Both the position numbers and the translations under genes were made by a program. Of a DNA stretch of 64,000 bases, positions 1 through 64,000 are shown one piece after another. Within the stretch, counting starts at the first letter, position 1, and each line of letters starts with the position of its first letter. Under the pieces are notes generated by a model. The model made no database searches and was not told where the DNA came from. It saw only the letters and a list, made by a program, of their open reading frames with translations. Where the stretch lies: IMG/VR virus record IMGVR_UViG_3300050491_000011. One strand, written 5' to 3'. This DNA is from a virus (taxonomy: Duplodnaviria > Caudoviricetes).

Positions 1-1
1 C

Positions 2-649
2 CCAAGGCCTGCTCGATATAACGGGGATTATTACGATGCGTTCATTGACGTGTCGGCAATCATCTACCAGTTGAGTAACGCCAAAGCGATTCGATGTAAG
101 GGGTTCGGTGGAGCGTACAGCCACACGGCTTTCGAAGCGTCACTGATGTTGGCAAAGAACAAGAAGCTTCTTGAGAAGTATCTTGAGATGATTGCGTACT
201 ACCTCCAGACGGACTTCGTCGATGTAATGGAGAAAGGACAAAAGTCAATCGTATTCTGCGCTACCATCAAACTCTGTACGATACTGACTAAGTTCTTGCA
301 AAAGAAGTTCCCGAAGCTGCTCGTAGCTCGCTACGTGTCCGGGGACAAGATGTCTGTGTTGGAGCGCTCAGACATCGGCGTTAGTACAGTACTATCGGCA
401 GGTACTGCGGTAGACATCAAGAACCTCCGCTATAACCTGATGACAACTGCAATCGATTCGCAGCAATCGAACGAACAAACCTTGGGACGTACACGTCTGC
501 TGAAAGACTGGCCTGACATTACTCCACGGTTCCGTTACTTCGTTTGCAGCAGCATTGAGAAGCACATGCTCTACCATCGCAACAAGCTTGACTACTTTAA
601 AGGGAAGGTTAAGTCCCACGGTCAAGAGCAATCACCTTTCTACATTTAA
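2..649 (+). CDS. SF2 helicase, C-terminal part (5' truncated by window edge)
   Basis: Frame open from base 2; motif V-like SAGTAVDIKNL and motif VI QxxGR (EQTLGRTR). Confidence 0.8.
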   Translation, partial: PRPARYNGDYYDAFIDVSAIIYQLSNAKAIRCKGFGGAYSHTAFEASLMLAKNKKLLEKYLEMIAYYLQTDFVDVMEKGQKSIVFCATIKLCTILTKFLQKKFPKLLVARYVSGDKMSVLERSDIGVSTVLSAGTAVDIKNLRYNLMTTAIDSQQSNEQTLGRTRLLKDWPDITPRFRYFVCSSIEKHMLYHRNKLDYFKGKVKSHGQEQSPFYI

Positions 650-650
650 G

Positions 651-677
651 AAGCGGGGAGAAATCCCCGCCTTTATG
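651..677 (+). terminator. GC hairpin followed by TTTATG
   Basis: GCGGGGA-GAAA-TCCCCGC-CTTTATG directly after the helicase stop. Confidence 0.65.
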
Positions 678-695
678 TCCCCTTAGGAGGAAAAG

Positions 696-899
696 ATGTC
701 TCTGAATCAACTCACCATGAAAGCTGAATACGTATTCAGTTCTATCGATCCTAATCGTGTACTGAGCGATGAATCAAAGCTTTACATGATTCACCGTCGA
801 GCGCTTGTTCGTGGTGACGCTAAGGCTTGGGAGATCGATAACGAGGTTATCGCCAAGCGCACTACTCTGGCCGAACACTATTCGCTGGAGGATTACTGA
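696..899 (+). CDS. hypothetical protein
   Basis: AGGAGG SD, ATG, stop overlaps next start. Confidence 0.7.
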   Translation: MSLNQLTMKAEYVFSSIDPNRVLSDESKLYMIHRRALVRGDAKAWEIDNEVIAKRTTLAEHYSLEDY

Positions 900-1282
900 T
901 GGCAGTGCTACTGACCAATTCTACCGTAGTTGGGTTAGATGACATCCCAGAAGAGCTTTATCCCGGAGGTCCTGAATTCAAGGTCCACGTAGCCTTCTAT
1001 CTGTCGAGTGTAACCATCACACTTGTTAACCCGATGAATGGGATCATGCTCCGAGATAAGTTCACCGAGACGCGTACGAAGCTGTTGCGTGACCATCTCC
1101 ACCCACTGCGTGAGAACGCCTTACTCACTAAGGCTCAGTTCATGTGTGAAGTGGAACGTATGACAGAAGTATTCTTCTGTCGTCTGCGGGAATACAAAGG
1201 GTTCATCGGTATCAACAGAACCGGAATGCATGATACAAACACCTACGACGAAGAATCTGAAACAAACGGGGAACGTGTATGA
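899..1282 (+). CDS. hypothetical protein
   Basis: Translationally coupled ORF (TGATG overlap). Confidence 0.7.
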   Translation: MAVLLTNSTVVGLDDIPEELYPGGPEFKVHVAFYLSSVTITLVNPMNGIMLRDKFTETRTKLLRDHLHPLRENALLTKAQFMCEVERMTEVFFCRLREYKGFIGINRTGMHDTNTYDEESETNGERV

Positions 1283-1539
1283 AGAATGAAATGGTTACAA
1301 TCGAAGTACCTGAACTGAATGAGTATCGTCAGATCGGTGAAATTATCTCAAGGGTGATTGGTGTAGAGATCGACGAGGGGAAGATGCTTGAGCTGATGAC
1401 TACCCTCAACTACCACAAGTACAACATCCTCAAGATGACTCAGACCCCTGAGCAGGTTGCTGAGATGGCTAAGTACTTGCTGGCTAAAGGTGGTGCGCAA
1501 GATCGACCGGTCGATTGGCCGAAGTTTGTAAGAGAATAG
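1279..1539 (+). CDS. hypothetical protein
   Basis: Overlaps upstream stop; ends before bidirectional hairpin. Confidence 0.65.
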   Translation: MKNEMVTIEVPELNEYRQIGEIISRVIGVEIDEGKMLELMTTLNYHKYNILKMTQTPEQVAEMAKYLLAKGGAQDRPVDWPKFVRE

Positions 1540-1546
1540 TAAACAG

Positions 1547-1592
1547 CATAAAGCCCGGCATTGAGCCGGGCTTTATGTCACTCTTTTTTTTT
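1547..1592. terminator. bidirectional terminator between convergent genes
   Basis: CATAAAGCCCGGC-ATTGA-GCCGGGCTTTATG plus T9 tract. Confidence 0.8.
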
Positions 1593-1598
1593 GCCGTA

Positions 1599-3305
1599 TT
1601 ACTGAGCGTCAGCGTAGTACAGGATCACGTTCTGACGTTCTTCTTCGTTCGGCACGTAGCGCAGGATCTGGTCGAGCTTGTAGATCTTGGCTTCACGCTG
1701 ACGGGTGCCTGGAGCGCGGGTGGTGATCAGCAACGATACCAGGTCTTCGAAGGTCAGTGCAGCAGACTTCGAAATACCCAGCTGGTTGTAACCACGGCGT
1801 GCAATTTCCGGCAGGAACAGCAGGGTGTAGTTGGTGTTGATGAAGTCCAGCAGGATGTTCCAGCCTTCTGTGAAGCCGACGCTGTCACGAGCCATCACTT
1901 GACGGATAGCTTTGTACAGCATGACTTGCGCTTTGCCGGCGGTATCGTCGGACAGGTTCTTGCCGTACTTGGACATTACGTCCTTGTATTCGTCAAGCTT
2001 GGATTTCAGCAGGATGTTGTCCATGGATGCTTCCGTTGGAGTTTCAGCGAGGGTTTCGAGAATGCGTTGACCGCTGAACTCGTTGGACAGACCCAGACGA
2101 GCCTTCAGGCTGTCGACCAGATCTTCTTTCGGGAGATCAGTTTCGATCTGACCCAGCAGAGCCGAACGCAGTTCGAGGTGAGTCCACTGGGAAGCGGTCT
2201 TACGCTCGCGCATGCGGTCTTCGATCAGAACGCCATGTTCGGTAACGGCTGGTTGCTCGCCGCTCTGTACGAACGCCTTGACGGCTTCGTGAGTCCAGTT
2301 GTTCGGCAGGCGATAGCGTTTGTAGAGCTCATCGTAGATCAGCTCTTCGTCCATGCCCTTTGGAGTCAGGATCAGACCATCGACCCAGTCGGCCAGTTCG
2401 CCGCCAGTCCAGTTGATCATGGATTGACCACGACGCAAGTCGATAGGCCAGCTACCACGAGCAGTCTTGGTTGGTTGAGCTTTGGTTTCGACGTAGGTCA
2501 GCAGGGTGTCGCGATCCCAGGCAGCCAGAGCATCAGCAGGCAGAACGCCGGTCAGAGTTGCACGCAGGCCTTCCAGAGAGGTAGGTTCGGCAGGAGTCGG
2601 ATCTTCTTCTTCGTCAGGCTGCGCTTCGTCTTCTTCATCGACCTTGGCGTCTTCTTCGTCTTCAGCTTCCGGCGGAGGCTCGACAGGATCGACTTCGTCC
2701 ACCGAAGAATCGGATTCGACCGCGACTTCTTCAGCTGGTTCAACGATTTCGGCTGGTTCTTCAACCACATCACCAGCGGCCAGTTGCGCAGCAGCGGCAG
2801 CAGCTTCTTCGTCGAGAGCAGTGGTGAGGTCTTTGGCAGCGTCTTCGATGCTGACTTTCTCAGCCGCCGGGTCCATCTGTTCGATGTAACCGACCTTGGA
2901 AGCATCGATAGCCGCTTGCTCGTCTTCAACCGATTCTTCGGCAGGCTTGACTTCTTCTTCGTCAGCCATCAGTAGGCGAACCATTTCAACGGTGTTGGCT
3001 TCGCCTGCTTCGTCGAAGAAGTATTCCTTGAACAGACTGGTCACGTCAGCATCGAAGTGGTCAGTACCCAGGGAATCCTGATCAGCAACTGCCGCCAACT
3101 GGTCTTCGACAGCGCGTTTCAGGAACGCAGCGTCGGTGCCATTGGTATCCGCCGGCTCATCGCCCTCAGCTACGTCTACCGGCTCTTCAGAGCCTTCCTG
3201 TGCAACGATCGGAGCTACTTGCTCCGGTTGTGCCTGTTCTTGCTGCTGATCGACTACAGGAGTCTCAGGAGCGTTCTGATCAACAGCGTCGTTGTTCTGT
3301 TCCAT
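1599..3305 (-). CDS. conserved jumbo-phage protein with long acidic N-terminal region (probable virion/head protein)
   Basis: 568-aa ORF; about the first 240 aa are E/D/A/P-rich; globular C-terminal half; next to RNAP subunit. Confidence 0.6.
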   Translation of the reverse strand: MEQNNDAVDQNAPETPVVDQQQEQAQPEQVAPIVAQEGSEEPVDVAEGDEPADTNGTDAAFLKRAVEDQLAAVADQDSLGTDHFDADVTSLFKEYFFDEAGEANTVEMVRLLMADEEEVKPAEESVEDEQAAIDASKVGYIEQMDPAAEKVSIEDAAKDLTTALDEEAAAAAAQLAAGDVVEEPAEIVEPAEEVAVESDSSVDEVDPVEPPPEAEDEEDAKVDEEDEAQPDEEEDPTPAEPTSLEGLRATLTGVLPADALAAWDRDTLLTYVETKAQPTKTARGSWPIDLRRGQSMINWTGGELADWVDGLILTPKGMDEELIYDELYKRYRLPNNWTHEAVKAFVQSGEQPAVTEHGVLIEDRMRERKTASQWTHLELRSALLGQIETDLPKEDLVDSLKARLGLSNEFSGQRILETLAETPTEASMDNILLKSKLDEYKDVMSKYGKNLSDDTAGKAQVMLYKAIRQVMARDSVGFTEGWNILLDFINTNYTLLFLPEIARRGYNQLGISKSAALTFEDLVSLLITTRAPGTRQREAKIYKLDQILRYVPNEEERQNVILYYADAQ

Positions 3306-3310
3306 GGGGA

Positions 3311-4597
3311 TTAGTTCCTAAGGAATGTCTCTAAGAAGAGAGGAGTTGTTTTGAGTTCTTTAGCGTGAGCAGAACCCATCATTACGGCCATCATCGTGGA
3401 AGGGATCTCACCTACCATCGAACCGATGGAATCAGGATAAGCGGAGAGCTTATCACCGAAGCACACCTCACAGCAGTCTGTGCGTGGAGTGATGCAGAAC
3501 GCCGGACTGAACATAGGGTAGACTTTACCCAAGTACTGACCGATGTTTTCGGCAGACAGCTTAACCGATTCCTTGCCGTCAACAATGGTGCGGCCAATGA
3601 GGTCTTCACTGACCTTAATGTCAAGCTGATCGGTAGTACCGCAGAAGCCCTTAACTACACGGGCGTTCTGGAAGATACGACCCATCAAGTCCACGTCCTC
3701 ACCGGCGAGTGCAGTCATCGCACCCCGGAAGTAAGAACCAGCACGCAACGAGTTCACCATGTGAGGGAACTTGGTTACGTCCAGACCTTCTTGAAGAGAA
3801 GTAGTAACGAGCGTTGCACGCCCACCTTCTTCGAAGCCGGCTTCAGGACCGTGAATCTGGAACATTCGTTTCAAAGCAGTGTTCAAGGATTTACGTTTGT
3901 ACAGGAAGCCCTCAGACGGATCACCTTTAAGGTTGTCCGAATAGTCCTTAACCAACGCATCCTGAATACGTGCCTGAATAACTGGGTCGTCCAGCTGATC
4001 CTTATACAGCTCCAGCATTTCCTTCAGGATCTTATCCCGATTAGGAGACGGCTGAAGAGCATGCTCAGTAACGGATGGAACAAACATCTCGTAACCGGCC
4101 AAGTCAGATACAGCCTTACCGAAGCGCAGATAATGGCGGACGTAGATCACACCCGGCTTCTCTGGGACTTCGTTGTCAATCATCGCACCGATGATGAACC
4201 GCTCCAGACCACCGAGGTTGATTGGACCTTCGGCGTATTCAAACAGATCACCACCAGCGTAAACCAGAACACGGCTATTGAATAGCAGGTCACCCCAAGT
4301 ACCGTCGGGAAGATCCTTGGTCAGGTTCTCCACATCGCCAGCCTTGATAGGCCCGCAGGAGTCGTGATAGATGTAAGGGATCTCGTAAGGCTTAGCACCC
4401 TCCAGAACCGTCCAGCCCCACTTACCGTCACCATCAGGTACGTATACCTGAACGTTCTCCTTGGTGTGCTTCAAGCCCCACTGGAGGTCACCGTTCTTAA
4501 CGTCGTCGATAACGACGGAGAAGGCACGTAAGATCCACGCACGATTGTAGTGGACCTTTGCCTTCATCGATTGGATGAAGAAATCATACTTCCGCAT
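3311..4597 (-). CDS. multisubunit RNA polymerase beta-prime C-terminal subunit (virion RNAP, phiKZ gp80-like)
   Basis: Zn-binding C..GTTD / SPAFC..CCEVCFG and bridge/trigger-like IGSMVGEIPSTMMAVMMGSAH resembling RpoC SIGEPGTQLTMRTFH. Confidence 0.8.
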   Translation of the reverse strand: MRKYDFFIQSMKAKVHYNRAWILRAFSVVIDDVKNGDLQWGLKHTKENVQVYVPDGDGKWGWTVLEGAKPYEIPYIYHDSCGPIKAGDVENLTKDLPDGTWGDLLFNSRVLVYAGGDLFEYAEGPINLGGLERFIIGAMIDNEVPEKPGVIYVRHYLRFGKAVSDLAGYEMFVPSVTEHALQPSPNRDKILKEMLELYKDQLDDPVIQARIQDALVKDYSDNLKGDPSEGFLYKRKSLNTALKRMFQIHGPEAGFEEGGRATLVTTSLQEGLDVTKFPHMVNSLRAGSYFRGAMTALAGEDVDLMGRIFQNARVVKGFCGTTDQLDIKVSEDLIGRTIVDGKESVKLSAENIGQYLGKVYPMFSPAFCITPRTDCCEVCFGDKLSAYPDSIGSMVGEIPSTMMAVMMGSAHAKELKTTPLFLETFLRN

Positions 4598-5480
4598 GTC
4601 CAGCTCCGAAGATGGGTTGGTATACGTCGAACAGTTTAAGCTTCACCTGTTCAGCACGGCGGCGATCGTCCATCTCGTAGAACAGATCGTCGAGACAGTT
4701 ACCGATAGAGACCTTGGCATCCTCGAAGCTCTCGTTAGAGATCACTGCGAGCGAGAAGATGTCGTTGATAGCCTCTTCCATTGGCTTCTCGATCAAACGC
4801 CCCACAGCCAAGCCGTAGAGTGCTTCCATCGATACACCCAGACCCTCATCGTTGCTGCCCATCTCTGCGCCGATCGAGTCTTTGTTAGTTTTCACCAAAC
4901 GGGACAATCGTTTGAGTAACTCACCATCGCGAGTCATTGTAATCTCATTGACGTTGTCAGCTACAACCGCGGCTTTACAAACACGACGCACGTTCTTAGT
5001 GAAGTTGTCGTGGATCTCGAGGATCTGCTCTTGCAGCAGGTCTTCGGAGTAAGTACCCAATTGTGCCACAAGCTTGACGAACGCTTCATCGACGTCTTCA
5101 GCGGAATCAAGAAGGTCGACAAGGATCGTGGGCGTATCCGTTGGGTCGAAGTTTACGATGATCTCGTAGATCTCCGCCAACATGGCGATAGGGATGTCAG
5201 GTGACAGTTCCACACCGCAAATATTCAGGGATGTTTCAGCTGCAATACGCAGCACTTCATCGAGACTGGAGACGATCTCCGTCGGATCGATGTTCTGATC
5301 ATTCAACTTAGAGAACAGAAGATCCATCTCATCGAGATGGCTGGTCGTGTTGGATTTGATCAGCGACTTGTTCAGGTTAACGTAGATCTCTTCAAGCTCT
5401 GGAGAGCAGCGATCCCGAGCGAGTGTCCGCACTGATAGTTCTGTGACGAAATCATCGTCGGCCTGCATTGGCTTGTCCAT
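4584..5480 (-). CDS. conserved hypothetical protein (acidic, helical)
   Basis: Long ORF; GGAGG SD before ATG at 5480. Confidence 0.65.
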   Translation of the reverse strand: MDKPMQADDDFVTELSVRTLARDRCSPELEEIYVNLNKSLIKSNTTSHLDEMDLLFSKLNDQNIDPTEIVSSLDEVLRIAAETSLNICGVELSPDIPIAMLAEIYEIIVNFDPTDTPTILVDLLDSAEDVDEAFVKLVAQLGTYSEDLLQEQILEIHDNFTKNVRRVCKAAVVADNVNEITMTRDGELLKRLSRLVKTNKDSIGAEMGSNDEGLGVSMEALYGLAVGRLIEKPMEEAINDIFSLAVISNESFEDAKVSIGNCLDDLFYEMDDRRRAEQVKLKLFDVYQPIFGAGHAEV

Positions 5481-5568
5481 CAAAGCCCTCCCGGTTAAAC
5501 CGTACATTAATAGATATAGCTACCCTATATATGGGTTCGCTTAAAGCTTCATACTAGAGAGGTTCAGT

Positions 5569-6048
5569 ATGCGTAATAATAATTCCGAGCGATTCGTTGC
5601 TCACGGAAACTCGATCGAAGCTACTAATGCTGAAGTTGAGAAAGAAGTTCAGGGTTATCAGGATACTTTGGCCGTCAGTCTGAATGCTGCGATTCAGCCA
5701 GTAAAAGACCTCGCCGAGTCCATCAACGTATTGCATGCCGAAGGTCGTCAAGAGGACGTGCCTAAATTGACCGGCCTGGTGAAGATGCTCGCTCGTGACG
5801 CTGACGTCTTGATTGCCGAGAAGAAAGTGGTTGATGAGGAACTGGCCAAGCTTCAGGCTAATCCACCAACCAAGAAGCGCCATCTGTCGAACCACCACGC
5901 CGGCCTGATGGCTGCTGGTGCTAAGTACCTCGGTCTGTCCCAGCGTGCGACGAACACCGTAGGTAACATCCTCGGCGATTACATGGATTTGATCGATCCG
6001 CTCAAATCTAAACCTGAAACCGCAGAACAAAGTGAGGCTGTATCGTGA
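5569..6048 (+). CDS. hypothetical helical protein
   Basis: GAGG SD, ATG, coupled to next gene. Confidence 0.7.
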   Translation: MRNNNSERFVAHGNSIEATNAEVEKEVQGYQDTLAVSLNAAIQPVKDLAESINVLHAEGRQEDVPKLTGLVKMLARDADVLIAEKKVVDEELAKLQANPPTKKRHLSNHHAGLMAAGAKYLGLSQRATNTVGNILGDYMDLIDPLKSKPETAEQSEAVS

Positions 6049-7889
6049 GTGACGAACAGATCGTAGATCAACCTGAAGAAGAACGCCCGGTCGTATTGGA
6101 AGAGCAGATCTCCAAACCGGCTGAGTTCACTCCGACTCCTGCTGAAGAGCCTGTAGATCTCAGCGAGCCTCAGTGGCAAGCGATCGATGAACTACCATCG
6201 GGCTTCGCTCACGAGCCAGCACATGAGCATCCAGCGCAAGAAGCTGAAGCTCTGGGTGACCTGATGGCCGCGCTTCCTGTCAGTGAGCAGATCGTCGATC
6301 TGTCCGTACCGACTCCGGAAGCTGACCCTACGCCAACTCGCGAAATGATCGGCGACTACACGCCGAACATGAACGTCAATGACGATCAGGGTATCTTGAC
6401 CGTATTGACCGACGAACAACTGGCGAAGTTCTCTCGCGACAATCCGTCCGTTCTGCTGTCCAACTTCTCGGCTTCCGAACTGGACGTCATGTACGACCAG
6501 ATCGAGCGTCAAGTAGCAGCCGCTCAAGCATCTCGTGAAGAACTCGTGAAGAACGGCGGTGGTGCCGGTCTCTACGCTGGCCGTACTGACGATGGCGAAG
6601 TGATCTACATCACCGTCAACGAAGGTAAGGCGATGGGTGCGATTGACGACTATCGCAAAACCACCGCCCCATACCGCGACAACGATGATCTCTTCGGCGA
6701 CGACAGCGAATGGACCAACCTGCCTAAGGTCGGTGATACTCCGATTGCTCCTGGCCGTCTGGACCACGAGAAGTCGAAAGACCCGGTCATGCGTATCCGT
6801 GGTCGTCTGGGTATGGCTGTTGAATACACCAACCCGTTCTGGGCGTCAGGCCTACACATGGTTATCGAAGGCGCTGGTGCGCTGGAAGAACTCTCTCTGG
6901 ATCAGAAGATCCTGACTGAGAAAGCCGAGATGGGTCGTGACAGCAGCGGTTATGTCTACAGTGCTTCGGCTCTGTACCTGAACCGTCCTGTGGTTGACTT
7001 CGCTCTGAGTCAAGTGCGTAGCACCACCATCGGTACTACTGATCCGCAAGTGCTGAAGAGCCTCCTGCTGATTACTGATATCGATCCGCTGGCGCTGGCC
7101 ATGGCTTCTGCCAACATGCCTAACGGCTTCCTGCTGGAACGTCCTTGCCTGGAACAGATCGGCGGTTGCGGTTACGTTACCAAGCGTCAGGTGAACCTGC
7201 GCCGTATGCTGATGGTTCGTCGTTCGAAGTTGTCGGATGACCAAGCTCAGTTCATGAGCAAGCGTGCTGGTACTGTTGACATCAAGACTGTTCTCGGCTA
7301 CCAAGCCAAGATGCGTCCTGAGATCAGCCGTATCGTCCAACTGAAAGGCGGCATGATCCTGCGCTTCAAGGTTCCTACCATCGCTGAATACGAGCGTATC
7401 GCTTCGGCATGGCTGGACTACATGGATCAGCAGTCCCGTAAGGTTGCTGCCAGCAATGCTAACCAGCAAGAGCGTGAAGCGTTCCTGTTGAAGGCATCTC
7501 GTGTCTCCGTTCTGATGGCCTACGGTCACTGGATCGAAGCTATCCTCGAAACCAACCCTGACGATCTGGCTGCTGAGCCTAAAGTAATGATCGAACGCGT
7601 TGGCGAAGAAGGTAGTCCTGAGCAGTACCAGTCTGACGTTCAAATGCAGCGTCTGTTGGTATCTCTGGCTGTCGATCAGGATCTGAGCGATCAGATCATC
7701 GAAGAGCTCAGCGAGTTCATCAACCAGATGACCATGTCTACACCGGTTATCCCGAAGATGAAGTGCCCGAACTGCGGTAAACAGATGCACGGCGACGATG
7801 CTTCGAAGCATCCACACCTTGTAAACCTGAACGCCGTAGAAGTTTTTTTTACCCTACTCCGCCTCAGAATGCAAAAGCTGTCAAGCTAA
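6045..7889 (+). CDS. putative tail/baseplate assembly chaperone with Cys pairs
   Basis: 614 aa; CxxxxGGC and KCPNCG; ends with T8 slippery run (see findings). Confidence 0.5.
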   Translation: MSDEQIVDQPEEERPVVLEEQISKPAEFTPTPAEEPVDLSEPQWQAIDELPSGFAHEPAHEHPAQEAEALGDLMAALPVSEQIVDLSVPTPEADPTPTREMIGDYTPNMNVNDDQGILTVLTDEQLAKFSRDNPSVLLSNFSASELDVMYDQIERQVAAAQASREELVKNGGGAGLYAGRTDDGEVIYITVNEGKAMGAIDDYRKTTAPYRDNDDLFGDDSEWTNLPKVGDTPIAPGRLDHEKSKDPVMRIRGRLGMAVEYTNPFWASGLHMVIEGAGALEELSLDQKILTEKAEMGRDSSGYVYSASALYLNRPVVDFALSQVRSTTIGTTDPQVLKSLLLITDIDPLALAMASANMPNGFLLERPCLEQIGGCGYVTKRQVNLRRMLMVRRSKLSDDQAQFMSKRAGTVDIKTVLGYQAKMRPEISRIVQLKGGMILRFKVPTIAEYERIASAWLDYMDQQSRKVAASNANQQEREAFLLKASRVSVLMAYGHWIEAILETNPDDLAAEPKVMIERVGEEGSPEQYQSDVQMQRLLVSLAVDQDLSDQIIEELSEFINQMTMSTPVIPKMKCPNCGKQMHGDDASKHPHLVNLNAVEVFFTLLRLRMQKLSS

Positions 7890-7903
7890 CTCCCAACGGC
7901 GAA

Positions 7904-8368
7904 GTGTATCACCACATCGGCCTCCACGATTTCGGCAGAGAGATCACTCCGTTCACGGAAGGTACTCCTCTGTACAACTTAATCATGGGTAAGACCGTGA
8001 AGGACGACTTCACTTCGCAGTTGATGTTCCTTGAAGCTTACGACGAAACCTTCGGTATCTTCGACCACGCCACATTCGACCACAACGACCCAATGTCTAT
8101 CATCGCGATGCATCCATCCGAAGATATGATCACTGGGTCACGGTTGGTGTCGTACTCGAGGGAACTGATGGCCTGTCGTATTCCTGAGCTGACCAATAAG
8201 CCTATCGATGAACTGATGAGATTACCCAAGTGGTATTTGGATGATCTTCTGAAGGATGGGCGTAAGGCACGGACTCGGGAAGATGCTGAAGTGGAGAAGA
8301 TGCAGAACGATCTCAAGGCTAGTGCCGAAGCTGCGGCTGAACGTTCGCAGAACGGTGAGAAACCGTAG
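7904..8368 (+). CDS. hypothetical protein; possibly the -1 frameshift extension of the upstream gene
   Basis: GTG start without a clear SD; frame open from 7781. Confidence 0.6.
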   Translation: MYHHIGLHDFGREITPFTEGTPLYNLIMGKTVKDDFTSQLMFLEAYDETFGIFDHATFDHNDPMSIIAMHPSEDMITGSRLVSYSRELMACRIPELTNKPIDELMRLPKWYLDDLLKDGRKARTREDAEVEKMQNDLKASAEAAAERSQNGEKP

Positions 8369-8372
8369 ACAG

Positions 8373-8404
8373 CATAAAGGGCGGGGTAATCCCCGCCCTT
8401 TATG
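8373..8404. terminator. bidirectional hairpin
   Basis: CATAAAGGGCGGGG-TAAT-CCCCGCCCTTTATG between convergent genes. Confidence 0.8.
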
Positions 8405-8409
8405 CCCTA

Positions 8410-9744
8410 TCAGTCTTTCAGTACCGATGCAACGTCTTTGCGGTGAACCGAGATCGCAGTGTTCTCGATCAGGGTCAGCTTCGACTTGTTATCGATAGCA
8501 AAGCCATCGATCTTCTTCACGACCACGAGGGTAGCCTTACAGAGATCGTACGAAACCTTGTTACGGGTATCGGTCAAGAAGCCCATGCACTGACTGATCG
8601 ACGTGAAGCCGGTCAATACAGAGGACAGCGACTTGAGGAACGGTACGAGCTTGTTGGCGTAGACTTGTTCCAACCCAGGCTTGAGACCTTTGTTGTTGAA
8701 GCCCTTAACCTTAGCCAACACTGGATCGGTACGCCCACGAGCCCAGCTGATCGTGCCGCTGATCTCTTCCGCCCACTTGGTAGGCTTGTAGTCGATGATG
8801 AGCTTCTTGAAGTCATCTTCTTTGATCTGCGTGCGTTCGTTCATCTGGCTGCGGTAAGCGCCCTTAACGTAACTGGCGATCGACTCGAACGAAGTCAACT
8901 TACCGTTGACGTTCATCTGCTTGACGTTATAGCCGTAGCTAAGCGCCAGCTTGAACATGGCCGCGTTGGTCATGTCGAACAGTTCCATCTTGGCGATGGC
9001 CACGTCAACGTCAGCTTCGGTCTCAGCCTTAGCCAGACCGATCAGGAAGTCTTCAACAGCTTCGGCGAATGGAGGAAGCTTGGTCTTGATGACACCACAG
9101 AGGAGTACCATCTCTTCAAGCTGCTTCTCAGGAGCCAGCAGTTGGCGATCCTTGAAGCTGTTCCACTTACCGTTGATGTTGCGCATCTCGCTGGCGATAG
9201 TACCGTCACGAACACGACGAGCCATCTGAGAGACGGCTGAGTTGTTCGACAGGATCTTGTCGACTTCGATGATGTACTTCTGGAGGGAACCGAGCTTCTG
9301 CTCAAGATCGTCCACCGCCGCAGTCGCTTGACCAGCCTGACTCAACCAGTTCCAAAGCTTATTGCAAGCTTCGATGATGTAAGCCAGCACGCTGCCCAGC
9401 GCATTCACTACCGCCTCGTAGGCGGTCTTAACGAAGCTCTCAGTGGATACTTCGTAGTTGGTGCGACTAGGCTCCTGCGTGAAGCTGTTGATCGGGTAAC
9501 GATCGATCAACTTGCCAAGCACTGGGTAAGTACCAGTCAGTGCTTTGATGTTCTCCATGTCGCTACGGCAAACGTATTTACGCTTGACGATTGTTTCGTA
9601 CGTTTCGAAGACCAGCATCATGTCGTCGAATTCTTTCGCGTGGACGGGGTTAGGCGTCTCATCGATGATCGCAACAGGGGTGTCGTCGTTCTCAATCTCG
9701 GCGGATTCAACCGAGAGGTCGGCTAATGTGATACTGGCATTCAT
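8410..9744 (-). CDS. probable internal head/virion protein with cleavable propeptide
   Basis: Acidic N-terminus with SVE/STE sites (YEVSTESF) followed by amphipathic W-containing helix, as in the other head paralogs. Confidence 0.6.
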   Translation of the reverse strand: MNASITLADLSVESAEIENDDTPVAIIDETPNPVHAKEFDDMMLVFETYETIVKRKYVCRSDMENIKALTGTYPVLGKLIDRYPINSFTQEPSRTNYEVSTESFVKTAYEAVVNALGSVLAYIIEACNKLWNWLSQAGQATAAVDDLEQKLGSLQKYIIEVDKILSNNSAVSQMARRVRDGTIASEMRNINGKWNSFKDRQLLAPEKQLEEMVLLCGVIKTKLPPFAEAVEDFLIGLAKAETEADVDVAIAKMELFDMTNAAMFKLALSYGYNVKQMNVNGKLTSFESIASYVKGAYRSQMNERTQIKEDDFKKLIIDYKPTKWAEEISGTISWARGRTDPVLAKVKGFNNKGLKPGLEQVYANKLVPFLKSLSSVLTGFTSISQCMGFLTDTRNKVSYDLCKATLVVVKKIDGFAIDNKSKLTLIENTAISVHRKDVASVLKD

Positions 9745-9781
9745 GTTCTCGTCCCTCAGGTCATGCAGATGAAAGGTGTAA

Positions 9782-10216
9782 TCAGGCAGCAGCTTCAGCG
9801 TCTGCTTTCAAGATGTTCACCGCTTGGGTGATCTTGTACTTGTTAACGCCGCTGGAGGCGTACTCAGGCATTACCTTAATCAGGGTAGCCGCGAATGGAG
9901 CTTCACCGACCAGCTCATCGATGCAGCAGCCGTATACCAGCTGGTAACGACGCGACCACAGCTGGAAGCCGTACTCGACAGCGCGATCAACGTCGAACGG
10001 AGCGACTTCGTTGATCTGGTACATGGTGCTACGAACTTCGCCGACGTTCTGGGTGTAGTAGTCACGAACAGCACTGTCTTGCAGTGGAGCGCCTGGCAGG
10101 GTAACCAGAGTTGCAGCCGCGCAGCCCAGAACCGAAGCCAGCAGGTAACGACGGTTTTCGATCTCGGTGCCTTCAGTGAGAGTGGCAACGAGGGCATTAA
10201 CTTTAAGTGGGTTCAT
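9782..10216 (-). CDS. hypothetical virion-cluster protein
   Basis: ORF coupled to upstream gene within operon. Confidence 0.65.
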   Translation of the reverse strand: MNPLKVNALVATLTEGTEIENRRYLLASVLGCAAATLVTLPGAPLQDSAVRDYYTQNVGEVRSTMYQINEVAPFDVDRAVEYGFQLWSRRYQLVYGCCIDELVGEAPFAATLIKVMPEYASSGVNKYKITQAVNILKADAEAAA

Positions 10217-11529
10217 TGGTTCAATCCTTTCAGGGAAGCGGACAGTTCGTACAAACGATTGTTAGCGAGGTCTTCCTTCAGATCGTTGGAAGCATGATCT
10301 TGACGAATACCGCGAATCATCTCATAGGTAAAAGCGCCGATCTTCCGAATCACATCGCCGAAGCCATGGATCTTAGAAATCTCATCGTCGATTACCGCGA
10401 GGTCTTCAAGAGCCGCATTACGCGTCTTCTTATCAAGCTTTGGATCTTTGAGCAGGGTTACCAGCTCACGGCGAATCATAGCGATCCGTTGCTCCGGTTG
10501 TGGATACGAAGCACCGTCCAACATCCCGAGACCAGACGTGAAGATCACGTTGATGGAGAAGGTCTTGGCAACGCTCCAGATGGACGCAAGTGCAAAGGCC
10601 GCACGTCCGGCTTCCGACAGCGCCTTAAATGGCAGGCCGACGATCTGAAGGCCGTTAGACAGAAGACCTACCCACTTGGCGTCAAAGCCTGAGCGAGCAA
10701 AGACACCTTTGGCACGTTCACGCTTGGCAATGGCACGTACCAGCGCAGCACCCAGCATCCAGCGAGCAGAGAATTGATCCGCTACTGTTTCGGCAAGACG
10801 CTTATCGTACCAGCGAGTACCAGCCTTCTCTTGCATACGAACAACCTGACCTTGCAATACAAGAGCAGTGATCTCAGCAGGAGAGGCATCATCAGGCAGA
10901 ACCTTGGGGTCCATTGCCGACAGCTTCATGGCAGCCTTACCGATGAGGATACGCTTCTCAAGAGGTACGTCTGGATTGATGGCGCCAACAACCTCAGCAA
11001 GGATGATGTTGGTACGCAGCGTTTCACACATGAACTCGTAGTTAGTCCAAGCGTGGCCGACCTCATGGAAGTAGAGAGCTGTCAGTTCGTCAGGTTCAAA
11101 CAAACCCTCGAACATAGACTTACTCATCTCCATGTCGTTACGCAGCTTCGTGAAGAAACCTGTAACACGACCTTTCTTGAGATCGATCGTACCCGTTACC
11201 AACTGAGCGCCGGTCAGGTTGTTGAAGTCGTACTTCTCGATACGCTTGAGCGCATCAAGGTTGATCGGGTTGATAGCGTTCAGGTTTGGGAGGTGACACT
11301 CGACACGATACGATTCGAGGAAGTTCAACTCTTCAACGTAGACCGCTTCCATCCAGACGCCAGTAGCGTCTTTGGTCAACATGGTGATCTCAGCCAAGTA
11401 CTGACGCACCGCATGGGGGTCGTCGAGATTATCCTGAACTTGAGCAAACAGCTTGGTGATTTGTTTCGGCAACTCGGAGTTCGTTTGGAATGCAATAGCC
11501 TCCAACGACTCGTCAATCTTACTGGACAT
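10213..11529 (-). CDS. virion-cluster protein with zincin-like HExxH motif
   Basis: LYFHEVGH plus downstream ETVADQFS; GGAGT SD. Confidence 0.6.
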   Translation of the reverse strand: MSSKIDESLEAIAFQTNSELPKQITKLFAQVQDNLDDPHAVRQYLAEITMLTKDATGVWMEAVYVEELNFLESYRVECHLPNLNAINPINLDALKRIEKYDFNNLTGAQLVTGTIDLKKGRVTGFFTKLRNDMEMSKSMFEGLFEPDELTALYFHEVGHAWTNYEFMCETLRTNIILAEVVGAINPDVPLEKRILIGKAAMKLSAMDPKVLPDDASPAEITALVLQGQVVRMQEKAGTRWYDKRLAETVADQFSARWMLGAALVRAIAKRERAKGVFARSGFDAKWVGLLSNGLQIVGLPFKALSEAGRAAFALASIWSVAKTFSINVIFTSGLGMLDGASYPQPEQRIAMIRRELVTLLKDPKLDKKTRNAALEDLAVIDDEISKIHGFGDVIRKIGAFTYEMIRGIRQDHASNDLKEDLANNRLYELSASLKGLNQ

Positions 11530-11637
11530 AAATCGACTCCTGCCCCAGTGGGTATCATAGCAATTAGAGGAACTGTTAATCGTACAAATTTAATCGCGTG
11601 ACCAATGCTTTACAGGAACGTAGATTCGAGGTTAGCA

Positions 11638-13458
11638 ATGAAGAAGTTTCTCACACCAGCAGAGATCGATGTACATCTCGCACACATTCCAAAAGATCAA
11701 ATTGTATCCCGTGAGTGCAAGCATGCCACTTACGTTCGTCACCGTGGTGGCGATCAGCAAGACTGTCTGGTGATCAAAGAGTGGGTCACCCTTAAAGACG
11801 GTTCACGGTTCCCACGCGTCAGGATGGTTGAGAACTACAAGCGTCCGTACTGGGTAACGAAAGAACCATTCCGTACTCACCCTGACAAGATTCAGTTCGA
11901 AGAGCTGAAGCGTCTGGACATGTTCCGTGTACCGCAGTGCAAACTGCGTCAAGACATCTGCTTCCGCATTCGTGGGCTGCAACCAAACAACCCAATGAAG
12001 GTGTTGGCTCGCAGTCCTTACTTGTACGGGCTCGACACTGGCCCTGAAGTCTTCATGAAGCAGAGCTACGCCGACAAGTGGCCCAATGCCTTCCAGCCGA
12101 ACAGAGTGTCCGTAATCGACGCCGAGACCGACGTGAACGGTCTGCTGCACTCTAAGCTACAGTTGCCGATTCTTTGGTCATTGGTTAGCGATGATGAGAT
12201 CGTCCTCTACGTGAACGATACGTGGGCGTTTGACATCGACAACTACGAAGAGCAGATCCACAAAGAATACCAATCGGTAATCGGACAGTGGGCTGCGGCC
12301 ATCCGTAAGAAGATGACCAACAAGAAGACTGGCGAGTGTCCTGATTGGGTGGACATGATCGAGAAGATCCCAGTCCGCGTCGAGCGTCTGAAGAATGACT
12401 TCGACATCACTAAGGGGATGGTCGATCGTCTGCATGAAACACAACCGGATCTGGTAACAGGCTGGAACGTATTCTTCGATGCTAAATGTATCGAGAACTC
12501 CGTAACCAACGCTGGCTACGATTTGGCTGACGTCATGTCTGATCCTCGTGTTCCTTACGAGTGGCGCGGTGCGTTGCTGACTGAAGGTCAGGCTGTTAAA
12601 CGTACGTCGTCTGGACGTGAGATGCGTCTTGATCCGCAAGAACGTTGGAACAAGGTACTCAACACAGCCTCATGGCGCATGCAGGACATGATGCAGCTGT
12701 ATTGGCAGTTGCGTAAGGCCAAGGGTAAGGAATCTGGTGGTTACGGCTTAGACGCTGTTCTAGACCGTCAGTTGTCTGTGGGTAAGCTCAAGTACGATAC
12801 CGAAGATACTTCGGTGCCGCCTGGGACACTTCACTGGCACATGGACATGCAGCGGAACTACAAGGTTCGCTACGGCGTGTACAACATCATCGACTCCTTG
12901 GCAGTTTGGGCGCTCGATAAGAAGAACCAAGACTTGAGTTCTCAGATCTCATCTCTTGCAGGTCCACTGGATTACTCCAACTTCAACTCGCAGCCGAAGA
13001 TCAACGTCACTGACATGCTCTTCAGCACGATCAAGAAGCTGGGCAAAGTAATCTGCTCCACATCTGATCAAATGGCCGATGAGAACGATGCGCTGCTCTC
13101 CGGTAAGGATGGGTGGATCGTAACCTTCCCAAGCCACATTGTTGCGGATACGGGACTGTTCTTATTTGAGGACATGCCTGAGATCCGATCAATGATCCAC
13201 ATGTTCAACGCGGATGCTGACGTGGAAACTACGTATCCGATTTCTGAGATCATTCAGAACCTCTCCAGTGAGACGACAATTGCAGAACCTTGTCGTGTGA
13301 TGGGTGTAGGGCGTGAAGCACTGCGTCTTGCAAGTATCAACCTTACTGGTGGTCGTGTGAACTCGGTCGAGATTGTGGAATCCATCTGTAAGATGCCGAT
13401 GTTCGATGAATGGCTGGAACAAGCTACCATTGACATCGAAGAGATCAAAGCAGCATAA
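11638..13458 (+). CDS. family B DNA polymerase, exonuclease-containing subunit of split polymerase
   Basis: ExoI IDAETD, ExoII GWNVFFD, ExoIII YNIIDS, motif A-like DADVETTYP; no motif B/C in this ORF. Confidence 0.8.
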   Translation: MKKFLTPAEIDVHLAHIPKDQIVSRECKHATYVRHRGGDQQDCLVIKEWVTLKDGSRFPRVRMVENYKRPYWVTKEPFRTHPDKIQFEELKRLDMFRVPQCKLRQDICFRIRGLQPNNPMKVLARSPYLYGLDTGPEVFMKQSYADKWPNAFQPNRVSVIDAETDVNGLLHSKLQLPILWSLVSDDEIVLYVNDTWAFDIDNYEEQIHKEYQSVIGQWAAAIRKKMTNKKTGECPDWVDMIEKIPVRVERLKNDFDITKGMVDRLHETQPDLVTGWNVFFDAKCIENSVTNAGYDLADVMSDPRVPYEWRGALLTEGQAVKRTSSGREMRLDPQERWNKVLNTASWRMQDMMQLYWQLRKAKGKESGGYGLDAVLDRQLSVGKLKYDTEDTSVPPGTLHWHMDMQRNYKVRYGVYNIIDSLAVWALDKKNQDLSSQISSLAGPLDYSNFNSQPKINVTDMLFSTIKKLGKVICSTSDQMADENDALLSGKDGWIVTFPSHIVADTGLFLFEDMPEIRSMIHMFNADADVETTYPISEIIQNLSSETTIAEPCRVMGVGREALRLASINLTGGRVNSVEIVESICKMPMFDEWLEQATIDIEEIKAA

Positions 13459-13504
13459 GGAACCAGCACACTACAGAGTGATCTGTAGTGTGCTGGGGTT
13501 TATG
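13454..13504. terminator. bidirectional hairpin overlapping both stop codons
   Basis: CATAA..CCAGCACACTACAGA-GTGA-TCTGTAGTGTGCTGG..TTTATG. Confidence 0.8.
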
Positions 13505-16442
13505 CCTGCATTGGCTGGTGAAGCTTGAAGTTCACTTCGATAGCGTCAACAACCGAGTACGTGCCATCGGCCTGAGATTCCAGAGCCTTAGCAATACACA
13601 GACGAGACGAAGCATCCATCAAGGTGATCACGTCGTAGTCTTTATCAGCACCACCCAACCCAGTGAGACTAGCGCCGATAACGTCGTTAGCACCAAGGTT
13701 GTTGTAGATGTCGGTTTCGATCACGTTACGAGATACACGCTGGTTATCAAGACCTGCCACCACACGAGCAATCGTAGTGACTTCCATCGCGTCCCGAAGG
13801 TCAGTATTACCGTACACCTCTTTGCTGACCCAGAGGGTCACTGTCAGAGACTGAGACGTGTGCAGGGTTACCAGCTCACTGTCTTGTACAGTTGCTTCCA
13901 CGAACTTCAGAGTGTTGCGAGGCTGGAAGAACAAGTCGGTACGTTCGAACAGTTCTTGACGAACCGGAGCAAGCACTTCGTTGATCCACTCATTGAGGAT
14001 CTGAGGTACTTCCTTCACGTAAGTCAGATCACCACCTTTGGTAGCGTAGCGATACACGCCATCGAACAAGCAGACATCCCACCAGTGGATAACGTTACGT
14101 TCCGATTCGTAGATCGGGTTACCGTTCTCGTCGAGGACTGCGTCGTTGATGTAGTGCAGGACTGTCTTGTTGCCGTCGGCATTAAGAACGAAGTCGCCTT
14201 TCCTGTGCTTGATCTTGAGTTGCTTGATACCATCAACCACTTCAAAGACCGGCTGCTTGTCAGCATCGAACTCGTAGTAGTTCTTATCCCACGTCTGATA
14301 CACAACTGCATCGTAGGTCTGAACTTTACGCAGGCCTGCCAAGTCACGGCAAAGCGCCCACAGACCAGTCAGCTCATCGCCCAGCTTGATCGTCAGCTCT
14401 TCGTGGTAAATACCAGTCGAACCATCAGGTAAGAGGAAGTCACCCAACACCTGATCCACTTCAGTAGTCTTCGCATCTTCAACAGCGTAATCGGACACCG
14501 ACCAGATCAGCGAGAACTGGTTGGTCAGGTAAGTAGACAGATTACGTGCTTCAGGTTCGTACATGCTGAAGTTAGACAACGTCAGCTCATGGTCACCGTT
14601 GATGTCCCAGTTACTGTCGAGACGGAACGTGTAGATACGCTCACCGTTCTTAGCGATCTGCACACCGTTAACGTAAGCGTAGTCACTCTCACCAACAGGT
14701 TTGAATGCAAGCTGTACGTGAACCTGATCATCTCTCAGCGCTTGCCACGCATCGTTAGACGAGCTGCGAACTGTCAGCAGATAACCAGCATCATCGCGAA
14801 CGACAGACATGGTGTTGCTGGAGCTTACAGTCAAGCCCAAGGTATCGTTACTGGCGAGGAACGACTTGACGTCGATCTCTGGAGCGTTCAAGTAGTACGG
14901 CCGTACTTCGAAGTTGAAGTTGGCAGTGTCGAGAACGTAGTGCAGTGGAGTCCAGAGGTAAGTGCCATCGGAGACCTTGTTGATCAGTGGATCACCTTTC
15001 AACAGATCGATCGCTTTACGATCAGCATCCTTAACGATAGTCAACACGCCATCGATGTACCGATACAGAGTCTTCGGAGTCACCGTGAAACGCTGACCAT
15101 TGTCGACGACCGTTTCGTATTGCAGCAGATCAGCGATAGCGAACTTGGCCGTGATAACAGCGGAGTCGATACCTGTGGTCGCTACACCTGCTTCGTTCAC
15201 CGGCATGGCGCGAGTGGCGAGGAAGGTACGTTCGGTAACCACGTCTGTAGGCTTCATCGAGTCGAAACCCAATTCGTCCAGAGTGGTCTTCATCTGCAAG
15301 TCACTGACCGGGATAACCGCATCACCAACTGCGTTGTTGAGAACACGACTACGACGCTGTTCAAACGTCGGAGCATCAGCACCACCACTGATCAGATCGG
15401 TGGAAACAATGCTGATTGTGTTCATCGTAGACAACGGAGCCTTATAGACACCAGCATCATCGTTATCAAGGTCGCTGTAAGTCGCTACGAACGCTTCCGG
15501 CGGCAGACCTGACAAAGACATCGTCATCTGGCCTTTCGTCGTGTATACGTCAACACGGATGTCTTTCGTGGTGAGGTTGGTTGCGAAGTAAACGTACGGC
15601 AGCTCAATCGTCAGCTCGTTGTTCACCAACTTGTACAGCAGAGTCGGGTCAGTCGGGTCGAACGATTGGATGCTGTTGGTCGTCTTGATCTCATCCCACC
15701 CTTTGGTGGCAGTGTTACGAGAGAACGCCCGAACGTAGTAGAACTTATCAGTCAGGGTCAGAACCTTCTTCAGGGACTTGGCGCCAGACAGACTGTAGGT
15801 GTACGACGTCAGCAACATCTGCTTGATCGGCACATCCACACGAAGCATCTCAACGACACCGCCGTTGTTTGGATCAACGAGAGTCCTGACAGGTTGTGTC
15901 TTGACCTTGTTACCCGAAAGCTTCTGAAGAGGCGATGGGCGACTGCCATCGTAAACCACATCGATACCACCGTTACGCTTCACGATGAAGTTGATAGCGT
16001 ATTGGAAAGTGAACGCGACGTTGTTCACGACAATCCGAGTGTGCTTCGGAATGGTCAGGCGCTTAGTGCCGGTATTGCCGACAGGTACAGCGCTAGCGAT
16101 GATCTCATCGACCGAGAAGAACCAACTGAAGGTTCCGTCAGCAGGAGTATCGAACATCCCCTCGAAGTCTTTGTCGGACAGGTGATAGAACAGAGTCTCA
16201 TCGTCCACAGCCTGAATCGGATACTGGCGTGTGTTGAGAACCTGGTCTTCCTGAATGCCAGCCAACCCTAGGACGACAGACATTTCCATCAAGTGAGGAA
16301 ACGGCGCGGATGGGTTGGTTACAATCGTTGCACCGTCGAACGCTTCCTCGGTCATTCCCATCAGTAGAGGAATGATTCGAGTTGGTTCGTACTGCATCTC
16401 CGCCATCTCATCGAGAATGGTGGTGTGATCAATTGTAGTCAT
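13500..16442 (-). CDS. baseplate wedge protein (T4 gp6/baseplate J-like)
   Basis: 980 aa; GGADAPTFEQRRSR resembles the gp6/J GGxDxE..R motif; structural cluster. Confidence 0.6.
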   Translation of the reverse strand: MTTIDHTTILDEMAEMQYEPTRIIPLLMGMTEEAFDGATIVTNPSAPFPHLMEMSVVLGLAGIQEDQVLNTRQYPIQAVDDETLFYHLSDKDFEGMFDTPADGTFSWFFSVDEIIASAVPVGNTGTKRLTIPKHTRIVVNNVAFTFQYAINFIVKRNGGIDVVYDGSRPSPLQKLSGNKVKTQPVRTLVDPNNGGVVEMLRVDVPIKQMLLTSYTYSLSGAKSLKKVLTLTDKFYYVRAFSRNTATKGWDEIKTTNSIQSFDPTDPTLLYKLVNNELTIELPYVYFATNLTTKDIRVDVYTTKGQMTMSLSGLPPEAFVATYSDLDNDDAGVYKAPLSTMNTISIVSTDLISGGADAPTFEQRRSRVLNNAVGDAVIPVSDLQMKTTLDELGFDSMKPTDVVTERTFLATRAMPVNEAGVATTGIDSAVITAKFAIADLLQYETVVDNGQRFTVTPKTLYRYIDGVLTIVKDADRKAIDLLKGDPLINKVSDGTYLWTPLHYVLDTANFNFEVRPYYLNAPEIDVKSFLASNDTLGLTVSSSNTMSVVRDDAGYLLTVRSSSNDAWQALRDDQVHVQLAFKPVGESDYAYVNGVQIAKNGERIYTFRLDSNWDINGDHELTLSNFSMYEPEARNLSTYLTNQFSLIWSVSDYAVEDAKTTEVDQVLGDFLLPDGSTGIYHEELTIKLGDELTGLWALCRDLAGLRKVQTYDAVVYQTWDKNYYEFDADKQPVFEVVDGIKQLKIKHRKGDFVLNADGNKTVLHYINDAVLDENGNPIYESERNVIHWWDVCLFDGVYRYATKGGDLTYVKEVPQILNEWINEVLAPVRQELFERTDLFFQPRNTLKFVEATVQDSELVTLHTSQSLTVTLWVSKEVYGNTDLRDAMEVTTIARVVAGLDNQRVSRNVIETDIYNNLGANDVIGASLTGLGGADKDYDVITLMDASSRLCIAKALESQADGTYSVVDAIEVNFKLHQPMQA

Positions 16443-16444
16443 GA

Positions 16445-17515
16445 TTAGAGACCCTTCGTCAGAGCTTTGTACTGTTCGTTTTCAATCCACCACTGGAGTT
16501 CGTTCGTTTCCAGATCGATCCATGGATAGCCGTTGTAGTTTGTCGCAGCGTAGAAGGCATAAGGCACTTTGGTGTATTTCTGAGTGCGGGTGGAATCTTG
16601 CATGCCTTTGTTAGTGCGAGCAATCCGGTAGTTGAATTCAAGCAACTGGATCGGATCGTTGTACACAGCGCCAACCGAGGTGAAGGTTACGGAGAGTTGC
16701 TTGTTCTCAAACTCAGCCGCTTCCTCACGGTTAAAGCCGAAGCCTGCACCGATGGAAAGGTTGGTCGGTACGGAAGCACCGGTGTGGAACCACTGAACGA
16801 TCTTCTGCCCATTCGTATCCAACTTGAAGCGTTCAATACGAGTGAAGTAATCCATCTCGTTCTGAACACGTTGAGCTGGATGGGGGATGATCGGACCAAT
16901 CCGAAGATAGGTCATGTACAACAACCAAGTGTGGAACAATGCGAGAACCGCGTTGCCCTTAAAGTTGTTGAACGTACAGGTCAAGTCAAACCGACCATTA
17001 TACTCAGCGATCGAGTCGTTCATAATCCAGGTCTCTTTAGCGATACCTTCAGGACTACTATAGATGTTGACGCCGATGTCAGGCGGTGAGCTCATGGTCA
17101 TGATGCTGTTTGTCAGCAACGTGATGTAAGGATTCAGGTTATCCACGAGGGCCGATTGTTTGGCCGTCTTGTATGTTGTGGGGTCCAACATCATCCTTAC
17201 AGCGTATTGATATGACAGAGGGTCTTGCGTCATAAGCGCAGCGAGTTGTCGGACGGGCGATATGTTATCGTACGACAGGTTGAGGTTTGGGCGTGTAAAC
17301 AACACCAAGCCTTGCAACTCTCTATGAAGCGGTAAAGGCGCTAAGTTGGGCAGTCGGTTGAGTCCGAAGAACATGTCGCTATAGCGGCTGAACTCGGCAC
17401 CGGCACCCATAGTCCTGGAGATGCTATCAAGTAATGCGTAAGAGTTGTCGAGTCCGCCAGCGTCAGCAACGGACTTCATAATCGTGTTATAGAGAAAATC
17501 ATCTGCTGTGGACAT
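16445..17515 (-). CDS. virion structural protein (possible tail-tube-fold baseplate protein)
   Basis: 356 aa, beta-rich, adjacent to wedge gene. Confidence 0.45.
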   Translation of the reverse strand: MSTADDFLYNTIMKSVADAGGLDNSYALLDSISRTMGAGAEFSRYSDMFFGLNRLPNLAPLPLHRELQGLVLFTRPNLNLSYDNISPVRQLAALMTQDPLSYQYAVRMMLDPTTYKTAKQSALVDNLNPYITLLTNSIMTMSSPPDIGVNIYSSPEGIAKETWIMNDSIAEYNGRFDLTCTFNNFKGNAVLALFHTWLLYMTYLRIGPIIPHPAQRVQNEMDYFTRIERFKLDTNGQKIVQWFHTGASVPTNLSIGAGFGFNREEAAEFENKQLSVTFTSVGAVYNDPIQLLEFNYRIARTNKGMQDSTRTQKYTKVPYAFYAATNYNGYPWIDLETNELQWWIENEQYKALTKGL

Positions 17516-17650
17516 GGGAAACCTCAGTCTTTCGTTTATTCCTAGAAATACAAAGAGAAGGGATGCGCCCCTTCACTGAAAACCATCACCATCCCCATCT
17601 ATGCAGGCGGTTTATCCATCGGCGATAATTGCCTTAGGAGTAAAATAAAG

Positions 17651-18859
17651 ATGATTGCTGAAATCCTCAAAGCTGCGGGTGCTGTTGCCGGAGGTGCGAT
17701 CCTTCATGCAACTGCAAAGGCTATTGGCGAGAACGTAGCCACCAAAGTCGTTGACACCTCGCTCAATAAAATGGTCGATGTCTTGACTGGCCAATGGGCC
17801 GGCGGCGCTGGTCAGAACTACATCTCCAAAACCCAATCCGTGCGTATCGAACCGTTCACTCTGATCGATTCGCGTGCAGTGCGTTTGCCGTACATGAAGG
17901 ACGTGATGAACGTCGCTCAGCGGCTGTTCACTTCGTACTATCTGTTGTCGGTTGCTTCTGACAACAAGGTTGGCGGCGTGCGCGTTGCGAAGTACCTCGA
18001 CAAATTTGCACCTGATCGTGACTTGCACGAAGCGACGAAAGAGTTTCTTTCGATGGAGTCATATCAATTCGGCCTGCCTTTCGTTGGCGAAGCCGCTGGC
18101 CTGAACCGCTATTCGGACTACACCACCGAAGCGTTCGATCCAACCAAAGGCCCAGGCGCGCCAGCCCAAGGTAATGGCGCTACCTACGCTGCTGGCACCG
18201 CTAGCACCCTGAAAGACGTCGGTAACCTGGCTGTTGGTCAGATCGTTGACGTGAAGATTCAGGACGGTCAGAACTCCGCCACCATCCCAGTCTCCATTCG
18301 CATGCGCACCATCGGCATGGAACCGGTTACTCTGGTTGAACTGCTATCTCTGGTCGGCGCTGATCAAAGCACCTCCACCCGGTGGCGTAAGTTCAAGGTC
18401 GGCGAACTGACCTTGTGGAAAGACCTGGTTATGGCTCAAGACCGTATCGACGATTATCGCCGTGCAGTTGTGAACGACAAGTCGGGCTACTTCCGCAAAG
18501 CTCACAAGCGCCAGAACCGCGGCATCGTCGCCAACCTGCTGACTTCCCGCCCATCGATCGGCGACGCCACTTCGGTCTGCATCATCACCAAAGATACACA
18601 GCGTGAAGTTGAAGGCAAGATGAACGGTCGCTTCTCTGACTTCGCTACACGTCAGCAGATGTTCGAAGGCGGTCTGATGATGCTCCTGTTCGTTATCGAC
18701 CCGGACATGGAAACTCTGACCATCTACACCCGCGACATCGAAGACTACGGTGTTTACACTATGTCCGATATCAAGTCGGCTGGTCCTTCGAGCGGCAACA
18801 CCGATCTGTCCGAGATCATGCGTTCCTATCTGGAAGGCAAAGTCCCAGGCCGTCTGTAA
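17651..18859 (+). CDS. virion structural/inner head protein
   Basis: 402 aa; SMES cleavage-type site; first gene of structural operon. Confidence 0.55.
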   Translation: MIAEILKAAGAVAGGAILHATAKAIGENVATKVVDTSLNKMVDVLTGQWAGGAGQNYISKTQSVRIEPFTLIDSRAVRLPYMKDVMNVAQRLFTSYYLLSVASDNKVGGVRVAKYLDKFAPDRDLHEATKEFLSMESYQFGLPFVGEAAGLNRYSDYTTEAFDPTKGPGAPAQGNGATYAAGTASTLKDVGNLAVGQIVDVKIQDGQNSATIPVSIRMRTIGMEPVTLVELLSLVGADQSTSTRWRKFKVGELTLWKDLVMAQDRIDDYRRAVVNDKSGYFRKAHKRQNRGIVANLLTSRPSIGDATSVCIITKDTQREVEGKMNGRFSDFATRQQMFEGGLMMLLFVIDPDMETLTIYTRDIEDYGVYTMSDIKSAGPSSGNTDLSEIMRSYLEGKVPGRL

Positions 18860-18885
18860 TCATCACGAAATAAGAGAAGAGTCCA

Positions 18886-19788
18886 ATGGATATCTTAAGC
18901 TGGGTTAGTTCCATCCTCCCGACCTTCGGGAAGAAAGACGTGCGTGAGAAGTTGCGCACCATCTCGAAGAAACTGACGGACATCGTCAAGCCTTCGGTTG
19001 AGCTGTTTCGTGAAGAGATCAAGGAACGCCAACTGAAGTCTGCTTACGGTAAGTCCTTCTTCAAGGACATCGTGGGCGTTCTTCCGTCGCGTCTCCAAGG
19101 CGGCGATAGCCCGTTCAGCTTCGTGCTGACCATGGCGATCGACAACGCGGTCAAGCTGCTCGACCAGCTCGAGCAGTACGTTACCAAGAACATGGGTGAG
19201 ACCATCCATATCGAAGGTATCACGTACCAGAAGGCGTCGGTGATTCGTCTCATCGAGATGATCGACTTCTTCGCGGATTACTCCAACCGGAACCTGTCCT
19301 ACCTTGTTGCGTCTGAGACCAACATCGAAGCGTTCGACAAGCCCGACGGTAATCCGTTTACGCCTTTCGCCTTGAAGTATCTTCAGAACAACAAGCTGCC
19401 CTACATTCAAATGTTGGGCCTATTGCTGAATGACCCGAAGAAGATCATGGGCGACATCAACGGCATCCCGGAAGTCGTAATGACTGACGCCGGTGTCGGT
19501 GAAGTGCCTGCTCTGGCAGGCGGTGCTGCTGACCCTCTTCGTCTGGGCGCGTTCCCGATCGTTACCAGTGTGTTCCACTGGGTTGGCCTGCGTAACGTCG
19601 ATTACGATATCGAGCGCTACGAGTTGGCCAAGAAAGAACGCCGTGACATCGAGATGCGTCTCGAGACTCTGCGTCAGCGTCGCTCGGGCAACCAAGACGC
19701 TCAGGCCGAAGTCATCATCGGCAACTACGAGCGTGAGCTGACTCTGGCCCGTGCCAAGGTCACCACGATGGAGGAGAAGCTGCGATGA
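18886..19788 (+). CDS. virion structural/inner body protein
   Basis: 300 aa helical protein with C-terminal coiled coil in head cluster. Confidence 0.55.
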   Translation: MDILSWVSSILPTFGKKDVREKLRTISKKLTDIVKPSVELFREEIKERQLKSAYGKSFFKDIVGVLPSRLQGGDSPFSFVLTMAIDNAVKLLDQLEQYVTKNMGETIHIEGITYQKASVIRLIEMIDFFADYSNRNLSYLVASETNIEAFDKPDGNPFTPFALKYLQNNKLPYIQMLGLLLNDPKKIMGDINGIPEVVMTDAGVGEVPALAGGAADPLRLGAFPIVTSVFHWVGLRNVDYDIERYELAKKERRDIEMRLETLRQRRSGNQDAQAEVIIGNYERELTLARAKVTTMEEKLR

Positions 19789-20300
19789 GCAACCTCGTAT
19801 ATACACACCGTGGCTTCCCATGCGTGATGGATATCGAGATTTCCCAAGGGGCTGTTTACGAAGCCCCTGAGGTCAGCACGATCTATCGTGAACGCATGCA
19901 GCAAACTCGCCCTGGGTTTGAAGTCGAACTCGATCAGGTTGAAATGCTATTAGGTGAGTGGACTCGTACTGGTGGCTTCTTCACCCCGAGTCTGCACCCG
20001 TCGGTACGTCTGAGCGGCTCTGTGCAGTCGTTCATTGCCGAGACAGCGCTCTTCCTGACCAAGCGTATCACTCGCCGTCGCGTCAGCTTCCAAGACCGCG
20101 GTATGCTGATGAAGCAAGACATCGCTGTGGCCACACGTCTCCCAACCTTCACTGATGACGAGCGTGCGGCATTGACTGAACTCTCTGGTATGAAACCAGA
20201 AGTTCTGATCCAGTTCTGGATCACCCGGCTGGGCCTGGACGATCTGTCTTGCTCCATGCAGTTGTATGTAGGTGACCGTTCCAATTCGGACATGATGTAA
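19785..20300 (+). CDS. hypothetical virion-cluster protein
   Basis: Coupled ORF. Confidence 0.65.
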   Translation: MSNLVYTHRGFPCVMDIEISQGAVYEAPEVSTIYRERMQQTRPGFEVELDQVEMLLGEWTRTGGFFTPSLHPSVRLSGSVQSFIAETALFLTKRITRRRVSFQDRGMLMKQDIAVATRLPTFTDDERAALTELSGMKPEVLIQFWITRLGLDDLSCSMQLYVGDRSNSDMM

Positions 20301-20358
20301 TAATGTGCGTATACGCCGTCGGTTGCGCACCGACGATTAATATCCCTAGGAGTTTCAC

Positions 20359-21696
20359 ATGAGCAAATCTCTGCACGCAGCCCTTCTTCAATACGGCGTC
20401 GAATCCGGCGAGATCGAGCCAGAAGAAGTGATCTACCCGGCCGGTGAAGAAGAAATCACCGTCATCACCGACGAAACCATGTCGGACCTGGAAGAAGCCG
20501 TTGCCGAACTGGCCGACGACGTCGAAAAGGTTGAAGACCACGAAAACGGCGCCGAAAAGGTGATCGAGGCTGTTGAATCCCTGGAAGCCTACGTTGTTCA
20601 GTTCGAACGTCTGGGCGAAGCCGGCATCAGCATCAACACCACCGCGGCCAACTTCGCGCTGCAAGGCATCGTCGCTTCCCTGGAAGGCCGCAACATTCCT
20701 GCCGCCGTCTACAGCACCGAAGCCTTCGCGCTGCAAGAGTCGTTCGAAGCTGACGACAAAGAAGCCGACAAAGGTCCTGGCCTGCTGGGCAAGGGTAAAG
20801 CCCTGCTGACCAAGCTGTGGAACATGTTGAAAGCCGCTGCTGGCGCTGTGAAGCAAGCCATCATCGACTTCTTCGCCACCATGGGCAAATCCGCTGCCGC
20901 CATCAAGGCCGGCGGTGAGAAGCTGAAGCGTGTTGGCGCATCGATCAAAGACAGCAAAACTGTCTCCCTGAAAGGTGGCTCGTATAGCGCTCTGACCGTT
21001 GGCGGTTCGGTTGATCCGATCAAGGCAATGGGTGACGTTAATAGCGGCTACAAGACCGCTGTTGTTGACAACATCACCAAGCTGCGCATCGTGGTTAACC
21101 CACTGGTGAAAGCTCTGCGCAACCCAACTCCAGGCGGCGTCAAGTCGGCTGCTGAAGGTATCGACGTCAAGTCGCTGGCTTCCGCAAGCGCTTCCCTGCC
21201 AGGCGGCTTCGTTGCTCACTTCACCGTTGGTTCGGGTGAAGGCGTTGCAGCTCTGACCGGCACTACCTTCAAGATCGAGAAGACCAAAGGCGGCGAAGCT
21301 GCTAAGGACTTCAACGCTCTGTCCGGTGGTGACATCGTCAAGCTGGGTACTGCTGTTGTTGCCACTGCTGACCTGATGGTCAAAGCCAAGTCCGACGCTG
21401 ACGCCATCATCAAGTCGAACGACGAGCTGCTGTCGGCCGCTACCACCGCGATCAACGCTGCCAAGGACGACGAAGCTCAGGGCGCTGCTCGCGAGCTGCT
21501 GAAGACCGCTACCAAGCTGATGTCCGTTACCAAGGGCTTCGTACCTACCTACGTTCGCTACATGGCTACCACTGCCAAGGTTGCGTACAAAGCTGGTATG
21601 GCCTCGGCTTCGGCTCACGGCAAGAAAGACAAAGCTGAAGACGGCGCGGCTGATAAGCCAGCTGACCCAAAGCTGCTGAAAAACGAGGACAAGTAA
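20359..21696 (+). CDS. internal head protein (phiKZ gp93-like family) with acidic propeptide
   Basis: Strong SD; multiple S/A-x-E sites (SLE, STE, SFE); Ala/Lys-rich mature region. Confidence 0.7.
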   Translation: MSKSLHAALLQYGVESGEIEPEEVIYPAGEEEITVITDETMSDLEEAVAELADDVEKVEDHENGAEKVIEAVESLEAYVVQFERLGEAGISINTTAANFALQGIVASLEGRNIPAAVYSTEAFALQESFEADDKEADKGPGLLGKGKALLTKLWNMLKAAAGAVKQAIIDFFATMGKSAAAIKAGGEKLKRVGASIKDSKTVSLKGGSYSALTVGGSVDPIKAMGDVNSGYKTAVVDNITKLRIVVNPLVKALRNPTPGGVKSAAEGIDVKSLASASASLPGGFVAHFTVGSGEGVAALTGTTFKIEKTKGGEAAKDFNALSGGDIVKLGTAVVATADLMVKAKSDADAIIKSNDELLSAATTAINAAKDDEAQGAARELLKTATKLMSVTKGFVPTYVRYMATTAKVAYKAGMASASAHGKKDKAEDGAADKPADPKLLKNEDK

Positions 21697-21761
21697 AATC
21701 CGCCGAGGACGCTCCGGCGTCCGTCACCTCGAACGTTGAAAAGTTCGTTAAAGAAGGTGAC

Positions 21762-22034
21762 TTGGACCACATTCGTACAGCTCTACGTTTGGAGCTGAAC
21801 AATGCGAAGTTGTCCTCGAAGGATTTCGTTGAGATGGTTAAGTGGGTGAAGGCCAACGTCAAAGGGTTGTTCGTACCTTACGATGAAGGTTCCTTCGCCA
21901 GGGAGATGAAAGAGAGTAAGTCGGATTGGGACGAGGACTACTTCCATATGCAAGTAGTCTACCTGAAAACCAACTTCTCTGAAAAGCGTCTCCAACACCT
22001 CATCCGTGTTAACGAGCACTTGTCGAAGAAGTGA
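21762..22034 (+). CDS. small helical domain; possibly the -1 frameshift extension of the head protein
   Basis: Frame open from 21666 with no ATG/GTG/TTG until 21762; W.EDYF..Q..L.TNFS.KRL.HL pattern. Confidence 0.6.
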   Translation: MDHIRTALRLELNNAKLSSKDFVEMVKWVKANVKGLFVPYDEGSFAREMKESKSDWDEDYFHMQVVYLKTNFSEKRLQHLIRVNEHLSKK

Positions 22035-22048
22035 TCTAATCGCTTCTA

Positions 22049-22082
22049 GTATAGCGGGGGTGGAAACACCCCCGTTCTATGC
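22049..22082 (+). terminator. hairpin plus CTATG
   Basis: CGGGGGTG-GAAA-CACCCCCG-TTCTATG. Confidence 0.65.
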
Positions 22083-22142
22083 CGCGTTTATGATATAGCT
22101 TCCGCTATCAACACCATCCTACTTGTGCAACGGGTGATAACA

Positions 22143-23450
22143 ATGACACGGTTCTCCGACGAATTCAAACAGTCGATGCTTGGCGACGGTTCTTTCGAAT
22201 CCGCCATCGTCGATGAAAGCGCTTACCAAGAAACAGGCATCACTCCTGAGCTGGTTATCCAGACTCAAGAAGAACGTGCAGAGCTCGCTGATGCTCTGGA
22301 TCAGGTTGATGAAATCGGTGATGACCGTAAAGACATCGACGCTGCCGCTGCTGTAACTGACGCTGTTGTATCGGCAGTAAGCGCTGCTGAAACCATGCCC
22401 GCTGCTGCATCGGAAACCTTCGCTGAGATTGCGAACGTAACCATCGCTTCGGCTGCTCAAGTGCTGGACATGGAAATGCCTCGTCTCGAGACTGATCCAC
22501 ACACCGGCGCTATCACCGAAGCATCCATGGAAAGCTTCAGCAGCTGGTTCTCCGGCGCTGCCAAGTCCTTCATGGAAGCCAGTGCGAACTTCTTTGCTCG
22601 TATCGGTCTGGGTATCTCCCGTCTGAACGACAGCTCCCAAGGTCTGACTAAGCGCTGCATGCGCGTTCGTACCGTGATGGGTGATCGTAAAGGCAACGGC
22701 GGTAAGCCAATCAAGCTGAGCTCCGGCGTGCAGCGCCATCTGGTGCTGGGTGATGGTTATGCCTCCAGTCCTATCGAAGCTCTCACCGAGTTCTCGGTTA
22801 CCAACATCAGCGTTACTCGTGTAATCAACGAGTACCACAAGCGTCTGGGTGATCTGATCAAGGATCGTATCTTCGCAGCTGTTGCGTCTGGTCAGAAGAA
22901 CGACATCTTCGTTGACCTGAAGAGTTCCGACCTGCTGGAAGATCTCGAGAAGATCCTCGGCCGTCAGCCGAAGAACCTGATGGGTAACCAGATCTACGGG
23001 TTCAACGATCGCCCTGTCAACAAGGTGCTGACCGTAACCCTGCAATCGGGCATGCCTAACGCCATCGACCTGATCCGTCACCTCGATGCTCCGAACTCTC
23101 TGAGCAACGAACAGATCAGCGCGATGCTGGGTTCTCTGGAAGGTTTGATCGCTGAGCAACTGATTGCTCTCGAGAAGATCACCAGTCAGTCCAAGGCTTC
23201 GTTCAAGTCCCTGCAAGACGTGATCAAGAAGTTCAACGGCATGGCTGAAGAAGCTGAGATCGCTCAGCTCAAAGCCGGCGGCGCTGAAGCACCTGTTGCC
23301 ATCAACTCGATGGAACTGCTGCGCGTCGAGAACCAACTGGTTTCCGAACTCGGCCGCGTCTGCGACCGTCTGGTTGATTACCAGCGTGACATGATCGACC
23401 GTATCGACTCGTTGTTGACTTTGGTCGAAGAGTCGGTCTTCCAAGACTGA
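22143..23450 (+). CDS. internal head protein paralog
   Basis: GSFES and ASMES cleavage-type sites, acidic propeptide. Confidence 0.65.
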   Translation: MTRFSDEFKQSMLGDGSFESAIVDESAYQETGITPELVIQTQEERAELADALDQVDEIGDDRKDIDAAAAVTDAVVSAVSAAETMPAAASETFAEIANVTIASAAQVLDMEMPRLETDPHTGAITEASMESFSSWFSGAAKSFMEASANFFARIGLGISRLNDSSQGLTKRCMRVRTVMGDRKGNGGKPIKLSSGVQRHLVLGDGYASSPIEALTEFSVTNISVTRVINEYHKRLGDLIKDRIFAAVASGQKNDIFVDLKSSDLLEDLEKILGRQPKNLMGNQIYGFNDRPVNKVLTVTLQSGMPNAIDLIRHLDAPNSLSNEQISAMLGSLEGLIAEQLIALEKITSQSKASFKSLQDVIKKFNGMAEEAEIAQLKAGGAEAPVAINSMELLRVENQLVSELGRVCDRLVDYQRDMIDRIDSLLTLVEESVFQD

Positions 23451-23462
23451 TCTCACTGACCT

Positions 23463-23496
23463 GCGTGGGGAGGGGTCAGCCCCTCCCTTCGTATGC
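23463..23496 (+). terminator. hairpin plus GTATG
   Basis: GGGAGGGG-TCAG-CCCCTCCC-TTCGTATG. Confidence 0.6.
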
Positions 23497-23518
23497 CGCT
23501 TATTCAAGGTGCTAGACC

Positions 23519-25282
23519 ATGCCTAAAATCACAGTGGAGCTGGCTTCTAACTACGAGAACATCACACGCCCTGTTGCGATGTCGATCGCTCGTGACGTGA
23601 TGAAGCTTTGCAACATCGATCCTAATACTCCTCTGTACATGCCGGGTGAGTTCGACCAGATTAATCAGGCTGGTACTACTCTAGACGGTGAAGCCCCGAT
23701 GTCTTTTGGTGGTAACCAGAAGATCAAGGTGGTCGTCGAAGAAACCCTTCGTAATGAATCGGTCATGCAGCAGGTCATTAAGCAAAATGAAATGCCTGCA
23801 ATGTTTGAAGACAGGAGGTTGGGTATCAGTATCCGTCCTGTCTACATGCAGTCTGACCTGACTCTTACTTTCCAGTACACTTGCGCTAGCCGTCAGCAAG
23901 CCAAGAAGTGGCAGGATGGGTTTGCAGCTCGACGTGCAGAGAACCGTACTTCGACCTCTCATCAGATCGAATACGAGATCCCAATTCAAGAAGGTGTGTT
24001 AGCGTTGCTTGCGCACTTGCATTCGTTGAGGGAGAAGATTGCCGGATATGGCGAGACAGTAGCTGAGTGGTTCAAGTCGTGTCAAAGACGACCGTTCCAA
24101 TTACTCGCTACTCAAGACAAGGACATGAAGAAGTCCATGGTGTCTGTTCCTGAGACTCAGGTTCAGATTACGGGGTGGTGGGATTTCACTGACATTCCGA
24201 AGGAGCAGAAGAACGGTGACACCAGTACGTGGAACATTGAGTTCTCGTATCGCGTCATGTATCACCGCTGCACTCATCTGTACCTTGTCTATCCACTGGT
24301 AGTTCACCAGTCGCACATCTCTCGGAACTACTTCGATTCTAAGCCTCGGTTCAGTCTTGAAGATCTCCCCAAGGAAAGTGCTATCGGTATCCGTGCGCTG
24401 GACTACATGGATCATTACGTCGATTCGTTCCCACAACCGGCGGATGGTCTGCGTTACCCGACGTACGATGAATGGATTCCGGGAAAGGCTCAGCAGCCTC
24501 CGAAGAGTATTCCCGCTGCAAGTTGGATGCTCTCGCTTGATCCGAAAGATCCTCAGAAGATCGGCAACCTTACTCAACTACCCGATATCCGTTTCACTAA
24601 AGAGATGGATACGTACATGCGTGCAAACTACGCAGGTCTGGGTAAGCGGGGACAGGCAACGGTTCTGTTCACGATCTATCAAGACGACACGCCAATGGGT
24701 GAGTCGTGGATCGAGATCGATAAGGATCTGAACATCAGAGCGACCGACGTTCTGGATCTGCGTAAGCAGTACCACTTGCGGATGTCTTTCCCGACGTACT
24801 ATCCGAAGTTCACCAAAGACGCTGTAAGGCAGATGCAGCTCAACAGCATGGCCACACTGCAAGTCTTCCAGTCAATCCTCCCACGATTGAACGTGGAGTA
24901 CGCCAAGGCCATCTTCCTTGATGACCAGTATCTCCCGATCGATTACATCGTCTGGTTCTACAAGTACCTGCAAGATCACGGCCTCGGTTACAACAACGAC
25001 GGTGGTGGCAATCAGGATAACGGTGGGGCTTCTGGTGGCGGACACGTCAATACCGGCACTGGTGTTCCGGGTTACGTGGGTGGTCCTGGTGGTAATCACA
25101 ACGGTGATGGATCTAACGGTTCTGGCAGTAACGGTCACACCGGCGGTAACATCGGCAATGGTGGTGATCGTGATCCGGGGGTTCCTTATCCTGACGATTG
25201 GACCAACGGTGGCGTCTGGACTAAACGCAGCATGAGTGGTGCGCGTTACGTGCAGTTCCTGTACATCGTCCATAAGAAGTAA
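23519..25282 (+). CDS. virion structural protein with Gly/Asn-rich segment
   Basis: 587-aa ORF in structural cluster. Confidence 0.55.
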   Translation: MPKITVELASNYENITRPVAMSIARDVMKLCNIDPNTPLYMPGEFDQINQAGTTLDGEAPMSFGGNQKIKVVVEETLRNESVMQQVIKQNEMPAMFEDRRLGISIRPVYMQSDLTLTFQYTCASRQQAKKWQDGFAARRAENRTSTSHQIEYEIPIQEGVLALLAHLHSLREKIAGYGETVAEWFKSCQRRPFQLLATQDKDMKKSMVSVPETQVQITGWWDFTDIPKEQKNGDTSTWNIEFSYRVMYHRCTHLYLVYPLVVHQSHISRNYFDSKPRFSLEDLPKESAIGIRALDYMDHYVDSFPQPADGLRYPTYDEWIPGKAQQPPKSIPAASWMLSLDPKDPQKIGNLTQLPDIRFTKEMDTYMRANYAGLGKRGQATVLFTIYQDDTPMGESWIEIDKDLNIRATDVLDLRKQYHLRMSFPTYYPKFTKDAVRQMQLNSMATLQVFQSILPRLNVEYAKAIFLDDQYLPIDYIVWFYKYLQDHGLGYNNDGGGNQDNGGASGGGHVNTGTGVPGYVGGPGGNHNGDGSNGSGSNGHTGGNIGNGGDRDPGVPYPDDWTNGGVWTKRSMSGARYVQFLYIVHKK

Positions 25283-25291
25283 TCGGTTATG

Positions 25292-25323
25292 GAGAGTGGG
25301 GTAATCCCACTCTCTTTTATTTT
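25292..25323 (+). terminator. intrinsic terminator
   Basis: GAGAGTGGG-GTAAT-CCCACTCTC plus T-rich tail. Confidence 0.7.
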
Positions 25324-25337
25324 GTTGGAGGACCATC

Positions 25338-26696
25338 ATGTCGTTTATTGAAATCCCGGACGAAGTTCCGGTAGTGAAACCGAATCTTAAGATCGCTGAT
25401 TCTACTTATCACGGTCAAGTCGTAGAAACCCGTAAACAGGACTTCTTCTCGCTGGCCACTTTTGGCTCTGGCATGAAGATGGCTTGCGACTATTACTCGC
25501 AGGTTGCAGGTAAGGATAACGCAGCGGCATCTTACCAAGATGACCTACCGCCAGTCTTTGGCCAATACCACCTCGTCCGCGGCTTTGAGCTGATCATCAC
25601 CACGCCTCTGTCTCACCAACAGAACAACGATGGCGCAGGGGAATGGGTATCGACTGGCTCCGGTACTGTCTACAGCTGTATCACGCCACAGAACGGCGAG
25701 ATGTTCATTGCCGACATCGGTAACGGACAGGAAGCATTCTTCCAAGTCAACAACCCGCGTCGTCAGGGCATCTATCCTGAATCCCCAACCGAGATCGATT
25801 TCAAGATCACGTTCCCTGCAACCAAGGAGCTGATCGAGCGTCTCAATAAGTACCGCGTAGTTGAGACCTTCTACTTCCATCGTGAGAACTATCGCAATGG
25901 CGTGAAGTGTCTGCTGCGTCGTGAAGAGGTAGATATCAACCGCCGTCTGGTTGATGCGTTCCGTCGGATGGTTCCTCTGTACTTCCGTGACTTCTTCGCC
26001 GATCGCTTCAACACCTTCTTGGTGCCGGGTCAGCTCACCAGCACTTACGATCCGAACGTCGTCAAGTTCCTGAAGTCGATCCTCGGGACTGAGCATCATC
26101 ACCTGATGAACACGCTCACAGAACTCGGCGTAGCACATGACGTATATTCTAACCAGATTACGTTATTTGATGTAATTGCTAAGCGTGACTACAACCTCCT
26201 GTACAGCGCCTCACGCCATCTTCAGGTCGCACACGTTGAACGCATGCGCCAACACGCTCTCATGCGCTCTATCGTCTTCAGCGGCGTTAAACAGATGCTT
26301 ATCGCGGTTGATGTCGCTAATAGCAACAACAATCCGATCTGCCCACCGGGCGCGTGGGGTCAATTGCAGGACGGTGGTGTACGTCAGCCAAACATGCGCT
26401 CGATTCTTCCTAACTTGGATCTGACTGATCCTGCCCCAGCTGGTCCGCCAGTAACTGAATTGGTCAAGCCTATCTTGGTTGACGACTTCTACGTTCTGAG
26501 CCAGCAGTTCTACGACGATGTTCCTGGGCAGAGCAAGTTGGAAGTTCTGGTTGGACAGACCCTGCGTGGTCAGGCAATCGATCTGGAAGTGTTGGCCGAC
26601 GTGGCTGATGCATCCATCAAGTTCGATAACCTCGAGCGGTTCTATTACACGCCGATCATTCTGGCTCTCATCAAGATGGCCTCAGGTGTACTCTAA
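25338..26696 (+). CDS. virion structural protein (possible neck/head-closure protein)
   Basis: 452 aa; GGAGG SD; beta-rich N-terminal domain; structural cluster. Confidence 0.45.
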   Translation: MSFIEIPDEVPVVKPNLKIADSTYHGQVVETRKQDFFSLATFGSGMKMACDYYSQVAGKDNAAASYQDDLPPVFGQYHLVRGFELIITTPLSHQQNNDGAGEWVSTGSGTVYSCITPQNGEMFIADIGNGQEAFFQVNNPRRQGIYPESPTEIDFKITFPATKELIERLNKYRVVETFYFHRENYRNGVKCLLRREEVDINRRLVDAFRRMVPLYFRDFFADRFNTFLVPGQLTSTYDPNVVKFLKSILGTEHHHLMNTLTELGVAHDVYSNQITLFDVIAKRDYNLLYSASRHLQVAHVERMRQHALMRSIVFSGVKQMLIAVDVANSNNNPICPPGAWGQLQDGGVRQPNMRSILPNLDLTDPAPAGPPVTELVKPILVDDFYVLSQQFYDDVPGQSKLEVLVGQTLRGQAIDLEVLADVADASIKFDNLERFYYTPIILALIKMASGVL

Positions 26697-27319
26697 TGAG
26701 ATCACAACCGATTTCCAAGTCTGCGAACTTCAGGTTCTCAGCGGATACCGTGCATGATACCGACGATACGTCGTTCCTGATCTTCAACAAGCAGGCGCTT
26801 CATCTGTACGAGATCGACTACAGTCACTTCAAGGCCATGAACGGAATCCTGAACCAACCTATCGTTGGCCGGTATACCGAACGTGAGATGGATAACCTGA
26901 CGAAGGAGATGGTTCCTACGGCGAGTTGTATCTGGGATATGGTTAAGCAGTTTCTGGACGGAGCCCACATTCGGATTCCCTGCCCAAAGACAGCTGCGCT
27001 TATCTACAAGACGATTGCTCGTCACGTTGAGGCTCACCTACTGGCTATGCGAACTATCAAGATGTACGAGGCTCCAGATCCTGAGGACTTCCGTGCATTG
27101 ACAGAGTTCGCTGTCGGCATTCGCACCAACGCCATGCGTAGCGATCTTGACATCGACGGCAAGCAGGCTCAAGGCATCAACCGTACTCAGCTCCCAGTCC
27201 GTGCGTCGTTCAGTCGTCAAACGGTTACTGAGGACCTTGAGAAGAAGCCTGACATTCCAAGAGTGATGCAGAAGATGGACTGCATCGATCGGTATCTGGA
27301 GTCGATAGGTGGCCGTTGA
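26696..27319 (+). CDS. conserved hypothetical protein
   Basis: Coupled ORF. Confidence 0.65.
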   Translation: MRSQPISKSANFRFSADTVHDTDDTSFLIFNKQALHLYEIDYSHFKAMNGILNQPIVGRYTEREMDNLTKEMVPTASCIWDMVKQFLDGAHIRIPCPKTAALIYKTIARHVEAHLLAMRTIKMYEAPDPEDFRALTEFAVGIRTNAMRSDLDIDGKQAQGINRTQLPVRASFSRQTVTEDLEKKPDIPRVMQKMDCIDRYLESIGGR

Positions 27320-28724
27320 ATTAGATTCCTCGCCGATTGCCCAAGAGCTCGCCCTCATCGTTAAGGAAGGTGGTAGTCCTTACTTCTTGTTCGCAGTGAC
27401 CATCCACTGTGGCGGTAAAGACATTGCCCCTCACCAAGTGTTGAGGTTCGACGTTGGGCGCAACTACCGTGGCGCTTACACGGATGACCTATCTATCGTG
27501 CTGGCGCTTGGCGCCGGTACATTGATGAACGACATTGGTCCGTATCAAGACGACATCAAGATCACCATCAACATCTCCAATGCTGATACAACCGGTACGC
27601 AGAAGACCGATCAAGCGGTGATGTCCAGAACGTACGTCGCGTATCTGGGTGATGAGATCCCACGTCCATCCGATACAGCGTATAACCCATCGTTGCAGGA
27701 TACCGAGACAGCTAACCGCAGCTCTATCAAGAACACGACGTTTGTGTTGGAGATGGCAGCCGTTAGTCAGTTGAGGAAGCAAAGCCTCGGAACGATCGGT
27801 AAAGCATGCCCTCCTTACGAGCTCATGCGTACGCTGATGACGAAAGCGTGTCAAGCGTTGAAGTTGGGTAAGGATGAAGTCATCGACAAGTTCGATATGA
27901 CCGAGGCCAACAACCAGACTCCTCGTGACCACGTCATCGTTCCGGATAACACGCCTGTCTTGGAGATCCCTGATTACATCCAGAACAAGTCTGGTGGGAT
28001 TTACTCGACAGGTCTTGGGTTCTATATCCAAGGACAATGTCTGTTCACTTGGCCGATGTACGATACCACCCGTCAAGACTCCGCTAAGCGAGTGTTGCAG
28101 GTTGTGATGGCTCCTAGTCGTCACTCTGCTGTTCTCGATAAAACGTGGCGTGACGGTGGGCGGATGATCAGCATTTACTCGGCTGGTGTTTCTAAGATCC
28201 TCGACGATTCATTGGGTCAGCTGAACATCGGGGGTAACGCCGTTCGTTACACCAACGCTAACCAGTTGGTAGACGGTGGTCCTGTAGTTGCCGGTAACAA
28301 GATGACAGCCAGTCGTACAACCAACAACCAAGAGTTCTCGACAACGGTTGTGGGTAACGGTCAGAACCTCGCTAAAGCCGCTGGATCGAAAGTAACCGAT
28401 AACGTGTACTTGGAGGCCAGCAAGCTGGCGAAACGTTCAGGTGCGATGATGGTGATCCCTTGGAAGCGAAGTAATCCAGAGCTCATCACTCCGGGTATGG
28501 CTACCGAGATCAATTACGATCATGATGGCATTATCCGGACGATCGAAGGTACTGTGGTTTCATGCTACAGCTCTTACGAGTTGGAAGGTCAAGGCATGAA
28601 CGCTGGTCGGTGGTACGCTGCATCTGTAGTAACGGTCTTCATCGATCGGAATGATCCTGACTATATCGCTTACCTACAAGGTGGCGGTACGATCAGTGCT
28701 GTTCCAGAGATGGGTGAGATCTAA
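27309..28724 (+). CDS. virion structural protein (possible baseplate hub)
   Basis: 471 aa, beta-rich, last gene of structural cluster. Confidence 0.45.
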   Translation: MAVELDSSPIAQELALIVKEGGSPYFLFAVTIHCGGKDIAPHQVLRFDVGRNYRGAYTDDLSIVLALGAGTLMNDIGPYQDDIKITINISNADTTGTQKTDQAVMSRTYVAYLGDEIPRPSDTAYNPSLQDTETANRSSIKNTTFVLEMAAVSQLRKQSLGTIGKACPPYELMRTLMTKACQALKLGKDEVIDKFDMTEANNQTPRDHVIVPDNTPVLEIPDYIQNKSGGIYSTGLGFYIQGQCLFTWPMYDTTRQDSAKRVLQVVMAPSRHSAVLDKTWRDGGRMISIYSAGVSKILDDSLGQLNIGGNAVRYTNANQLVDGGPVVAGNKMTASRTTNNQEFSTTVVGNGQNLAKAAGSKVTDNVYLEASKLAKRSGAMMVIPWKRSNPELITPGMATEINYDHDGIIRTIEGTVVSCYSSYELEGQGMNAGRWYAASVVTVFIDRNDPDYIAYLQGGGTISAVPEMGEI

Positions 28725-28737
28725 CAATCGCTGAGTC

Positions 28738-28746
28738 ACACATTAC
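28738..28746 (+). promoter_or_regulatory. putative early promoter motif ACACATTAC
   Basis: One of six intergenic A(C/T)ACATTAC copies; resembles the phiKZ early TATTAC element. Confidence 0.55.
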
Positions 28747-28764
28747 CGACGTAGAATCTAATCA

Positions 28765-28791
28765 CCGGGGGAGTAATTCCCCGGCCTTTTT
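28765..28791 (+). terminator. intrinsic terminator
   Basis: CCGGGGGA-GTAA-TTCCCCGG plus T5. Confidence 0.6.
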
Positions 28792-28847
28792 CTGCATCGG
28801 TAAGAAGGAACCATTTTGAATGCATTCTAATTTCAAGGAACTTAACC

Positions 28848-29603
28848 ATGAACACTACTCTGTCCCCAGACAGACCTGTAGTTGAGAGGAATACAATACT
28901 CAACTTAATTGTCAGAACCGACAACGGCAAACAAGAGTACGGACTCTTCCTCGTCCTCGAAAGCTTTGATTATAACGACGCAATGGCAGAAGTTCGTATC
29001 GACGGCGCTGTGAAGTCCGAAGATGTATTCTCCAAGCTCACACGGCAGCTTGTGGAACGCAAAACGATCATGCCTGTTGAATCGTACACTTTGGATTTAG
29101 GAGAGCGTGGGCGAGCTTGTGGAGCCTTGAAGGATAGCTACCATCATCAGCTCAACGACTGGTCTAGCATGGCCAAGGTGTTGATGACTGAAGTTGAGAA
29201 ACATCACTTCGACTTCATGGGTCCTGAAGGACTCCTCCATCTACTCAAGGTCAATAACGGCCCGACGCTTGGACAGGTCTTCATCGAAATCAAAACGGGG
29301 AACTACGAATACACAACGCTGGACATCATCGGACCTGAAGGGGCTGACTACCCTGAAGACTTCAAAGGCATGATTCAGCGGGAGATCACACGTTTCCTCA
29401 GAGACAAGTACAGCGACGTTCCATTCGAGCTCATGGTTAGTATCCGCCAGTCGGATCTGTCCAAAGCTATCGAGGTGTTACATGTCGTCAAGTCAAGCTC
29501 TAATCACAGACATTTTCAAATCGGAGTTACTAAACGATTTAGACGGCCCGATGCTGGTGTCGTTGGCAATACAAGCGTGGCTCACCAATCACTTACTGGA
29601 TGA
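28848..29603 (+). CDS. hypothetical protein
   Basis: AAGGA SD, 251 aa. Confidence 0.7.
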   Translation: MNTTLSPDRPVVERNTILNLIVRTDNGKQEYGLFLVLESFDYNDAMAEVRIDGAVKSEDVFSKLTRQLVERKTIMPVESYTLDLGERGRACGALKDSYHHQLNDWSSMAKVLMTEVEKHHFDFMGPEGLLHLLKVNNGPTLGQVFIEIKTGNYEYTTLDIIGPEGADYPEDFKGMIQREITRFLRDKYSDVPFELMVSIRQSDLSKAIEVLHVVKSSSNHRHFQIGVTKRFRRPDAGVVGNTSVAHQSLTG

Positions 29604-29760
29604 CTTGCTTTACTCGTTTCAACTGAACAACATCACCTTCATTCAAACAGACCAATTCCTTCACTTATACGTTCGAGGACAAAGATTGAAAGTCCCACTC
29701 ATCAACTTCATTACAGGAGAACGCTATGGCCAAGCGGAGAACACCGGACGAGATCAGTAA
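29482..29760 (+). CDS. hypothetical protein
   Basis: GAGG SD; overlaps both neighbours substantially. Confidence 0.45.
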   Translation: MSSSQALITDIFKSELLNDLDGPMLVSLAIQAWLTNHLLDDLLYSFQLNNITFIQTDQFLHLYVRGQRLKVPLINFITGERYGQAENTGRDQ

Positions 29761-30202
29761 AGCCAAGGATGACATCATCACTACGCTTTCCATCGCGGCT
29801 CTCTCAGGGGCTGATAACGCCAAGATCCAACAGATCGCTTACTCGCTAATCGACAGAGCGCCAGGCGCTATGAAGAAAAGCTTCCTCCTTCCGTTGGCTC
29901 AGAGTGAAGAAGCTCTGGACATCGTGTTGGAAGAGATGTGCTTCCCTCAGACAGAGAAGTGGATCGGCACTGCCCGCATTAACGATTACGAATATGACAT
30001 CACCTTGAAGTGGACTGACACTTTGACGTATGTCCAATCCGAAGTCGTCGAACTCATCGCATCACAATTCCTTCAACGTGGTTTCACATCGGGTCGCCTT
30101 TACCTTCGCTTCACCCATCCTCAATACCGCTTCGAAGATAGCACCAGCGTCGACATGCAAACCTTCTGTGACCAAACACAGATGGGCTTGAAAGTTGCCT
30201 GA
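29726..30202 (+). CDS. hypothetical protein
   Basis: AGGAG SD, 158 aa. Confidence 0.7.
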   Translation: MAKRRTPDEISKAKDDIITTLSIAALSGADNAKIQQIAYSLIDRAPGAMKKSFLLPLAQSEEALDIVLEEMCFPQTEKWIGTARINDYEYDITLKWTDTLTYVQSEVVELIASQFLQRGFTSGRLYLRFTHPQYRFEDSTSVDMQTFCDQTQMGLKVA

Positions 30203-30207
30203 CACGA

Positions 30208-30253
30208 CATAAAGCCCGGCATTGCGCCGGGCTTTATGCTCACTCTTTTTTTT
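30208..30253. terminator. bidirectional terminator, near-copy of 1547-1592
   Basis: CATAAAGCCCGGC-ATTGC-GCCGGGCTTTATG plus T8. Confidence 0.8.
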
Positions 30254-30255
30254 GC

Positions 30256-31485
30256 TTACTCTGGGTCTTTGTCGCTGTACTGACGAAGACTTGCGTTGGC
30301 GTGCAGATACGCCGACTGAGCAATGCCACCCAGAACCGGGAGGATGGTGCGAGGACCAGTACCGATACGCCCCATGATCTTCGATACGATTGCCGGACCT
30401 TGCTTAACCCGGTTCTTGTCGATGCCGCCGCTCATGGACTTCAGGTCGCTGATAGCGATACGCAGATCACGCTTGATGTCGCCCATCAGCTTACCAACGT
30501 TACCGAGACCACGGCAGATGTCACGGATCTCGCCGAAACCGCAGACGAAGGTGCCTTCATTGATCTTGGTGGACGAGCGGGTAACTTTGATAGCGGCGTT
30601 CAGCACGTTGATATCGTTGTCACCAGCGGATACGGCCACGTCATTCAGACCTGGGTACTCGTAGAACTCGTTGGTGCCGTTCGGAGTGCCTTGCGGCAGA
30701 TCGGCTTCAGCGACTTCCTGACCACCCTTCAACTTGTCAGTGACAGTCTTGGAGAGCTTGGAGTACATCTTGATCCAGTCTTCAGTCAGGGTCTTACTGA
30801 AGTTGCAGGCGGTGTCCAAAGACTGAGCTGGTGTCAGGGTCTTCGAACTGGTCTGCAAGTAAGCAGCCCACTTAGGCGCGCCGTCGAACTTGTCTTTCTT
30901 CAGAGTGCCAGCGGCCTGGTTCTGACGAGAGATCAAGTTGTCGCGCATCTTGTAGACAGCGCTTTCGGTCTTGCCGTAGTTGTTCATCAGACCGGTCAGC
31001 ATCTCGGCCAGCTTAGCGCAAGCGGCTTTGAAAGCTTCCCACATGCGAGCGATCAGGCCTTTCGATTTGCCTTCAGTTTCCTGACGGTTCTCGAAGCTGG
31101 TCTGATGTACGCCGATGGATTCGAACGACGCAGAGAACACCGCATCAGGAACTGGCAGGTCAGCGGCACGCAGGATGTTACCCACACCCAGTTGGTATTG
31201 ACGTGCAGTCTTCGAGTTCCAGTTATCAGCCGGTACGCGTTCCATGAAGCTCGAAACGAACGACTCCAGGGATACGGTTACTTCAGCGATGCTTTCAACG
31301 TTGCGGCTACCTTCAGCGATTTCAACGTCGCTAGCAACAGCGTCGGATACGCAATCAGCCATCTCGTTGATGACCACGTCAGTTGGGTTCTCTTCCAACA
31401 TCATGGCGTCAGCGGCTTGCTGTAGTGGATCATCGTGTACAATCATGGAAAAGACCTCAGTTGTAAGCGTTGGCACATTCGTCAA
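30256..31485 (-). CDS. internal head protein paralog 1 of tandem array
   Basis: SLES/ASFES sites, then KSKGLIARMW helix. Confidence 0.7.
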   Translation of the reverse strand: MTNVPTLTTEVFSMIVHDDPLQQAADAMMLEENPTDVVINEMADCVSDAVASDVEIAEGSRNVESIAEVTVSLESFVSSFMERVPADNWNSKTARQYQLGVGNILRAADLPVPDAVFSASFESIGVHQTSFENRQETEGKSKGLIARMWEAFKAACAKLAEMLTGLMNNYGKTESAVYKMRDNLISRQNQAAGTLKKDKFDGAPKWAAYLQTSSKTLTPAQSLDTACNFSKTLTEDWIKMYSKLSKTVTDKLKGGQEVAEADLPQGTPNGTNEFYEYPGLNDVAVSAGDNDINVLNAAIKVTRSSTKINEGTFVCGFGEIRDICRGLGNVGKLMGDIKRDLRIAISDLKSMSGGIDKNRVKQGPAIVSKIMGRIGTGPRTILPVLGGIAQSAYLHANASLRQYSDKDPE

Positions 31486-32686
31486 TGTAACGAATGCTTG
31501 CCTTGATGGTTTTGAGGAAGTACGGGGTGGAGTTAATCCAGCCCTGTGCTGCCAAGCTACATGCTTTGTTCAGGGTGCCGAGTGCAGTCCGGAGTACTGC
31601 CACATCAGTCTTCTCGTTGTGCTCTGTAACGCTCTTCGAGAGTTTGCCGACCTTATCGGTAATGGCTGTGAAAGCACTCATCTCACGCTTGAGCTGATGG
31701 AGGACATTGAGCCCATCATTGCAAACGGAGACACCTGTCTTCAGTTCAGCTACAGAAAGCAGATCAGCTTTCGTGTTGTTGACCATGGCAGCTTGATGGA
31801 TCTTGATCTTAGTCCCCATGATCGGGTTATCGCCAGCACCCGGAGTAAGCTCCAGATAGTGGTTCGGCGTAACGTCGAGCTTGATCGCCTTAACGGAGAC
31901 AGACTTCTTCGCAAACTCGGTAATACTCTTACCGATCTGATCAGCCTTTACTCCAGCGATATTGGTTGGCAGCGGGAACTCAACCAAACTCTTCCAGCCA
32001 TTACGCCATTCAACCGCGAAGTCTTCGAAGACAGCAACCGTCTGAACAACGTGACGGCTAGGCGGTTCGATACGAGAGTGTTTGTCCGTAAGATAGGCAG
32101 CAGCCTTACCCACGTTAACATCCTCGACCGTAGCCTTAGCGTCAGCCTTGATTGAGGAGACCTTCTCCTTAACCTTCTCGAGATAGTTCTCGACAGACTT
32201 GCCGCTGTCAGTCAGGTTCTCCCAGAAGGACACAAACGCATCAGCCACAGCTTTCATCGCCGTGTGCAGCCACGTCAGAATACGACGGAGGATACCTTCC
32301 TTCTTCTCAGCCACTTCAGTGCTGTAGTTGCGGTTACCTGCTTCGAACGAAGGTACGATCATTGTCACGGGGATGTAGATATCTGCGTTAACGAGAATGG
32401 CTTCAACCGACAGACGTAGAAGATCTGCGTCGCCTTCATCGAGTCCATCCGCGCCGCATGCAGCGATACTCTTGTCCACCAATTCAGTCAGGTTATCAGC
32501 CACACCAGCAGCAGTGGAGATCTCATCGGAATGACCCTCCACTACAGCCGCAATATGAGACAGCTTCTCGATATTGCCGTCCGCATCACCCGAAGCCGCG
32601 ATAATGGAATCCTCGAGGCTCAGGTGAATGATCGGACGTGGGGTCGACGCCGACTGTGCGAGTCTTTGAAGAATGCTAGCAGTCAT
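31457..32686 (-). CDS. internal head protein paralog 2
   Basis: LSVEAIL..IVPSFE..YSTE..KKEGIL.RIL.W shared motif. Confidence 0.7.
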   Translation of the reverse strand: MTASILQRLAQSASTPRPIIHLSLEDSIIAASGDADGNIEKLSHIAAVVEGHSDEISTAAGVADNLTELVDKSIAACGADGLDEGDADLLRLSVEAILVNADIYIPVTMIVPSFEAGNRNYSTEVAEKKEGILRRILTWLHTAMKAVADAFVSFWENLTDSGKSVENYLEKVKEKVSSIKADAKATVEDVNVGKAAAYLTDKHSRIEPPSRHVVQTVAVFEDFAVEWRNGWKSLVEFPLPTNIAGVKADQIGKSITEFAKKSVSVKAIKLDVTPNHYLELTPGAGDNPIMGTKIKIHQAAMVNNTKADLLSVAELKTGVSVCNDGLNVLHQLKREMSAFTAITDKVGKLSKSVTEHNEKTDVAVLRTALGTLNKACSLAAQGWINSTPYFLKTIKASIRYIDECANAYN

Positions 32687-32699
32687 TGTCGGTCACCGG

Positions 32700-34130
32700 T
32701 TACTTGGCGTGGTCGTAGGTATTGCCCTGGTTGTTGCCAGCAGCATTCGCACGATAGCGCTCAGGACGAACCACTTCAGGTTCATCATTCTTGGTATCGC
32801 TACCACCAGCGCCACCTTTGATCTTGCTGGCCGACAGGTCGCAATAGCGCATGTTGGCTTTGAGCATCATCAGGAAGTCAGGGACGGCTTTGGTCCAGCC
32901 CTGAGACATGCAGCGGCAACCGCCGAGGATACCGTTGACCCACTGGCGCAGCTCAGGATCGATCTTCGCACCGGCCATGGATTCAGCCATCTTCAGACGG
33001 CTCAACAGAGTGTTGCAGGTCTTGACGACCGCATCAGCGCTCTTGGTCCATGCCGATACATCTTTCTCGATGACCTTCATGATGTCGAGGGCTTTCAGAG
33101 CCAGCGTGCAACCGCTCAGCATTTCAGCGTGCTTCAGCACCTTACCGGTGTGAGCAGCCTTTTCCTTGATGACAGCGCGATGCAACTCAACCTTGGCGCC
33201 GTTGAGAGGCCACTTGCTATCTTCGCCCGGAGTCAGCTTGATGCTGCTGGTTTCGGAGATCTTGATGTCCTTCAGCTTGGACATGTCGTTCTTCATCGAA
33301 CGGGTCAGCTCAGCTGCCGCAAGGTTCAGGAACTCCATGATCGGGCCAACATCGTTCATGTTGCTTGGCGGCTTGATGTCGATCAGATCTTCGAACGCGC
33401 CATGCCAGGCCGAGGTGAAGTTCTTGAACAGACCCATGTTGGTCTGAACGATCGAAGCAGGTGGCTTAACCTGACCAGAGCCGTTGGAGCAGTACGCGCC
33501 AATGCTTGCACCGAGGTTGATGGTGCCTTCTTCGGTTTCGCCTTTGTTCTTGTTGATCTTCGCCAGTACGCCTTCGCCGTACTTGCCGATCGACTTGCTG
33601 TTGTTGAACAGGCGATGCCAGAACTTGGCAACCATGTCCATCAAGCTCTTGAACGCTTCAGCTACCCAGGCGAGGATACGGCCGATAACGCCCTTCTTCT
33701 TTTCTTCAGCTTCAGTCGAGTAGTCCGCACGGCTAGCGCAGGATTCGAAAGAAGGAACCACGACGCCGACTGGGATACCCAGACCGGAGACCTTCAGGAC
33801 AGCTTCCACCGACAGGGTCATCAGTGCAGCACCTTCTTCGGTGATGCCGCTGTCGCCGTAAGTTTCGATGGTCTGATCAACGATCGACTCGATGGAGCCT
33901 GCCGCAGCTTCAGCTTTATCGATGGAGGCGTTTTGCCCACTGATGTCTTCAGCGATCGCATTGATCTCGCCGACTTCGGCCATGATGTCTTGCGACAGCT
34001 GTTCGAGGTCATCGCCTTCGACCGGTGGTGCTGGTGGTTCCTCGAAAGGAAGGTTGGCGAGGTCCGGCGCAGCTGGAAGCTCGGACGATTCAACGCCATA
34101 GTTGGCAAGTTGCTGCAAGATAGATCGCAT
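32700..34130 (-). CDS. internal head protein paralog 3
   Basis: Start MRSILQQLANYGVES after AAGGA SD; VVPSFES..DYSTEAEEKKKGVIGRIL.W. Confidence 0.7.
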   Translation of the reverse strand: MRSILQQLANYGVESSELPAAPDLANLPFEEPPAPPVEGDDLEQLSQDIMAEVGEINAIAEDISGQNASIDKAEAAAGSIESIVDQTIETYGDSGITEEGAALMTLSVEAVLKVSGLGIPVGVVVPSFESCASRADYSTEAEEKKKGVIGRILAWVAEAFKSLMDMVAKFWHRLFNNSKSIGKYGEGVLAKINKNKGETEEGTINLGASIGAYCSNGSGQVKPPASIVQTNMGLFKNFTSAWHGAFEDLIDIKPPSNMNDVGPIMEFLNLAAAELTRSMKNDMSKLKDIKISETSSIKLTPGEDSKWPLNGAKVELHRAVIKEKAAHTGKVLKHAEMLSGCTLALKALDIMKVIEKDVSAWTKSADAVVKTCNTLLSRLKMAESMAGAKIDPELRQWVNGILGGCRCMSQGWTKAVPDFLMMLKANMRYCDLSASKIKGGAGGSDTKNDEPEVVRPERYRANAAGNNQGNTYDHAK

Positions 34131-34167
34131 GGCTATGTCCTTGGTAATGTTGAACGTGGAACGATGA

Positions 34168-35529
34168 TTAAGCGGCTTTGGAGTACGCCGATGCACTGGC
34201 GCTGACGTAGCCATCGAGTGCTGACTTAACAGCCCAGATAGTTTTGATCAACTTAGGAGGAAGCAACCCAAGATCGTAGACGATGTCAACGGCCAATTTG
34301 TAGGCGTCGCACGCTTCTTTGATCGAGGTGGTATCTTCGTTGGCCGCTTTCTTCTTGGTGTACAGCGAGTTAAGCTGGGCACTCATGTCGTAAAGCTTGG
34401 TAGCCAGACCGTCGATTTCTTCAGCAGCATCCTGAAGAGGTTTGATGAAGTCACCAACATGGTCGGTCCACGCCGGAACTGCATCGGTGTAGTCTTCCAT
34501 ATCCTGAGCGCTGAGAGCTGGATATTCACCACCCTCGGCTTCTTTGTGAACGACCATAGCGCTGGTCAAGTTCATGGTGTTGCCTTTCTTCTCGCCAGTC
34601 AGGACGATGTCGATGTTCTGGCAGATGTTGAACTCGACTTCCTTGTTCTGCGAAAGGCCGACCGCATTAACCAGAGCAGTGAACACACGAGGGAGTTCGC
34701 TTTCCTTGGTAGGTTGTACGCCATTTACGATCTGACTTACCTTCCGAACGATCTCCAGAACGCGGGAAGCGGATTCCTTGCCGAAACCTTTGAGATTCTT
34801 GAGGGTCTCAGTAGGCTTCTTAGCCCGGCCGTCTTGTCCGATGATGAACTTCGGATCTTTGACAGTGACCTTAGTAGAACTGGAAGGCGCAGCAGGCTTC
34901 GGAGTTTCCTTTACCGGCTCTGGTTTCTTCTCAGGTTCTTTCTTCGATGCAGGAGAGACTGGTTTCTCAGCCGGCTTCTCAACAGGCTTCTCCGGTTCCT
35001 TTTCCTCTGTAGGTTCAGGTTCCGACTTACCGTTAACGGCGTCATCAACCTTCTTCTTCAGAGCTTCGTTCTTTGCCTGGTCGTTCTTCTTGAACAGACC
35101 GAGCTTTTGGAAGAAGGCTTTCAACATCCCCATCAGAGTAGTGAAGGTACGCTTGATCCATGCCCAGATCTTGCCGATGAACCCCTCACTCTTCTCCTCA
35201 GCTTCCGTGGAGTAGTTCTCCTCGTTACTGGATTCAAAGGACGGTGCAATCATCGTGACTGGAAGATCGAGATCCGACGCCATCAACACCGACTCCATGC
35301 AGACACGATAAAGCGCAGCACGCTCTACGTCCATGGATGGCTTATCTTTGAGGAAAGCATCGCGAATGTTCGTCACCGAAGCGAGTGCTGTACGAGCGCG
35401 AACAATCTGGTTTTGAAGCGCATCGATCTCACGGAACTCCGATTGGAGATCCACGCTTTCGAAGCTATAAGTAGCCTCTACTCGTTCGATGTTATTAGTA
35501 GCAAGTTGTTTCAAAATGCTCGCGGTCAT
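34168..35529 (-). CDS. internal head protein paralog 4 with P/E/K-rich linker
   Basis: MTASILKQLA start; IAPSFES..NYSTEAEEKSEGFIGKIWAW. Confidence 0.7.
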   Translation of the reverse strand: MTASILKQLATNNIERVEATYSFESVDLQSEFREIDALQNQIVRARTALASVTNIRDAFLKDKPSMDVERAALYRVCMESVLMASDLDLPVTMIAPSFESSNEENYSTEAEEKSEGFIGKIWAWIKRTFTTLMGMLKAFFQKLGLFKKNDQAKNEALKKKVDDAVNGKSEPEPTEEKEPEKPVEKPAEKPVSPASKKEPEKKPEPVKETPKPAAPSSSTKVTVKDPKFIIGQDGRAKKPTETLKNLKGFGKESASRVLEIVRKVSQIVNGVQPTKESELPRVFTALVNAVGLSQNKEVEFNICQNIDIVLTGEKKGNTMNLTSAMVVHKEAEGGEYPALSAQDMEDYTDAVPAWTDHVGDFIKPLQDAAEEIDGLATKLYDMSAQLNSLYTKKKAANEDTTSIKEACDAYKLAVDIVYDLGLLPPKLIKTIWAVKSALDGYVSASASAYSKAA

Positions 35530-35622
35530 TTTACACACTCGACTAGAGTATTATGCAAAGATCGAGAAGACCTCGCTCGGCGGATTATTACTTACATAAG
35601 ATCTCCCTAAAGGAACGATTAA

Positions 35623-35970
35623 ATGCATATTGGATCGGTCCACGATGTTGAGTTTGAGACGACTCCACACGGCAATGTAATCCCTGTTCTGAAGATTCAT
35701 TCTGGAAGAACAAAGGTCGACTGGGTGTTACCGAATATCCATGTCCTTCAAGAAATGAAGTTGTGGATGGCTGACATCGTCTGCATGACTGAGAAAGCCG
35801 GTAAGACTAGCATTGAGGTTCTTCATGAGAATCGCCCTATAGATGCTAGTCCAGTAGAGTTACCACACGTCTGCCAATCGTGTGGAGAAGAACTCCACAT
35901 CTATCTAGAACGGCGACTGATCGTCAAGTGCGTTAATCAGTCTGGTTGTAAGGCTCAGAATGTAGGATGA
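35623..35970 (+). CDS. stand-alone OB-fold plus C4 zinc finger resembling part of NAD-dependent DNA ligase
   Basis: V.FETTPHG.VIPV, LPN, CQSCG...CVNQSGCKAQ match the LigA OB/Zn region; no adenylation domain. Confidence 0.65.
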   Translation: MHIGSVHDVEFETTPHGNVIPVLKIHSGRTKVDWVLPNIHVLQEMKLWMADIVCMTEKAGKTSIEVLHENRPIDASPVELPHVCQSCGEELHIYLERRLIVKCVNQSGCKAQNVG

Positions 35971-35974
35971 CGCT

Positions 35975-36427
35975 ATGCTACTGGATGTCAAAGGAGACAT
36001 GCTCAAGCGCGCTCCGAAAGGATCGCTAATAGGCATACCCGTTAACACCGTCGGCGTTGGTGGAAAGGGTCTGGCACGCTTAATGAAGATACGTTGGCCA
36101 GAAGCGTACAAGAAGTACTGCAAAGATTGTAGACGCGGCAGGATCGCATCAGGAGAGCTCTGTGTGTATGACGTAGGTGAGTATCGTCTCGCCATGCTGC
36201 CCACTAAGTACTACTGGGGTAATCCTTCCGATAAAGGCCTGATCACAATCACGGCTAAGAGACTCCTTGCCTACATGGAAGGGAACTTCGAGTCTGATTG
36301 CTACATCCCTCAGATCGGGTGTGGTGAAAGGACTGGAACGCTGGACTACGAAGTTGATGTTCGTCCTATCCTCGAGGAAGTGTTTGGGGAGTCTGACGAA
36401 ACCATTCACGTATTCGATTGGAGCTGA
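35975..36427 (+). CDS. DarG-like macrodomain ADP-ribosyl hydrolase
   Basis: VNTVGVGGKGLA, LPTKYYW, IPQIGCG parallel DarG VNTVGVMGKGIA, FPTKxHW, IPPLGAG. Confidence 0.8.
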   Translation: MLLDVKGDMLKRAPKGSLIGIPVNTVGVGGKGLARLMKIRWPEAYKKYCKDCRRGRIASGELCVYDVGEYRLAMLPTKYYWGNPSDKGLITITAKRLLAYMEGNFESDCYIPQIGCGERTGTLDYEVDVRPILEEVFGESDETIHVFDWS

Positions 36428-36430
36428 CGA

Positions 36431-36685
36431 ATGTTCAAAGAACTAGATGCGAAGATACAGCAAGATCTGATCTCACTCGGTAAGGAAGTTTGGGCTGATC
36501 TCAATACAGATAAAGCCGTTCCTAAAGAAGTGTATATAGCGAGAGTTGATGAATTCCTCAGCCGTCTACATGCGCGCACTGCTCCAGAGTTCGAAGCAGT
36601 CATGAATCCAGACGGATCATTCACCGCCTACATCCCTAGGAGCAAACCCCTATGTCAACTGACAATAGTAGCAACACGCAAGTAA
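36431..36685 (+). CDS. hypothetical protein
   Basis: Short ORF in operon. Confidence 0.6.
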   Translation: MFKELDAKIQQDLISLGKEVWADLNTDKAVPKEVYIARVDEFLSRLHARTAPEFEAVMNPDGSFTAYIPRSKPLCQLTIVATRK

Positions 36686-36690
36686 AGACC

Positions 36691-37047
36691 ATGGCCTTTG
36701 AGAGCGCTCAGATTGAACGTATCGAAGCATGGCTGATTGAAGAAGGTTGGACGGTTAATCGTTTCGATTACTCCCTAACCCCTTCTTGCGCTGAAGTTAA
36801 CTACCGTGCCAAGACATTCCGTTCCAACATCAGCAGCGCCTACTACTGTGCTCAGGTGTTTGAACGGGTTGAGAACAACCTCAAGACAAAAGGAGTAACG
36901 ACCGTTGGAGGATACATGTACGTCTTCAGTGGCGGAGAAACGCACAGGCGGCACGATGGTGGCGATCTTTACCAACACAAAGCGCTATCTATCCACCCGG
37001 TGGAGTTACCGCGTTCGCAACCTAAGGCTATTGATGAGCTGATCTGA
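36691..37047 (+). CDS. hypothetical protein
   Basis: ATG 5 nt after upstream stop. Confidence 0.6.
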   Translation: MAFESAQIERIEAWLIEEGWTVNRFDYSLTPSCAEVNYRAKTFRSNISSAYYCAQVFERVENNLKTKGVTTVGGYMYVFSGGETHRRHDGGDLYQHKALSIHPVELPRSQPKAIDELI

Positions 37048-37054
37048 CAGCAGA

Positions 37055-37084
37055 CATAAGGCCCGGCTCAGGCCGGGCTTTGTG
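37055..37084 (+). terminator. CATAAG-hairpin-TTTGTG element
   Basis: GCCCGGC-TCAG-GCCGGGC. Confidence 0.65.
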
Positions 37085-37105
37085 CTGTAATCGTAATCAA
37101 AGAAT

Positions 37106-37124
37106 TTACAGTCACATATAGTCA
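37106..37124 (+). promoter_or_regulatory. TTACAGTCA-N5-AGTCA motif (copy 1)
   Basis: Recurs at 50369-50387 upstream of another membrane-protein gene. Confidence 0.5.
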
Positions 37125-37155
37125 ACACGAATCTATACCTTAAAGGAGAAACACC

Positions 37156-37251
37156 ATGGCAAACTTTGCCCGCGCTGTAGCTGTAGGTGTCACTGTCGTA
37201 GTGGTATCGCAGATCATCCTGAAACAACTTAGCAAACGCGGCTACATTTAA
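37156..37251 (+). CDS. 31-aa single-TM peptide (not in ORF track)
   Basis: AAGGAGA SD; MANFARAVAVGVTVVVVSQIILKQLSKRGYI. Confidence 0.65.
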   Translation: MANFARAVAVGVTVVVVSQIILKQLSKRGYI

Positions 37252-37282
37252 CTCACCCCTAACGACCGAGGAGGTCTGTAAC

Positions 37283-37411
37283 ATGAAACAAGTTAAACTG
37301 GTACTCGTTGGCATGATCCTGAGCATTGGCGTATCGACTGCATACTCGACCGGTATCTTCGACGAAGCTGGGCAATACAAGGCACAGCACGCAGCATTCG
37401 CAGCGCAGTAA
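37283..37411 (+). CDS. 42-aa signal/TM peptide (not in ORF track)
   Basis: GGAGG SD; MKQVKLVLVGMILSIGVSTAYSTG... Confidence 0.65.
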   Translation: MKQVKLVLVGMILSIGVSTAYSTGIFDEAGQYKAQHAAFAAQ

Positions 37412-37437
37412 TTATTGCAATCTAAAAATATTCATGC

Positions 37438-37446
37438 ATACATTAC
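37438..37446 (+). promoter_or_regulatory. putative early promoter motif ATACATTAC
   Basis: Intergenic, A-rich upstream. Confidence 0.55.
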
Positions 37447-37498
37447 TAACGTAGTCATGCGCTGACTTTTGATACCCACTGTCCGTGGAGGACGCCCC

Positions 37499-37825
37499 AT
37501 GAATTTCCAAACCGTAGCAGACATCATCATCTGCCTACTCTTCATCTACTTCGCTACAGTACGTACCCGCGTAGTCTGGAAGCATTTGAAGGATAACGGC
37601 GCAGTAACAGTCACCCGCATCTACGGCTGCTGCTGCGTCACTATCGGTTGGAATGGGAAGATAGCCCGATACGTTAAAGTGACTCTGCCGATACTCGCAG
37701 TGCTGCTTTACGGATCGTGGTCTTTCCACTTGATCGGCACTCTTAGCTTCTTAGCTATTGAGCAAGCCATCGCACTCGTTGTAGCTTTATCGCTGTACCT
37801 TGCTGCGCGCTTTGTAACTCGTTGA
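37499..37825 (+). CDS. multi-pass membrane protein
   Basis: GGAGG SD; about three hydrophobic segments. Confidence 0.7.
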   Translation: MNFQTVADIIICLLFIYFATVRTRVVWKHLKDNGAVTVTRIYGCCCVTIGWNGKIARYVKVTLPILAVLLYGSWSFHLIGTLSFLAIEQAIALVVALSLYLAARFVTR

Positions 37826-37880
37826 ACCCAAACCCCTATCGTAATACCCTTTGTAATTAACGTCCGTGGAGGACAAACAA

Positions 37881-38231
37881 ATGCTCGATATCATCTTCAC
37901 TATCCCAGCTGTAATCATGTTCATGATCATCACCATGGTGGCCGGCTACATCATCGGTAAACTGAAACCAGAAGAACGCTGGGAAGAAGTTGCCATGGCT
38001 TTCTTCACTCTCGGTGACTGGGGCTTCAAGACCACCTTCGCTCGCCGCATGATGCTTCTGTTAAACATCGTAATCGCAGCCGTCTGGATCTACTACATCG
38101 ACACTCCAGTCTTCGTAGCTTTCTGCATGAGTATCATCATCGGTTCCTACATCGGCGCCTACATCTTGAACACCCGTTGCGACATCCCATACCCAGACCG
38201 TGACGCTCTGAAAATGATGTTCGTCAAGTAA
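37881..38231 (+). CDS. multi-pass membrane protein
   Basis: GGAGG SD; three hydrophobic segments. Confidence 0.7.
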   Translation: MLDIIFTIPAVIMFMIITMVAGYIIGKLKPEERWEEVAMAFFTLGDWGFKTTFARRMMLLLNIVIAAVWIYYIDTPVFVAFCMSIIIGSYIGAYILNTRCDIPYPDRDALKMMFVK

Positions 38232-38299
38232 ATGTAACGATATGTGAGGGTGGCCTAGCCACCCTCATTGTTAATCTTTTTTTTTGGTCGAGGTGTGGG

Positions 38300-39340
38300 A
38301 TGCCTAGTAATAGTAAGAAGCAATATGATCTCATGAAGATCGCTTCGTATAACAAAGAGTTTGCAGAGAAACGCCACATCGATCAGGATGCTGCTCGGGA
38401 ATGGCACAAGGCCGACAAGGAGATGGAGAAGAAGAATAAAGACTTCTACAAGAATCTCCCTGACCACGCCGAAGATTCGAAGAAGAAACCGAAGAAGAAG
38501 CGTACCAGCCAACGTCGTAAACGTGAGAAGGGCGAAGCTCACGAGAAGGCTAGCGATGCTTCGATGGAAGGCGTTGTATCGTCTATCTTGGATCTGTTCA
38601 AGTCCAGTAAGACTATCGACGACATTCCAGACAACGTCAGCGACGCTATGATCGAGAAGCTGTCTAACGATCCTAATGCATTGGCCGGTATGGAACTGCG
38701 TGAAGGTCCGATCGACGTGCGTGGCGCCAACACCCACTTCTATCTGAAGCATTGGTCGAACAACTGGCTGTCTGATGTCGAGACCCATGCCAAGCAGATC
38801 GAAGCCTTCTACAAGAAGTTCATCCCTGCGCGTGTAGCGTATGGCAATGCGCTTGAGAAGATCTATAAGCAATGCGAGAAGATGTCTCCTAAAGAAGCAC
38901 TGGAGTACGCCAAGCCTCGCGTTGACATGGAGAAGATCAAGCTCGGCCGTATTGAGCTGCCTGACTTCCGTAACCTGGCTGTCGATGTCCGTTACTCTGG
39001 TCATGGCGCTAAGCTGTCCCTCGGTAGCCCAGGCAAAGGTCCTGAAACCATGGGCGCTCTCAGCGAAGGCGCTATCCGTAAGATCGTTTCCATCCTGAGT
39101 ATCCTTGTCCGTAGCCACGACTACGAAGAAGACGACTACGGCTGGAACCTCGACGATACGGATGAAGCGAAGTTCTGGATGCATCACTTCCCTGATGACG
39201 ATCGTACTTGGGGTCAGATGCTTGGCCTGTTCCCATGCGCTGGTGACTGGTACGAGTTCTCGTACGATGACGTTCTGAACATGGTTGTCAACAAGATGTA
39301 CCTCGGCTTGAAAGGCTTGGTCGTTAAGTCCGTCAAGTAA
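38300..39340 (+). CDS. probable virion head protein with basic propeptide
   Basis: MPSNSKKQ..LM.IA...FA.K..I....A.EW.KAD N-domain, Lys/Arg tract, then ASME cleavage-type site. Confidence 0.55.
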   Translation: MPSNSKKQYDLMKIASYNKEFAEKRHIDQDAAREWHKADKEMEKKNKDFYKNLPDHAEDSKKKPKKKRTSQRRKREKGEAHEKASDASMEGVVSSILDLFKSSKTIDDIPDNVSDAMIEKLSNDPNALAGMELREGPIDVRGANTHFYLKHWSNNWLSDVETHAKQIEAFYKKFIPARVAYGNALEKIYKQCEKMSPKEALEYAKPRVDMEKIKLGRIELPDFRNLAVDVRYSGHGAKLSLGSPGKGPETMGALSEGAIRKIVSILSILVRSHDYEEDDYGWNLDDTDEAKFWMHHFPDDDRTWGQMLGLFPCAGDWYEFSYDDVLNMVVNKMYLGLKGLVVKSVK

Positions 39341-39369
39341 CATAAGCCCGGCTTCGGCCGGGCTCTATG
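39341..39369 (+). terminator. CATAAG-hairpin-CTATG element
   Basis: GCCCGGC-TTCG-GCCGGGC. Confidence 0.7.
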
Positions 39370-39389
39370 CCGTCAACTTATTTACAAGC

Positions 39390-39398
39390 ATACATTAC
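39390..39398 (+). promoter_or_regulatory. putative early promoter motif ATACATTAC
   Basis: Upstream of amrZ-like gene. Confidence 0.55.
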
Positions 39399-39439
39399 CG
39401 AATTGTCACTTAACCATTAATCTAGATCGGAGTTACAGT

Positions 39440-39832
39440 ATGAAACCATTGAAACAAGCAACCTACTCTTCGCGTTCGGCTGATAAGTTCGTAGTTCGTC
39501 TTCCAGACGGCATGCGCGAAACTATCGCTGAGGTTGCAAGGGGTCACCACCGCAGCATGAACTCGGAAATCATTGCACGACTCCAGAAGTCGTTGATGGA
39601 CGAAGGCATCGTACCTGTGGAAGAGGGTGAGTTGGAAGCATTGCCGCCTGAAGGTTGGATGCCGGGTACTGGTCAATTTGTTTATAAGATCGCTGGTGGT
39701 AAGAAGATCTACGGAACCATCAAGTCTATTTATATTAACGAGATGGGTGAGATGACAGCTAAGGTCACTAACGACCTGCTGGGTAACTTCACCGAATCGT
39801 TGAAGAAGCTACGTCCAGTCATCATGAAGTAA
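39440..39832 (+). CDS. amrZ: AmrZ/AlgZ-like Arc ribbon-helix-helix regulator with unrelated C-terminal domain
   Basis: [46 protein letters not shown] closely matches the Pseudomonas AmrZ N-domain. Confidence 0.85.
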
Positions 39833-39885
39833 TTCGTTACCGAGTGATCTCATGGTTTGTATTCCCCTATTAAGAGAATCGAACC

Positions 39886-40197
39886 ATGAGTCTTAAAGTC
39901 CGCGATTTCTTCACAACGAGTTGGATGTACCCGATCCCTGGCGTCAGCATCTGTTTCAAGGAACCCGAAGACCAGGTCGGTGAAGGTGAGTTGATTCCTA
40001 CCCACAAGGTTCATGTTTCTGTCAAGACGGCGGGAATGGCGGTCGACCTGGTAGGTAACGTTTACGTGGATTGGTCTGAAGAGCAATTCGCTCAGCGTGA
40101 CGACACTGCGTTCAAGGCTGTCGTTAAGCAGGTCATCACCAGCAAACTGGTTCCTTACGTTCAACTCACCGCTGATCCAGTCGTGGTGAAGATCTAA
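39886..40197 (+). CDS. hypothetical protein
   Basis: ATG ORF, 103 aa. Confidence 0.65.
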   Translation: MSLKVRDFFTTSWMYPIPGVSICFKEPEDQVGEGELIPTHKVHVSVKTAGMAVDLVGNVYVDWSEEQFAQRDDTAFKAVVKQVITSKLVPYVQLTADPVVVKI

Positions 40198-40207
40198 CAG
40201 CTGTAAA

Positions 40208-40237
40208 CATGACGCCCCACTTCGGTGGGGCTTTGTG
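40208..40237 (+). terminator. CATGAC-hairpin-TTTGTG element
   Basis: GCCCCAC-TTCG-GTGGGGC. Confidence 0.65.
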
Positions 40238-40264
40238 TCCTTTCTTTTTATTGAGGGTGGGGTT

Positions 40265-40720
40265 ATGTCAATCATCAATGTCCATGACGTCATGGAAACC
40301 AAAGACGGTGGAGTGATTCACCACGCAAGTTTTGTTATTGAATCGTCGGGTGGTCTTAATGAAGTCAGTATCCTCCCTGGGTTAACATTGACTCTCGATT
40401 CTCCGAACGATTCGCTTGATGGCGCTACTGTTTGCGGATGGGTCGTTGTCCAACTGAGTAAAGATTCTGTCTCTACGAAGATGGCGCGGGTCTACTTCAT
40501 GCTGACGTCCCATTTCTACACCTGTTCCGAAACACGTTCGTTACTGAACGGGCCGTTCCTCGGCAAACTCATCGCCAACTATATCCAGAAGACCTACGGC
40601 GTACAAGTCGGTCTTACTTACCTTACGGAAGACTGGAAGGTTGGTGGCCACATCTCAGCGCGCGGTGATTCCAATGGCCGTGGCGAATACCTTTACTACA
40701 TTAGCAATCGTTGCAAATAG
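40265..40720 (+). CDS. hypothetical protein
   Basis: GAGGGTGG SD before ATG 40265. Confidence 0.65.
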   Translation: MSIINVHDVMETKDGGVIHHASFVIESSGGLNEVSILPGLTLTLDSPNDSLDGATVCGWVVVQLSKDSVSTKMARVYFMLTSHFYTCSETRSLLNGPFLGKLIANYIQKTYGVQVGLTYLTEDWKVGGHISARGDSNGRGEYLYYISNRCK

Positions 40721-40729
40721 GAGCTGTAC

Positions 40730-42382
40730 ATGTCTTTGAATGAAGTAGATCGTATCCAACACAACCTCTATCAAACACTGATGGAATCCGGTTACCTTAA
40801 AGGCGACCGTACTGGCGTGGGCACTCTCATGCTGCCTGGCCTTGTAATGGACTACGACATCAGCGACAAGAAGATCCCGCTGCCGTCGACCAAAGAAGTC
40901 TTCAACAAGTCGTGGGGCTGGGAGAACCTGATGTTCATCTCGGGTTCCAGCAACCTGAAGCTTCTGAAAGACAACAACGTCTCAATCTGGGACAACTGGT
41001 TCATTCCGGGCACTGCCGTCTACGACGAACCGAAGCGTGTTGTGTATTCGCTCGATGAGCGTATTCAGGTGGCTGTTGATGCCGGTCATCGCGACATCAT
41101 CATCCAACACATCCTCGAGTACAAGAAGTTCAACGGCAGCATCGGCAGTTACGCGGTTGTTGTGCAGGATGCCGATGGCAATCTGGTCGAATACTTCAAC
41201 CGCCCTAAAGCGTATCTCGATGCACTGTGGACCTTCCTCGGTAATCTCGGTATTCCTGAGTACAACGAGAACGGTGGTGGTAAGCCTGTCGGTATCCAGA
41301 CTCGACTGAAGCGTGTTGCGAAGAACATGACCCTCTGCTGGCACGAGATCAACAAGATCGTCTTCAACTTCGGTGATGTAGTCGCCCTAGGTGATAAGCC
41401 GTACAAGGTCGTCGTCTTCCACAAAGGTAAGTTTGTTGACGTCGAGATCAGTTCGACTAAAGTCACCGCTATCAACAAGATCATGGACAACTTCGATATT
41501 CCGAAGTACCCACTTCTGGAAGCTGATATCGGTCAAGGCAGCTACGGCGTGCAATGGCGCCGTTGGCAGGATACTCAGATCGTCAGCAGCGATCAGATCG
41601 ACGAGTACGTCGCGCAAGGTTACGAGATCGCCGGTAACCTGACCTCTGATAGTGCGTGGGGTCGTGGGATGCCAGGACCTGTCAAGATGTATCACGTCAT
41701 GCACCGCGAGATCGACCAGTTGCAGAACTGCATCGACATGCTGCGCAAGAACCCTGACGATCGCCGTATGATCGTTAACGCATGGAACCCAGGTCGTACA
41801 TGGCAAGCTGCTTTACCTCCATGCCATCTGTACTTCCAGTTCATCAGCTATCCGAAGAAAGCTGGCCAGATCCTCGATGACCTCGAGAAAGCTGGCATGC
41901 TGCAAAGTCTACGCCAAGCAATCAGCGAAGACTACGGCACTCACGTAATCGAGACTGTTCAGTCCTTCGAGAAGAAGTACGAAGAAGATGAAGAGTTCTA
42001 CGGTTATGTGAAGCGTTTCTGCGAACACGCTGTAGTTGGCGTTAATCCACGCCTTATCTCGACGCTGATGGTAATGCGCAGCAACGACTACGCTTTGGGT
42101 ATGCCGTTCAACGTAGCGCAGTATGCGGCCTTGACGCACATGGTTGCACACGTCACCGGCCATGACACTGACCGTCTGATCATTGTAGGTGGTGATTGCC
42201 ACCTGTACGTGAATCAGCTGGAAGGTATCACCAAGCAGTTGGCTCGTGAGTCCAGCGAAGATAGTGATCCTCGGTTCATTATCAAACGCAAGATTGCCGA
42301 GATTGATGACTTCACTTTCGAGGACTTCAAGATCGAGGGCTACAAACCTCAGCCAAACATCCCAATGCCTGTTGCGGTGTAA
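40730..42382 (+). CDS. thyA: thymidylate synthase with two large insertions
   Basis: DRTGVGT, YGVQWR, DRRMIVNAWNP, LPPCH, RSNDYALGMPFN, GDCHLYVNQ. Confidence 0.95.
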   Translation: MSLNEVDRIQHNLYQTLMESGYLKGDRTGVGTLMLPGLVMDYDISDKKIPLPSTKEVFNKSWGWENLMFISGSSNLKLLKDNNVSIWDNWFIPGTAVYDEPKRVVYSLDERIQVAVDAGHRDIIIQHILEYKKFNGSIGSYAVVVQDADGNLVEYFNRPKAYLDALWTFLGNLGIPEYNENGGGKPVGIQTRLKRVAKNMTLCWHEINKIVFNFGDVVALGDKPYKVVVFHKGKFVDVEISSTKVTAINKIMDNFDIPKYPLLEADIGQGSYGVQWRRWQDTQIVSSDQIDEYVAQGYEIAGNLTSDSAWGRGMPGPVKMYHVMHREIDQLQNCIDMLRKNPDDRRMIVNAWNPGRTWQAALPPCHLYFQFISYPKKAGQILDDLEKAGMLQSLRQAISEDYGTHVIETVQSFEKKYEEDEEFYGYVKRFCEHAVVGVNPRLISTLMVMRSNDYALGMPFNVAQYAALTHMVAHVTGHDTDRLIIVGGDCHLYVNQLEGITKQLARESSEDSDPRFIIKRKIAEIDDFTFEDFKIEGYKPQPNIPMPVAV

Positions 42383-42387
42383 CGGCC

Positions 42388-42765
42388 ATGATCCATTATC
42401 GTGAGTATTGGCCAGCGTTTATAGATATCGCTAGAGCGCCCATTGAGGGAGATGTTGAAACTCTCGATGACGTACTGGACATTGCTTTCATCAGGGAACG
42501 TACGGTACGGGGTGAGGTCACCTGTAAGTACGCCTTGAGTCCACACGGCACTCATGGGCATTTGTTGCGCGAGTACAACAAGGATGAGTGGTGGGTATGC
42601 GCCACTCTCTCGTCTGATGTAGATCTCGTTCCAACTGACAAGATCCCGCTCTGGGTAGCTCCTCCCAAGGTAACTATCCCGATCGAACCACCTAAGGAAC
42701 TAGGACCTCCTGTTCCTCTGGATGATCTCTTCGCAAGCGGTGTCGTTAAACGGACCGTTCGTTGA
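42388..42765 (+). CDS. hypothetical protein
   Basis: ORF in operon. Confidence 0.6.
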   Translation: MIHYREYWPAFIDIARAPIEGDVETLDDVLDIAFIRERTVRGEVTCKYALSPHGTHGHLLREYNKDEWWVCATLSSDVDLVPTDKIPLWVAPPKVTIPIEPPKELGPPVPLDDLFASGVVKRTVR

Positions 42766-42956
42766 GCGGTAAGGCGCCGCATCCAATCGATGACCCTGAG
42801 ATAAGGTTTAAAGCCAAACTCTTAGGGTTCACCGATGAAGCTCTCGAATCCATACGCGACTCACAACTGAAAGCCTGTCTAGCGTGCCAGTTAGTCGGGA
42901 AGAAGAAGTGTGTTCGCGTATGTCAAGCGATGCGGAATAGGAATGAACTCGAATGA
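42762..42956 (+). CDS. small Cys-containing protein (CxxC..C..C)
   Basis: Overlaps both neighbours by 4 nt. Confidence 0.55.
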   Translation: MSGKAPHPIDDPEIRFKAKLLGFTDEALESIRDSQLKACLACQLVGKKKCVRVCQAMRNRNELE

Positions 42957-43792
42957 ACCAACAACCGTTTACCCTTGACGGAATGGCTTTCTATAAACTC
43001 TGGAGAGAGAAACGCGATCAAGGCGCTCCATCGTACACACTCGACTCTATCACTAACTTCGCCCAACCAGGTAAGGTTGAGTATAAGCTAGACTACGAGA
43101 ACCTAGAGAAACATAAAGCTGACTACAGCGCCTACCATGAAGCAGATGCTGAAATAACTGAACGTGCTGCTAGGTTCCGTGAAACAAACCCCAACGCAAC
43201 ATTCATCGAAGCACTCACCCATTTACTACCCGGAGTAAGATTCATGACCAAAGAAACATTTCAATCACCAAAACCAAAAGACATCATCGACCTGTCGGAC
43301 GAGTTCCGGATGACCCTGATCCCAAACTCGGATGAAATCCCGGTGGCTCACGTAGCCACCATCACCACCATCGAAGAACTGTGCGAAGATCGTACAGATG
43401 TCCTGAACGTCTTCCCAGTTCAGGCTGCCTTCACTATCGACAAACGCCTTGACGGCGAGTGGGTTCAGTTGCAAGAAGCTGACTTCACGGAAACCATGTA
43501 CGGCACCCTGAAACCGTTGATCGAAGCTGAGCATCGCCGTGGCTGTGAAGCTCACGGCACTGCGTTCGATCAGCGCATGACCCCTGAATACGTCCACGTC
43601 CCAATCATCGGCCACCGCAAACATGCGGCTGAACTGATGGCGAGTCTGTCCAACAACCGTGGCAATGTCGGCGGTCACCTCAGCGTGCAGCTCGATCCAA
43701 ACGATCCAGATCCACTGATGTCCAAGAAGGCTCAGATCTTCACTGACGCGCCAATTGAACAAACCGAATACCCGGCGAAGCCAGCCGAGTAA
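42953..43792 (+). CDS. hypothetical protein
   Basis: 279-aa ORF, coupled start. Confidence 0.7.
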   Translation: MNQQPFTLDGMAFYKLWREKRDQGAPSYTLDSITNFAQPGKVEYKLDYENLEKHKADYSAYHEADAEITERAARFRETNPNATFIEALTHLLPGVRFMTKETFQSPKPKDIIDLSDEFRMTLIPNSDEIPVAHVATITTIEELCEDRTDVLNVFPVQAAFTIDKRLDGEWVQLQEADFTETMYGTLKPLIEAEHRRGCEAHGTAFDQRMTPEYVHVPIIGHRKHAAELMASLSNNRGNVGGHLSVQLDPNDPDPLMSKKAQIFTDAPIEQTEYPAKPAE

Positions 43793-43878
43793 TCACATCG
43801 AGTGCGCCGGGGAATTCCCCGGCGTAACTATCAACCTTTTTTGCTTACCCTATAGAACCAATTTCTTATCGGAGCTTC

Positions 43879-44091
43879 ATGATGTTGCGAGCATTTCTCT
43901 TTGTTGTAATCGGCGCTGCTGCTGGAAGTGCCATTCAAGCCTCTATCCACAAACCTACTGTCCAACTTAATGACGCTGCCAAACGAATGGCTGACTGTGT
44001 TGAGAAGGACAGCGTCGGCGTTATCGGCCCTGCTGAACTGAACAACGTTTATAAGCTCTGCTGGAACCACGCCACAATAACCAAGCGATAA
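43879..44091 (+). CDS. small exported/membrane protein
   Basis: GGAG SD; N-terminal hydrophobic signal; two Cys. Confidence 0.6.
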   Translation: MMLRAFLFVVIGAAAGSAIQASIHKPTVQLNDAAKRMADCVEKDSVGVIGPAELNNVYKLCWNHATITKR

Positions 44092-44100
44092 GGATAACCC

Positions 44101-44712
44101 ATGCGTTACGGACAAGAACCACAAGTAATCGGCGAATTCCCTATCGACTTGGTTAAGGCTAAGGTCGAGATGTGTTTCGTGCAATATCTCCCGATTTTCA
44201 TGCCGGGTATGGATCGCGTGTTCATCCCAAAGAACCTGAACTGGATTCGCCCACTGGTACGTCAGATTCCATGGGAAGAAGAGACGTCGTATGTCTACGT
44301 CTCAGTGAAACACCTGTTCGTTACTCCTGACAACATGGGTAACCGCCCAGGCTGGCATTCGGATGGCTTCGGCACAGATGACCTCAACTACATCTGGACT
44401 GACCACTTCCCAACCGAGTTCTCCATTCAGGACTTCGAGCTGAGCGAAGATCACCACCTGTCTCTGATCGAACTGGAGCAGCAAGTTAAGCCTGAGAGTA
44501 TCCGCACTTACGGCGAGAACAAGCTGGTGCGTCTGGATAAGTACAACATCCACCGCCCGCCGGTTCAGGACAAGTCTGGCTTCCGTACTTTCGTGAAGAT
44601 CTCGGTCTCCAAAGAACGATACAACCTGCAAGGTAATGCTCACAACGACCTGATCGATTATGATTGGGAGATGAAGCCTCGTGACGCTATCCGCAATCCT
44701 ACGTCGGCATGA
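44101..44712 (+). CDS. 2OG-Fe(II) dioxygenase-like protein
   Basis: HxD (GWHSDG), distal His (NIHRP), Arg strand (FRTFVKIS). Confidence 0.65.
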   Translation: MRYGQEPQVIGEFPIDLVKAKVEMCFVQYLPIFMPGMDRVFIPKNLNWIRPLVRQIPWEEETSYVYVSVKHLFVTPDNMGNRPGWHSDGFGTDDLNYIWTDHFPTEFSIQDFELSEDHHLSLIELEQQVKPESIRTYGENKLVRLDKYNIHRPPVQDKSGFRTFVKISVSKERYNLQGNAHNDLIDYDWEMKPRDAIRNPTSA

Positions 44713-44939
44713 GTAAGACAGCTCAACGCAACCGCCAACTTTACCAGTACGGTTATAAGGTCGGACTCGGTAAAGAGAAGTTCAACTGGACTAGACGTTC
44801 CCGTAACGATGGGTGGGAAGCATTCGACCGCGGTAAGGCTGCTGGTAAGGCTGAGAGGCTACGTCGGCAGTTACTCAATGCTAATCCATGGCTTGACTTC
44901 AAGCGGTGGTTTAAGCGCATCCTACGTAAACTGTTTTAA
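44709..44939 (+). CDS. small basic protein
   Basis: Coupled ORF; Arg/Lys/Trp-rich, amphipathic C-terminus. Confidence 0.6.
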   Translation: MSKTAQRNRQLYQYGYKVGLGKEKFNWTRRSRNDGWEAFDRGKAAGKAERLRRQLLNANPWLDFKRWFKRILRKLF

Positions 44940-44942
44940 CAG

Positions 44943-44973
44943 CATACAGCCGGGGTCAATCCCCGGCTTTGTG
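44943..44973 (+). terminator. CATAC-hairpin-TTGTG element
   Basis: AGCCGGGG-TCAAT-CCCCGGCT. Confidence 0.65.
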
Positions 44974-44987
44974 TCAGGAGAGTTCGC

Positions 44988-45098
44988 ATGAATAAGCTAC
45001 AGATCGTTCTGGCTGTTCCAGTCGGTATCGCAGTAGTGATGGGTATTGGTCACGCTGCAATCTGGGTACATGAAATGATCAGGGCGGGTTGGCTATGA
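44988..45098 (+). CDS. 36-aa single-TM peptide (not in ORF track)
   Basis: AGGAG SD; MNKLQIVLAVPVGIAVVMGIGHAAIW...; ATGA overlap with next gene. Confidence 0.65.
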   Translation: MNKLQIVLAVPVGIAVVMGIGHAAIWVHEMIRAGWL

Positions 45099-45370
45099 CC
45101 GCCGCTACAGAAGTCTGGACTAAACCAGAAGACCTCACTGACGCACAGAAGGCTATTAAAGTAGTCATGCGTTGGCGTTGTCTTGAGGTGCTTCCAGATG
45201 GATGCATGAAGACTGTCGATGAGATCACCGGCGTCCTGTCTAACTTCACTCCTGCGATCATTACACTGCAAGGGTTGGAGATTGGTGATTCCGTAGAAGT
45301 ACGGGAAGGTGCTACCCGTGACCTCGATGTGGTTATTCTTTACAAAAGCGGAGTGAAGTATGAGTCTTGA
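45095..45370 (+). CDS. hypothetical protein
   Basis: Coupled start. Confidence 0.6.
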   Translation: MTAATEVWTKPEDLTDAQKAIKVVMRWRCLEVLPDGCMKTVDEITGVLSNFTPAIITLQGLEIGDSVEVREGATRDLDVVILYKSGVKYES

Positions 45371-45629
45371 CCTAGCGATCTATGACGGCAACGGTCTGGA
45401 AGAAGCCTGTTTCATCAATTTCACGAACGATGGGTTCCGAGAATTAATTACTCTCGGTCTTGGGCAGGTTCCTCACTGCATCACTAACGACGGCAGTCGT
45501 GCCATAGACCTCCAGATCTTCCGCCCTAAGGTCGTGAGTATTCTGGAGCAGCGTAAGATCCAGCATCCACAAACCCGTGAAATGCTCCGGGCTATTGAGC
45601 AGTATCGTTATCTGGCTATTAACCCGTAG
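45360..45629 (+). CDS. hypothetical protein
   Basis: GGAG SD, overlapping start. Confidence 0.6.
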   Translation: MSLDLAIYDGNGLEEACFINFTNDGFRELITLGLGQVPHCITNDGSRAIDLQIFRPKVVSILEQRKIQHPQTREMLRAIEQYRYLAINP

Positions 45630-45639
45630 GAGGCTGTAA

Positions 45640-46437
45640 ATGCCGATCATAAAGAAACACGTAATTATCTTCGGCGATCTGGAAGAGTACATCAAGCACA
45701 TCAACCGGCCGATCGAAGAACATCTCGTACTCACGCCGTTGATTGATGCGGTGAAGAAGACTCACCCTCAGGTCGTTGAACGCTCGGCTGACCTCCTGGA
45801 TTTCTTCAACACTATCGAAGAACCTGTCAGCATTACTCTTCTTGAGTTCTTCAAGGATAAGGCTGAGCTGATCCGGTCGATGGAGACTCGTGACGACTCT
45901 ATCTTCGAAGACGATGAAGAGATGGAGAACCATTGGTTCGTCTACTCCATCGCTAAGCAGTTCTTCACCGTGGCTTATGACTCCAGCTCGCTGAACGACG
46001 TACTCCGCTTCAAGCAGAGTCGTTTCCCAGCTACATGGGAGAGTGCTACTGTACCATTGCTGTTGAAGGATGGCTCTGTCGAAGAGATGTCGGAAGGCTT
46101 CGCAAACATGCTGGACATGCGGGCGTTGAGTTACAACATGTACCGTGAGGTCGACAAGCTCGCTGATACTGACGGTCGTGTCGAACTGCCGTACAAGTCG
46201 ATCTTCGACATGCAGTGCATTAACGATGAGGCTCTCCACGCCGATCCAAACGTGAAGTTCACCATCATGGTCAATCCTAATTGGGTAGATCCGGTAAAGA
46301 AGCATCGTGAGGAGCAAGAGAAGGAAGAGCTCCAACCGGTAGCACTTAGCGTTGACCGCGTTGATCAATACCTCGATGAGCTCAGCGATGCCCTAAGAGG
46401 CATGGACCCAAAGACCACTACGGTCATTAAGTTCTAA
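45640..46437 (+). CDS. hypothetical protein
   Basis: AGGAGG SD, 265 aa. Confidence 0.75.
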   Translation: MPIIKKHVIIFGDLEEYIKHINRPIEEHLVLTPLIDAVKKTHPQVVERSADLLDFFNTIEEPVSITLLEFFKDKAELIRSMETRDDSIFEDDEEMENHWFVYSIAKQFFTVAYDSSSLNDVLRFKQSRFPATWESATVPLLLKDGSVEEMSEGFANMLDMRALSYNMYREVDKLADTDGRVELPYKSIFDMQCINDEALHADPNVKFTIMVNPNWVDPVKKHREEQEKEELQPVALSVDRVDQYLDELSDALRGMDPKTTTVIKF

Positions 46438-46454
46438 GTAAAAGAAACATAGGC

Positions 46455-46463
46455 ACACATTAC
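46455..46463 (+). promoter_or_regulatory. putative early promoter motif ACACATTAC
   Basis: Intergenic, A-tract upstream. Confidence 0.55.
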
Positions 46464-46491
46464 AAAAGAGACCAAGCACTTAACGCTGTTC

Positions 46492-46932
46492 ATGGGGAAA
46501 TCCATCATGAGTACATTGATTCCGGAGCGTTTCTACACGCACCGAACTCTGGGCAAGATGTCGCTGTTCATCATGACCAAGTACGACGGGAAGAACGCAG
46601 ACAAGATCGAAGCTATGCTTACGAACCTGTGCCCTCAGTACTCGGGTAATATCAAGAGCGGTTTCAATCTGCCTGATCGTCGCCTGTTCCTACACACCGG
46701 TGATTATCTGACATTCTCGTACGCGACTGGATTCCAGGTGTTCAGCGAGAAAGAAATCGAACGTAACTTCAATAAAGAACCGATCCTTACTCGGCGAGCG
46801 ACCTTCTGGTTGGCTGGGTTCGTAGTCGTGCTTGCTATCGTCGGAGCTGTTATCTGGCAGATGCACGACTACGGTATTGGTTGTCCAACTCCTGCCGACA
46901 CTGGTCAGCAGGTAGGGTCTATCTTCAAATGA
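46492..46932 (+). CDS. protein with C-terminal TM helix
   Basis: FWLAGFVVVLAIVGAVIW segment. Confidence 0.65.
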   Translation: MGKSIMSTLIPERFYTHRTLGKMSLFIMTKYDGKNADKIEAMLTNLCPQYSGNIKSGFNLPDRRLFLHTGDYLTFSYATGFQVFSEKEIERNFNKEPILTRRATFWLAGFVVVLAIVGAVIWQMHDYGIGCPTPADTGQQVGSIFK

Positions 46933-47006
46933 TCGCAATCTTCTAAACACAGCGCTCATCGACGGAAACGTCGGTGGGCGTTCTTTACTGCCATACGGGA
47001 GGATTT

Positions 47007-47378
47007 ATGCCTTACGACATAGTCAGGAAAAACCTGACGAGGTTGGGCACGTTGACCGGGGGTAAGTTAGGCGCCATCGACGTTATACGTGAACTGAAAC
47101 AAGGTGGTCTGAGCATCTGGCTTTCTGAAGATGCGCTTAACTACACGCGTCACACGCTGCACGAGTACAAGTATGCTGAACAGGTAACTGATGAACGAAT
47201 CATTGTGTCTTGGTTGGATCTTCCCCCACACCAGATTGGTATTCGTAGTCACTTCTACCTGCAATCAGCTGCTGGCTTATTGATGTCCGCAATGAATGAT
47301 TGGCCCATGGGCTTTCGTGCTTTAATGATTCGCCGAGCTGAACAATCCCTACAACTTTACGACAACATCGACTATTAG
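47007..47378 (+). CDS. hypothetical protein
   Basis: GGGAGG SD before ATG 47007. Confidence 0.65.
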   Translation: MPYDIVRKNLTRLGTLTGGKLGAIDVIRELKQGGLSIWLSEDALNYTRHTLHEYKYAEQVTDERIIVSWLDLPPHQIGIRSHFYLQSAAGLLMSAMNDWPMGFRALMIRRAEQSLQLYDNIDY

Positions 47379-47389
47379 GAAAACATCGC

Positions 47390-48460
47390 ATGCCACGCAC
47401 TACCCCTACCACTTCTAAATCTGAAGTTAAGAAACCAGCCGCAGCTAAAGCTACTGTAAAGCCAGCTGTTAAACCCGCCGTTAAGCCTGCTGGCGCTAAA
47501 CCTGGTCCTAAACCCGGCGCGAAGGCAGCAGCAGCTAAACCTGCCGTCAAAGAGCCTGTCCAGAAACCAACCCGCAACATCGGCGAAGTTGAAGTGGGTC
47601 TGAAGACCGAACTCGGCGCTCTACCGAAAGGTCTGACTGATGTCCTGCCGGAAGCCATGCTGGAAATCCTCGACAGCGTCAAGGGTGATGACAAGGTCGT
47701 CAACTTCGGTGTCGGCACTCTGCCGAATGACCTCGGCTTTGTCCGCGTTTACGCCGAAGACAAACTGGTGACGATTACCGATCCAGAACATCTGCCGCGC
47801 GGGTGGGTCACTCTGGAATCGAACAAGACCCTCGGGTCGAAAGTGTTCTACATTCACACGACAAAACTGCCAGGTCACCCGCAAGAAGGCGAATACACCA
47901 CAGCCCTGCGCAATGCGTACGACGTGGCAATCAGCGAAGCTCTGCGTGATGGTGGTTACAGCGATTACATCCCAGCCGCTGTTGCAACCATCGGTACTGT
48001 GGAAGAGTTCAATCCGATGCTGACTTCGATGGAACCTATGCATCGTCGCATGCGTCGTCTTGGCCCACCGCCACAGCAATATCTCGCTCGACCTATCGGC
48101 GAACACTACAATCGTAACACCATGTCGGTATTGACCCGCAATGGTGAGACCGACTACATGTTCGTTCTCGACAACCTGATGGAAGTCAACACTTCCCGCG
48201 CCGCAGTCAATCAGGCAATCGAACGAGGCCATCAACTGGTGATCGTAACCATCGGTGAACGCAGTTTCACTGCCGCTGTGACTTTGGAAAGCTATCCAAT
48301 CGCACTCAGCACGTTGAACCAGACCCTGCTGCTCGAGTACCTCAACGATGCAGTACGTGCATTGTTGGTAACAGCGTGGTTTGACAAGATGATTACCGAC
48401 GTGGTTGTCACCGAGTTCAATACCAAGTTCGCCTACGTCACAACCGCACCAACCGCTTAA
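47390..48460 (+). CDS. protein with N-terminal KPAA/KPAV histone-like tail
   Basis: About 60 aa of K/P/A repeats, then globular domain. Confidence 0.7.
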   Translation: MPRTTPTTSKSEVKKPAAAKATVKPAVKPAVKPAGAKPGPKPGAKAAAAKPAVKEPVQKPTRNIGEVEVGLKTELGALPKGLTDVLPEAMLEILDSVKGDDKVVNFGVGTLPNDLGFVRVYAEDKLVTITDPEHLPRGWVTLESNKTLGSKVFYIHTTKLPGHPQEGEYTTALRNAYDVAISEALRDGGYSDYIPAAVATIGTVEEFNPMLTSMEPMHRRMRRLGPPPQQYLARPIGEHYNRNTMSVLTRNGETDYMFVLDNLMEVNTSRAAVNQAIERGHQLVIVTIGERSFTAAVTLESYPIALSTLNQTLLLEYLNDAVRALLVTAWFDKMITDVVVTEFNTKFAYVTTAPTA

Positions 48461-48552
48461 CCGGTATACCCCACGCCAGCAGTTAGGGCGTGGGGCTACA
48501 TCTACATTTTAATTTTTGTTTGCAGTAACTTTTATTAAGGGGAGTTTAATTA

Positions 48553-49359
48553 ATGGATACTCGAGTTCGCCACCGGCCTCAACTTGTCCACATCGTCAAG
48601 TACAAGAAGACTGGCCATTACTTCATCGTTATCAGCGCCACTCAAACACTCAACCTCGACTCCATCATTAAGCGTGTCCACGATGCTGAAGCGATGGGGC
48701 CTAAACGAAGCGTCATCAACTGGCCGTTGAAAGACTTCGCCGATACTCACGCACCTGTTGTTCCTGCTGACTTTGAAGTCACCACAATGAACGGGACGTT
48801 TGATACCAGTAAGGAAGCCGCTAAAGTCGCTACAGCGCTCGCGCAACTTGAACTCGGTACAAAGCTTCTGCTCAGCACTCAAGTCGTTGACAGGTCTGAA
48901 TGGGAAGCTTATGCGCCGGCTAAAGAACGGGTGATTCGTCGTCAGTTCGAAAGAGCCAACATCGATAACCTCTCAGCACCAACGGCTGCCCTTACATGGT
49001 TCGGTGAGTTCAAGCGCTCTAATGTAGAGACAGGTATCGTCGTCTGCAAGAAAGGCGTAGAAGGTAGTCTCGTGATGTGGGCGGCTAACAGCTCATTCAC
49101 GCTTCTGACGCCGGACGTTATCGAACAGTCGAATAAGTGCATTGCTGTCGAGAAGATCGTAATGATCTCCGTCTACCTCGATCTGGTATTCAAAGACACT
49201 CGCCGCTTCCATTCCGGTAACGTCATTAAGCCGATCAAGTTCGCTCACTTCGCACCTGATCTCGTTACAGCAATGTCTGAGCTTAAAGAGTATATCGCCG
49301 ATGTCCGGAGAAGTCATACCGGCGATAGCGAATACCCGTCGTACAAGCATTGGGGCTAA
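48553..49359 (+). CDS. hypothetical protein
   Basis: AAGGGGAG SD, 268 aa. Confidence 0.7.
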   Translation: MDTRVRHRPQLVHIVKYKKTGHYFIVISATQTLNLDSIIKRVHDAEAMGPKRSVINWPLKDFADTHAPVVPADFEVTTMNGTFDTSKEAAKVATALAQLELGTKLLLSTQVVDRSEWEAYAPAKERVIRRQFERANIDNLSAPTAALTWFGEFKRSNVETGIVVCKKGVEGSLVMWAANSSFTLLTPDVIEQSNKCIAVEKIVMISVYLDLVFKDTRRFHSGNVIKPIKFAHFAPDLVTAMSELKEYIADVRRSHTGDSEYPSYKHWG

Positions 49360-49646
49360 GTGTCATGGTTAGCCTCTCGCTGCAACTGTTCCGCGCAAGA
49401 CATTATTTCAAGATGCATGGCTTCCACGCTACATCCGAAGGACTACACGCCAAGATCGCTAGCAATGGCGTAAGGCAACGTGAGGTCAGTTTGTATACGT
49501 CTGAGTTCAAGACGTTGGCCTCTGAGAACTTCCAGCTGCGCAACTACGCCGAGGCGCTGGATGGGTTGAAACAATACGGCGTTACAATCGAACCCTGCCC
49601 AGAGCGGGGACTAAAAGCAATAACTGCACAGGGGACAGTAGAATGA
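49350..49646 (+). CDS. hypothetical protein
   Basis: ORF in operon; start uncertain. Confidence 0.5.
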   Translation: MGLSVMVSLSLQLFRARHYFKMHGFHATSEGLHAKIASNGVRQREVSLYTSEFKTLASENFQLRNYAEALDGLKQYGVTIEPCPERGLKAITAQGTVE

Positions 49647-50089
49647 GTAAGGTAAGCTTCCTTCCGCAACAAGTTGCATCTGGAATGTCGGTTCCGGTAA
49701 ACATGATCTCGCTGAACAGCCCGAACGATTTCACTCGGTTCTCTGTTGAGCACAAGCGTCTTCTGACGCTGAGTTTCTACCCGAACGACTATCAGGACAT
49801 GGGTGATAAAGGCCCGACTGAAGCAACCGCCAAAGCGATCGTCGACTTCATCGATAGCTGTAATGGTGAAGACATCGTGGTTCATTGTGGTGAAGGTCGT
49901 ATCCGTTCTGCTGCGGTGGCGAAGTTCATCTACCGATACTTCGATTACGATATGGACTGGGATGCTCCAGGATCTATCGGCACCACCGTCAACATGTCCA
50001 AACACCTCTACCGACTACTCGGTCGTTACTACGAGCCGATCAAGAAGGAACGTGAGGCAGCAGAACTGGCTAAGGAAGCTTCTGAATGA
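49643..50089 (+). CDS. protein-tyrosine/dual-specificity phosphatase-like protein
   Basis: HCGEGRIRS = HCx5R(S) signature. Confidence 0.75.
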   Translation: MSKVSFLPQQVASGMSVPVNMISLNSPNDFTRFSVEHKRLLTLSFYPNDYQDMGDKGPTEATAKAIVDFIDSCNGEDIVVHCGEGRIRSAAVAKFIYRYFDYDMDWDAPGSIGTTVNMSKHLYRLLGRYYEPIKKEREAAELAKEASE

Positions 50090-50310
50090 TCATGTACTGG
50101 GTAGTAGCTGCAATCACGGGCGTTCTCTGCGCGCTGATCTACTGGACTGTCCACTGGTACTCCCATCGGGGTAAGCTGGGTAACTGGCGTACCTACGTGG
50201 GGTTCAAGGGTTGGTTGCGCTGGGGGTGGAAAGCTCGTTGGAACATGGTCGTACTGTTACTCGCTGTAGCTGTGTTGCACTGGGTGACGATGCCGAAAGA
50301 TTTGATTTGA
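50086..50310 (+). CDS. small two-TM membrane protein
   Basis: Two hydrophobic segments flanking a Trp/Arg-rich loop. Confidence 0.65.
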   Translation: MIMYWVVAAITGVLCALIYWTVHWYSHRGKLGNWRTYVGFKGWLRWGWKARWNMVVLLLAVAVLHWVTMPKDLI

Positions 50311-50313
50311 CGG

Positions 50314-50349
50314 CATAGCGGCAGGGGGTGATTCCCCTGCCTTTTTTTT
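50314..50349 (+). terminator. intrinsic terminator preceded by CATAG
   Basis: GGCAGGGG..CCCCTGCC plus T8. Confidence 0.8.
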
Positions 50350-50368
50350 GTTAGTGTAGTTAACTTTA

Positions 50369-50387
50369 TTACAGTCATACATAGTCA
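50369..50387 (+). promoter_or_regulatory. TTACAGTCA-N5-AGTCA motif (copy 2)
   Basis: Matches 37106-37124. Confidence 0.5.
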
Positions 50388-50428
50388 GCTTACATAAACT
50401 GTATCATCAACGACCGTGGAGGTCTGTA

Positions 50429-50809
50429 ATGAGTATTGAATCCGCATTCAAAATTGGCCTCGGTGTAATCGGCCTTGGCATCGCTGCCGTAGGTTGTTAT
50501 AAATCGTACCAATCGTATCAGGAACAGAAGGACAAGACTGACCGCTCTCTCAAGGACTCTGATGAAAAGATCAAAGCAGCTCAAGCCAGAACTGAGCGGG
50601 CACGTAAAGATGCTGAGGAAAGTATTCGCCGTACCGGTGAGTGGCGCAAAGCTGATCAAGCTCGTCACGAAGAAGTGATGGCTGGTTACCGTAAAGACCA
50701 AGAGGAGTTGGATCGCTACAACGCGTTCTACAGTGACCTGCTTACCGAACTGGAAGCTGGTCGCGTTACTCCAGACGAAATGATGAACCGCATTAAGAAC
50801 TTTAAATAA
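50429..50809 (+). CDS. membrane-anchored coiled-coil protein
   Basis: N-terminal TM (IGLGVIGLGIAAVG) then charged helix. Confidence 0.7.
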   Translation: MSIESAFKIGLGVIGLGIAAVGCYKSYQSYQEQKDKTDRSLKDSDEKIKAAQARTERARKDAEESIRRTGEWRKADQARHEEVMAGYRKDQEELDRYNAFYSDLLTELEAGRVTPDEMMNRIKNFK

Positions 50810-50836
50810 TAGCAATCGGCCGGGGAGGCCTTTTAC

Positions 50837-51520
50837 GTGAAAAAGAACGAACTGAAGAAACTATATAACGATTACTTGGTGCGTGAGAATCTGCAAGCCC
50901 AAGATGCCGTTGTGGGTTTTGGTGGGGCTTTGGTAATGATGGGTCTTCGTAAGGAGACCAGTGATATCGATCTTGACGTGACTCCGTACTTCTACGAAGT
51001 CAATCGTCGTCGTGGATATCCAACTCACGAAGGGATGTTCGGGAAATGCATTGATGTTAATGCGTACATCTCGCTTCACGCTGGCGTTACGTTTAAGCCT
51101 GTGTGTATCGATGGGGTTTACTGCCATGCTCCTGAAGCCCTCTTGGCTCTCAAGCGCAGGCTGACAATATACGTGGGTCGGTCACCTGAGAAGTTCGCCC
51201 AAGACTTGGAGGATATCAAAGCCCTGGAGAAGCACATGGGAATTGGTCATCCTCAAATGGAGCGTCCTGTTCCGGGTAGTTCAGCTGATCTCCTGATGGG
51301 TATGCAACTTAACCATCTGGAAGAACTTTACTACGAGCGTCTTCTGCGCCACCATTGGAACTTCCGCTCCGGTATGAAGTACCAACAAGATCTGAAGACC
51401 GATCGACTGCTATCGGAAGATGCGGCTAAGTGGAAAGGTAATTACCTCGTCCTACTGAACCGCTTCCGTTACCGTCATCGTAAGGAACAAGCAAAGCTGC
51501 AACTGCAACAATCCGCTTGA
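50837..51520 (+). CDS. Pol-beta-superfamily nucleotidyltransferase-like protein
   Basis: GFGGALVMMGLRKETSDIDLDV = hG[GS]x9-13DxD signature. Confidence 0.65.
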   Translation: MKKNELKKLYNDYLVRENLQAQDAVVGFGGALVMMGLRKETSDIDLDVTPYFYEVNRRRGYPTHEGMFGKCIDVNAYISLHAGVTFKPVCIDGVYCHAPEALLALKRRLTIYVGRSPEKFAQDLEDIKALEKHMGIGHPQMERPVPGSSADLLMGMQLNHLEELYYERLLRHHWNFRSGMKYQQDLKTDRLLSEDAAKWKGNYLVLLNRFRYRHRKEQAKLQLQQSA

Positions 51521-51585
51521 GTGATCGGGGAGCTTCGGCTCCCCTTTGACTTACCTTTTCTTTTGCCTAAATAAGAAGCCAACGT

Positions 51586-52137
51586 ATGTCTAAGAAAGCA
51601 CGCATCGCCATGATTCTGGCCTCCACGATCAATGGTGAGATCGGTTACAAGAACACCATCCCGTGGAAGCTGAAAGGCGATCTCCCGCGCTTCAAGGATC
51701 TAACCACTGGTAACGTCCTGATCATGGGGCGCAGTAGCTACGAATCGCTTCCAGGTCCTCTGAAGGATCGGATCGTTATCGTCCTCACTCGTGATCCGGC
51801 ATTCGCATCTGAAGTCCATGATCCAGAGAACAAGGTCTACAGCGCCAGCAGCCTTCCTGAGGCTATCGAGAACGCACGTTCGTTTAAGACCCCGATCATC
51901 TTCCTCGCTGGTGGCGCTTCGATCTACGAAGAAGGCATGGGGCTTGCAGACTACGTTTACCTGACGTTGGTTCACAAGTCCGCGCCGAAGTACGACACCC
52001 GCGTTAAGAACATGCGCTTCCCTGAAGACGTCTGGACGCAGGTCGAGTTCAAGCACGTATTCGAACCAGATGCTGAGTTCCCTGAACTCCGCGTCCCATC
52101 ACACACCTACCACACCTTTGAACGTATCGAGAAATAA
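51586..52137 (+). CDS. folA: dihydrofolate reductase
   Basis: IG..NTIPWKLKGDLPRFK, LIMGR.SYESL, L.DR..IVLTR, GGASIYE, YLTLVH. Confidence 0.95.
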   Translation: MSKKARIAMILASTINGEIGYKNTIPWKLKGDLPRFKDLTTGNVLIMGRSSYESLPGPLKDRIVIVLTRDPAFASEVHDPENKVYSASSLPEAIENARSFKTPIIFLAGGASIYEEGMGLADYVYLTLVHKSAPKYDTRVKNMRFPEDVWTQVEFKHVFEPDAEFPELRVPSHTYHTFERIEK

Positions 52138-52146
52138 GGACATCCA

Positions 52147-52968
52147 ATGCTTAACATCCCTAGCTACCTGATTGACACCTGCTTTGCCTTTACCGGTAAA
52201 GGCTGGTATCCGCTCCACATGCTGGCCATGGAAACCAGTCCTAACCGTATCAACGTCATCGTTACGGTTGCTAACGTGAAGATGATGCCTCACAGCTTCC
52301 CGTTTGAGGTCATGACTTCTCAGGAGCTGAAGAAGCGCACTTTGTGGGAGCGCGTTAAACAGTTCTTCCTGAAGTTGGTCGGTAAGACGGATATCGAAAC
52401 CCGTCCTGTTGATCCGGCCAAGCCTGAGTTCACCGTTGAATTCATGCCGCTCGAAGATCTGCTCGATGATCTGGCCAACAGTAAGGCTCGCGCCGCTGAG
52501 ATCGCCAGCTACGCCGACGTGTCCAGCCAACTCTGGATGGGTAGTCCGTTTGAAGACGATCCTCGGTTTGCTCAGATGTACGAAGGTTTCCACAACCAAC
52601 TGATGGCTGCCGCTGCACTGGGCGTCAACTGGGTCGTGGTTGAAAGCGAGTACATCAATCAGGCGTTCTACCATCGGGACAACTTCCGTAAGCACGTCGA
52701 AGCTGTGGTGCGTTCCCGCTACGCCTTCTTCTGCAAGTCGGTCTGCTTTGACCTGACCCACGCTATCAGTTATCTGCCAGCGAATATTCAACCAACCGCC
52801 AGAGCGGTATTGGGGTATGAGCTTTACTCCCGCGCTGATGAAGCGAACCTGTTGGCGTACTGCAACCGCGTGACTGAGAATGGTCCTAAGGATCAGCATC
52901 TCTTCACCGAGGGCGTTACGAAGGTGTTCTGGGATATGTTGAATGAGTATCGGCTGCTCGTGAAGTAA
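52147..52968 (+). CDS. hypothetical protein
   Basis: AAGGA SD, 273 aa. Confidence 0.7.
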   Translation: MLNIPSYLIDTCFAFTGKGWYPLHMLAMETSPNRINVIVTVANVKMMPHSFPFEVMTSQELKKRTLWERVKQFFLKLVGKTDIETRPVDPAKPEFTVEFMPLEDLLDDLANSKARAAEIASYADVSSQLWMGSPFEDDPRFAQMYEGFHNQLMAAAALGVNWVVVESEYINQAFYHRDNFRKHVEAVVRSRYAFFCKSVCFDLTHAISYLPANIQPTARAVLGYELYSRADEANLLAYCNRVTENGPKDQHLFTEGVTKVFWDMLNEYRLLVK

Positions 52969-52975
52969 CTGACGG

Positions 52976-53006
52976 CATACAGAGGCGGGGATTCCCGCCT
53001 CTTATG
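52976..53006 (+). terminator. CATAC-hairpin-TATG element
   Basis: AGAGGCGGG-GATT-CCCGCCTCT. Confidence 0.7.
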
Positions 53007-53031
53007 TCATGCGCTATAAATAAATTCAGTA

Positions 53032-53040
53032 ACACATTAC
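53032..53040 (+). promoter_or_regulatory. putative early promoter motif ACACATTAC
   Basis: Intergenic, AAATAAAT upstream. Confidence 0.55.
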
Positions 53041-53080
53041 ACACTTGAATCCACAACAACATTAGGAGTCCTCAGCAATA

Positions 53081-53188
53081 ATGGATAAGCTACAAAGCTT
53101 TGCAAAGGTTGCAGTTACCGTACTAGGCTTGGCCGTCGCATTAGTGATGGTTAAGGTTGTAATCGAAATAGCACGCCACGGCGTTTAA
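53081..53188 (+). CDS. 35-aa single-TM peptide (not in ORF track)
   Basis: AGGAG upstream; MDKLQSFAKVAVTVLGLAVALVMVKVVIEIARHGV. Confidence 0.6.
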   Translation: MDKLQSFAKVAVTVLGLAVALVMVKVVIEIARHGV

Positions 53189-53210
53189 TATTGCAGATAG
53201 GAGTTAACAC

Positions 53211-53759
53211 ATGCTAAGTAAATCCCTTTACAACGAGGCTTGGGAACGAGTCTGTCGTGAACAAGTTGATCTTGTTCCAGTAGCTTTCTGTAATTACAAG
53301 GTCGCCATTGACGATGCGATGGTCATCGCCAAAGCAACTACCCATGCCGACGGCAAGCAGTTCATTGGACGTCGCTTGGCTGGCGAGTGGGAAGAAGGCC
53401 GTTACATCCTGTTCCAAGGGAAGTACGGCACCATCGTGGTCTGCTGGAAGACTAACGATGACACTGGAGTCTGGTTGGTCAAGTCTCCGGAATACGAATT
53501 CACCGGATTCGCTGACTATATTCAGCACGTCCGGGACCTTGAAGCTATGATTGTCGAAGCAGTAGCATTCGGCTTCAAGCTTGAAGGGGTAACATTCTGG
53601 TACGACAGCACTTACCGCAAGATCACCAAACGGGAAACTCCGGGTAACTTCGATTCGCTGCGCGTTATGCAGCGGTTGATGGCAACGATTAAGCCCGGCC
53701 TCGATGTACTCAAACGTCTACACCAACCTTTCGCTGAATCAGTAGGAGAAGCTGCATGA
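53211..53759 (+). CDS. hypothetical protein
   Basis: AGGAG SD. Confidence 0.7.
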   Translation: MLSKSLYNEAWERVCREQVDLVPVAFCNYKVAIDDAMVIAKATTHADGKQFIGRRLAGEWEEGRYILFQGKYGTIVVCWKTNDDTGVWLVKSPEYEFTGFADYIQHVRDLEAMIVEAVAFGFKLEGVTFWYDSTYRKITKRETPGNFDSLRVMQRLMATIKPGLDVLKRLHQPFAESVGEAA

Positions 53760-54127
53760 GCATTGCACAACAAAACCACGAAGCGCTGGCTACCCTGAAG
53801 AAGGCGATGGCTGAGAACCCAACCCCGGCGCATCAGTACAAGCCCGTCATCGAACGCGCTATCTACGAGACCACCAAGAACCGCATCAGCAGTAAGGTCT
53901 ACGTGGAGCGTGTGAAGAAGGATCAGGTTATCATCAAGCGTGATAAAGACGCTAAAGATAGCTCGACCATCTCTCGTGCCAAGTTCCAGGTTTTCTACCA
54001 TCTGGACTCGCTGCCAGAAGGTTGGGAACCATCCGCCGATATCTGTGCGGCGATGGAAGGCATCATGAAGTTCGCCACCACCTTGGCGGAAATCAAGAAG
54101 CGCGTTGCGGAGTCGTCCAATGCGTAG
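53756..54127 (+). CDS. hypothetical protein
   Basis: AGGAG SD, ATGA overlap. Confidence 0.7.
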   Translation: MSIAQQNHEALATLKKAMAENPTPAHQYKPVIERAIYETTKNRISSKVYVERVKKDQVIIKRDKDAKDSSTISRAKFQVFYHLDSLPEGWEPSADICAAMEGIMKFATTLAEIKKRVAESSNA

Positions 54128-54629
54128 CCCGATCGTTGAAATGTACGCTGACAGCGATGACGAGATTGCCATGCCTTGGGAGATAGCTGTGTCTATGTTC
54201 CGTATGCATCTGGCTAGCCGGATGCTCCGACGCGGCATGAGTGTCCTTGAGATCACGACCAAGCTCAATGAATGCAAAGACACCACTCTCCTGACTGAGC
54301 TCATCAATGAGTTGTTCTCAGAAGAAGAGAATCCTCCTAAGTGCAGTCTCGTGATCGGCGATCGGCAGTATGATTCGACTATGTCGCTGAAAGCTGTCCA
54401 TGATGAAGGTGTCATCGTTGTTATGACTCGCGGCCCTCGCGGTCCTGCATTCAATCCAAGCGTACACACCCTTGACGAAGTCGCTACGGCGATCACCGAA
54501 GCTTATCCAGACTACAATGTCTGGACTGACAGCGTTAGTCGCATCTATGTGGATGAGGGTGACGATGATCCAAACCTGATGAGTCCGAGAGACGCTTATC
54601 AGAAGTACATCATCGACGCTGGTAAATGA
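54120..54629 (+). CDS. hypothetical protein
   Basis: GGAG SD before ATG 54120. Confidence 0.65.
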   Translation: MRSPIVEMYADSDDEIAMPWEIAVSMFRMHLASRMLRRGMSVLEITTKLNECKDTTLLTELINELFSEEENPPKCSLVIGDRQYDSTMSLKAVHDEGVIVVMTRGPRGPAFNPSVHTLDEVATAITEAYPDYNVWTDSVSRIYVDEGDDDPNLMSPRDAYQKYIIDAGK

Positions 54630-54686
54630 ATTCCCAACAATTCCGTTGGGTTTAATAAAGCGCCACACGGCGTGTAAGGAAGTCAC

Positions 54687-55160
54687 ATGACTATAAACAC
54701 TACCGCAAAAACAACCACAGGTATCAACGACAACACACGTGTCCTGAATTACCTGATCACTGTAGCGCAAGAGCAACGCACTACGACTTACGAAGAACTC
54801 GCCCAGGCTTGCGATCTGCCATGTCACGGAAACGTGATGGCGATGCGGTTAGGCCTTATCTTGACCGATATCTTCGAGTGGTGCGCTGCTAATCACTGGC
54901 CTGTAATGACTTCGCTGGTTGTGCGTAAGTCTGGTCAGGATCACGGTATCCCTGGTAAAGGCTTCTGGGTGCTTGCCCAGCGCTTTGAAAACGATCCTGC
55001 AACGATGACATGGTCTCCGTCTCTAGGCGCGTTGGTGGACGCTCCTAAGTCGATCCGTATCGCGATTGCAGCTTCGTACCAGATCCGGTGCTACAGTTTG
55101 TTCGCAACACTGAAAGCCCGCAGCAACACTGACACAATGCTGGAAGCACACAACGCTTGA
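54687..55160 (+). CDS. putative winged-helix DNA-binding protein
   Basis: TTYEELA...LG.IL..I...C.....P.MTSLVVRK...PGKGF pattern. Confidence 0.5.
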   Translation: MTINTTAKTTTGINDNTRVLNYLITVAQEQRTTTYEELAQACDLPCHGNVMAMRLGLILTDIFEWCAANHWPVMTSLVVRKSGQDHGIPGKGFWVLAQRFENDPATMTWSPSLGALVDAPKSIRIAIAASYQIRCYSLFATLKARSNTDTMLEAHNA

Positions 55161-55227
55161 GTGTGAGGCAGGGGAGCTTCGGCTCCTCTGTCATTTACCT
55201 TTCTTCTTTTTTGTTGAGGTAGTTTTT

Positions 55228-55686
55228 ATGGAATTCCGTTTCAGGCCGGGTAGCTACAAGATTGAAGTCGTGGCTGTATCTCACGATAACCAACAGGTCT
55301 TCATGGATCTGGAAGGTGGTGAGACGTTTACCCTCGGTGGTACATGTTCGTTGCCACAAGTTGGTGACCACGTCATTGTGCGCGATACAGAGGCGGGGTT
55401 GGTAGTCACCATCGAGACTTCTGAAGATCCGGCGGTCAGAGTCAAGGATCTGATGGATACATGGCAGGAGATTGGTTACCATCGCTTACGCCGTCTGACC
55501 TACGAGCTGAAAGGCTTTAGTAGTTTGATGGATGATGAACAAGCCGCTATCTTCGCCGGGTTGCCTAATGCCATTGCTGTCGGGATGTTCATTGAAGAAT
55601 GCAAACATCGGAATGCTTACAGACATGAGCAGAAATACGTTCGAGCGATCCGTGAAGTTGCTAAGGCTCACCACCTGTTATCGTAA
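55228..55686 (+). CDS. hypothetical protein
   Basis: GAGG SD. Confidence 0.7.
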   Translation: MEFRFRPGSYKIEVVAVSHDNQQVFMDLEGGETFTLGGTCSLPQVGDHVIVRDTEAGLVVTIETSEDPAVRVKDLMDTWQEIGYHRLRRLTYELKGFSSLMDDEQAAIFAGLPNAIAVGMFIEECKHRNAYRHEQKYVRAIREVAKAHHLLS

Positions 55687-55721
55687 CATCCGTAAAAAGT
55701 TACGGAAGTAGTAAATAAGAT

Positions 55722-55795
55722 GTTCGAACAGCGCCGCGCGTAGCCGCCTCTTCGTAGTGCCGCCGCCCTCTGGGCATTTCGCGGCCTGTTCGAAC
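55722..55795 (+). ncRNA. GC-rich stem-loop RNA leading the tRNA array
   Basis: GTTCGAACAG/CTGTTCGAAC plus GCCGCG/CGCGGC closing stems. Confidence 0.45.
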
Positions 55796-55800
55796 TCTAT

Positions 55801-55877
55801 TCCGCGATAGCTCAGTTTGGTAGAGCAAACGGCTGTTAACCGTTGGGTCCCTGGTTCGAGTCCAGGTCGTGGAGCCA
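55801..55877 (+). tRNA. trnN: tRNA-Asn(GTT)
   Basis: Full cloverleaf; AACGG-CT GTT AA-CCGTT; encoded CCA. Confidence 0.95.
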
Positions 55878-55892
55878 CTTTCTAGTTGTAAT

Positions 55893-55969
55893 GGTGAACT
55901 TAGCTCAGTTGGTAGAGCAGCGGCAGGCTTAGCTGTGTGTCCTAGGTTCGATTCCTGGAGTTCACCCCA
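55893..55969 (+). ncRNA. tRNA-like RNA with G-1:C73 and non-canonical anticodon loop
   Basis: Normal D, T and acceptor arms and CCA; loop AGGCTTA lacks U33 and purine 37. Confidence 0.75.
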
Positions 55970-56009
55970 ATTCCCCAGCATGGATGCATAGATCGAGGTT
56001 TATACATCC

Positions 56010-56684
56010 ATGTCCGTAGATATCAGTACCTATCTGATCGCTACACCGCTTCCAGTATCTGAAACTAATCCAGTCGCCTTAGAGCTGCTTGGATCTCTGG
56101 CATTGATTCAATGTCCTGAGGTTGTTTCTATGCTCGAGGACGGATCTGTTCAATTCACCGCACCTACTAAAGGTGCGTCTAGTAAGAGTACTCACCGTAC
56201 TCGAACTGAATGGAAGGAACCAGAGTACTGGGCGTTGTCTAGCGCAGCTAAACACTGGAGCCGGCAGACGATGACTGTTACTAAAGTCAACTCTGCTCAG
56301 AAGGTGGTGGTTGCACAGATTCATGTCAAGGATGCTACAACGCCTCCTTTGAAAGTGTTCTGGAACAAAGGTAAGTTGACGATGGGTTTCCGCGGTAGTT
56401 TCGCTGATCCTACAATCGTTAACTATACGCTTCACACTGACGTACCCTTGGGCGTTCCGTTCAAGATCAGTATCGGTGTGACAGCCAGCGGTTCAGTGTC
56501 TGTCAACGCGTCATGTCAAGGTGTTCCTTCTCTGAAGAACGCGTTGAAGTTGAGCAGCACTTGGTTTGACCGGGTCTTGCAGTTCCATGGTGGCGTCTAC
56601 AACCAAGTCGACTACACCGACCTTACCTCTGACGAGGATGGTTCGATCTGCATTATCAGTGAGTTGTCTACAACTCACGAATGA
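56010..56684 (+). CDS. polysaccharide lyase family 7 (alginate lyase-like)
   Basis: RTEWKE, QIH and FHGGVYNQ correspond to the PL7 RxELR, QIH and YxKxGxYxQ motifs. Confidence 0.8.
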   Translation: MSVDISTYLIATPLPVSETNPVALELLGSLALIQCPEVVSMLEDGSVQFTAPTKGASSKSTHRTRTEWKEPEYWALSSAAKHWSRQTMTVTKVNSAQKVVVAQIHVKDATTPPLKVFWNKGKLTMGFRGSFADPTIVNYTLHTDVPLGVPFKISIGVTASGSVSVNASCQGVPSLKNALKLSSTWFDRVLQFHGGVYNQVDYTDLTSDEDGSICIISELSTTHE

Positions 56685-56690
56685 TTCAAT

Positions 56691-64000: not shown

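What the first reader, a model, noticed from the sequence alone, without database searches (positions are those of the whole stretch)
21666..22034. Second candidate -1 frameshift appending a bacterial-type domain to a major head protein
Seen: the 20359 gene ends CTG AAA AAC GAG GAC AAG TAA (G AAA AAC heptamer at 21678-21684). The -1 frame is open from 21666 to 22034 with no start codon before TTG 21762, which has a badly spaced SD. The upstream part reads SNVEKFVKEGDLDHIRTALRLEL and looks continuous with the downstream W.EDYF..Q..L..NFS..RL.HL domain. A GGACGC-TCCG-GCGTCC hairpin lies at 21707-21722, farther downstream than typical stimulators. Inference: a minority of head-protein copies carry an extra C-terminal domain of about 115 aa into the host. 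From memory this domain pattern also occurs in bacterial hypothetical proteins (unverified).
Basis: partly seen in the sequence, partly recalled or inferred. Interest (0 to 1): 0.65.

Follow-up and report, generated by a model that had tools for sequence, protein, structure and literature searches.

The report
Frameshift adds cargo to head protein
In this uncultured giant (phiKZ-like) phage, a slippery sequence at the end of an internal head protein gene very probably lets some ribosomes slip back one base and add a 105-residue domain, and that domain is otherwise found in the membrane adaptor of a bacterial dynamin/HerA/nuclease conflict gene cluster.

Summary
Gene 20359-21696 ends as described. 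The -1 frame is open from 21666 to 22034, and TTG 21762 is its first start codon.

The gene is a phiKZ-type internal head protein (Pfam PF12699), not the major capsid protein. The downstream domain begins near 21729, upstream of the TTG. Its first helix would be lost by starting at the TTG.

At least 14 other jumbo-phage protein clusters carry the same domain fused in one frame to PF12699 proteins. Nine diverged relatives keep the split arrangement, and all nine have the domain in the -1 frame. Seven of the nine have an in-phase X_XXA_AAZ heptamer a few codons before the stop.

It is a better site than G_AAA_AAC, which a natural variant destroys. Contigs from two independent samples confirm the junction without indels.

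In bacteria (23 of 23 loci) the domain lies in a tail-anchored protein between dynamin-like GTPases and a HerA-type ATPase followed by a nuclease. Programmed -1 frameshifting is the best explanation (about 0.78). No protein evidence exists. The anti-defence role is speculative.

The parts
20359..21696 (+). Zero-frame gene for a 445-aa phiKZ-type internal head protein (IP). It starts ATG with GGAG 8 nt upstream.
   Evidence: PF12699 phiKZ_IP 65.7 bits against a cut-off of 27; phrog_2497 internal head protein; 33-38% identical to syntenic orthologues in L003, L004, L007 and L025; start context.
21663..21665 (+). TGA in the -1 frame that closes that frame immediately upstream of the slippery heptamer.
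   Evidence: The shift therefore has to occur between 21666 and the zero-frame stop at 21694.
21666..21672 (+). C_CCA_AAG, a canonical in-phase X_XXY_YYZ heptamer and the most likely slip site. It gives ...ADPK then AAEKRGQVK...
   Evidence: The same motif is in L027. G_GGA_AAG or G_GGA_AAC sit at the equivalent place in L003, L026, L004, L012 and L028. It is kept in variants X5 and X6. C_CCA_AAG is among the most efficient motifs in E. coli (PMC4066793).
21678..21684 (+). It is non-canonical (the first position is G) and is a possible secondary site.
   Evidence: Contig X5 carries A21681G (AAA to AAG), which removes the motif (one contig, depth 3.4).
21672..22034 (+). -1 frame extension of 120 codons plus stop. 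Predicted fused product is 438 + 120 = 558 aa.
   Evidence: In-frame IP-domain fusions elsewhere are 448-585 aa long.
21729..22031 (+). Conserved five-helix domain of about 101 aa (consensus SxNLxKF[IV]xEGDL..IRTALRLELN...W..DY...Q.VYLKTNFSEKR..HL).
   Evidence: Alignments A1 and A2; 232 homologues; AlphaFold2 pLDDT 95, pTM 0.86; dN/dS 0.12 between L003 and L026.
21762..21764 (+). TTG, the first formal start codon of the -1 frame. It most likely just encodes the conserved Leu of the 'GDL' motif and is not a start.
   Evidence: It lies inside the conserved domain, after helix 1. The purine-rich GAAGGTG ends only 2 nt before it. Real genes here start ATG with GGAG 7-9 nt upstream.
21707..21722 (+). 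6-bp GC-rich hairpin with a 4-nt loop. It lies 34 nt after CCCAAAG and 22 nt after GAAAAAC.
   Evidence: The region 21685-21760 folds at -24.6 kcal/mol, z = -2.3. The spacing is outside the usual 5-9 nt.
21724..21760 (+). Second predicted stem-loop, over the codons for helix 1 of the domain. It is positionally equivalent to the hairpins of relatives but farther from the slip site, because the linker is longer here.
   Evidence: Compare L004 and L012 and L003, L026 and L007.
22055..22074 (+). 8-bp GC-rich hairpin (CGGGGGTG-GAAA-CACCCCCG) 20 nt after the domain's stop. It is a possible end of the transcription unit.
   Evidence: Read. The terminator scan does not flag it because the T run is weak. 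A similar hairpin follows the domain in L003. No + strand terminator-like site lies between the IP stop and the domain.

Best explanation
The internal head protein gene 20359-21696 and the downstream 105-residue domain are one recoded gene. Most ribosomes stop at TAA 21694 and make the 445-aa internal head protein. A minority slip back one base, most likely on C_CCA_AAG (21666-21672), and read on to 22034. That gives a 558-aa protein: the same internal head protein with a flexible linker of about 20 residues and a compact five-helix domain at its C-terminus. By inference, the internal-head-protein part carries the domain into the prohead, so a few copies per virion lie with the DNA and can be ejected into the cell. 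The frameshift sets the ratio of plain protein to cargo-bearing protein. The frame relation, the motifs, their conservation, the homology boundary and the single-frame fusions elsewhere are shown here. The fused protein itself, its packaging, its ejection and the shift efficiency are inferred.
For: (1) The upstream gene is PF12699. The domain is in the -1 frame with a 31-nt overlap. (2) Homology and a confident fold (pLDDT 95) begin at about 21729, 33 nt upstream of the only start codon, so helix 1 would be lost from a TTG start. (3) The architecture exists as one ORF elsewhere. Kosakonia phage Kc263 QYN80000.1 and Edwardsiella phage pEt-SU pETSU_029 have it. So do 14 representative clusters with PF12699 above the cut-off plus the domain, 11 of them with the domain at the extreme C-terminus. 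L014 is another. (4) Nine diverged split lineages (window, L003/L015, L026, L004, L012, L007, L025, L027, L028/L029) all place the domain in the -1 frame after an IP gene. Synonymous sites are saturated between most of them. (5) Seven of the nine have an in-phase X_XXA_AAZ heptamer 0-7 codons before the stop. That is 7 motifs in 99 in-phase positions of the overlap zone, against 1 in 2977 positions in the rest of the same genes. P is about 6e-13 if the lineages were independent. L025 has the best tetramer, A_AAG, directly before its stop. (6) The motifs are the efficient bacterial ones (PMC4066793). (7) Relatives have long hairpins starting 5-8 nt after the motif, with compensatory changes. 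L028 instead has AAGGAG 7 nt upstream. (8) The gene callers' 'starts' are GTG, TTG or internal ATG, they lie at different positions, and they lack the GGAG seen before real genes. (9) The domain is under purifying selection (dN/dS 0.12). (10) Two independent samples confirm the junction without indels.
Against: There is no protein, ribosome-profiling or reporter evidence. The window itself has no stimulatory structure or internal Shine-Dalgarno sequence at the usual distance from either motif, so the efficiency may be low. L007 has only a non-canonical G_GGG_AAG, together with a GTG that overlaps the stop (GTGA) and a nearby GAGG, so independent or coupled initiation is possible there. L025 has no heptamer. 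The lineages are related, so the P value overstates independence. The domain tree is too poorly resolved to say whether the split state arose once or several times.
Confidence: 0.78

Rival explanations
1. The frameshift is real but happens on the first reader's G_AAA_AAC (21678-21684), with the 21707-21722 hairpin as its stimulator.
For: The motif is in phase and lies inside the overlap. P-site re-pairing AAA to GAA could keep a G:U pair at the first position, which is my inference. The motif is closer to the hairpin (22 nt) than CCCAAAG is.
Against: It is not a canonical X_XXY_YYZ motif. No relative uses it. A natural variant (A21681G in X5) abolishes it while the rest of the junction is kept (a single low-depth contig). 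A_AAA_AAC-type motifs are inefficient in E. coli (PMC4066793). A 22-nt spacing is still far from the usual 5-9 nt.
Confidence: 0.1
2. The domain is a separate small gene. It is translated on its own from TTG 21762, from a non-canonical codon, or by termination-reinitiation after the IP stop. The -1 relation is then a by-product of tight gene packing.
For: Gene callers annotate separate ORFs of 81-115 aa in relatives. L007 has a GTGA start/stop overlap with GAGG 4 nt upstream. The purine-rich GAAGGTG lies just before TTG 21762.
Against: In the window, L003, L025 and L027 no ATG, GTG or TTG lies upstream of the conserved helix 1. The putative starts fall at different alignment columns and encode conserved or variable internal residues. 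None has the GGAG-7-9-nt-ATG context of real genes. This reading does not explain the 200-fold enrichment of in-phase slippery heptamers or the 9 of 9 cases in the -1 frame. Wherever the domain is in a single frame in phages with a Pfam-recognisable partner, it is fused to an IP protein. I found no phage locus with a free-standing copy that has an ATG and a Shine-Dalgarno sequence.
Confidence: 0.08
3. It is a broken gene or an error: an ancestral single-frame IP-domain fusion that lost its frame by a 1-nt indel, either a real mutation or an assembly artefact, leaving an untranslated remnant.
For: Single-frame fusions are common in other jumbo phages. The window comes from a metagenomic virus record about 75% complete.
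Against: The junction is identical in frame in contigs from two other samples. Nine lineages with saturated synonymous divergence keep the domain open, conserved and under purifying selection (dN/dS 0.12 for the closest pair). A decaying remnant would accumulate stops and would not retain slippery heptamers.
Confidence: 0.03

Closest known systems
Tail assembly chaperone frameshift of tailed phages (lambda G/GT, slippery G_GGA_AAG)
   Same: A -1 frameshift on an X_XXA_AAG-type heptamer a few codons before the stop of a phage morphogenesis gene. It gives a fixed minority of a C-terminally extended protein. The arrangement is conserved across diverged phages even though the sequence is not (my knowledge of Xu, Hendrix and Duda 2004; motifs here).
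   Different: The gene family and the role differ. Here the upstream gene is an internal head protein (PF12699) and not a tail chaperone, no tape-measure gene follows, and the extension is an independently folding domain with bacterial homologues.
Phage T7 gene 10A/10B (a -1 frameshift near the end of the capsid gene)
   Same: A head gene whose last codons allow a -1 shift, giving a minor longer form that is built into the capsid along with the major form (my knowledge).
   Different: T7 10 is the major capsid shell protein. Here the gene is an internal, probably ejected, protein. The 120-residue extension here contains a conserved five-helix fold that occurs as single-frame fusions in other phages and in bacterial proteins.
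Single-frame IP-domain fusions in other jumbo phages (Kosakonia phage Kc263 QYN80000.1, Edwardsiella phage pEt-SU pETSU_029, clusters P0026, P0075, P0117 and others)
   Same: The same two modules in the same order: a PF12699 internal-head-protein region followed by the domain at the C-terminus.
   Different: These need no recoding, so every copy carries the domain. In the window's clade the domain is optional and its dose is set by the shift efficiency.
T4 internal proteins and Alt, packaged through a capsid targeting sequence and injected with the DNA (for example IPI* against GmrSD)
   Same: The concept is the same: proteins carried inside the head and delivered with the genome to act at the first moments of infection (PMC5694885, for the packaging; the anti-restriction role is from my knowledge).
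   Different: Targeting in T4 uses a short cleaved N-terminal peptide, not fusion to a large paralogous head protein. No frameshift is involved and there is no sequence relation.
Tail-anchored adaptor of the bacterial WYL / dynamin-like GTPase x2 / HerA-FtsK ATPase / nuclease cassette (Pseudomonas, Paraburkholderia, Halomonas and others)
   Same: The phage domain is 36-53% identical to the second of the adaptor's two tandem copies (E down to 5e-32).
   Different: The bacterial protein has two copies plus a C-terminal transmembrane helix, and it always sits between the large dynamin-like GTPase and the HerA-type ATPase (23 of 23 loci). The phage copy is single, soluble and attached to a head protein.

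Membership tests
Programmed -1 ribosomal frameshift site (bacterial/phage type) | Two ORFs overlap, with the downstream one in the -1 frame of the upstream one | tested here: met
   31-nt overlap, -1 frame. The same holds in 9 of 9 related lineages.
Programmed -1 ribosomal frameshift site (bacterial/phage type) | An in-phase slippery heptamer X_XXY_YYZ (or a Z_ZZN tetramer) lies inside the overlap | tested here: met
   C_CCA_AAG at 21666-21672. Background rate of such motifs in the same genes is 1 in 2977 positions.
Programmed -1 ribosomal frameshift site (bacterial/phage type) | The motif and the frame relation are conserved in diverged relatives | tested here: met
   Seven of nine lineages have X_XXA_AAZ, one has A_AAG directly before its stop, and one has the non-canonical G_GGG_AAG. 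dS is saturated between most lineages.
Programmed -1 ribosomal frameshift site (bacterial/phage type) | A stimulator: a downstream hairpin or pseudoknot 5-9 nt after the motif, or an SD-like sequence upstream (usual, but not obligatory) | tested here: not met
   In the window the nearest hairpin starts 34 nt after CCCAAAG and 22 nt after GAAAAAC, and no SD-like sequence lies upstream. The feature is met in relatives: L003, L026 and L007; L004 and L012; and L027, with stems starting 5-8 nt downstream, z from -2 to -5.8, and compensatory pairs.
Programmed -1 ribosomal frameshift site (bacterial/phage type) | The downstream ORF lacks its own initiation signals | tested here: met
   No ATG, GTG or TTG lies before TTG 21762, which is inside the conserved fold. 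There is no GGAG at 7-9 nt as in real genes here.
Programmed -1 ribosomal frameshift site (bacterial/phage type) | The trans-frame protein is observed | not testable with these tools
   No proteome or ribosome-profiling data exist for this uncultured phage. The RNA runs found hold only trace shares of the sequence.
PF12699 phiKZ-like internal head proteins | Match to the family profile above the curated cut-off | tested here: met
   65.7 bits against 27, covering residues 45-409 of 445. It is one of six PF12699 matches in the record, four of them above the cut-off.
PF12699 phiKZ-like internal head proteins | Located inside the capsid, processed by the prohead protease and ejected | not testable with these tools
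   This is known or expected for phiKZ gp93/94/95/162/163 and SPN3US gp53/54 (PMC5694885). It is inferred here by homology only.
Adaptor of the bacterial dynamin-HerA-nuclease cassette | Sequence homology of the repeated cytoplasmic domain | tested here: met
   phmmer E values from 5e-32 to 1e-20 and 36-53% identity to proteins of about 290 aa. tblastn hits in Pseudomonas, Paraburkholderia, Halomonas, Pseudidiomarina and Trinickia genomes.
Adaptor of the bacterial dynamin-HerA-nuclease cassette | Two tandem copies plus a C-terminal transmembrane anchor, encoded between the dynamin-like GTPase and the HerA-type ATPase | tested here: not met
   The phage copy is single, ends at ...HLSKK with no hydrophobic tail, and is flanked by head genes. 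It is therefore a homologue of one module, not a member of that system.
Major capsid protein extension of the T7 10A/10B type | The upstream gene is the major capsid (shell) protein | tested here: not met
   The upstream gene hits only internal-head-protein families.

The most novel reading that the evidence does not exclude
The frameshift doses a counter-defence cargo. These phages have repeatedly captured the cytoplasmic domain of the tail-anchored adaptor of a still undescribed bacterial dynamin/HerA/nuclease conflict cassette. They attach it to an internal head protein, either in one frame or, in this clade, through a -1 frameshift. They inject a few soluble copies with the DNA. There the copies act as a decoy that titrates the adaptor's partners (a dynamin-like GTPase or the HerA-type ATPase) before the phage nucleus forms. 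If true, this would also be the first functional pointer that the bacterial cassette acts against phages.
Probability: 0.2. Interest if true: 0.85.

Novelty: new member of a known kind. Interest (0 to 1): 0.62.

Why it matters
Current gene calls for these phages split one recoded gene into an internal head protein and an orphan ORF of 80-115 aa with a false start, so the longer product is missing from annotations. Recognising it adds a recoding site in a gene class, the inner-body or ejection proteins of giant phages, for which I found none described in the literature I could search. It suggests how such phages vary the cargo they carry into the cell. The internal head protein acts as a carrier, C-terminal domains are exchangeable, and a frameshift sets the dose. 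The link to a bacterial dynamin/HerA/nuclease cassette gives a concrete, testable hypothesis about both partners: the phage domain as a candidate inhibitor, and the cassette as a candidate anti-phage system.

Tried and rejected
- blastn of 20300-22150 and tblastn of the IP protein against 50,697 phage records found nothing. The nearest cultured phages are only about 30% identical in a neighbouring virion protein.
- The domain has no hit in Pfam, PHROGs, NCBIfam or PADLOC.
- Foldseek against the PDB gave no match at E <= 0.001. VIA-align gave a best Z of 6.2 to unrelated helical proteins, which is within noise for helical folds. A PDB profile search found only designed repeat proteins at E >= 0.0016. 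The ESM Atlas feature search returned unnamed clusters only. I draw no functional inference from the fold.
- I first read L010/L011 (P0004) as a free-standing gene with ATG and SD. Rereading one search shows the frame is continuous with an upstream copy, so it is a contig-end fragment of a two-domain bacterial adaptor. I withdrew that reading.
- Contigs of runs X2 and X3 did not cover the junction in the half of each run that was read, so they say nothing.
- There is no sigma-70-like promoter and no + strand terminator between the IP stop and the domain. This is weak evidence, because these phages use their own polymerases.
- The domain tree is too poorly resolved to count origins of the split state (31 of 60 forks open).
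- I considered prohead-protease cleavage motifs ([SAG]-x-E) in the linker. AAE and SAE are present in the window and SPE in L004, but nothing comparable is in L003, L012, L027 or L028. The motif is too short and too inconsistent to use.
- Transcriptional slippage is unlikely because the longest homopolymer at the junction is five A.
- I did not run a complex prediction. No host or partner is known for this phage, and a stand-in from another host would not have changed my odds.
Full report
**What is in the sequence**

The window is part of a 188-kb metagenomic virus record, about 75% complete. Its genes match core virion families of phiKZ-like jumbo phages. The nearest cultured phages are only about 30% identical in a neighbouring virion protein.

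Gene 20359-21696 encodes 445 aa. It matches Pfam PF12699, 'phiKZ-like phage internal head proteins', at 65.7 bits against a cut-off of 27, and also phrog_2497. The record has six PF12699 matches, four of them above the Pfam cut-off. So the gene is an internal head protein and not the major capsid protein.

In phiKZ this family comprises gp93, 94, 95, 162 and 163. These are expected to form the inner body and are candidate ejection proteins. SPN3US gp53 and gp54 are the abundant processed counterparts (PMC5694885).

- The gene ends ...CCA AAG CTG CTG AAA AAC GAG GAC AAG TAA.
- The -1 frame is open from 21666 to 22034.
- TTG 21762 is the first start codon in that frame.
- The hairpin lies at 21707-21722.

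**Where the homology starts**

tblastn against cultured phages finds the -1 frame translation in Kosakonia phage Kc263 and Edwardsiella phage pEt-SU. The alignments begin at residues 9 and 16 of the 122-residue translation. The TTG is residue 33.

A 19-sequence alignment and a 60-sequence alignment give the domain consensus SxNLxKF[IV]xEGDL..IRTALRLELN.... The window's SNVEKFVKEGD, upstream of the TTG, fits this consensus.

AlphaFold2 on the 60-sequence alignment gives a five-helix domain with pLDDT 95 and pTM 0.86. Its first helix is exactly that upstream segment. The TTG encodes the conserved Leu of 'GDL'.

**The domain is normally part of an internal head protein**

In Kc263 (QYN80000.1, 333 aa) and pEt-SU (pETSU_029, 345 aa) the domain is the C-terminal third of one ORF. 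The N-terminal part of each hits PF12699.

An exhaustive HMMER search finds 232 homologues. Fourteen representative clusters of 446-585 aa carry PF12699 above the cut-off together with the domain in the same frame. Eleven of these have the domain at the extreme C-terminus. L014 is another such case. The predicted frameshift product here, 438 + 120 = 558 aa, falls within this length range.

**Relatives with the split arrangement**

I recovered eight further lineages in which an IP gene is followed by the domain in another frame: L003/L015, L026, L004 (also L005 and L006), L012, L007 (also L008 and L009), L025, L027 and L028/L029.
- The upstream genes are syntenic orthologues, 33-38% identical to the window's IP, or they match the C-terminal end of PF12699.
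- In all nine lineages the domain is in the -1 frame.
- Synonymous sites are saturated between most pairs.
- The closest pair has dN/dS of 0.12, so the domain is under purifying selection and the lineages are old.

**The slippery motifs**

Each lineage has the following in-phase motif close to its zero-frame stop:

| Lineage | Motif | Sense codons between motif and stop |
|---|---|---|
| window | C_CCA_AAG (21666-21672) and G_AAA_AAC | 7 and 3 |
| L003 | G_GGA_AAC | 0 |
| L026 | G_GGA_AAC | 0 |
| L004 | G_GGA_AAG | 1 |
| L012 | G_GGA_AAC | 1 |
| L027 | C_CCA_AAG | 1 |
| L028 | G_GGA_AAG | 5 |
| L025 | tetramer A_AAG only | 0 |
| L007 | non-canonical G_GGG_AAG | 0 |

Across these genes there are 7 X_XXA_AAZ motifs in the 99 in-phase positions of the overlap zones. 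The remaining 2977 positions hold only one. If the lineages were independent, seven or more hits out of nine has P of about 6e-13. The lineages are not fully independent, but three different motifs are used.

In E. coli, C_CCA_AAG, G_GGA_AAG and A_AAA_AAG are the most efficient heptamers and A_AAG is the best tetramer. G_GGA_AAC is weak but is used by IS elements (PMC4066793).

In the window the -1 frame opens at the first base of C_CCA_AAG, directly after a -1-frame TGA. So the usable shift window is 21666-21693.

**Which motif in the window**

Contigs from two independent samples span the junction with no indel. They come from an anaerobic digester sampled in 2024 and a soil sampled in 2019. 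This excludes an assembly artefact.

One of the contigs carries A21681G. That change turns G_AAA_AAC into G_AAG_AAC and leaves C_CCA_AAG intact. It is a single low-depth contig, so the evidence is modest. I therefore favour C_CCA_AAG. G_AAA_AAC may contribute.

**Stimulators**

Relatives have long stem-loops beginning 5-8 nt after the motif:

| Lineage | Fold energy (kcal/mol) | z-score |
|---|---|---|
| L003 | -25.4 | -2.05 |
| L026 | -25.6 | -2.7 |
| L007 | -33.7 | -4.3 |
| L004 | -31.3 | -3.7 |
| L012 | -34.6 | -5.8 |
| L027 | -26.9 | -2.9 |

One base pair in the first three lineages and three pairs in the L004/L012 pair are kept through changes on both sides. These counts are small and the region also codes for protein. 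L028 lacks a hairpin but has AAGGAG 7 nt upstream of its motif.

The window has a longer linker, so its two hairpins (21707-21722 and 21724-21760) begin 34 nt after C_CCA_AAG. The window thus lacks a classical stimulator, and its shift efficiency may be low. This is the main weakness for this particular locus.

**Against independent initiation**

Real genes in these phages start at ATG with GGAG 7-9 nt upstream. The called starts of the domain ORFs behave differently:
- They are GTG in L004, L012 and L007, TTG in the window, L003, L025 and L028, and internal ATG in L026 and L027.
- They fall at different alignment columns and have no such context.
- In the window, L003, L025 and L027 no canonical start precedes the conserved first helix.

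L007 is the one lineage where coupled initiation at a GTGA overlap is a fair alternative.

No + strand terminator-like site separates the IP stop from the domain. A GC-rich hairpin follows the domain's stop at 22055-22074.

**The bacterial side**

Most homologues are proteins of about 290 aa with two tandem copies of the domain and a C-terminal hydrophobic helix.

A scan of one genome per species finds them in Pseudomonas, Paraburkholderia, Halomonas, Pseudidiomarina and Trinickia, at 38-53% identity to the phage domain.

In 23 of 23 bacterial and metagenomic loci the gene lies between a large dynamin-like GTPase and a HerA/FtsK-type ATPase of about 1100 aa. It is usually preceded by a WYL regulator and a small dynamin-like GTPase, and followed by an LHH (HNH/EndoVII-type) nuclease. 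PADLOC gives only weak LeoBC matches plus HerA and mad8 matches.

Earlier notes of this scan describe the same kind of cassette as undescribed, and as either anti-phage or toxin-delivering. I checked the gene order myself but not its function.

On a poorly resolved tree, two IP-fused phage copies (P0113 and P0124) sit next to bacterial-type copies, with SH-aLRT 98 and 90. This hints at repeated exchange. The 'bacterial' label of the rows there was assigned by exclusion.

**How it most likely works**

Shown here:
- one transcription-unit-like block;
- a -1 overlap with an efficient slippery heptamer;
- a conserved frame and conserved motifs;
- a domain that needs upstream codons and has no start of its own;
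- single-frame fusions of the same two modules in other phages.

Inferred:
- Most ribosomes make the 445-aa IP.
- A small fraction shift at C_CCA_AAG and make the 558-aa IP-linker-domain protein.
- The IP part takes the domain into the prohead.
- A few copies per virion enter the cell with the DNA.

The function of the domain is unknown. It has no family match and no convincing fold match. Mimicry of the bacterial adaptor is an attractive guess. I put it at about 0.2.

**Novelty**

The mechanism is the ordinary bacterial and phage -1 frameshift, as in lambda G/GT and T7 10A/10B. The gene context is what is new. My literature searches found no description of a frameshift in PF12699 genes or of recoding that adds cargo to jumbo-phage internal proteins.

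An earlier first-stage note of this scan (e1-5392760) reads the same stretch the same way. Another report describes a different -1 frameshift in this genome, at 7835-8368.

Noticed in passing
L031:1423-10554 (Pseudomonas fluorescens); also L030, L032-L043 and L016-L024: A conserved bacterial cassette: WYL regulator, small and large dynamin-like GTPases, a tail-anchored protein with two copies of the phage domain, a HerA/FtsK-type ATPase of about 1100 aa, and an LHH nuclease. The gene order is identical in 23 of 23 loci. It is not a defined system in PADLOC v2.
   Followed up: partly
window 21681: Natural variant A21681G in a contig from an anaerobic-digester metagenome (X5). It is synonymous in the IP frame, gives K to E in the -1 frame, and removes G_AAA_AAC while keeping C_CCA_AAG. 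Other differences are 21642 C>A (X5) and 21651 T>C (X5 and X6).
   Followed up: partly
window 22055-22074: An 8-bp GC-rich hairpin (CGGGGGTG-GAAA-CACCCCCG) 20 nt after the domain's stop. L003 has a comparable hairpin with a T run after its domain stop (about 3410-3440). It is a possible transcript end shared by the IP and the domain.
   Followed up: no
window 7835-8368: An earlier report of this scan (e1-5392761) describes another conserved -1 frameshift in this genome, on a run of eight T in a gp77-like gene. I did not examine it here.
   Followed up: no
window 22278-22721 (+), 30721-31344 (-), 31481-32548 (-), 33510-33980 (-), 35011-35424 (-): Five further PF12699-like matches in the window, three of them above the Pfam cut-off. 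The gene directly downstream of the domain (about 22143-23450) is one of them (weak). I did not check whether any of these paralogues has cargo in another frame.
   Followed up: no
P0113, P0124 (representative proteins): Two IP-fused phage copies of the domain group with bacterial-type adaptor copies (SH-aLRT 98 and 90) rather than with other phage copies. This hints at more than one transfer between bacteria and jumbo phages. In P0054, P0103 and P0124 the domain sits in the middle of the IP protein rather than at its end.
   Followed up: partly
L001:3392-4393 and L002:3299-4336: The public annotations hide the architecture. The pEt-SU IP-domain fusion is labelled 'Zn-ribbon domain containing protein'. 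Neighbouring Kc263 genes, apparently IP-like paralogues, are labelled 'putative apolipophorin-III' and 'putative apolipoprotein E'.
   Followed up: no
window 21672-21728: The -1 frame linker (AAEKRGQVKSAEDAPASVT) contains AAE and SAE, which fit the S/A/G-x-E cleavage motif of phiKZ-type prohead proteases. Cleavage there would free the domain inside the head. The motif is not consistently present in the linkers of relatives, so this may be chance.
   Followed up: partly

Follow-up and report, generated by a model that had tools for sequence, protein, structure and literature searches.

The locus examined here raises the question of whose promoters a phage-encoded copy of a Pseudomonas regulator is directed at, those of the host or those of the phage itself, and of what the second half of the protein contributes. 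The gene lies in a stretch of 64,000 nucleotides, here called the window, in which positions are counted from the first letter. The window is part of a 188-kb IMG/VR virus record, estimated to be 75% complete, so that the gene is carried by a virus and not by the chromosome of a pseudomonad. An identical regulator protein is also encoded on a contig of 251 kb. The relatives of a 979-aa protein of the window are confined to phiKZ-like jumbo phages, and none of them exceeds 35% identity. We infer that the phage is an uncultured phiKZ-like jumbo phage, and its relatives suggest a Pseudomonas host.

The gene and its regulatory elements

The features of the gene and its surroundings are as follows.

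39344–39373, + strand: terminator of the upstream gene, a GC hairpin with a tail of the phiKZ motif
39368–39403, + strand: promoter-like motif of 36 nt, scoring 33.3 bits
39429–39432, + strand: Shine-Dalgarno GGAG, 7 nt 5' of the ATG, read directly from the sequence
39440–39832, + strand: coding sequence of the phage AmrZ-like regulator, 130 aa plus stop, with an ATG start
39440–39607, + strand: N-terminal arm and ribbon-helix-helix (RHH) for predicted DNA binding and dimerisation, residues 1–56, by AmrZ 3QOQ and PF03869
39608–39649, + strand: acidic, proline-containing linker, residues 57–70, with pLDDT below 55 (AlphaFold2)
39650–39829, + strand: predicted SH3/Tudor-like small beta-barrel, residues 71–130, with pLDDT of 84–93
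39886–40197, + strand: ORF of 103 aa 3' of the regulator, poorly conserved, with no Pfam match

The reading frame of 130 aa that an earlier note on this DNA had placed at 39440–39832 of the + strand is exact. Upstream of it, the preceding gene ends in the hairpin AAGCCCGGC-TTCG-GCCGGGCT. The tail behind it, CTATGCCGT, agrees with the terminator motif ...GGBYTTATKYYGT reported for phiKZ (PMC10914365). The same hairpin and tail are found 5' of the gene in the related loci L005, L008, L014, L034, L045 and L055, and the complete module of terminator and promoter precedes the gene in the members other than L046 of the syntenic clade described below.

Similar terminators recur in this genome. The conserved tail [C/T]T[T/C/G]TATGCCG[C/T] follows intergenic hairpins at 22078, 23492 and 39366 of the window, and further hairpin-tail sites lie outside it at -10788, 68276, 83341 and 131473 (window numbering). 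In the relatives, CATA pairs with TATG at the base of the terminator hairpin. Moreover, the 11-mer GGCTTTATGCC has four copies in the genome and fits the phiKZ terminator form of a stem-loop plus TTAT.

The promoter-like motif is composed of an A/T-rich part, TTTACAAG and, at 39390–39398, ATACATTAC. A position-weight scan of the 188-kb genome recovered 25 copies on the + strand versus a single weak one on the − strand. All copies are intergenic, 35–70 nt 5' of start codons, and take the general form of an A/T-rich stretch, TTACAG and A[C/T]ACATTAC. The cores in the window are located at 28738, 37114, 37438, 39390, 46455, 50377, 53032 and 63989, and the other 17 lie elsewhere. With this strand bias, the early-type motif that the earlier note had seen upstream of the gene is a real element. 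The early-promoter consensus of phiKZ-like phages has been given as WTTTYAAACCTACATTATY for EL and TATATTAC for phiKZ (PMC7058600), and the motif at 39368–39403 resembles this early consensus of the virion RNA polymerase, that of EL in particular. The resemblance suggests that the gene is expressed early.

Some hairpins of another kind were also observed around translation starts. In L006 (3975–4000) and L007 (2260–2285) the Shine-Dalgarno of the AmrZ-like gene is placed in the loop of a GTCC-G[A/T]GGA-GGAC hairpin, and a GACC-G[T/A]GGA-GGTC hairpin stands 3' of several early-type promoters, at about 50420, 101972 and 123226 in window numbering. The regulator gene at 39440–39832 has no Shine-Dalgarno hairpin.

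The regulator and the 103-aa ORF behind it probably share one transcript, because no terminator lies between them and the next hairpin is at 40214–40231. A homologue of this ORF was found in the closest relative L005 only, with 42% identity. No match to the locus was obtained when 50,697 phage records were searched by megablast. Further downstream, the window encodes an unusually long protein of the thymidylate synthase family (550 aa, 40730–42382, + strand), whose residues 12–375 cover merely positions 5–155 of PF00303, which implies a large insertion. A long thymidylate synthase is likewise present 1–3 kb downstream of the regulator in L005, L008, L014, L045, L046 and L055.

The N-terminal half is of the AmrZ type

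The earlier note had likened the first 55 or so residues to AmrZ, and this likeness was borne out. In a phmmer search of the PDB, residues 1–58 matched P. aeruginosa AmrZ (3QOQ) with an E-value of 6.5e-24 and 47 of 58 residues identical (81%), in an alignment that contains a single gap of two residues; this identity is far above chance. Residues 11–58 also matched the Pfam family Arc (PF03869) with an E-value of 1.5e-22 and 79.6 bits, compared with a cut-off of 20.4. In the same PDB search, P22 Arc reached an E-value of just 0.05 and Mnt 0.33, so the likeness is specific to AmrZ and goes beyond the level of the family. AmrZ-type proteins of 107–109 aa from Pseudomonas genomes are 79–84% identical to the phage protein over residues 1–58. 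NCBIfam holds no AmrZ-specific model, and the search there returned only sub-threshold matches to TprA and DDP1.

The extended N-terminus that is specific to AmrZ (residues 1–16, MRPLKQA..YSSR) is present and aligns from residue 1. This arm is nearly invariant across the phage family and the host proteins, and according to Pryor et al. the arm of AmrZ has no similarity to other proteins (PMC3325190). In AmrZ, K18, V20 and R22 are the base-reading residues, and R14, K18, V20, R22, R28, H39, R40 and N43 read the DNA or hold the fold (PMC3325190). All of them are kept in the phage protein, where R14, K18, V20 and R22 correspond to R12, K16, V18 and R20, and R28, H39, R40 and N43 to R26, H37, R38 and N41. 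Moreover, the base-contacting and positioning residues R12, K16, V18, R20, R26 and N41 are invariant among the 55 family members. Since the reading residues are shared, the protein is expected to have the same GGC half-site specificity as host AmrZ. One exchange was counted against the explanation that we favour below: E51, a dimer-dimer contact residue of AmrZ (PMC3325190), is Q49 here, while close relatives have E.

The C-terminal half is a predicted small barrel

The resemblance to host AmrZ extends to about residue 58, and the tetramerisation domain of AmrZ (67–108) is not found in the phage protein. The RHH is followed here by the linker of residues 57–70, variable in both length and sequence within the family, and then by the C-terminal domain. 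An AlphaFold2 model based on the alignment of 55 family members has four to five strands within residues 80–126 (pLDDT 84–93), in agreement with the earlier note, which had described a beta-rich C-terminus unlike the C-domain of AmrZ. The domain carries the signature W73-x-P75-x2-G78-x2-V81 ... I94 ... P126, of which W73, P75, G78, V81 and I94 are conserved in at least 90% of the family.

The best fold match of the model is the Tudor domain of ERCC6L2 (6hq9_B), with a TM score of 0.80 by target and a Foldseek E-value of 1.6e-3; VIA-align gives it a Z of 8.6 and an rmsd of 2.2 over 58 residues. As a group, the best matches are barrels of the Tudor, KOW and SH3 types, with scores that are generic for small barrels and imply no function. 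Searches of viral and ESM Atlas libraries by features and by shape returned generic small-barrel matches or none. Residues 71–130 of the predicted model thus likely belong to the SH3/Tudor/KOW fold class, which is an assignment to a class and not to a specific family or ligand.

We also looked for relatives of the C-domain outside this protein family. Pfam, queried with one member and with 43 members, yielded no C-domain family, and neither the single-sequence nor the profile search of the PDB yielded a relative of the domain. When the C-domain alone was searched by phmmer against 1.8 billion representatives, one real relative was obtained, which is itself fused to Arc; three long matches, to SprB/Ig-repeat or lectin proteins, were discarded as probably spurious. 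A profile built from 43 C-domains retrieved 39 proteins, and all of them contain PF03869 except a fragment of 57 aa on a contig of 402 bp. At the sensitivity of these sequence searches, then, a separate source of the C-terminus, which the earlier note had called foreign, is not identifiable, and the domain is known only together with this RHH.

Distribution and age of the family

In the PHROG collection the protein matched phrog_38161, "Arc-like transcriptional regulator", with an E-value of 4.2e-26 over residues 8–111. In total, 961 homologues were found at E ≤ 1e-3, and relatives are encoded on 144 viral stretches of IMG/VR. Full-length homologues of 121–176 aa occur on metagenomic contigs of 243–277 kb. 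Pseudomonas phages make up 63 of the 102 phage records with relatives, and these are the best-matching, AmrZ-like ones. First, gp184 of phage PaBG is 62% identical over residues 9–82, a region that extends into the barrel, with low identity beyond residue 82. Second, the Samunaviruses SM1, PaMx31 and FBPa45 (93 kb) align over residues 5–130 at about 35% identity, and the C-domain of the SM1 protein taken alone is 31% identical (E 0.001). Third, the Noxifer-type proteins, of which that of Noxifer has 146 aa, align with the family profile over their full length. Other phages have the same RHH with a host-like helical tail or with what appears by eye to be a coiled coil.

A seemingly third architecture is found in still larger phages: on two contigs of 312–314 kb (L082 and L083), a protein of 220 aa has an AmrZ-like RHH that is separated by a long helical region from a barrel-like C-terminus with the pattern GMPVYV...G.V....

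The two halves of the barrel-type proteins have been conserved very differently, with a mean pairwise identity of 83% for the N-domain versus 32% (median 26%) for the C-domain. The 50-residue RHH is in fact nearly invariant and carries no phylogenetic signal. At identical residues, third-codon identity to the other lineages, phage or host, is 0.32–0.55, and that to L005 is 0.85, which means that synonymous sites are saturated except against this nearest relative. Saturation of these sites, together with the contrast between the two domains, indicates that a DNA-reading surface of the host type has been held by long purifying selection.

A syntenic clade consists of L005, L008, L014, L034, L045, L046 and L055, in which the gene directly follows that of a 346-aa protein and stands about 1–3 kb before the long thymidylate synthase; the 346-aa neighbour is merely 28–40% identical between clade members. 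Because the synteny is kept, third codon positions are saturated and the C-domain is never found apart from the RHH, the fusion is, on this comparative evidence, an old and vertically inherited phage family. The same three observations speak against the suggestion in the earlier note that the domain was captured, if a recent event is meant. Capture may be historically true, though not as an event of this phage. GC3 was tried as a sign of recent capture from the host and proved uninformative, with 0.57–0.66 in host amrZ versus 0.57 in the phage, and third-codon identity contradicts such a capture.

A different association with amrZ was observed on L013–L039, which are IMG/VR contigs of about 12–22 kb, with one of 50 kb. 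Many of them end about 325 bp after a host-type amrZ that encodes 107–109 aa, and they look like provirus calls that include the chromosomal amrZ. Their boundaries hint that amrZ is flanked by an integration hotspot, or else that the boundary prediction is an artefact there.

Probable function and alternative explanations

We consider it probable that the protein is an early, host-directed mimic of AmrZ that acts mainly as a repressor. Its N-terminal 56 residues would form a ribbon-helix-helix dimer of the AmrZ type, which soon after infection would occupy the AmrZ operators of the host and mainly repress them. The expected targets are amrZ and the genes for motility, exopolysaccharide and c-di-GMP, with CRISPR-Cas and cell division as further targets in some hosts. 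In place of the tetramerisation domain of AmrZ there is the predicted phage-specific SH3/Tudor-like barrel; we infer that the barrel probably provides the higher-order assembly or the partner contact needed for repression, and it would make the output differ from that of AmrZ.

Published work on homologues bears directly on this proposal. Borges et al., cited here from the preprint version, described 14 phages and plasmids of Pseudomonas that encode AmrZ homologues, in which the DNA-contacting residues are perfectly conserved, and five of the six phage homologues that they tested complemented a delta-amrZ strain (bioRxiv 10.1101/673095). The homologues of PaBG, phi3 and JBD68 also lowered the levels of the Csy complex (type I-F CRISPR-Cas) (bioRxiv 10.1101/673095). 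The present gene fits the same description, a Pseudomonas mobile element with all DNA contacts conserved, given the host suggested by its relatives.

The second case is Gp53 of the P. aeruginosa phage PhiPA1019 (94 kb), an early RHH protein of 126 aa that is closest to AmrZ (PMC13650114). It binds and represses the promoters of fleQ, pslA, amrZ and ftsZ, binds in vitro as a purified protein, lowers motility and biofilm and blocks division, and yet Gp53 and AmrZ are not functionally interchangeable (PMC13650114). Its critical residues R15, R21, M35 and N36 (PMC13650114) correspond to R20, R26, M40 and N41 of the present protein, and their numbering fits the protein of Samunavirus SM1 (L067) exactly. 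From its 94-kb genome, its length of 126 aa and this residue numbering, Gp53 would seem to represent the RHH-plus-barrel family in the Samunaviruses.

A reading surface frozen in the host type is expected if host operators are the targets, since a repressor and an operator within the phage could co-evolve. Taken with the results for the homologues of Borges et al. and for Gp53, this makes the early host-directed mimic the best explanation. Binding, repression, early expression and complementation of delta-amrZ were all reported in the papers on the homologues, and by analogy with them the same may be expected of this protein, which most likely acts on the AmrZ regulon of the host. The earlier note had offered either a rewired or a dominant-negative regulator, and the latter is not favoured by the homologues.

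Two features of this phage group weigh on the other side. A phage of the phiKZ type relies on its own polymerases to transcribe its genes and quickly turns off its host, which makes it hard to see what would be gained by retuning host transcription. Such phages moreover protect their DNA from CRISPR-Cas systems that target DNA, and the CRISPR rationale of the PaBG homologue may therefore not be the selective reason here.

It is possible, as a tentative extension, that the barrel goes beyond a substitute for oligomerisation and serves as a new effector module through which a partner from the host or the phage is docked, for example RNA polymerase. The Tudor-like domains of CarD and Mfd dock RNA polymerase. 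If this were true, occupancy of AmrZ operators would give outputs that the host regulator never gives, and the barrel would be a conserved host-takeover device of jumbo phages. Examples of such outputs would be growth arrest and repression of ftsZ, which have been reported for Gp53 and not for AmrZ (PMC13650114).

A regulator of the phage's own genes, that is, a temporal switch or autorepressor like P22 Arc and Mnt whose likeness to AmrZ reflects ancestry, seems unlikely to us. Arc-family proteins in phages classically control phage promoters, the gene is present in one copy per genome, and it stands directly behind a phage promoter motif. Moreover, GGC-N5-GCC with an A/T-rich spacer occurs just upstream, at 39361–39371, and one perfect match to the amrZ1 core GGCAAAACGCC is present at 33927–33937. 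However, the upstream pattern belongs to the tail of the phiKZ-type terminator, and its GCC is GCT or GCA in the relatives; the candidate autoregulatory operator GGCTCTATGCC was thus rejected as a by-product of the terminator tail. Similarly, the amrZ1 core lies within a coding region, and the degenerate pattern was seen once where 0.82 occurrences are expected. An internal pair would have no need of reading residues identical to those of the host across genomes whose proteins are 28–40% identical, and the published homologues act on host promoters. As to the amrZ1 core itself, this 11-bp operator core of P. aeruginosa is on the − strand inside an ORF, at chance level; the closest relative retains both half-sites, GGC and GCC, with another spacer.

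We hold it equally improbable that the protein is a dominant-negative poison, which would form mixed dimers with host AmrZ that lack one tetramerisation domain, so that activation and repression both collapse. In its favour, the RHH is the dimerisation unit and is 81–84% identical to that of the host. According to Xu et al. 2016, the C-domain of AmrZ reportedly mediates tetramerisation and is required for function, and this domain is absent here. Nevertheless, complementation of delta-amrZ by five of six phage homologues means that these work without host AmrZ, and purified Gp53 binds its target promoters in vitro and represses them. Among these, the PaBG homologue, of the same build as the present protein, both complemented the mutant and repressed csy, and Gp53 represses on its own; the dominant-negative part of the earlier note is thereby disfavoured. 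Mixed dimers with host AmrZ may arise as a side effect of the host-directed mimic.

Finally, RHH proteins are common antitoxins, some of the PHROG matches are labelled "partition protein", a weak match to FitA-like RHH was obtained (E 0.0015) and a small ORF comes next, probably on the same transcript, but a generic antitoxin or partition-type protein paired with the 103-aa ORF is very hard to credit, as that ORF belongs to no toxin family and, of all the relatives, only the closest has it next to the gene, the FitA score is under its Pfam cut-off, and the AmrZ-specific arm and reading residues are retained.

The earlier note had further joined the regulator with a PL7 lyase in one module. The alginate lyase is real (56010–56684, + strand, 224 aa, PF08787 with E 1.3e-42), but the module is not upheld, since 16 kb separate the lyase from the regulator, the two belong to different transcription units, and of five complete related jumbo genomes with the regulator only that of the nearest relative has the lyase as well.

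Comparison with known systems

Host AmrZ (AlgZ; 3QOQ) and the phage protein have in common the N-terminal arm, the RHH fold and the residues K18, V20, R22 and R14. The main difference is the helical C-terminal tetramerisation domain of AmrZ (67–108), which is replaced here by the predicted SH3/Tudor-like barrel. In addition, the "PT" of the P. aeruginosa arm is missing, and D23 stands in place of E25 of P. aeruginosa, as in proteins of the P. putida and P. fluorescens type. P22 Arc and Mnt belong to the same Pfam family PF03869 and are distant by sequence. In Mnt, too, the RHH dimer is extended by a C-terminal domain for tetramerisation, but the targets of Arc and Mnt are phage promoters and not host promoters.

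The AmrZ homologues of PaBG, phi3 and JBD68 are, like the present one, encoded by phages, with the RHH of AmrZ and all of its DNA contacts intact. The two-domain build is shared by PaBG gp184, whereas the phi3 and JBD68 types have a different C-terminus of about 81–86 aa, by eye a coiled coil. The present copy belongs to an uncultured phiKZ-like phage of soil or compost to which no cultured phage is closely related; the best matches of its structural proteins are at most 35% identical. Gp53 differs in coming from a 94-kb phage that is not a jumbo phage and in having a more diverged RHH (57% core identity to this protein), and its effect on ftsZ and filamentation may or may not apply here. The term "C-terminal" has no occurrence in the preprint of Borges et al. 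(bioRxiv 10.1101/673095), where the barrel is not discussed, and occurs only in the reference list of the Gp53 paper (PMC13650114), where the C-terminal domain is not analysed.

It is already known that phage copies of AmrZ retune genes for host defence, motility and biofilm in Pseudomonas, and the present gene belongs to this published kind and opens no new category. What is added is that RHH-plus-barrel proteins form a family of long standing, widely distributed among the giant phiKZ-like phages of environmental pseudomonads, in which the DNA-reading half has been frozen in the image of the host while the remainder of the protein drifted, and in which the barrel is seen in this fusion only. 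The family thus offers natural variants with which the contribution of the C-terminal domain to regulation of the AmrZ type can be probed.
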